The notes below the pieces were generated by a model. The model saw only the letters and a program-made list of their open reading frames with translations. It made no database searches and was not told the DNA's origin. A DNA stretch of 28,957 bases. Source: Candidatus Hodarchaeota archaeon (lineage in GTDB: Archaea > Asgardarchaeota > Heimdallarchaeia > Hodarchaeales > Hodarchaeaceae). The translations under genes were made by a program, and so were the position numbers. The DNA lies in contig JAEOTQ010000101.1 in assembly GCA_016839785.1 (NCBI GenBank), forward strand, positions 1 to 28,957. The letters are read 5' to 3'. Positions 1-28,957 of this stretch are shown here, in pieces; positions within the stretch are counted from its first letter, which is position 1; every line of letters begins with the position of its first letter.

Positions 1-1400
1 CAAACTATCACCATTATTTAGAGGTATTACGTTTAAGAGAACCATACCAGTTATCTGAACCCGTAGAACAGGTATTGAACCAAAAAGCACTTATCGGCGC
101 TAGTGCATGGGTAAAATTCTATGAAGAATATACAGCTGATTTTAAGTTTGAAGTAGAGATTGACGGTGATAAAAAAGTTCTTTCACAGGGAGAAATTCGG
201 CCTAAATTTCGAGATACCAATCCCATTACCCGAGAAAACGTCTTTAAGGCTTATTATCAAAAATATATCGATGATTCCATTGCAATCTCTCACTCCTTTA
301 ACAATATTTGGAAGGATCACGGACAGAATGTTGATCTAAGAAAATATCCTTCCACTATGACTATTGCTCATATTCGTAACCAAACTGATGAAAAAATCGT
401 AGAAACAATGATGTCCGTTGTGAAAAAGAATTATACTCTTGTACAAGAGTATTATAAAGCAAAAGCTAAATTGATGGGGCAAGGAACCTCAATAAAAGGT
501 TCTGATCTTTACGCTCCAATCACTAAAGTCACCAAATACTCATGGAAAGAAGCAGAGGAATCTGTTCTTTCAGCATATACTGAATTCGATCCAGAGATTG
601 GACAAATGGCCCAAACACTTTTTTCTGAGAGTCTTATTGACTCTGAAATTCGCAAGGGTAAACGAACTGGAGCATTTTGTGCTGGCCTTATTCCTGCATT
701 GAAACCTGTTATCCATATGTCATTTGATGGAACCTCTGATGGGGTAGCTACGTTAGCCCATGAGATGGGTCATGCATTGCACGATTTGTTTTCAGCTCGT
801 AAACAAACTTTATTCAATTATCACCCTCCATTAGTAGTTGCTGAAACCGCCTCTGTTTTTGGTGAACAAATTCTAACTTCAAAGCTTCTGAAAACCATGA
901 ATGATGAAGAAGGGAAGCTCACATTACTCGTGAATCAACTGGAAGATGCCATAGGAACCATTTCCCGACAGACAATGTACATCTTCTTTGAAAAAGAATG
1001 TCATCTAAAGGGTGCAAAGCAAACTCTTTCATTCCAAGAAATGAGTGATATTTGGGATAAGTATATCAAAGAGGCGTATGGTGATTCTGTAGACTTTTTG
1101 CCTGAACAAAGTGCAAACTGGGCATCCATTCCCCATTTCCTATTCACTCGGTATTATTGCTATGCGTATTCTTTTGGAATGCTGTTTGTGCTGGGTTTAT
1201 ATCAGAAATATCTAGAAGAGGGTAGTTCCTTTATTCCAAAACTGAAGAGCATTCTTGAAGCAGGTGGATCTCAATTTCCAATTGACCTAGCTACTTCAGT
1301 AGGTTTGGATATTCGAAAAGAAGAATTTTGGCAAGCAGGTTTCGATTATCTAAATGGTTTACTAACAGAGTTTAAGGAAATTGTAGCAAAACGTTCCTAA
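1..1400 (+). CDS. pepF: Oligoendopeptidase F (peptidase M3B), 5'-truncated by the window edge
   Basis: HEMGH zinc motif, downstream AETAS third-ligand motif, GKRTGAFC and HFLFTRYYCYAY motifs. The frame is open from base 3 (NYHHYLEVLRLREPYQLSEPVEQVLNQK), so the TTG at 75 is not the true start. Confidence 0.93.
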   Translation, partial: NYHHYLEVLRLREPYQLSEPVEQVLNQKALIGASAWVKFYEEYTADFKFEVEIDGDKKVLSQGEIRPKFRDTNPITRENVFKAYYQKYIDDSIAISHSFNNIWKDHGQNVDLRKYPSTMTIAHIRNQTDEKIVETMMSVVKKNYTLVQEYYKAKAKLMGQGTSIKGSDLYAPITKVTKYSWKEAEESVLSAYTEFDPEIGQMAQTLFSESLIDSEIRKGKRTGAFCAGLIPALKPVIHMSFDGTSDGVATLAHEMGHALHDLFSARKQTLFNYHPPLVVAETASVFGEQILTSKLLKTMNDEEGKLTLLVNQLEDAIGTISRQTMYIFFEKECHLKGAKQTLSFQEMSDIWDKYIKEAYGDSVDFLPEQSANWASIPHFLFTRYYCYAYSFGMLFVLGLYQKYLEEGSSFIPKLKSILEAGGSQFPIDLATSVGLDIRKEEFWQAGFDYLNGLLTEFKEIVAKRS

Positions 1401-1496
1401 AACTCTCTCTTTCTCTTTTCTATCTTGTGAACCAATAACCAATTAATTCTGGAATTACAATCTATCACGATATTATTACCCTCTATCGCTACCTTT

Positions 1497-4400
1497 TTGA
1501 GCATAGGAGAATCCCAAGACTTCATAGTAATATCAGGACTAATGACAGCAATGGAAAAGACTGATTATGAGAAGATTTCTTTTGGACGAGTACCCTTCGT
1601 GTGGAAGAAAAAAATCAATAATCTAGTAAAAGAAAGTCCTGAGCGAGCTATGGCTATTTTTTTTTATAATTTTCGAGAAAATAATGAATCAAGACAGATG
1701 ATATATGGTTTTGAACTATTACTACCTCATAGTCTAGTATACATTTTGAATCGTCTTGATGAATTAAATACAGAGCAGTTTATACAGCTACTAAACGTTT
1801 TTAATAATTCTGCATTTCTTGATTCCTTGTTAGAGGTTGATTTAGCAGAACAAAAGAAATTCTTGAGTAAAATAGTTCAGAATTGGGAAATATGCAATGA
1901 ATCCTTGATTAAGAAAATATTAAGTCAGCTAAATCCGAAATTAAGTGAAGAAAGTTATCAAGCTCTCGTGAAGACAAAGCAACAATCATATGTTGAACTA
2001 CTAATCCTTTGGGTGGAATGTGATGTTCGAGTATTATATCTGATTCTACAAAGCTACATTCAGCAACCCATAGATCTAATTCTCCCACTATTCCGAAAAA
2101 TTCCTAAGGAAAAATTATTAAGTGCCTGTTCCTCTCAAAACCTTCCAAATAAACTTTCTCCCAAGAAAGTAGAAATATTCTTAAAAATATTTGATATTTC
2201 AGACCAGGAAATCAACTTTCTTCTCACCAAATTCAGTAGTGCTTCAAACAAGGCACAAGAACATTTAATTAATTGGATAAAGATAAAAAATTTGACTAAT
2301 AGTGAAATATTAAAAGCTATTCCTCTTAAACTCCAAACCCAAACGAGTACCTTAATCATCACTTATTTTTCCCAAAAAACTAACGGTGAAAAAGAAAAGG
2401 AAATGGCTTTCCTAGCAGAAATTATTGAATCTTCACTCTTTATTATCGCATCGTCTGTGTTGGGTTTTTTAAATCAACGTAAAGACACTCACGCTCTAGA
2501 TTACCTTTTTTCTCTTTTTAGTTATCTTGAGAAAAATCTAGATCAGTTTGCAAATTTCTTAATACCAGAATTTCAGAAATACTCAAACAACGAAGAGCAA
2601 CGATTGATCGAAGCTTATTTTCAAACCAGAAATGAAAACATCCAGGAGATTCTCCTCCCTTCAATCAATACTCTCAAACCTTCCCAATGGAAGAAATTGA
2701 TTGAACATATTATACTTCAAAACTATTTTACAGATAGAAGACGAGTTTCTCTGCTTCTAGGAAGTTTTGATGAAAAAACAATATCTGAAATTAGTAAGTA
2801 TATCATCAAGAAGAAGTATATTCTCCAGCTTAACTATTTATATGAAAATTTCCATTTCTTTCAACCTTTACTTACTACTACTGCAGCTATTGAATCTGAA
2901 GTTTATACTAGATTAGTTAACTATCTGGAATCCCACTTTAAAACCCATTTTGAAGAAATTGTTTCTTATAGCGACAAAATTTCATTCCCCAAGAGTTTAA
3001 TTTCTAGTGTATTCACAAAAAATGAAATTTGGAAACTCGTCTCCTGTGTTGGTTTGGAAAAAAAACTAATTGCTGCCTGGGAAACAGTGTTTTTACTCCA
3101 CTCTAAGGAAGCTCTACCCCATTTCTTAAAAAAATTTAAGGAAAAATCCAAGAAAAGCAAAGAACCTCTTCTGATCATCTCGAAGAAACTCATTGACATT
3201 GAAATTGTTACTTTCTGGAAGTATATCGCTTCTATATCGAGTAAAAGTCTACCTACATACGCGACATTGCTTAATTATGCATTAGATAAAAGTGTACCAA
3301 ATTTAGCGGAGATAATCACCTTTCTCCCTTCATCACATGTCTCACATGTTGTGAAAAATATTATCCCTGATCTTTCAACAAAGAGTACTCAAATGCTCTA
3401 TGCAATTCTTTCAGTTCAAGAATCTTCAATTTTAAATCATACCAACGTTAATACGCTTATTCTAGCTATCTTAAAACTAAATCCACAAGAACTAGTCTAC
3501 ATTGTTCTAATTCGGCTTACCAAGCTTGAAACAAACCCTAATCTACGCTCATTTAGTCAAAACCTTTTTAACCAAATTATTAGCAAATATCCAAGAGCTA
3601 CCGTAGAAAATATTGATGACCATAATCTTTCCTCTTTTACACTGGCTGTTGGTGACTATATTAAAGCGTTACCAGAGAAAAAATTTAGAATTTTACTCAA
3701 ATACATTATTCCTAACCTTAAAACTAGATGTTTGAGACCCACTCTTGTGGATCAATGTCTTTCACGTTTTAGGCGTCCTTCAGCCGATTATAAATTATTG
3801 CAAGCGATCACCACTACTGATCAGTCAAAAAAATTTTCTGACGAGGGGCAATCTCTTTTATCAGCTTTAATTAAGCAACTTATTGGAAGATCATTAGAAA
3901 CTGATCTTAGAATATTAACCATCGTGCAAGGGGCACATTTATCTCTTAAAGAATCATTACTTATTGCATATTTTTCAAAATTACCTCAAGATACACTTGA
4001 TTTCGTGCTTTCAGATCCGTCTATCAATATATCAGAGGATAGTGCAATCAACGCATTGACAACTAGATTTGCTAAGAGGCCTCCATATGAACCTGAACAA
4101 TACTATATCTCCCTTTATCAGCAATCAAGTAGAGCTGAGATAAAACGCGCGGTTCTACCATTGATAGGGGAATATTGTTCTTGGAAGAATTTGCCATTCT
4201 TAATGGAATTACCTGAACGGAAAGAATTCGAGCAGGAATATTCGATATCAATCAATAAATTCATCGAGCGATTCGAGATTGATTCTGCGGAAACATTATA
4301 TCGAATTTGGAGTTCTGGCCTCAAAGATATATATACTAGCATAACCAAAACAACAGTTGCCCCACAACAACGGTCTAATTATCAATCCAATTGTCCTAAA

Positions 4401-4655
4401 TGCAATAATCCTATTTTAGAGGGACAAAAAAACTGTGGATTCTGCACTCAGCGCTTAACATGTGCTATTTGTTTTAAAAGCGTTGTAACAGCTAATGATG
4501 TTGATTTAGTTGAATGTACACAATGTTCTAGTTACTTCCATAGAAGGCACCTTCTTCAAAGCGTAAAGATACGGAATGAATGCCCAATCTGCGATGTCCG
4601 TCTTTCCGAAAGAGAAGTTTCTTCACTACCTCAAGTTAAGTTCTTTTTCAACTAG
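1497..4655 (+). CDS. Large predicted alpha-helical (solenoid-like) protein with C-terminal Zn ribbon plus RING variant; candidate E3 ligase or scaffold
   Basis: About 950 aa of Leu/Ile/Ser/Lys-rich amphipathic sequence, then CPKC-x10-CGFC-x5-CAIC...CTQC-x4-HRRH-x10-CPIC. True start is probably ATG 1542 or 1551. Confidence 0.75.
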   Translation: MSIGESQDFIVISGLMTAMEKTDYEKISFGRVPFVWKKKINNLVKESPERAMAIFFYNFRENNESRQMIYGFELLLPHSLVYILNRLDELNTEQFIQLLNVFNNSAFLDSLLEVDLAEQKKFLSKIVQNWEICNESLIKKILSQLNPKLSEESYQALVKTKQQSYVELLILWVECDVRVLYLILQSYIQQPIDLILPLFRKIPKEKLLSACSSQNLPNKLSPKKVEIFLKIFDISDQEINFLLTKFSSASNKAQEHLINWIKIKNLTNSEILKAIPLKLQTQTSTLIITYFSQKTNGEKEKEMAFLAEIIESSLFIIASSVLGFLNQRKDTHALDYLFSLFSYLEKNLDQFANFLIPEFQKYSNNEEQRLIEAYFQTRNENIQEILLPSINTLKPSQWKKLIEHIILQNYFTDRRRVSLLLGSFDEKTISEISKYIIKKKYILQLNYLYENFHFFQPLLTTTAAIESEVYTRLVNYLESHFKTHFEEIVSYSDKISFPKSLISSVFTKNEIWKLVSCVGLEKKLIAAWETVFLLHSKEALPHFLKKFKEKSKKSKEPLLIISKKLIDIEIVTFWKYIASISSKSLPTYATLLNYALDKSVPNLAEIITFLPSSHVSHVVKNIIPDLSTKSTQMLYAILSVQESSILNHTNVNTLILAILKLNPQELVYIVLIRLTKLETNPNLRSFSQNLFNQIISKYPRATVENIDDHNLSSFTLAVGDYIKALPEKKFRILLKYIIPNLKTRCLRPTLVDQCLSRFRRPSADYKLLQAITTTDQSKKFSDEGQSLLSALIKQLIGRSLETDLRILTIVQGAHLSLKESLLIAYFSKLPQDTLDFVLSDPSINISEDSAINALTTRFAKRPPYEPEQYYISLYQQSSRAEIKRAVLPLIGEYCSWKNLPFLMELPERKEFEQEYSISINKFIERFEIDSAETLYRIWSSGLKDIYTSITKTTVAPQQRSNYQSNCPKCNNPILEGQKNCGFCTQRLTCAICFKSVVTANDVDLVECTQCSSYFHRRHLLQSVKIRNECPICDVRLSEREVSSLPQVKFFFN

Positions 4656-4680
4656 GAAAAAAGAAAAAAAGACCCAGGGA

Positions 4681-5154
4681 TTATCCACCTGGAGAACCGT
4701 GAGAAATAGAATCCTTCCATGTAAGATCCCAAAGATCTTGCTCAGTTAGGGTCTCTTTTTCTACAATCATCTTATGAATCTTCTTTAGAAGAACATGGTG
4801 TCTTACTTCATCATTTAGAATATACTTAATAATTAAAGTTTCACTCTCTCCTTCAATGGTTTTCAGTAATTCTTTATAAGTATCAATAGCTTGTTGTTCT
4901 AATCTAATATGATCCTCTAAATTCTTTTTCAATTGATCGGTGACTTTTTCCTCAATTAACGGATTAGATCCTGATTCAGCTGCCAGTAGAGAATTCAAAA
5001 GTGAGGCATGCTTAGTAGAATCACTAGCAATTCCCTCGATTAGCTCTTTCACCATTCTATTCTTAATGTCTTTTACTGCCGCATGGGCAGATGCGACGAT
5101 GTCTTTTTCAAGTTGTATTTGCTTTTTAAAGAATTCAACGCGTTCCATATGCAA
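4681..5154 (-). CDS. Ferritin-like (rubrerythrin-type four-helix bundle) protein
   Basis: Duplicated helix pairs with diiron-type motifs (QIQLEKD...DSTKH; HIRLEQQAI...DEVRHH). Start may be the second ATG at 5148. Confidence 0.8.
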   Translation of the reverse strand: MHMERVEFFKKQIQLEKDIVASAHAAVKDIKNRMVKELIEGIASDSTKHASLLNSLLAAESGSNPLIEEKVTDQLKKNLEDHIRLEQQAIDTYKELLKTIEGESETLIIKYILNDEVRHHVLLKKIHKMIVEKETLTEQDLWDLTWKDSISHGSPGG

Positions 5155-5274
5155 TTTTCTTCCAGTAGTGTATTATATTATAAAGAACACTCAGCTGAAT
5201 ATAGTTTTTTTGGAGAGAGAAAAGTAATTCGAGTAATTCAATTTAAGAAAAAAGAGAGATTGGAATAAGTAGAC

Positions 5275-6084
5275 TTATTCCAAGGGCACATCGGGGAACG
5301 CAACGATTCTAGCCATTGAAGATTCCAATTCTATTCCACGAAGGGGGAAACAACCAACCCATGTACGCTTATTTGTCAATACAGGATCATCTGGAATCCA
5401 AAGATTTTCAGCGTGAATGACTCCTTTTGGAAACAACTTGAGATGCATAATTTGATAAAATTTCGATGGTGGGAACATTTCATCCCAACTATTCACACCA
5501 TATTTTTTCGTAAGTTTCTCCTCTGATTCAACGAATGATTTAGGATGCCAATCACGGATTATGGTATTCATTGGATGGTCTGCAGACCCACAATCAACGC
5601 CGATCCACTTAAATTCCATGTCAATCGCCCATTGTGGAAAATCAGTATCAGGTCCCGGGTGTTTAACGAAATAACGGACTTCATCACTCTCTGGTTGATC
5701 CCAGGAATATCTTTGATATCCTGTCTTAATGAGTAAGATGTCGCCTTTCCGAATATCTGCACGTTCCATAAGCATTTCGGGGGAGTAAAGATCATAATCC
5801 GTCATTACATCGGATAAATCGACAACAACACCAGGTCCACAAAATTCTTCTAAGTCCATTTGACCAATTGTTCTACCTGCCGCGAAAAAGTGGATTTCAC
5901 CATCAATATGAGTACCCACATGATTACTAGTTTTTATTATTTGACCATTGGCACCTTGTCCCATATGTGCTCCAGCAATACGCTTAAAGTATTGCAATTG
6001 TAAAGGCATATAACTAGGCCAAGGAGGTGTATGGATTGACAAGCGCTGGGTTAAATCTATCATTTTAAAAGTCATTTTGATCAC
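5275..6084 (-). CDS. Cyclase family metal-dependent hydrolase (kynurenine formamidase KynB-like)
   Basis: HVGTHIDGEIH signature (HxGTHxD), GDILLIKTG, IGVDCGSADH, HAENL. Confidence 0.9.
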   Translation of the reverse strand: MIKMTFKMIDLTQRLSIHTPPWPSYMPLQLQYFKRIAGAHMGQGANGQIIKTSNHVGTHIDGEIHFFAAGRTIGQMDLEEFCGPGVVVDLSDVMTDYDLYSPEMLMERADIRKGDILLIKTGYQRYSWDQPESDEVRYFVKHPGPDTDFPQWAIDMEFKWIGVDCGSADHPMNTIIRDWHPKSFVESEEKLTKKYGVNSWDEMFPPSKFYQIMHLKLFPKGVIHAENLWIPDDPVLTNKRTWVGCFPLRGIELESSMARIVAFPDVPLE

Positions 6085-6167
6085 ATTTTCCTATTTTAGA
6101 TTTAGAAATTAGATGTGTTCCAAGGATTATGTCAAGTTCATTTATTTTATCATAAAAACAAACGGGG

Positions 6168-6215
6168 TAGGAGAAGGATTGACAGATAAAGAAGTATAGT
6201 TTTAACCTTCTCCTA
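6168..6215. promoter_or_regulatory. Perfect 10-bp inverted repeat (TAGGAGAAGG / CCTTCTCCTA) with 28-nt spacer upstream of the cyclase gene
   Basis: Arms at 6168-6177 and 6206-6215. On the minus strand a TTAAAA box directly follows the first arm and a T-rich tract follows the second. Confidence 0.5.
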
Positions 6216-6289
6216 TTTTAATGCTCATCGCTAGTGTCTCAACCAGCACAAATATATGTAAAAATTCATTTAGGATAAAGACTGAAGGT

Positions 6290-7152
6290 TTATTTAGTTT
6301 CATCCTTGGGTTTGGCTACTGCGATTAATCCTGCCCGTTCTCGTGTCCCCACACCATATGGCATAATTTCATGATCGAACTGAGTACAAATATCAAGAAA
6401 TTTTTTCAAAAGTTCCTTTTTCTGAAGAATGGTATTTATCACATCAGGTTCACACAAGTGTGCCAATGTGCCCACTGTGCCACAATGGATAATAGACATG
6501 CCAAATTTCTCTAAAATGTCGTATAATTCATCTGGTGTAAATGCTTTTAGGACTCCAAAATATCCCTGTGAACTATTTTTTGATAATAGATAGTTGCTCT
6601 CGAATTGATTTTGATTCCAATTCCCTGTTGTCATCATTTCATAGACTGCAGGAGTAATTTCACCTGTAGCTTGTATACAAGCATTAATTGTGGCGGCAAT
6701 TAACTTTGCTCGATTAGAAACAGTGATAATGAGTCTTTTCTTAGTAACACGACAGCTTTCGCTTATTGAATCCTTTGCTTTTGAGCCACAGAATGAAATT
6801 GCACCATCCATATTTAAAACTAGGTCAAAAGATTGGTTCTGGAAGCGACCCAAATTTATGGCATTAGTTTCCTCAAATTGGATATTAGACAAATTTTGTG
6901 ATTTTTTTTTGCAATCTTTAACATTTCAGGAGCAAAATCAACATGGGTGACTTGGTATCCTTCTTCAGCTAAAGGTATGGAAAAAGCACCAGTACCACCA
7001 CCTATTGCTAAAACCGTGGATACATCGACTAAGTGTTCCTTAATAATTTGCCATCGTAAAGTACGGTTAATTATCTCATCTGCTCGATCGATTTCTTCAC
7101 GGATCGCTTTATCATTCCACCAATCTCGTTCTCGTTCAAAATCTATCTGCAT
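6290..7152 (-). pseudogene. Class I SAM-dependent methyltransferase split by a -1 frameshift at an A9 run (pseudogene, recoded gene or assembly error)
   Basis: ORF 6856..7152 carries motif I (VLAIGGGTG) and VTHVDFAPEML. ORF 6290..6892 continues the fold (FQNQSFDLVLNMDGAISF). One extra A in the run at 6902-6910 fuses them into 287 aa. Confidence 0.85.
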
Positions 7153-7268
7153 AATACTTCAATTGATTACTCCTATTTTTCCAAACAAGAAGGTTTCGAA
7201 AAGTGTGAATCCCAAATTACAGGCAAAAATCCCGAAAAATGGGCAATGGTTTAATCATTTCCTTTTTG

Positions 7269-7287
7269 AAAAAAAAAAGAAAAAAAA
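7269..7287 (-). terminator. Oligo-T tract (T8CT10 on the minus strand), archaeal-type terminator
   Basis: Lies about 60 nt downstream of the stop of 7347..8315. Confidence 0.5.
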
Positions 7288-7346
7288 CTGAGACAATACA
7301 TCCAAATATTCATTTGTATCCTTATGAAAGTGTAAATGAATTGAAA

Positions 7347-8315
7347 TCAGTTCTTTGGTAAATGGAATCGATAACTCTTTGAAACAAACTCGACATGACC
7401 AGATTTTTCGAGTTCTTGCACCATGTTGAATTCTGTGCCTGAATCAGATTCGTACGTGCCAGCAAGATGTTTTTTTGTGATATCAAATGCTTTCTTAGCT
7501 ATCTTGGTCATTAATAATTTCCAAGCAGCTTCGTGACCTGGACGATAGAACGTGAATTGAACGCTTGGATCCTGATCTTCTTCTGCGCGAATCGCGCCTG
7601 CGGCAACAATTAAGTCGTCTTCAAAAATTAAGAAGACTTTCAGAGGATGGTTTTGTATATTTTCGTAATATCTTTTCAGCTGTTCCTCTTTTGGAAAAGC
7701 AGCAATTGCAGTTTCATCCACCTTACCTAATTCTATAAGAAAGGCTAAATCCTTTTCATCGGTCAAATCTCCTTTGCGAAGAGTAAATTTATCTTCCCCT
7801 TGAACTTCAAGTGACCCTGATATGTGACGATATGTAATATATTTTCGATCCACCTTGAAACCATGAGTTTGGAGAAAATCGATTTCCGCTTTTCTTTGTG
7901 ATTGATATATTCCCCCAACAATAATCTGGTGGTCATCGCCTTTATCCTTATCGCGATCGACAATGTACTCCAGTACATCTTTGAATAGTTTGTTTTGAAC
8001 TTCAGGAGGACAATTTTCCATAGCATGGGGGAAACTAATCTCTGTAGCATTATAACGATTCGCATAATGTGATTGAACATATGCTAATGGCTTCCCATCC
8101 TTTGTAAGAGCATATCTGATAGCATTAACATCAGGTGCTTCCGTTTCATTCCGAGTTTTTATTTGTTGGACGACTTCTTCCACACTTGGAACTGGATAAG
8201 CACGATCTGGTATTCGAGATTGAGCGTTCACATATATCTCGGCCTGATTCTCCTCTAATCCCTCATTAGGTTGATATTTGCGATATTGTACATCCATCAT
8301 TATCACAATTTTCAT
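7347..8315 (-). CDS. Hypothetical protein, possibly tandem GNAT-like fold
   Basis: 322-aa ORF with two halves resembling GNAT strands (YALTKDGKPLAYV...FLQTHGF; FLIFEDDLIVAAG). No clear acetyl-CoA-binding motif. Start may be ATG 8300 or 8297. Confidence 0.5.
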   Translation of the reverse strand: MKIVIMMDVQYRKYQPNEGLEENQAEIYVNAQSRIPDRAYPVPSVEEVVQQIKTRNETEAPDVNAIRYALTKDGKPLAYVQSHYANRYNATEISFPHAMENCPPEVQNKLFKDVLEYIVDRDKDKGDDHQIIVGGIYQSQRKAEIDFLQTHGFKVDRKYITYRHISGSLEVQGEDKFTLRKGDLTDEKDLAFLIELGKVDETAIAAFPKEEQLKRYYENIQNHPLKVFLIFEDDLIVAAGAIRAEEDQDPSVQFTFYRPGHEAAWKLLMTKIAKKAFDITKKHLAGTYESDSGTEFNMVQELEKSGHVEFVSKSYRFHLPKN

Positions 8316-8320
8316 TCCAA

Positions 8321-8377
8321 TTTTTGGACTATATAAATTTTATTGGAATATATAAATTTTTTTGGAATATAAACAAA
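8321..8377. repeat. Three imperfect 19-bp tandem direct repeats containing TATA-like boxes
   Basis: TTTTTGGACTATATAAATT / TTATTGGAATATATAAATT / TTTTTGGAATATAAACAAA. The first two read TTTATATA on the minus strand. Confidence 0.7.
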
Positions 8378-8546
8378 ATTTAGAAACAAATAAATTTCGC
8401 CAGTATCTTTTTAAGGAACAGGGAGAGGTTTACTCCCATACCAATAATCAACAGTTTTCTTAGTTTCCTAAGTAGTAATAAGAGGCTTTATTATTTACCG
8501 AAATAAAGTTGATTTTTACTCCCGATGATTGGAATGATATAGAATA

Positions 8547-10607
8547 ATGTCGACTCACGGAAAACAAGTGCTTGTGATAGGAGAAAAAGCTTCACAGGTT
8601 CGAACCTTTTGTGATGTTTTGCTTTCAGCTGTAAGTACAAAAAAGGTTGGAAAGCGTGTTTATACTCGTTCAGGTAGATGGAAGGGGAATACTTTAACAT
8701 TTCTACCATTATCAGGGCATATTACTACACTAGATACAAAAAAAGGCTATGGATGGGGAGAAGTGCCTCCAATTGCACTCGTACAAGATCCAAAAGCCCT
8801 TATCGTCAAAGAAAATTATGAATTTCGAAAAATTATTCGTGATCTCGCTCAGAACAATGATGAATTATGGTTGGCCACAGATCCTGATTCTGAAGGGGAT
8901 AATATTGCTTATGAGGCCTATACTATTGCTATACGATCCAATCCGAAGTTAAAATCCAATACACGACGTATTTGTAACTCATCGTTAACATCAGGGGAAA
9001 TTGTGAGGGCTTTTAATCAGTTGACTTCCTGGTCTATCAATCAAGCTTTAGCAGTTCAGGGCCGTAGGACAATAGATGCATGGGTTGGTTTTGCTGGTAC
9101 TCGTGAGGTAACCATCGCCGCACGTAAAGTTAGAAAGCAACGTGGGTTGGTTTTATCCGTTGGACGAGTACAATTACCAACATTGAAACTGATAGTAGAT
9201 CGAGATAATGAACATGAAGCATTTCTTACTCAACAGAAATACAATATCCTTGCCGACCTATTAGATAACAGTAGGAAGGAAGTATTAGCTTCAGTCCAAC
9301 ATGATCGATCTCCGTTTACAAAAGAAGAAAACGTACAGACTATCCTTACGAAATTAAAAATGTCAACTTTAGGAAAAATTACCTCATTTCAACGGAGGCA
9401 AACTTTAATTCCTCCTCCTCGCCCCATGAATACAACTGATGCCATTGCACTTATATCACGGAACCTGAAGGTCAAAGCTGAAGAAGCTTTAGCCATTCTT
9501 TCTACTCTTTATGAACAGGGATACATTTCCTACCCTCGTACCGAAAATAGGAAATTTAAAGAAAACTTCCCTCATAAAGAGATTCTGATCAACCTCCAAA
9601 AGCATGATCCTTACAAAATTTTTTTCCATCAAATCAAAAGTATGATTCAGGTTCGAACAAATGGTCGGAAGCAAGGAACAGAAGATCATGATCCGATTCA
9701 CCCGACAGGTGAGATTCCTCAGATCGGAGCTAAACTTACTCCGACTCACTTAAAGAGTTGGACATATATTGCTCGTTGGTATATCGGTATGTTCATGGAA
9801 GATCTTATTCAACAACGTGGAGTTGTAAAACTAGAAATAAAAGAGGAACCATTTTCTCAAAAGTATCAAACCACCGAAAAATTCGGATGGACGGAAGCGA
9901 TGACATGGCGGAAACCTCGTGAAACACCTTCATTCACTTTTGAGAAGGGACAAATTGTCCAAGTCCGCAACATTCGATCAGAAGCCTTTAAAACAAAACC
10001 ACCTGCTCGCTGGGGAGATGCAGCACTTATCAAAAGGTTAGAAAAGCTCAAGATTGGGACAAAATCTTCTCGTCCAGAGGTTATCAAAAAACTTGAATTG
10101 AGAAATTATATTATACGGAAGGGGACGTCATATGAGAGTACGTTAACTGGAAAAACGCTCATTAAAGTATTTGATGCGATTTGGCCTGATCTTGTAACAC
10201 CTAAGTTTACACGTCAAGTCGAAATCCGAATGGATGAGGTAGCTACTGAGAAGTGTTCGTATGCTACAATGTTAGAGGCAATTCGAACAGAATATCTTTC
10301 TCTCCATCAAAAGTTAATATTACAAATACAAGAACTGCAGGTTCTGTTAAAACAAGCATTTTCAAATCTCGGTACTGAAAGAAGTACAAAATATATCGCT
10401 AAAACTTCCCAAAACAGACCAAAGTCTAAAATCAGCAAATCCCCTTATTCTTGTCCTGTATGCAATGTTGGTGATCTTCGTGAAAGAACCAATTCTCGTA
10501 CAGGTGAGAAATTCTATGGTTGTTCGCGATATCCAACCTGTAGTTTCACAAGTCCTCGTGCAAAACTGAAAAACCACAAATTTGGACCTTTAGTCTATAA
10601 GAAATAA
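8547..10607 (+). CDS. topA: Type IA DNA topoisomerase (TopA/Topo III-like) with one C-terminal C4 zinc ribbon
   Basis: TOPRIM motifs GEKAS, LSGHI and ATDPDSEG; SVGRVQLPTL; catalytic YISYPRT; DHDPIHPT; IGTKSSR; CPVC...FYGCSRYPTC. Confidence 0.95.
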   Translation: MSTHGKQVLVIGEKASQVRTFCDVLLSAVSTKKVGKRVYTRSGRWKGNTLTFLPLSGHITTLDTKKGYGWGEVPPIALVQDPKALIVKENYEFRKIIRDLAQNNDELWLATDPDSEGDNIAYEAYTIAIRSNPKLKSNTRRICNSSLTSGEIVRAFNQLTSWSINQALAVQGRRTIDAWVGFAGTREVTIAARKVRKQRGLVLSVGRVQLPTLKLIVDRDNEHEAFLTQQKYNILADLLDNSRKEVLASVQHDRSPFTKEENVQTILTKLKMSTLGKITSFQRRQTLIPPPRPMNTTDAIALISRNLKVKAEEALAILSTLYEQGYISYPRTENRKFKENFPHKEILINLQKHDPYKIFFHQIKSMIQVRTNGRKQGTEDHDPIHPTGEIPQIGAKLTPTHLKSWTYIARWYIGMFMEDLIQQRGVVKLEIKEEPFSQKYQTTEKFGWTEAMTWRKPRETPSFTFEKGQIVQVRNIRSEAFKTKPPARWGDAALIKRLEKLKIGTKSSRPEVIKKLELRNYIIRKGTSYESTLTGKTLIKVFDAIWPDLVTPKFTRQVEIRMDEVATEKCSYATMLEAIRTEYLSLHQKLILQIQELQVLLKQAFSNLGTERSTKYIAKTSQNRPKSKISKSPYSCPVCNVGDLRERTNSRTGEKFYGCSRYPTCSFTSPRAKLKNHKFGPLVYKK

Positions 10608-10670
10608 TTCTCCGACTCCTTTGATTTCTGGAAATCACATTCCTTATCTCTAAATGTCAATACCAGTACC

Positions 10671-10690
10671 TTTTTTTTCCTCTCTTTTTT
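10671..10690 (+). terminator. Oligo-T terminator downstream of the topoisomerase gene
   Basis: T8-CCTCTC-T6 about 65 nt after the stop codon. Confidence 0.45.
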
Positions 10691-10753
10691 CATCGATGAG
10701 TGAGTTAATTCCCCTAATTTGCGACATTAAGAGTACCGGAAGGCCATTGATTA

Positions 10754-12208
10754 ATGACGATTAAAGTAGCAGAGAAACGAATGAAGTCTGTTGGGGTAGA
10801 TGTAGGAACTAGTACTTCACATTTAGTTTTTTCGGAGTTAGTCTTGAAAAAAGATCCTTCATCAAAAACTGAAAAATTTTACGTTGCTGAACGGAATATT
10901 AAATATCGAGGAGACATCATTTTTACTCCCCTCCTACCTTCAAACGAAATCGATATTGACAAATTACTCCCTGCATTACTTGCAGAATATCAAAAAGCCA
11001 ACATTGATCCAACTACCATTGATTCTGGTGCAGTTATCATTACTGGGGAATCAGCAAAACGCAATAATGCTGAAAAAATTGTTCAATTTTTGGCTAAGGA
11101 AGCTAAACTAGGAAATTTTGTTGCTAGTACAGCTGGACCGAACTTTGAATCAACGATTTCCGCATACGGTTCAGGGGCAGTGACTTTTTCTGCAACCCAT
11201 GGCAAAAAAATTATTCATACCGATGTGGGTGGGGGAACCTCTAATATTGCAGTCATAGACAATGGAATAATAACTGCTACCGCGTGTATAAATGTGGGTG
11301 GTAGATTACTTGCATTTAATGAAGATGATGAAATAATTCGCTTGGAACCTGTAGGAGAGGTAGTTTTAGACGCATGTGATTTTTCTCAGAGAATAGGGGA
11401 TAAGTTAACAGAGGAGGAAAAAACTATTATCAGTCGAAAACTAGCTAATTCTCTGTTAGAGGTATTAAAAGGCCAAGACATCTCTAAACTCACTCAAGAA
11501 CTTATGATGACCGAAAATCTACCTCCTGATAGTTTTAAGAACAATCCTGCGGTTAGTTTCTCTGGAGGTGTGGCTGAATATATTTATCAAAAATCTGAAC
11601 AAGAATTCAACGATCTTGGTAAACATCTTGGAACACAAATACGTTCTCTCCTGGTAAAACACTCCTTTGAGCGAATTGAAACTCCTGAAAAAATACGTGC
11701 AACTGTTATTGGTGCTAGTGGGCATACATTAAATGTAAGTGGATCTACAACGTTCATATCAAAGGATCGTAGCAAAATTGACCTTCCAATACGTAATCTA
11801 CCTGTAGTTGTCCCCCAAATCGATCGACATCTATTGTCAATTGACTATGTTGCCACCCAAATTCAGAGCTCATTGAAGAGAATGGATATTGTAGAGGGAG
11901 AGAATAAATTCGTTCTTGCTTTTATTGATCCAGTTCGCTCTGTATATGATAAATTAGCAATTTTTTCGAAAGGAATTGTAAAAGGATTACCTAGATCAGT
12001 GCAGAACAACAAACCAATCTTCTTGGTATTTCAAACGGATATTGGAAATTCCGTTGGGAATGTCATGAAACGAGAGACGAAAATTTCTAATGAAATTCTC
12101 TCTTTAGATGAGATTTCGGTAAAAGAAGGGGATTTTATTGATTGTGGTAAACCACTGTTTGAAGATCGTGTCTTTCCTATTGTTATAAAATCACTTATCT
12201 TCGGTTAA
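10754..12208 (+). CDS. eutA: EutA-family reactivating factor (ASKHA ATPase)
   Basis: SVGVDVGTSTSHLVFSEL, GAVIITGE, FVASTAGPNFE, DVGGGTSN, NVGGRL, FSGGVA, IRATVIGA and C-terminal PIVIKSLIF, matching EutA over its whole length. Confidence 0.9.
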   Translation: MTIKVAEKRMKSVGVDVGTSTSHLVFSELVLKKDPSSKTEKFYVAERNIKYRGDIIFTPLLPSNEIDIDKLLPALLAEYQKANIDPTTIDSGAVIITGESAKRNNAEKIVQFLAKEAKLGNFVASTAGPNFESTISAYGSGAVTFSATHGKKIIHTDVGGGTSNIAVIDNGIITATACINVGGRLLAFNEDDEIIRLEPVGEVVLDACDFSQRIGDKLTEEEKTIISRKLANSLLEVLKGQDISKLTQELMMTENLPPDSFKNNPAVSFSGGVAEYIYQKSEQEFNDLGKHLGTQIRSLLVKHSFERIETPEKIRATVIGASGHTLNVSGSTTFISKDRSKIDLPIRNLPVVVPQIDRHLLSIDYVATQIQSSLKRMDIVEGENKFVLAFIDPVRSVYDKLAIFSKGIVKGLPRSVQNNKPIFLVFQTDIGNSVGNVMKRETKISNEILSLDEISVKEGDFIDCGKPLFEDRVFPIVIKSLIFG

Positions 12209-12223
12209 TAAATAAAATTTGAT

Positions 12224-12733
12224 TTGGGTGAAAAATCACTTTTGAAAGTTTTAGGGTTAATTTCAGATACTCATATTCCCTCTTGTAGGAGAGAATTACC
12301 AAAAAAGGTATTCTCAGCATTTAAAAATGTCGATTTGATCCTTCATGCTGGGGACTTTGAAAACATCGAGGTTGTGGAAACTTTAGAGGCTATTGCACCT
12401 CTTAAAGCTGTTCATGGAAATATGTGTAGTGGGGAAGTGAAGAAGAAATTTCCTCCAAAATTAACATTTAAAGTAGAAGAGGTTGAAATAGGACTAACTC
12501 ACGGTGATGGAGGCCCATCAGGATACTCTTCTCGAATACAAGATCTTTTTCTACAAGATAATCCAAACATTATAGTGTCAGGACACACACACAGACCCAC
12601 AGCAGAAATAATTAACGGAATCCTTATGTTAAATCCAGGGTCACCAACCGATAAGAGATTTGCTCCCAAAAATACCGTTATGCTATTGAAAGTTGATCGA
12701 TCTAAATATAATTACAAAATTCTTGATATTTGA
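12224..12733 (+). CDS. Metallophosphoesterase, YfcE/MJ0936 (Vps29-related) family
   Basis: ISDTH, HAGD, VHGN, THG, SGHTH and NPGS motifs. Confidence 0.92.
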   Translation: MGEKSLLKVLGLISDTHIPSCRRELPKKVFSAFKNVDLILHAGDFENIEVVETLEAIAPLKAVHGNMCSGEVKKKFPPKLTFKVEEVEIGLTHGDGGPSGYSSRIQDLFLQDNPNIIVSGHTHRPTAEIINGILMLNPGSPTDKRFAPKNTVMLLKVDRSKYNYKILDI

Positions 12734-12750
12734 AAATTTAAATGGTAAAA

Positions 12751-13569
12751 TTAGGGTATTCCTCTAGGATCCCAGGTTATCGATTCACCTTTTCTCAATG
12801 AATCAAGTCTGTCCATATCATCCTTAGAAAGGTCAAAATTAAAAACATCTGCATTTTGTTTTAAATGCTTCTTATCTGCACTCTTGGGAATTGTCGGTAC
12901 ATTATGTTGTAAACACCAACGTATGAGAATCTGCGGAGGAGATTTCCCATGTTTTTTTCCGATTTCCTTCAAAGTCTTATCGCCAAGTTTTTGACCCTTT
13001 GTTAAGGGACTATACGCTTGTAGCTGTATTTGATTATCTTCGCAGTACTTGAGAAGATTACGATTATACAACCAAGGATGAAATTCAACTTGATTAACTA
13101 GTGGAATAATCGAACAGGTTACTAGAAGCTCTTCTAAATGATTGATCATAAAATTACTAACGCCAATCCCTTTTACTCTTTCAGTTTCTAGAAGTGATTC
13201 AAGAGCAGTCCAAGATTTTAACCTCAAGTTTGTAACGGGCCAGTGAATCAGATATAAATCGATATAGTCTAATCCAAATCTATCCATACTTTTATCAAAT
13301 GCTGTTAGCGCTTTTTTATAACCTTGATCACTATTCCAAAGCTTGGATGTGATGAAAAACTCTTTTCGATTAAAAGTACTGGTGGAAATAGCCTTTCCAA
13401 CTTCTTTTTCATTTCCATAAAATGTTGCAGTATCAAATAATCGGTAACCAAGATCTATTGCCCACTGAAAAACTCGATCAGCTTCCCTTGGGCGTATCTG
13501 ATAAACACCCAGACCTAGATATGGCATTTCGATACCATTATTTAGCCGAATTTTACTGGAGAATTTCAT
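12751..13569 (-). CDS. Aldo/keto reductase (YvgN / 2,5-DKG reductase-like)
   Basis: GLGVYQ, DTATFYGNE, ITSKLWN, YIDLYLIHWP, GIGVSNF, NQVEFHP, AYSPL, IPKS. Confidence 0.95.
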   Translation of the reverse strand: MKFSSKIRLNNGIEMPYLGLGVYQIRPREADRVFQWAIDLGYRLFDTATFYGNEKEVGKAISTSTFNRKEFFITSKLWNSDQGYKKALTAFDKSMDRFGLDYIDLYLIHWPVTNLRLKSWTALESLLETERVKGIGVSNFMINHLEELLVTCSIIPLVNQVEFHPWLYNRNLLKYCEDNQIQLQAYSPLTKGQKLGDKTLKEIGKKHGKSPPQILIRWCLQHNVPTIPKSADKKHLKQNADVFNFDLSKDDMDRLDSLRKGESITWDPRGIP

Positions 13570-13679
13570 ATTAAAACCTCTATAATTTCTACTTGAGAGA
13601 AATTTATCCTAAATAGTTTGAGTATCAAAGAAAAAAAGAGAAAAGAAAGAGATGTTTTCAAGTATTATTATGCTTAGAT

Positions 13680-14621
13680 TTAGGGGGGAGAGACAACAAC
13701 TCCCAAAAAGAGCCAGAAAAAGGCAAAAGCCATCAACATTGACGCCAGTTTGAATATCCTAAATGTACCAACCTGTGTTGGCTTTCTGAGATTTTTCAAT
13801 GACAGATATATCATATAGATGCAGAACGCAAATAACGGCAATAGTGGTAAAACCCGAATACTTAGGGTAATCCCCGTCAACGCAATCAGCACTGTACTCA
13901 GAATAGCTGACAATGTGATTACTTGTATAGTCTGAGTTTCACTTCGTATTACTGGCCACATAGGAATATGGGCATTTCTGTATCCTTCCAAATTTTTTGG
14001 AAGTAATGCGAGAGTTAAAATATGTAAAGGGATCCAACAAAGCACAAATAAGCCCATCAGAATTCCAGGAAGTGTTATTGATGCCGATACTGCCGTTGCT
14101 CCAGCTAGTGCTGGTAATCCACCTGCGATTCCTCCAAAAATGATGGAAAATCGAGTTCTTCTTTTCAATAAGAGAGAATAAACTACCACGTCGAAGAATG
14201 CACCGAGAAAAACGACCACCGCTGTTAAATAATCCACAAATACTGCAATGGCTAAAAGTCCCGCAATTGTGAACAGAAAACCATGTCGAAGAACGGTTCT
14301 AGATGAGATTTTTCCCATTGGTAGTGGCCGATCTCTTGTTCTTTCCATTAAAGCATCGATATCACGATCTATATACATATTTAGAAGCGTACTTCCTGAG
14401 ATAGCAAAAAATATCCCCACGTTCAACCATAGGAATACACTTAAGTTAAATCCTGAATACCACGCTGTGATTAGATACGCAAATAATGCTGTATAAACTA
14501 ACAAGAATGTTTGCTTACTTTTAATCAGCTCTCCATAAAGAAAAAATGGAGTGGTCGTGGTAGAAGCTAATGTTGGTTGTTCATACGCCTGTAGTTGATC
14601 GGGGGATTCAGTATCGGACAT
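13680..14621 (-). CDS. ctaB: Protoheme IX farnesyltransferase (heme O synthase, UbiA superfamily)
   Basis: NMYIDRDIDALMERTRDRPLPMG, YSLLLKRRT, GGIAGGLPAL, WIPLH, YRNAHIPMWPV; about 9 TM segments. Confidence 0.93.
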   Translation of the reverse strand: MSDTESPDQLQAYEQPTLASTTTTPFFLYGELIKSKQTFLLVYTALFAYLITAWYSGFNLSVFLWLNVGIFFAISGSTLLNMYIDRDIDALMERTRDRPLPMGKISSRTVLRHGFLFTIAGLLAIAVFVDYLTAVVVFLGAFFDVVVYSLLLKRRTRFSIIFGGIAGGLPALAGATAVSASITLPGILMGLFVLCWIPLHILTLALLPKNLEGYRNAHIPMWPVIRSETQTIQVITLSAILSTVLIALTGITLSIRVLPLLPLFAFCIYMIYLSLKNLRKPTQVGTFRIFKLASMLMAFAFFWLFLGVVVSPP

Positions 14622-14662
14622 TTGATTCTATCTTACCTTCTATTGAGATTATCTTTTGTTAC

Positions 14663-16264
14663 TTACTCGGGCCAATCTTTTACATCATGTCTACCCTTTA
14701 TTATGTGAATCAATTGATTAAAGCAGAAAATTGCTAACACAATAACAAAGAGCATGATTCCCAAATCCATGACAAGAGGTAACCAATTACCAAACCCGAA
14801 GAGTTTTTGGGCCTTCCAGAAGTCAGCGACATCTATATATTTCGTTAGATTCGTAGCCCACTCTTGATCAAAGTGAGGATAATAGAGATATATCATACCT
14901 AGACCAAAAGCTACAAGACTGCCTACAAATGATAGCCAGCCCATCACTTTTCGAGCTATGCCTTGGATATCCAAAATATCAATCAATAGAAGCACTAGCA
15001 TTATTGCTGACAAGGTAGCCAAAATATGCCAATGACCTCTTGCTACAGTTGTTTCAACTGCTAGGGGACCATCTCTAAAAGCAACAATATCCAAAATCCT
15101 TGTGAATGGAGACACTCCTTCAGGATCAGTGGGGCCCCGTAGACTGAGGGCTAGAAAAATTCCACCAAAAGTCATAACAAAGTTAACCCAAATGAAATAC
15201 CAGTAGAGAGAAAACTTCACAGGATCATTGAAGACAGCTTTAGATCGTTTCACCCATGAGGCGGATTCGTATTGATCTCCAAGAATTTCCTTACTCATTT
15301 TATTCCAACCAGTGAGTGCTAAAATGAGACCAACCGTTACCAAGATAGCAGACCCTGCATAGATTAGGTAATGCATATCAAAGGGAAAATCGATTACTTC
15401 ATTAAAAGTAACAGCCCAAGAACCGATTGACATAATCAACATTCCTGGCATAGCAAGAACCATTGAAATAGCATACCATTTTCCCTTTTGATCCCGTACG
15501 GTGTATCTATAGACGACTAACAGTATAATAGTATCAATTAGTGCTAACATTATATGCAAGTGTGCTTTAACTGCATCCACTAATACATGGTCATAAACAA
15601 GATAGTCAACTAGTTCATCTCTGAGAAAATACTCTGCTAAAAGAGGTATCATACCATTCCCGAAGAAGGATCCAATGGCTCCTCCGAGAATTACGCTGAT
15701 TAAGATACAAATAGTCAAGAGTGTCACAGCGGATTGACCTAAGAGAATATTTCGACTGTTCTCTGATTCACGTTTGGGAAAAGATCCAGTCGGAAAAACT
15801 CCAAGTAGAAGCATAATTCCTGCATAGAAACAAAGCGAGAGTCCAACTAAGTAAAGGCCATGTAAAATCCAAGCACCTTGGAAAACATAAGCAAATAATA
15901 TACCACTACTCGATGCTAAGGTACTTCCGAGGAACAGAGGCCATTTTACTCGCGATTTGAATTTTTCACGGACATCCATGAACATTAGTACGAAATAAGT
16001 ACATACTGCAACAACTGGTACCGCTATACTATGATAAAGTATAATAATACGGCCAGCCCTATCAACAAAATCATCAGATAATTCAATTGGTAGCAATGGT
16101 TGACCAAGTATGAGTTCGATAGGTTCGGAGAATGTAGATAAAAATAATACAATTACAAAGATATAAACTACTGTAAAAGTCGCCAGTCCTTTGTAAGTTG
16201 CACCGTAATTTATCTTCCTTCTTAACCACTCAATTTTTGAGTCAGATGAATTAATTTCAGACAT
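14663..16264 (-). CDS. 12-TM histidine-rich membrane protein, putative heme-binding protein (HCO subunit I / heme A synthase-like topology, non-canonical)
   Basis: 12 hydrophobic segments. H78 (TM2), H135 (TM4), H235-x-H237 (TM6), H298 (TM8), H411-x-H413 (TM10). AGGTGA RBS at 16271-16276. Lies 41 bp upstream of ctaB. Confidence 0.6.
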   Translation of the reverse strand: MSEINSSDSKIEWLRRKINYGATYKGLATFTVVYIFVIVLFLSTFSEPIELILGQPLLPIELSDDFVDRAGRIIILYHSIAVPVVAVCTYFVLMFMDVREKFKSRVKWPLFLGSTLASSSGILFAYVFQGAWILHGLYLVGLSLCFYAGIMLLLGVFPTGSFPKRESENSRNILLGQSAVTLLTICILISVILGGAIGSFFGNGMIPLLAEYFLRDELVDYLVYDHVLVDAVKAHLHIMLALIDTIILLVVYRYTVRDQKGKWYAISMVLAMPGMLIMSIGSWAVTFNEVIDFPFDMHYLIYAGSAILVTVGLILALTGWNKMSKEILGDQYESASWVKRSKAVFNDPVKFSLYWYFIWVNFVMTFGGIFLALSLRGPTDPEGVSPFTRILDIVAFRDGPLAVETTVARGHWHILATLSAIMLVLLLIDILDIQGIARKVMGWLSFVGSLVAFGLGMIYLYYPHFDQEWATNLTKYIDVADFWKAQKLFGFGNWLPLVMDLGIMLFVIVLAIFCFNQLIHIIKGRHDVKDWPE

Positions 16265-16274
16265 TTTTTCTCAC

Positions 16275-16955
16275 CTAAAATAAACTACTGATTATGGGAA
16301 TATCCACTTTCCACTTTTTCGGGAGTCCGATCCCTAGGGCAAAGAATACTCCAACGACAAGTAACAAATATGGTAGAATAGCAAAAATTTCTGTTAATGG
16401 TAAAATTGCTTCCATACTTTCTACTGTGGCAAACGCGAGTAATACACCACCAAATGAAATCAATAATCCACCAATTCCAAAGAAAATACTCGTCCATGCT
16501 GTTTTTTTCGTAAATGCCGTGTATAAGGGTAAAAATGATATAATCAATCCAGAAGGAATATGAATACCCATTATAACCATGGAAGCGATGTCTAGCGTAA
16601 GTATATCTAGTTTAATAACAGTTAATATCCCTATTACGACTATAGCATATAGCGCATAGAAGAATCCATATTGAGTGTCGTCATAGACAGCATATAAAAG
16701 TCCAATTGCAAGCCCTGCAGGAATCAATGCTGCCACTGGAGGGACAAGTGGATTTTCCAAAGCTTCAGTCCATCCGAGGAAAATAATCAACACACCAGAG
16801 ACAAATAAAACCAAAAAACTTATTGCCCATGATAGGTGATACATTTTCTTGGAAGATAGGTATTCTTTTAGTAGTAACAGAGCCAAGATAATTGCTACAA
16901 CTCCTACTACCAGAAGTACAACCGCTCCCATTAAATCAGTGTCAAGTAATGTCAT
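16275..16955 (-). CDS. 7-TM membrane protein of unknown function, first gene of the heme operon
   Basis: Seven hydrophobic segments and one intramembrane His (MGIHIPSG). Its stop overlaps the RBS of the next gene (10-bp gap). Confidence 0.75.
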   Translation of the reverse strand: MTLLDTDLMGAVVLLVVGVVAIILALLLLKEYLSSKKMYHLSWAISFLVLFVSGVLIIFLGWTEALENPLVPPVAALIPAGLAIGLLYAVYDDTQYGFFYALYAIVVIGILTVIKLDILTLDIASMVIMGIHIPSGLIISFLPLYTAFTKKTAWTSIFFGIGGLLISFGGVLLAFATVESMEAILPLTEIFAILPYLLLVVGVFFALGIGLPKKWKVDIPIISSLF

Positions 16956-17128
16956 ATCGTTTCAACTCAATGTCAAAATTTTTACTTTCTGTGTTGGATA
17001 AGAACGAAATATTATCAAGATTCATACATGCTAGCTTCATTAGATTGAAACTGTGTTTATAATCTTTACGTGAATTGACGAAACAGAAGGCGCAAGAATA
17101 AAGTTTTTGCGAATAAAAAAATTATCTG

Positions 17129-17205
17129 CTTACAAATTAGTAAGTACCCCTAACAAATGGTACGTTACCTTACTTCTTAGTAAGCCGCTTACTAAAGTAA
17201 ATAAG
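17129..17205. promoter_or_regulatory. Operator array of CTTAC-N6-GTAAG palindromes, probable HxlR-family binding sites
   Basis: Perfect copies at 17129-17144 and 17169-17184. Degenerate copies near 17149-17164 and 17188-17205. A TTTATAT box follows at 17206-17212. Confidence 0.7.
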
Positions 17206-17262
17206 TTTATATTGGACTTCTGTTATTGATTCAATAACTCAAAATATGTAAGGTAATCCGTT

Positions 17263-17700
17263 ATGAGTGCAGAAGGAATTGAAGAATGTGCAGCAAGTCT
17301 TGCTATGCAAATATTGGGTCGCAAATGGACACTCTATATCATTTGTGAACTATTGATGTGTCAAGAGCTCTTTTTCAGCCAATTACAGGAGCAAATCCTT
17401 GGTAACTATGGTGAGAAAATTTCTGCACGTGTTCTTTCTGAGGGATTAAGTCGGTTAGAAAAAAATGGGGTTGTTAACCGGATTGTTCACAGTGAAAGTA
17501 TGCCCATTCGTGTTGGTTACTCATTAACCGACAAAGGAGAGGATTTCGCTGTTATTTTTAGTGCTTTGAAAGGTTGGGGTGTCAAATGGGGCGGAGTCGG
17601 GGTAAAAAGATGCAGATCATATGCATGCATACATAATGCTGTCCCAATTATTGACATCGATGCGGCAAAAGAGCTTTTTCAGATCGGCGAATGTGATTAG
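17263..17700 (+). CDS. HxlR (MarR/DUF24) family winged-helix transcriptional regulator
   Basis: C-x6-ILGRKWTLYII...FSQL...ISARVLSEGLSRLEKNGVVNR...PIRVGYSLTDKG...LKGWG; extra C-terminal CRSYAC. Confidence 0.93.
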   Translation: MSAEGIEECAASLAMQILGRKWTLYIICELLMCQELFFSQLQEQILGNYGEKISARVLSEGLSRLEKNGVVNRIVHSESMPIRVGYSLTDKGEDFAVIFSALKGWGVKWGGVGVKRCRSYACIHNAVPIIDIDAAKELFQIGECD

Positions 17701-17726
17701 CGGATTAGAAAAAATAAAAAGAGGGA

Positions 17727-17752
17727 TTTAGAAAACCTTTCGATTTTCTAAA
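17727..17752. terminator. 9-bp stem hairpin between convergent genes
   Basis: TTTAGAAAA-CCTTTCGA-TTTTCTAAA, flanked by an A-rich tract on the left and a T-rich tract on the right. Confidence 0.55.
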
Positions 17753-17772
17753 CCGGAACGATCTTCTTTCTT

Positions 17773-18537
17773 TTATATTTTTGTTGGTGCTGGTTTGGGG
17801 GAATAAACAAGGTGTAGAATTCTACCAACAAAATGTAGTAAAACTCCAATTACTATAGATAGTAAACCAACAACGTATTGGAAGGTTTCTAACCAATTTC
17901 CAGTAAATGTATATACACTTGCATCGATCGGATGGGTCATAGGCATAAAGATTGGTTGGATTGCTAACAGGATCCCGAAACTCAAAAATACATACGAGAA
18001 GTTTGATACTTGGGTACCAACACTTCCACCAACAGCACTGCTTCTTCTTTCTAGTTCCTTTGAGATATTACTTTTTATTCTTGGCAGTAAAAGAGCAATG
18101 AGAATAATTATATTCCCAATTGTACGGGCCCATGAGGGTGTAAAGAACATACCATTGACACCAAAAGTGTCCCACCATTCGTAAAAAAGTATTGCAGAGG
18201 GAATGAAACCGCTAACAATACCCAAAATACAATTAGCTATTGAAACATTGTAAAACCACGATTTCCCTGATTTTAAAGCCCAATATAGAATAATCCATAA
18301 GATTCCCACCAACCAAGTTATAACATAACTTATGATAAAAAGTGGTTGCTGGTCACCAACGACTGCAAAAGTAAAACCCCCTTTGGTATTTGGCATTGCC
18401 CACCAATTGCCAAGAAAGTTGAATGTTGTACAAGTGCTTCCAATTCCAGAAATAATTCCGACTGCTGCACCCAAAGCTAGTAAAATATAGAAACTTTTTA
18501 TTGATTGTAGTTTTTCTCGTATTCTCAAAATCTTCAC
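17773..18537 (-). CDS. Hypothetical integral membrane protein (about 6 TM)
   Basis: 254-aa ORF with multiple hydrophobic segments. No family recognised and start uncertain. Confidence 0.7.
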   Translation of the reverse strand: MKILRIREKLQSIKSFYILLALGAAVGIISGIGSTCTTFNFLGNWWAMPNTKGGFTFAVVGDQQPLFIISYVITWLVGILWIILYWALKSGKSWFYNVSIANCILGIVSGFIPSAILFYEWWDTFGVNGMFFTPSWARTIGNIIILIALLLPRIKSNISKELERRSSAVGGSVGTQVSNFSYVFLSFGILLAIQPIFMPMTHPIDASVYTFTGNWLETFQYVVGLLSIVIGVLLHFVGRILHLVYSPKPAPTKI

Positions 18538-18721
18538 TTTCCATGCTAAGTAAATATTCCATCTAGAGTATCCTCTAGAAGGAAGAGTTAAGACACAACG
18601 AAATTCGTAAATCCAGTTTTAAAATTCGTCCTAATCTTTAAGTAACCCATAACATGACATCAATCATAATGGATTTAAATCAACAAAAATTTCGTGTGAG
18701 TATTATAATAAGAAGAGTGAA

Positions 18722-19120
18722 ATGAAGATGAGTGAGAATTTTCCTTTTAAATCTGATTCTCTGTATTTTCAATACAGCGTGAAAAATATTGAAAGAGCAA
18801 AGAATTTTTATGTCGAGACATTTGGATTTGAAGTCGCTTGGGATGGGGGTGCTGAAGTCGGCTGGTGTGAGCTAGTTCTTCCTGTCAAAGGCACAAAATT
18901 AGGATTAAATCTTTTACCAGAAGCAGCGTAACTAGTTCAAGGGTCGGGTGTTTTAACATTTGAAGTAACAGATTTAGAAAAAGCTAAAGGTCTATTAACA
19001 AAGAAAAAAGTCCATTCAGATGATATTATTGATATAGTTGATATGGTATCCTACTTCAATGCTATAGATTCTGAAGGAAATAAAATCCAATTTGTAGGAG
19101 AACCTCGAATTAAGAAGTAA
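18722..19120 (+). pseudogene. VOC/glyoxalase family protein interrupted by an in-frame TAA at 18929-18931
   Basis: N-half VKNIERAKNFYVETFGF. After the TAA the same frame continues LVQGSGVLTFEVTDLEKAKGLL...FNAIDSEGNKIQF for 62 codons to a TAA at 19118-19120. Confidence 0.88.
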
Positions 19121-19122
19121 TC

Positions 19123-19590
19123 TTATGCATTCTTAATCTTTTCTTGAGCCAGTAATGCTGCATCGACAATCGGTTGGTACCCCGTACATCGACATAAATG
19201 CTTTTCAAGACTCTTATGAATCTCCTCAATGTTAGCATTTGGACTAGTACTAAATAACGCAAATAACTCCATAATATAACCAGGGGTGCAAAATCCGCAT
19301 TGAACGGCTGTAGCTTCAATAAAAGCCTCTTGAATAGCGTGAAGGTTAAAGTTGCTCGATATACCTTCAATTGTAATAACATCAGCATTTTCTAGTTTTC
19401 TTGCTTTTGTAATACAACTTTTAACTGCTTTCCCATTTACAACGACCGTGCATGCCCCACAATGCCCCTGATTGCAACCATTTTTGGTTCCTGTCAAAGA
19501 AACTTTTTCACGAAGTATGTGAAGTAAAGTATCAGTTGGATCTACAGAGATAGAATAGGTTTTGCCGTTAATTGAAAGTTTCAATTCCAT
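19123..19590 (-). CDS. 2x[2Fe-2S] small subunit of a xanthine dehydrogenase/aldehyde oxidoreductase family enzyme (CoxS-like)
   Basis: GCNQGHCGACTV...KSC, QCGFCTPG, LCRCTGY. Confidence 0.96.
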   Translation of the reverse strand: MELKLSINGKTYSISVDPTDTLLHILREKVSLTGTKNGCNQGHCGACTVVVNGKAVKSCITKARKLENADVITIEGISSNFNLHAIQEAFIEATAVQCGFCTPGYIMELFALFSTSPNANIEEIHKSLEKHLCRCTGYQPIVDAALLAQEKIKNA

Positions 19591-19591
19591 T

Positions 19592-21925
19592 TCATACCCC
19601 TCCTTTTTTTAGAGAAGTTAGCATTCGTTCTTTGGTTACTGGAATGCTGGTAAAGGAAACACCAGTTGCTCTTTGGATTGCATTTAAAATGACAGATGGA
19701 GGTCCCAATGCAGGATGTTCGGCTATAGGACGCGCTCCGTATGGTCCGTTAGGTTGAGGGGTTTCTATAAAGATACAACTGTATTTTTTTGGCATATCAG
19801 ACAATTTGGGTATTGCATATCTTCGCAAATTGACGGTTCTCATATTCCCAGAGCCATCATACTCAATTTTCTCTTTTAAGGCTTGTCCAATTCCCTGCAT
19901 CACTCCACCAGTGATTTGTCCCCGTGCTAAAGCTGGATTGATAATTTTTCCAGCATCAAGAGCCGTCACAAAATGCAAAATACTTATTTCTCCTGTATTC
20001 TTGCTGATTTTCAAATCAACTCCTTGACTACCGAATGTCCATTCGTAGGGTTGATACTGGCCAGTTTCTAGATCAGGAAACGTGACGTTACGAACGACAG
20101 ATGAGCCTGTACTCAATATAGGATTCCCTACTGTATGCCCATCAGAATATTGGTAACCAAGTACCAAATGTTTGAGATCCAAGGATTTATCCTGATAACT
20201 GACTTTGGTACCATCATATACTGTATTAGTGACTGTACAACCCCATACTTCCGCTGCGTTTTCTTTGAACTTCCTGATAGCTTTATTACATGCATCGATA
20301 ATGGCATTTCCGACCCGCATTGTCGTCATACTTGCGACTGTCTGCCATTCATAAGGTGTTAACTGTGTATTAATTTCATAATTTATTCTGACCATGTCTA
20401 CAGGAATATGTAAGGCTTCAGCTGCAATTTGAGCGAGTACTGTGAGACTACCCTGGCCAAGTTCTACACCCCCGATTGATATATTCACGGTTAAATCTTC
20501 GTTAAATTTGAGAAAAACATTTGAAGAGGCATTAGCAGTTTGAACTGGTGATTTAATGAGTCCAACTACCGCACGTCCATAGAAAAATTTCTCATCTTCA
20601 GGAGGGAGAGGAATTTCATCAAGTTTCGTTATTGTTTGAGTAAAACATTTTCTAATATCTCCATTATGATCAGAGATTACTTGTCCAAGAGAATTTGTAT
20701 CGCCAGGGCTTAAGAAGTTCTTCATTCTGAGTTCATTAGGGTCTATTTCCAACGTTGAAGCTAATTTATCCAGGAGTCGCTCGATCATGAATTGTCCTTC
20801 TGGGTGTCCATATCCACGGAACGCTCCAACTGGTGTGGAATTGGTATAAACCCCATACGATTTAAGATTGCAATTTGGAAAAAAATAGGGGCCCACACAG
20901 TTATGTCCGGCAGCTAATACTACATTACATCCTGTGTCTCCGTATGCTCCATCAGAATAATACTGGGTGGCTTCTATACCAACAAGTGTTCCATCCTTCT
21001 TTGCACCTAATTTCATCTGACCTTTCATCCCTCGTCCCAACACTGAGCCAATGAAGACTTCCTTTCGAGTCAGTACAAATTTCACATGGTATCCTGGTAC
21101 CAATTTTGCAGCTAATGCCACCAACGGTTCGATGGTGTAATCACTTTTTCCCCCAAAACCTCCCCCTAAGTAAGGTATGTGAATATGAATCTTGGTCATC
21201 AGTTTTATTTTAAAGTAATCAGCGAGTACTTCACGCAGTACAAAAGGCGCTTGGGAACTACTCCATAGATGAAGCTCGCCTGTATGATCCCATCGTGCAA
21301 TAGCACCATGAGGCTCAATAGCTGCATGATTCATCAACGGATATTCGAAATTATCTTCAACTGTAACCTCTGCATCCTGAAATGGAAATTCATAGTTACC
21401 TTTCTTCAGGCGATATTTATAAAAAACATTAGTTTGAGGTTCTGGCACAAATGTAGGAACATGACGGTAGTTTCCATTTTGTTCATGAATAATTGGGGCT
21501 TCTTTACTTGCGGACTCTATAGGGTCCAACGTGAAGGGTAATTCTTCAAAAACAGGAAAAATATTTTTAATAGCCGCCAACGCTTGTTTTTCAGTTTCCG
21601 CGATGACAACAGCTACTACCTCTCCTGCATGTCTTACCTTATCAATAGCTAATGGTGGTTGATCAAAGATGCAAGTCCCAAATAAATGGTCTTTATCTAG
21701 ATTTAAAGATTTTCCGGTGAATACTTTATGTATCCCTGGCATATCCAGAGCTTTACTAATGTCTATTGTCTTTATAGTAGCATGAGGAACACCTGCCCTC
21801 AGTACTTTCATAATTAAAGTTCTTGGAAAACGTAAATCGTCAATATAAAGTGCTGTACCTGTAACTTTTTCATGGGCATCTGCTCGTGGAATGCTAGCTC
21901 CTACAACTTTATTAAACAACTTCAA
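19592..21925 (-). CDS. Molybdopterin-binding large subunit, xanthine dehydrogenase/aldehyde oxidoreductase family
   Basis: KVTGTALYIDD, HAAIEPH, GGGFGGK, GAFRGYGHPE, ELGQG, GQITGGVMQGIGQAL, GPYGARPIAE. Confidence 0.95.
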   Translation of the reverse strand: MKLFNKVVGASIPRADAHEKVTGTALYIDDLRFPRTLIMKVLRAGVPHATIKTIDISKALDMPGIHKVFTGKSLNLDKDHLFGTCIFDQPPLAIDKVRHAGEVVAVVIAETEKQALAAIKNIFPVFEELPFTLDPIESASKEAPIIHEQNGNYRHVPTFVPEPQTNVFYKYRLKKGNYEFPFQDAEVTVEDNFEYPLMNHAAIEPHGAIARWDHTGELHLWSSSQAPFVLREVLADYFKIKLMTKIHIHIPYLGGGFGGKSDYTIEPLVALAAKLVPGYHVKFVLTRKEVFIGSVLGRGMKGQMKLGAKKDGTLVGIEATQYYSDGAYGDTGCNVVLAAGHNCVGPYFFPNCNLKSYGVYTNSTPVGAFRGYGHPEGQFMIERLLDKLASTLEIDPNELRMKNFLSPGDTNSLGQVISDHNGDIRKCFTQTITKLDEIPLPPEDEKFFYGRAVVGLIKSPVQTANASSNVFLKFNEDLTVNISIGGVELGQGSLTVLAQIAAEALHIPVDMVRINYEINTQLTPYEWQTVASMTTMRVGNAIIDACNKAIRKFKENAAEVWGCTVTNTVYDGTKVSYQDKSLDLKHLVLGYQYSDGHTVGNPILSTGSSVVRNVTFPDLETGQYQPYEWTFGSQGVDLKISKNTGEISILHFVTALDAGKIINPALARGQITGGVMQGIGQALKEKIEYDGSGNMRTVNLRRYAIPKLSDMPKKYSCIFIETPQPNGPYGARPIAEHPALGPPSVILNAIQRATGVSFTSIPVTKERMLTSLKKGGV

Positions 21926-22087
21926 TTACCAAAAAAAATTAATGATTCATCGAGTAAAATATTTTGTTTCTGAAATTAATGAGACTAAAACAGTCTTAAT
22001 TCCCCCTCATCGTAGGAAAGATAAAAAATTTCATATATGACTCTTCTCAAATTAATTACTAGCGAAGTCTGTGAGTTGTTTTGACCT

Positions 22088-24010
22088 ATGGCTTTCAATA
22101 ATAGCATGAAAATTGGAATAATTGATCTATCTTCAGGTTCAGTCATTACCGAGAAATTGGATTTTAACGATGAACAATTTAAGAAGTATCTGGGTGGAGA
22201 AGGAGTAATTGTGGAATATTTATTGAAGAATATGCCTGCAAATATCGATCCCTTATCCCCTGACAATCATTTATGTTTTATTACTGGTATATTGAGTGCC
22301 ACAAAGGTCCCATTCTCTGGCAGATATACAGTTGTTTGTAAATCCCCTCTAACGGGTGGTTGGGGTGAAGCAAATTCAGGTGGACGTTTTGGGCCAGAGT
22401 TACGAAAAACGGGGTTTGACTCGCTTGTCATCAAAGGTAAGGCGAATAATCTATCTATTATTGTGGTAACTGATAATGGAATTGAAATCAAAAGTGCAGA
22501 TCAGTTAAGAGGACTGGATTGTGTTCAAACAGAGGATAATTTGAAAGAAATCTACGGAAAAAAAGCTCAAATTGCTAGTATTGGGCTAGCAGGTGAAAAT
22601 TTAGTTTTATTTTCAGGGATTGTAACTGATAAAGGTAGAATCGCCGCACGTAGTGGCGTGGGTGCAGTTATGGGATCAAAAAACCTAAAAGCGCTTGTAG
22701 TAAGAGGAACTAATTCAGTTCCTATTGCAGATCCCTCAGGTCTTAATGAATTAAGAAAACTGGTTAATAAACGGATCAATAAAGGGATCAATCCTCTAAT
22801 GAAACCTGGTTTAAAGGCCTCCACAACGTTTGCACCTTGGATTCGGCGTTTTCGAATAAAAAATTTCGGGTCTTTGGGTCCAAGTAATATGATTATTGAA
22901 TCCTATCGTCGATGGGGAACCTGTGCAGGAACTGCAATGCTAGTAGAAACAGGTGATGCGCCAGTAAAAAACTGGAAAGGGTCATACACAGATTTTCCCT
23001 TGAAGAATAGCTCAAAAATTACTGGTGACAATGTCACCAAATATCAAATAAAGAATTATGGTTGTCATAGCTGTCCTATGGCTTGTGGAGGTATAATGAA
23101 GTACTCAGATGAGCATTTCACCCTTGATGAAACTCACAAACCTGAATATGAAACCTTAATCATGCTAGGGGCAAATTTATTGAACGACGACATTGGAGCA
23201 ATATATCAATTAAACGATTATTGCAATCGTCAAGGATTGGATACCATTGCCGCGGGTGCTATCTTGGCTTTTGTTATAGAATCCTTAGAAAATGGAAAGA
23301 TTCCTCAAAATATGCTCAATGGTTTTAATCCTACTTGGGGAGACCCTACGGATTATTTACCTATGTTACAGATGATTACAGAGAGAAAAGCAATCGGAGA
23401 TGTATTGGCAGATGGTTTCACAAAAGTATCAGAAAAATATGATTTAGATACTGGAATGCATATCCAAAACCAAGCACTGCCCGCTCATGACCCTAGATTC
23501 TCTAATAGTATGATTATTCCATATAGATTGGATCCTGCACCAGGTAGACACACTCCATTCTCAGAACTAATGATTGACTTAGCAAAATTTAGTCAGATGT
23601 TCCCAGAACTCCCTAAAGCCAATCGTTTCTCAGATTATTACTGTTATCATAAAACAGTTTCCTCGATAGGTCTATGTCAGTTCAGCTTATTAACAGGAAA
23701 TTTCCCTGTTATTGAATTTGTAAATCTAGTGACTGGATTCGATCTCTCAGTAGAAGATATTGTCACTATTGGTGAAAGGATACTTACTCTTAAGCATATA
23801 TTTAATTTACGGGAAGGAAAAAATCCTCTTGAATATAAACTACCTGATCGAACATTAGAAAATGCCGAACGAGGTCCAAATAAGGCAATTTCAGCTAGCA
23901 AAGAAAATAAATTAATCTTGGACTTTCTTGATTCGCTTAGCTGGGATTCGACGACAACTAAGCCAAACGAAAATCGATTGAGATCTCTAGGATTGAGGGA
24001 CTTCGTTTAA
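22088..24010 (+). CDS. aor: Aldehyde:ferredoxin oxidoreductase (tungstopterin AOR family)
   Basis: KSPLTGGWGEANSGG, AARSGVGAVMGSKNLKA, CHSCPMAC 4Fe-4S motif with distal GLCQF, PEYET, GLDTI, HDPR. Confidence 0.95.
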   Translation: MAFNNSMKIGIIDLSSGSVITEKLDFNDEQFKKYLGGEGVIVEYLLKNMPANIDPLSPDNHLCFITGILSATKVPFSGRYTVVCKSPLTGGWGEANSGGRFGPELRKTGFDSLVIKGKANNLSIIVVTDNGIEIKSADQLRGLDCVQTEDNLKEIYGKKAQIASIGLAGENLVLFSGIVTDKGRIAARSGVGAVMGSKNLKALVVRGTNSVPIADPSGLNELRKLVNKRINKGINPLMKPGLKASTTFAPWIRRFRIKNFGSLGPSNMIIESYRRWGTCAGTAMLVETGDAPVKNWKGSYTDFPLKNSSKITGDNVTKYQIKNYGCHSCPMACGGIMKYSDEHFTLDETHKPEYETLIMLGANLLNDDIGAIYQLNDYCNRQGLDTIAAGAILAFVIESLENGKIPQNMLNGFNPTWGDPTDYLPMLQMITERKAIGDVLADGFTKVSEKYDLDTGMHIQNQALPAHDPRFSNSMIIPYRLDPAPGRHTPFSELMIDLAKFSQMFPELPKANRFSDYYCYHKTVSSIGLCQFSLLTGNFPVIEFVNLVTGFDLSVEDIVTIGERILTLKHIFNLREGKNPLEYKLPDRTLENAERGPNKAISASKENKLILDFLDSLSWDSTTTKPNENRLRSLGLRDFV

Positions 24011-24176
24011 TTCAATGATTTTACGTAAGAGAAATACCAGTCTATACCTTATTCATTTAATTTTGATCCTCATCACAAGGTAATGACAGAATGCTTTTGT
24101 AATCATCAATTCAACCTTCGAACTACTTCCTAAATTCATATCGAGGATCTATTTTACAACTAAACGGTGAACTAAA

Positions 24177-24512
24177 ATGGCCGAAGAAGAATATATTGCA
24201 ATGATTGACAAATTAAGGGGGAATTTTCTAACCGATAAAGCCAAGAAAACTTTTAGGAAATGGAATAAAACTATGGCTTTTGATTTTACGGATTTAGATA
24301 AAACCTTCTACTTCAATATTGAAGCGGGAAGTCCTAATGAAATTATTGAAGGGAATCCTGAAAAAGCACATGTCAAAATCATTACTGACACGGTAACGTG
24401 GATTGGGGTCATGAAAGGTGAAATTGGTGGTATGAAAGCATACACTTCCAAGAAACTAAAGGTAAAAGGGAGTATGCCTGACCTTTTAAAACTCCAAAAG
24501 CTTATGAAGTAA
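24177..24512 (+). CDS. SCP2 sterol/lipid-binding domain protein
   Basis: 111 aa; C-terminal GMKAYTSKKLKVKGSMPDLLKL matches the SCP2 signature; GGTGA RBS at 24166-24170. Confidence 0.85.
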   Translation: MAEEEYIAMIDKLRGNFLTDKAKKTFRKWNKTMAFDFTDLDKTFYFNIEAGSPNEIIEGNPEKAHVKIITDTVTWIGVMKGEIGGMKAYTSKKLKVKGSMPDLLKLQKLMK

Positions 24513-24559
24513 TCTGTATTCTTTTTCTGTAGGATATCTGTGAAGTTGGTGATATTTGA

Positions 24560-25183
24560 GTGGCTGATCACAAAAGAAAAGTAGCTTTATGTAATACGAT
24601 GAAAGAGCTCTACAAAGAGAAAATTTTGACGGATATTGGAGGAAATCTAAGTTTTCGATCTCTTGAAGAACCTGAGAAGTGTTTTTGGATAACTCCGTCG
24701 GGAATGAAGAAAGATCTTGTTCAACCAGAACACCTTATCAAAATGACAATGGATGGGAAAGAAGTAGATAATGATGGCGAACTTTCTCCGAGTGTAGAAT
24801 GGCCTATTCATCTTCGCATTTATCAAGAAGATGAAGGTTTTCAATTTGTGGTTCATTCGCACGCTCCTCTTGCTACTGCATATTCAATCTTGGTAGATCC
24901 TCCTAAAATTCCTCCTCTTACTGCTGAATTAAGCTTTTTAGTCCCTGAGATCATTATTGTTCCTTATCAACAAAGTGGGTCAACAGAATTAGGAGAAGCT
25001 GTTGCTGAATCATTATGGGATAGTCAAACTCTTGTTTTAGAGAACCACGGTGTTATTGCAGTAAGTGAAGATTCTTTTCAAAATGCAGCTATCAAAACAC
25101 GAGCTCTAGAGGAATTTCTACAACTTTATCTCGATGTAAAGAAATTTGATTCTCCAATCCGTCCATTTCCAGGATTTGAGTAG
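24560..25183 (+). CDS. Class II aldolase/adducin family protein (FucA-like)
   Basis: GGNLS, ITPSG, PSVEWPIH, VVHSH, GSTELG, LENHGV; GGTGA RBS at 24548-24552. Confidence 0.93.
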   Translation: MADHKRKVALCNTMKELYKEKILTDIGGNLSFRSLEEPEKCFWITPSGMKKDLVQPEHLIKMTMDGKEVDNDGELSPSVEWPIHLRIYQEDEGFQFVVHSHAPLATAYSILVDPPKIPPLTAELSFLVPEIIIVPYQQSGSTELGEAVAESLWDSQTLVLENHGVIAVSEDSFQNAAIKTRALEEFLQLYLDVKKFDSPIRPFPGFE

Positions 25184-25197
25184 GAAGTGAGGAGAAA

Positions 25198-26709
25198 ATG
25201 GCTGATTATTACCTATCACTCGATGCTGGTACGAGTGGAGGAAAAGCAGTCGTCTTAGATGAACATGGTTCTATCAAAGGGTTTTCAAAAACTGCTTGGA
25301 GTCATCATTATTTCATACCAGATGATCTAGAGCCTTATGGAAGCGAATTTAGACCAGATCAATTCTGGGATATTTTGCTCCAAACTGCGAAGATGGCTAT
25401 CAATCGTTCCCAAATTCCTCCTGGTGATATTAAGGCAGTTACAGCAACGTCCCAAAGACATGGTTGTGTTTTTTTAGATAATCAAGGAAAAAATTTGTAC
25501 GCAGGTCCTAATCGTGATGCTCGCGGACTTGAAGTTGACACCGAAGAGTTCATGCCCAATGAAGAAGTCTATGAAATTACTGGGCATGGCCTTCCATTCT
25601 TATTTCCTCTTGCCCGATTATTATGGTTCAAAGAAAATGAGGAAGAGGTTTTTGAAAATATCAAACATTTAGTTTCTATCGATGGTTGGGTAAATTTCAG
25701 ATTAACTGGCAAGTACACAATAGATGATACAGCTGCAGCGGAAACTCTTCTTTTTGATATTAAATACCGTAATTGGTCCGAAAAAATTCTGAATGAATTC
25801 AACATTTCACATGAAATATTACCTGAAAAATTAGAATTTGGTCAAGTAATTGGAACAATTCTCCCAGATATTGCACAAAAACTCGAACTCGATTCAAGAA
25901 CTCCAATCATCATGAGTGCATCAGATACTCAAGCATCAATAATAGGTTCTGGAGGAATAGAATCAAATACACTGGGAATAGTGGCTGGATCGACAATGCC
26001 CCTTCAATTGATTATCGATCGTCCTATCATTGATCCTGCTCAGAATATTTGGACAGGTGCTTTTGTTAACAACCTTTGGGTACTCGAATCGAACGCTGGA
26101 TCTGCAGGTGATATTCATAAGTGGTTTGTTGATTCAATTCTCAAACCCCTAAATGTGGATAACCCATATGAAAAATTCGAAGTATTAACTTTATCACAAT
26201 CCCCAGGAAGTCGAGGAGTAACTGCAAATCTAGGTCCACAGATATTTTCCACAAAAACCATGCTTACTGTTCCAAGTAGTGGAGGATTCTCATTTATTCC
26301 AGTCGCTTATTCTTTTGATACTCCAGTAAACATTGCTTCCTTATCAAGATCGTTAATTGAAAATCTTTCATTCGCAGCACGTGCAAATAGTGATCAGATA
26401 CAAGATATAATAGGACATACCTATGAAAAAGTGCTACTTGTAGGAGGAGTCTCACGATCCAAAGCATTCTGCCAAATCTTGGCCAATGTTATGAGTATGG
26501 ATATTACAACATTTATTCCAGAAGGGGCTTCTGTTGCAGGTGCATTGGCTAGTATGATTGGAACGGATAAATATACGAGTTTAAATGAAGCAGTGAAGGT
26601 TATCACTGATTATTCGACTTATTATCCTCAACCAGACCAATCTGATGATTATGAAGCATTATATCCTGAATGGAAAGGTAAATATCAAAAATCTCTTGAA
26701 GAAGATTAG
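25198..26709 (+). CDS. FGGY-family carbohydrate kinase (LsrK/xylulokinase-like)
   Basis: LDAGTSGGK, ATSQRHG, PNRDAR, ARLLW, DTQAS, VGGVSRS. Confidence 0.92.
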   Translation: MADYYLSLDAGTSGGKAVVLDEHGSIKGFSKTAWSHHYFIPDDLEPYGSEFRPDQFWDILLQTAKMAINRSQIPPGDIKAVTATSQRHGCVFLDNQGKNLYAGPNRDARGLEVDTEEFMPNEEVYEITGHGLPFLFPLARLLWFKENEEEVFENIKHLVSIDGWVNFRLTGKYTIDDTAAAETLLFDIKYRNWSEKILNEFNISHEILPEKLEFGQVIGTILPDIAQKLELDSRTPIIMSASDTQASIIGSGGIESNTLGIVAGSTMPLQLIIDRPIIDPAQNIWTGAFVNNLWVLESNAGSAGDIHKWFVDSILKPLNVDNPYEKFEVLTLSQSPGSRGVTANLGPQIFSTKTMLTVPSSGGFSFIPVAYSFDTPVNIASLSRSLIENLSFAARANSDQIQDIIGHTYEKVLLVGGVSRSKAFCQILANVMSMDITTFIPEGASVAGALASMIGTDKYTSLNEAVKVITDYSTYYPQPDQSDDYEALYPEWKGKYQKSLEED

Positions 26710-26721
26710 TAGTTCCTCTGA

Positions 26722-27756
26722 ATGATCACAAAGGCGTTTAATATGAAAATTTTGATAACTTCTCCATTCCATGAATCTGGATTACGACTTTTAAGGGATT
26801 CTGGAAATGTAGAGGTAATGTATGAAAACTGGAGAGAGACTGGAACTATTTATTTTGATGAGGATGAGCTAATTGAAAAGTTGAGCTCAAATGGGATAGA
26901 TATTTTCATTACAGAAGGGGATGAGGTAGATTCAACAGTTATTGAAAAAACACAATTGAAATTGATTGGAAGCACCCGTGGAACCCCAGTCAATATAGAT
27001 CTTGATGCAGCGACTGCGAAAGAAATTCCAGTAATCTATACACCATTTCGAAACGCTGATGCTGTTGCTGACCTAACAGTGGCCATGATGCTGTCACAAG
27101 CTCGTAAAATGGTTGAATTGGATAGACTTCTTCGAAATGGTAATTTTGACGTCTCAGATTTAGATGATGACGATGGATTTGCCGATTTTTACAATCGATA
27201 CACGGGTATTGAGCTCGGAGGGCTTACAATCGGAATAATTGGATATGGTCAAATAGGCCAAAGAGTAGGAAAGCGTCTATTTCATGGATTTGGCTCCAAA
27301 TTACTCTATTATGATCCTTATATTCCAGATGACCATCCAAATGTAGTAGAAACGAATGCTACTAAGGTAGATTTAGAAACATTAATGAAAAAATCAGATA
27401 TGATATCAATTCATACACCTCCCATCGAAGAAACCGAGGAAATGATTGATGAACACTTATTTAATCTGATGAAACCCACAGCTTACTTTTTTAACTTAGC
27501 ACGGTCATTCTGCATTGATGAAGATGCTTTATTTGATGTATTGAAAAATAAACGAATTGCGGGCGCAGGATTGGATGTTTTTGATGATGAACCAGTAGAT
27601 TCCGACAATCGTTTTCTCCAATTTGATAATGTAACAGTGATGCCTCATTTTGGAGGTAATACACACGATGTCATACGTCATCAAACTGAAATGATAGTAA
27701 CTGATGTACTCAATTTCATCAATAATCGCCCCCTAATAAATAAGTGGAGCAGTTAG
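26722..27756 (+). CDS. D-isomer-specific 2-hydroxyacid dehydrogenase (SerA-like catalytic domain)
   Basis: GIIGYGQIG, NLAR, GLDVFDDEP, MPHFGG. Start may be ATG 26743. Confidence 0.93.
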   Translation: MITKAFNMKILITSPFHESGLRLLRDSGNVEVMYENWRETGTIYFDEDELIEKLSSNGIDIFITEGDEVDSTVIEKTQLKLIGSTRGTPVNIDLDAATAKEIPVIYTPFRNADAVADLTVAMMLSQARKMVELDRLLRNGNFDVSDLDDDDGFADFYNRYTGIELGGLTIGIIGYGQIGQRVGKRLFHGFGSKLLYYDPYIPDDHPNVVETNATKVDLETLMKKSDMISIHTPPIEETEEMIDEHLFNLMKPTAYFFNLARSFCIDEDALFDVLKNKRIAGAGLDVFDDEPVDSDNRFLQFDNVTVMPHFGGNTHDVIRHQTEMIVTDVLNFINNRPLINKWSS

Positions 27757-27761
27757 AATTC

Positions 27762-28787
27762 TCAATATTCTCTATCTAAGTTTACCACATTCAGAAAATC
27801 ATTGCGACCCTTGTTGTATCTTTTGATGTTTTCAATCACTTCATCCCACCTTTTTAAATCGGAAAAAGGGGAGGCCGCTCTGTGAGGAGACAAAATAACA
27901 TTATTTAGGATATTAAATGGATAATGGAATGGAAATTTATGTCCTTTCTCATCCTCATTAGGGGAGTACTCGTACCATACATCTATTGCTGCGCCAAGTA
28001 TTTTATTCTCTTTTAAAGCATTGAATAAGCTTTTTTCGTTCACTACAGAACCTCTACTAACATTAACGATAATACCATCAGACCCTAATAGCTTTAATTC
28101 ATTCTCATTGATTAAATCTTTCGTCTCTGTCGTTTCAGGTACAGCAACGATGAGAATATTGATTGATTTTAGGAACTCATTGAGTTGATCTTTGGAGAAG
28201 ATCGTAACATCTGTAAAAGTGGATGAAAGGGCTCTTTTGGTTCTTTTGAGTATAGAAAATTGGATATCAAATCCAGATAAAAACCTGTGAACTTTAGAAT
28301 TGATAGCTCCATACCCGAGTAAACCTACTTTCTTATCTCTCAAGGGGATGGAAGTTGCTTCTTTATCACCCCTTCTCCATTTTCCTTCTTTCATCCACGT
28401 ATGATGAGGAATTATCTTATTTAGTAGTGTTAATAACATAGCAACAGCATGTTGAGCTGTGAAATATGAATTCCCGTGACCATTAATCAAAGTCACATTT
28501 CGTGACTGATTAAGCTCTCTAAAGAATTCAATATGATGTTTTATTCCAGTTCCTGGATTTATAAAGAGTTTCATCTTTTTAGCGACTAACTTAATCTCAT
28601 CCTTTACCCTCCATCCAATAAGTATGTCCGCTGTTGGAGCTAATATCAGAAGTTCTTCTTCAGATTGGGAAGAAGGAAATATAAGGTTAACTTCAGAATA
28701 ATTGGAAAGATTTTCTTGAATATAAGATTTTAGTCTGTCATTTACTTCCCAGGTAAATAGAACATTTGTGATATTAGATGGACTCAA
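27762..28787 (-). CDS. D-isomer-specific 2-hydroxyacid dehydrogenase
   Basis: GLLGYGAI, NVSRG, AAIDVWY, SPHRA. Confidence 0.92.
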   Translation of the reverse strand: MSPSNITNVLFTWEVNDRLKSYIQENLSNYSEVNLIFPSSQSEEELLILAPTADILIGWRVKDEIKLVAKKMKLFINPGTGIKHHIEFFRELNQSRNVTLINGHGNSYFTAQHAVAMLLTLLNKIIPHHTWMKEGKWRRGDKEATSIPLRDKKVGLLGYGAINSKVHRFLSGFDIQFSILKRTKRALSSTFTDVTIFSKDQLNEFLKSINILIVAVPETTETKDLINENELKLLGSDGIIVNVSRGSVVNEKSLFNALKENKILGAAIDVWYEYSPNEDEKGHKFPFHYPFNILNNVILSPHRAASPFSDLKRWDEVIENIKRYNKGRNDFLNVVNLDREY

Positions 28788-28957
28788 TCAATTCACACAC
28801 ATTTACGTTTCTACCATGGAGGGAATGGTCAGAGGAAATTATCTTCAATTTTTTCCTTTTAATTCTCAAAAGAGGAAAGAGTTTTTAGGGATATTTGTCA
28901 CTTAAGGATACAAACTTAGAATATATTGTCAGAAAAGGAGCAATTTCTGATGTTAGA

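Follow-up and report, generated by a model that had tools for sequence, protein, structure and literature searches.

In Escherichia coli, the cytochrome bo3 operon cyoABCDE encodes the oxidase subunits together with a haem O synthase, and the presence of this synthase (CtaB) is widely taken to indicate aerobic respiration. In genomes, CtaB is usually accompanied by the haem A synthase CtaA/Cox15, a His-rich membrane haem protein. In the debate on oxygen use by Asgard archaea, the archaea related to eukaryotes, both the synthesis of haem O and trees of COX10 serve as evidence, at least in those parts of the literature available to us. Here, we describe an Asgard ctaB gene that sits beside p533, which probably points to a membrane enzyme of anaerobes that depends on haem O and has not been described before. 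We found no published description of the p533 family in the literature.

We analyzed a window of 28,957 nucleotides, i.e., the whole stretch of DNA. Three genes lie close together on its minus strand (13680–16955): ctaB (313 aa; 13680–14621), p533 (533 aa, 12 TM helices; 14663–16264) and p226 (226 aa, 7 TM helices, family-less; 16275–16955), with intergenic gaps of 41 and 10 nt. These were delineated from ORF calls combined with PF01040 and TIGR01473 matches for ctaB and with structural models for p533 and p226. A 307-nt spacer (16956–17262) containing palindromes separates p226 from a divergent plus-strand gene for a 145-aa HxlR-family regulator (PF01638; 17263–17700), beyond which a minus-strand gene encodes the polytopic membrane protein p254 (17773–18537), identified by comparing archaeal loci. 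An earlier sequence-only reading had described the three close minus-strand genes, the divergent HxlR gene and the palindromes between them, and its coordinates and gaps were reproduced exactly. It had also stated that the window holds no subunit II or III, Sco, cytochrome c or canonical ctaA gene; in agreement, a Pfam scan of window ORFs of at least 100 aa, excluding nested out-of-frame ORFs, found no COX1, COX2, COX3, Sco, cytochrome c or CtaA among recognizable families, with four of the scanned ORFs matching no family.

By family criteria, and by a small margin, ctaB encodes a predicted haem O synthase. It matches PF01040 (E 2.5e-45) and scores 213.6 bits against the haem O synthase model TIGR01473, about 3 bits over the cut-off of 210.3, as the sole match over that cut-off in the genome. 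Haem O synthase models take the first three places among its NCBIfam matches, ahead of the next family at 59 bits, and its sequence contains the stretch N-x3-D-x3-D ... R-T-x2-R-P, which we take to be the typical CtaB/COX10 motif. Many p533-linked ctaB orthologs fall slightly under the TIGR01473 cut-off (195–210 bits). In a tree comparing p533-linked ctaB with COX1-linked and other ctaB and outgroups, the p533-linked sequences form one clade (support 100/99.7), and a quick ctaB tree of 92 rows recovered the same split (SH-aLRT 99).

For p533 itself, we obtained no match in Pfam, NCBIfam or PDB sequences. The Pfam COX1 family PF00115 did not match even at E 10, and hhalign against 11 Asgard COX1 proteins gave a probability of just 3.7%. 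Since p533 and haem-copper oxidases (HCOs) are not linked at the sequence level, their homology rests on the predicted fold. By its model (pLDDT 87.7, pTM 0.89, 12 TM helices), and not by a solved structure, p533 has the fold of HCO subunit I. In a VIA fold search of 48,161 chains, the best ten rows were all HCO/NOR subunit I (Z 19.5–14.5), including cbb3 CcoN (3mk7_A; Z 19.5, 414 residues aligned), cNOR NorB (4xyd_A; Z 19.3, 402 residues), E. coli cytochrome bo3 (1fft_A; Z 17.7) and 3ayg_A (Z 15.9), and Z fell to 10.9 at row 11, an unrelated fold. Foldseek likewise gave HCO/NOR proteins in 49 of the 49 rows listed, with a best E of just 5.7e-3. The sequence-only reading could match the module to no named system, a statement that the model overturns for the 533-aa protein; its remark that there are no oxidase genes holds in that no canonical COX1 or COX2 was found, but p533 is itself oxidase-like by model. 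We also considered p533 as a CtaA/Cox15 haem A synthase and rejected it: PF02628 did not match, and the predicted fold differs from that of CtaA, being oxidase-like.

Across 31 archaeal and bacterial sequences, the p533 histidines 78, 135, 235, 237, 298, 411 and 413 are invariant. In the model, H78 lies in TM2 and H411 and H413 in TM10, and the three align with the COX1 haem ligands H73, H377 and H379 of the 11 Asgard COX1 proteins in all three MAFFT modes, which is positional evidence. The second haem of every HCO is borne on the TM10 histidine equivalent to H411. A low-spin haem would be held between H78 and H413, and a second haem would sit on H411, most likely haem O made by the cognate CtaB, whose gene lies 41 nt downstream; the pairing of cyoB and cyoE in the bo3 operon of E. 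coli is a precedent.

The distal pocket, by comparison, appears non-canonical. No canonical CuB/FeB His-His pair is invariant in the 31 sequences, nor did we find a conserved Tyr in TM6 or TM7 that would correspond to the cross-linked Tyr of oxygen reductases; the pocket would instead be formed by H235-x-H237 in TM6 and the single invariant H298 at the TM7–TM8 junction. H235 matches the CuB His column in one of three MAFFT modes and H298 matches one His of the pair in one of three, so that the ligand alignment is unstable; p533 may carry a modified metal site. The column of the COX1 active-site Tyr aligns with H237 in all three modes. Further invariant charged or His residues occupy helix ends and loops at the outer face (R72, H135 at the start of TM4, E211, H298, R397 and E404); among these, E211, which we considered as a counterpart of the Glu that joins three His in the NOR FeB site, lies in a low-confidence outer loop of the model. 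No recognizable proton-channel residues were found in p533, which, together with the missing active-site Tyr and subunit II, argues against a classical O2 reductase.

Next, we examined gene linkage across 80 p533 loci, 16 archaeal and 64 bacterial. Overall, ctaB is linked to p533 in 69 of these, including 15 of the 16 archaeal ones. Among the 63 informative loci, i.e., those whose flank spans 2.5 kb or more, 57 have ctaB within 3 kb downstream of p533 on the same strand; p533 has no adjacent ctaB in six loci with ample flank. The sequence-only reading had proposed a conserved module around the haem O synthase and had held that homologs unlinked to ctaB would refute it, and these 57 linked loci speak for the module. 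Carriers include Asgard archaea, Chloroflexota, Symbiobacteriaceae, Aminicenantes and others, and the adjacency is maintained over at least seven phylum-level labels. The family is common in anaerobic Chloroflexota from sediments and bioreactors.

Among 201 sampled Asgard genomes, 30 encode p533, 29 of them alongside ctaB. COX1 is missing from 22 of the 30 (nine of these 22 being at least 95% complete, several 97–100%), which bears on a question the sequence-only reading had raised, whether genomes with homologs encode a canonical HCO. ctaB occurs in 41 Asgard genomes, of which 28 lack COX1, with p533 beside or with ctaB in 21 of the 28; given this and their separate clade, p533-linked ctaB genes should not be scored as respiration markers. 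In two of five bacterial carriers examined, the linked ctaB is the only one and COX1 is missing, and on the complete chromosome of a member of the Anaerolineaceae (G201), p533 and ctaB occur with COX1 missing. In the source genome, which is 84.5% complete, COX1, COX2 (PF00116) and CtaA (PF02628) were not found. Since five of nine sampled genus relatives do have COX1, the source genome may lack it through incomplete assembly. Two of these relatives (G119 and G136) combine COX1 with a p533-linked ctaB as their only ctaB, which suggests that the linked ctaB may also serve an ordinary oxidase.

As to the accessory genes, p226 has no family match in Pfam or NCBIfam, with COX3 (HCO subunit III) and PF02628 among the Pfam families that did not match; its model (pLDDT 92) has seven helices and one invariant His, H132, and the matches listed by fold searches are generic 7-TM bundles throughout, with no clear leader (Z at most 13.8). 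It occurs in 34 of the 80 p533 loci and in 23 of the 201 Asgard genomes, 22 of which have ctaB and 19 p533, and p226-like genes overlap or abut the ctaB end in many bacterial loci (e.g., L024, L048, L064, L070 and L073). We consider p226 a candidate for an accessory subunit or for a factor that handles haem O. p254, with invariant Cys36 and His202, is present in 11 of 16 archaeal loci and lies immediately upstream of p533 in three of them (L006, L007 and L011); Pfam gave only a sub-threshold DUF973 match, and cross matches (E 4e-4 and 7e-4) relate it weakly to the bacterial family b225, located after ctaB. Both p226 and p254 would act as accessory subunits or haem-O delivery factors. p254 is thus a further member of the module beyond the range covered by the sequence-only reading, whose description of the module as self-contained is doubtful on this account and because a search of the 84.5%-complete source genome did not recover ALAD, a gene at the core of tetrapyrrole synthesis; the genus seems to lack it. 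In bacteria, the module would gain a periplasmic FGE-fold lipoprotein, sometimes fused to p533: an FGE-like protein occurs at 48 of 64 bacterial loci, at none of the 16 archaeal loci and nowhere in the source genome. Symbiobacteriaceae carry such fusions, in which a 13th hydrophobic segment lies between p533 and the FGE-like domain. One fused homolog bears the name Symbiobacterium, and cultured carriers thus appear to exist.

Regulation seems to differ between the domains. The HxlR gene matches PF01638 (E 2e-17; 63.3 bits for a cut-off of 20.8), and its product weakly resembles the redox regulators RrpB/RrpA, under their cut-offs. HxlR adjoins the module in 11 of 16 archaeal and none of 64 bacterial loci, and Crp/Fnr regulators are found in 30 of the 64 bacterial loci. 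The stress inducibility that the sequence-only reading ascribed to the module would follow only from these regulator families. The whole window contains two copies of the palindrome CTTAC-N6-GTAAG (17129–17144 and 17169–17184), both of them within the spacer (0.03 expected; none of 100 shuffles gave two), a further palindrome, TTAGTAAGC/GCTTACTAA, overlaps at 17177–17195, and related GTAAG/CTTAC motifs are kept in four orthologous spacers. These palindromes are likely HxlR operators. HxlR would govern the operon through CTTAC-N6-GTAAG, with Crp/Fnr-type regulators employed instead in bacteria.

Taken together, we read p533 as a subunit of the catalytic type from a very divergent and so far undescribed branch within the HCO superfamily, i.e., a haem-b/haem-O enzyme with accessory membrane proteins, a reading for which our confidence and our doubt are about evenly balanced. 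Probably, the enzyme scavenges O2, NO or peroxide under redox control. The predicted fold, the conserved residues, the gene linkage and the distinct ctaB clade are observations, from which we infer haem binding, the use of haem O, contacts between subunits, regulation and substrate. In its mostly anaerobic hosts, it would serve the reductive scavenging of such small oxidants and not energy-conserving respiration. A different account, which strikes us as unlikely though not far-fetched, makes p533 a non-catalytic electron-transfer cytochrome in which every haem is six-coordinate and which passes quinol electrons to an outer-face partner, in bacteria the FGE-fold lipoprotein. Its ligands would be H78/H413, H411 with a distal H237, and possibly H235/H135 for a third haem. 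This would fit the resemblance of the TM6 H-x-H to the TM10 motif (the sole hhalign match, non-significant, pairs both), the place of H237 on the active-site Tyr position beside the haem pocket, the missing Tyr cofactor, the numerous invariant charged and His residues at the outer face, and the frequency of the FGE-like partner and its fusions. However, the archaeal loci and the source genome lack that partner, the need for haem O, typical of a high-spin catalytic site, is hard to account for, and we know of no HCO-fold protein that is a pure electron carrier.

Other accounts place the haem chemistry elsewhere. That p533 and/or p226 modify haem O, as a haem A synthase analogue or through other side-chain chemistry, or that they receive, store or export it from CtaB, seems improbable to us. 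The absence of CtaA from the genome, the contact between p226-like genes and ctaB, the slightly higher co-occurrence of p226 with ctaB (22/23) than with p533 (19/23) and the importance that haem handling may have in a genus seemingly devoid of ALAD would agree with such a role, but it suits p226 better than p533, whose modeled oxidase fold retains both canonical haem sites and resembles CtaA in neither fold nor family. The sequence-only reading had the membrane proteins use or modify the prenylated haem, and nothing favors modification over binding for p533. It is highly unlikely that the linkage is meaningless for p533, with ctaB serving a canonical oxidase missed in the incomplete assembly and p533 an unrelated membrane protein: COX1 in over half of the sampled genus relatives and the two that have only p533-linked ctaB would allow it, yet the Asgard carriers lacking COX1, the complete chromosome G201, the adjacency across phyla and the separate ctaB clade all count against it. 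Equally remote is the prospect that the UbiA-family gene prenylates another substrate and is no haem O synthase, p533 then being without bound haem O. The narrow TIGR01473 margin, the lower-scoring linked orthologs and the distinctness from COX1-linked ctaB point that way, whereas the best three NCBIfam matches, the presumed CtaB/COX10 motif and the modeled haem-protein fold of the partner p533 point to haem O.

Returning to p533 as a divergent HCO-type enzyme, such a family would be a new one on a well-studied scaffold, beyond sequence detection, with a different distal site and new partners. In a more far-reaching form, which we regard as possible but unlikely, p533 would belong to a branch of the oxidase superfamily that is deep, possibly independent of copper, and uses haem O in a rebuilt active site in strict anaerobes of both domains. 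Here, the pseudo-threefold His pattern would be kept (TM2, TM6 and TM10, plus the TM4 and TM8 starts), and the active site would consist of either a metal site with 2+1 histidines or an additional haem. If true, this branch would offer a view of roles of the oxidase scaffold apart from aerobic respiration, and the majority of genes scored as "COX10" in Asgard genomes would be uninformative on aerobic respiration.

Compared with described systems, p533 shares with CtaA/Cox15 its genomic association with CtaB and its His-rich membrane character, but neither p533 nor p226 matches PF02628, the predicted fold of p533 is different and CtaA was not found in the genome. As in the E. coli operon cyoABCDE (1fft_A, 6wti_A), an oxidase-fold subunit is encoded with its own haem O synthase; unlike that operon, the p533 module has no recognizable subunit II, III or IV, has the unrelated p226 and p254 instead, and its distal site is non-canonical. 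The minimal 12-TM proteins CcoN (3mk7_A) and NorB (4xyd_A) resemble p533 in predicted fold, TM2 His and TM10 H-x-H. In contrast to them, p533 has no detectable sequence similarity to either, its His-His pair is down to one His (H298), the active-site Tyr is missing, H237 (TM6) and H135 (TM4 start) are additional, and the window holds no cytochrome c or cupredoxin subunit gene, COX2 being likewise not found in the 84.5%-complete genome. The eNOR, bNOR, sNOR, gNOR and nNOR families (Murali et al. 2024, PMC11214002) are, in the parts of that article available to us, divergent, B-family-related HCOs that lack the active-site Tyr, have altered metal ligands (in gNOR, Asp replaces one His) with active-site histidines otherwise conserved, and are proposed to act on a substrate other than O2. 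As far as those parts allow comparison, p533 differs from these families in lying past profile detection and in its linkage to ctaB, p226, p254 and the FGE-like protein.

The window ctaB, a haem O synthase gene (13680-14621, minus strand, 313 aa), matches PF01040 (UbiA; E = 2.5e-45) and narrowly exceeds the cut-off of the haem O synthase equivalog TIGR01473 (213.6 vs 210.3 bits). Two further minus-strand genes encode p533, a 533-aa protein with 12 TM helices (14663-16264), and p226, a 226-aa 7-TM protein (16275-16955), while a gene for an HxlR regulator (17263-17700; PF01638) is divergent from this trio. The sequence-only reading had described three closely spaced genes facing an HxlR regulator across a palindrome array, and both elements hold: the gaps between the three ORFs are 41 and 10 nt, and the 307-nt spacer carries CTTAC-N6-GTAAG twice (17129-17144 and 17169-17184) plus a third, overlapping palindrome (17177-17195). 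No further copies of CTTAC-N6-GTAAG occur in the window (0.03 expected by chance, two or more in 0 of 100 shuffles), and related motifs are kept in four orthologous spacers. The lack of canonical oxidase-related genes was likewise borne out, as no scanned window ORF ≥100 aa matched the Pfam families of COX1 (subunit I of the haem-copper oxidoreductases, HCOs), COX2, COX3, Sco, cytochrome c, or CtaA. The window is of Asgard archaeal origin, and the nearest homologues of its proteins bear Heimdallarchaeota, Hodarchaeales, or Hodarchaeota names.

The gene of p254, a polytopic membrane protein, lies just beyond the range of that reading (17773-18537). The gene after ctaB (12751-13569) encodes an aldo/keto reductase, as it does in three close relatives (L001, L002, and L004), and might share the HxlR regulon. 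Other neighbors of the module are a xanthine-dehydrogenase-type molybdopterin pair (2Fe-2S subunit, 19123-19590; MoCo subunit, 19592-21925) and an aldehyde:ferredoxin oxidoreductase (22088-24010); Xdh is discussed as a Hodarchaeales aerotolerance trait in the accessible part of one preprint. A 1052-aa ORF at 1497-4655 matched no Pfam family at E ≤1e-4.

Neither p533 nor p226 matched an entry in Pfam (E up to 10), NCBIfam, or PDB sequences (including by phmmer for p533), and a profile of 31 p533 homologues found no real relative in the PDB; its sole match, to Mrp antiporter subunit B over a single TM stretch (E = 7e-4), appears to reflect hydrophobic bias. The p533 family comprises 658 proteins at E ≤0.001 among the candidates examined, with 108 representative clusters at 50% identity and at least 555 genomic loci, and all members are unnamed or “hypothetical”. 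As a lead only, the ESM Atlas returned unnamed clusters and one automatically named [quoted passage not shown] (score 0.90). When 31 family members, drawn from Asgard archaea as well as bacteria, were aligned, 36 columns were invariant, seven of them His: H78, H135, H235, H237, H298, H411, and H413.

AlphaFold2 applied to this alignment predicted twelve long helices with high confidence (pLDDT 87.7, pTM 0.89). When the model was searched with VIA-align against 48,161 chains, the top ten rows were all HCO subunit I, and the first unrelated fold appeared at Z 10.9. Matches included cbb3 CcoN (3mk7_A, Z 19.5, 414 aligned residues), cNOR NorB (4xyd_A, Z 19.3, 402), bo3 (1fft_A, Z 17.7, 413), ba3 (3eh3_A, Z 16.3, 435), and qNOR (3ayg_A, Z 15.9, 427). 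In the 49 rows listed, Foldseek gave solely HCO/NOR chains (best E 5.7e-3) and returned none at E ≤0.001, so that the fold call rests on VIA-align. At the level of prediction, we regard the HCO subunit I fold of p533 as established. An hhalign comparison with Asgard COX1 was not significant (local mode, 3.7% probability; global mode, 15 terminal residues aligned only), and its sole match paired “AHLHIML” in p533 TM6 with “AHFH” in COX1 TM10. The HCO fold has an internal threefold pseudo-symmetry, which this pairing fits, but it proves nothing.

In the model, H78 falls in TM2, H235 and H237 in TM6, and H411 and H413 in TM10, while H135 and H298 lie where TM4 and TM8, respectively, start on the outer face. 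Using three MAFFT modes, we combined the 31 p533 sequences and 11 Asgard COX1 proteins in one alignment. All three placed H78 with the COX1 TM2 haem ligand H73, H411/H413 with the TM10 H-x-H (H377/H379), and H237 in the column of the cross-linked Tyr, while only one mode each matched H235 to the TM6 CuB His and H298 to a member of the CuB His pair. Across the 31-member alignment, TM7 has no invariant His, and TM6 and TM7 have no conserved Tyr. Based on model and alignment, the two haem sites thus look canonical, and the distal site looks non-canonical, i.e., missing its His-His pair and Tyr. A modified distal site may be formed by H235, H237, and H298, or the haem may be ligated directly on its distal side; we thus describe the metal site as non-canonical and not as missing.

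Next, we scanned the best 80 of at least 555 p533 loci with the window proteins. In this set, ctaB was found ≤3 kb downstream on the same strand in 69 of 80 loci, and in 57 of the 63 with ≥2.5 kb of downstream DNA. The count was 15 of 16 for archaeal loci, the sequence of the exception stopping 138 nt past p533; an adjacent ctaB was missing despite ample flank in six loci (L022, L027, L044, L045, L061, and L063). Carriers of p533 span Asgard archaea, Chloroflexota, Symbiobacteriaceae and other Bacillota, Aminicenantes, Bacteroidales, Calditrichota, and Spirochaetota. Two Hodarchaeales-like genomes (L004:8646-10696 and G190:C13:26838-28756) have tandem duplicate ctaB genes downstream of p533. 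In a tree inferred by maximum likelihood from 56 ctaB proteins and rooted on two other UbiA enzymes of the same genome as the window, 31 p533-linked ctaB and five Asgard ctaB of other or unknown context were separated from COX1-linked and other ctaB with a branch support of 100/99.7, and a quick tree of 92 rows gave a concordant split (SH-aLRT 99). Genomes with both systems encode two ctaB paralogs, one by COX1, scoring 250-330 bits against TIGR01473, and one by p533, scoring about 195-225 bits.

Across a sample of 201 Asgard genomes, p533 was detected in 30, ctaB in 41, and COX1 in 13. All p533-bearing genomes but one also contained ctaB (29 of 30, the exception holding just a 69-residue fragment with a stop), and the two genes lay ≤500 nt apart on one contig in 24 of the 30. 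COX1 was not found in 22 of these 30 genomes, including nine that are ≥95% complete. Of the ctaB genomes, 28 of 41 were without COX1: 21 of them with p533 and seven with neither at the thresholds used (G025, G042, G059, G066, G072, G094, and G095). A p226-like gene was also present in three of these seven (G066, G072, and G094), and no obvious oxidase-like gene was seen among the neighbors of Asgard ctaB without p533 and COX1 (loci L117-L120). For bacteria, the linked ctaB was the only ctaB, and COX1 was absent, in two of five carriers examined, one of them a complete Anaerolineaceae chromosome.

The genome from which the window derives (G000; assembly 84.5% complete) has one true ctaB and a cytochrome bd subunit I, while COX1, COX2, CtaA, and an FGE-like gene (see below) were not found in it. 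Since COX1 is present in five of nine sampled genus relatives, among them G119 and G136 with p533-linked ctaB only, it may just not have been captured in this assembly, and in genomes such as G119 and G136 the p533-linked ctaB may serve both systems. ALAD (HemB, PF00490) was not found in G000 and was detected in one of 11 genus genomes, in a match at a contig edge; this ALAD-poor lineage may depend on scavenged haem. The same lineage encodes cytochrome bd, ctaB, and p533, and some members COX1.

The other proteins of the module were evaluated in the same best 80 of at least 555 loci. p226 was found in 34 of the 80, and in 23 of the 201 Asgard genomes (19 also with p533, 22 also with ctaB). It has a single invariant His (H132) and is modeled as a 7-TM bundle (pLDDT 92), for which fold searches returned only a flat list of generic GPCR-like 7-TM bundles. 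The end of ctaB adjoins or overlaps a p226-like gene in many bacterial loci, which hints at a role tied to haem O synthase. Of the 16 archaeal loci, 11 encode p254, which has one invariant Cys and one invariant His; in three of the 11, its gene is the one immediately upstream of p533. A bacterial family encoded after ctaB shows a weak relationship to p254, which matched only unnamed Chloroflexota clusters in the ESM Atlas. In 48 of 64 bacterial loci (e.g., L033:8500-9396 and L046:8473-9366), a gene between p533 and ctaB encodes a lipoprotein with an FGE-sulfatase domain (PF03781), termed FGE-like here. In Symbiobacteriaceae, this domain is fused to the p533 C-terminus past a 13th hydrophobic segment (P0087 and P0080), an arrangement that locates it at the outer face and speaks for a physical association with p533. 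The lipoprotein conserves H107, E108, and H144 as well as a single, C-terminal Cys. Since FGE active sites contain two Cys, it is probably not a true formylglycine-generating enzyme. Regulators were split by domain, with HxlR in 11 of 16 archaeal loci and a Crp/Fnr-type regulator in 30 of 64 bacterial ones. In 16 bacterial loci, an unnamed polytopic family (~260 aa, conserved “AESAEPGCE”; e.g., L046:5944-6741), often beside a Crp/Fnr regulator, is encoded upstream of p533.

RNA-library contigs from two sediment studies map to pieces of p533, p226, ctaB, and hxlR, including four pieces with 0-1 differences in X2 and, at window positions 15404-17015, pieces of p533 and p226 matched at ≥99%; one piece extends 60 nt upstream of the p226 start codon. 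Because DNA may occur in such libraries and the contigs show no transcript ends, we do not count these as evidence of expression or co-transcription.

Taken together, the module couples a predicted oxidase fold with haem-ligand positions that look canonical and a distal site that does not, is linked across domains to a dedicated ctaB clade, and occurs without COX1; we consider it likely to be a haem-O-dependent oxidase-fold haemoprotein module. p533 would bind low-spin haem as well as haem O provided by its cognate CtaB; in E. coli, the pairing of cyoB with cyoE is a precedent for an oxidase subunit with its own haem O supply. Together with p226 and p254, it would form a small membrane redox enzyme governed by redox-type regulators. 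Its activity would be the reductive scavenging of O2, NO, or peroxide, favored over respiration because the hosts are mainly anaerobes and there is neither a Tyr cofactor nor a subunit II. We rate this full statement, scavenging included, at about even chances.

Of the rival readings, a purely electron-transferring cytochrome seems unlikely to us. A role of the module in haem O processing or delivery, to which the p226-like genes at the end of ctaB could be related and next to which the haem-ligand positions of p533 itself must be set, appears more doubtful again. We give hardly any credence to an incidental linkage of ctaB and p533, given the distinct ctaB clade and the recurrence of the pair in both domains. 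Equally improbable is a UbiA enzyme acting on another substrate.

No description of the p533 family was found in full-text literature, as far as accessible text extends, though genes of this kind may be among those in Supplementary Table 5 of 10.1101/2025.02.26.640444. Studies of oxygen metabolism in Asgard archaea count haem O synthesis/COX10, and such a partner goes unmentioned in their accessible portions (10.1101/2024.07.04.601786, 10.1101/2025.02.26.640444, 10.1101/2025.11.07.685452). In PMC11214002, the HCO families described in 2024 are reported as relatives of the B family, with active-site histidines otherwise conserved; p533 lies well beyond them. Among known systems, CcoN and NorB, as minimal catalytic subunits of HCOs, come nearest, together with the operon logic of bo3. 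Although without a sequence-profile match to HCOs, the CuB His-His pair, the active-site Tyr, or subunit II, p533 shares with HCO subunit I its predicted fold and its haem-ligand positions.
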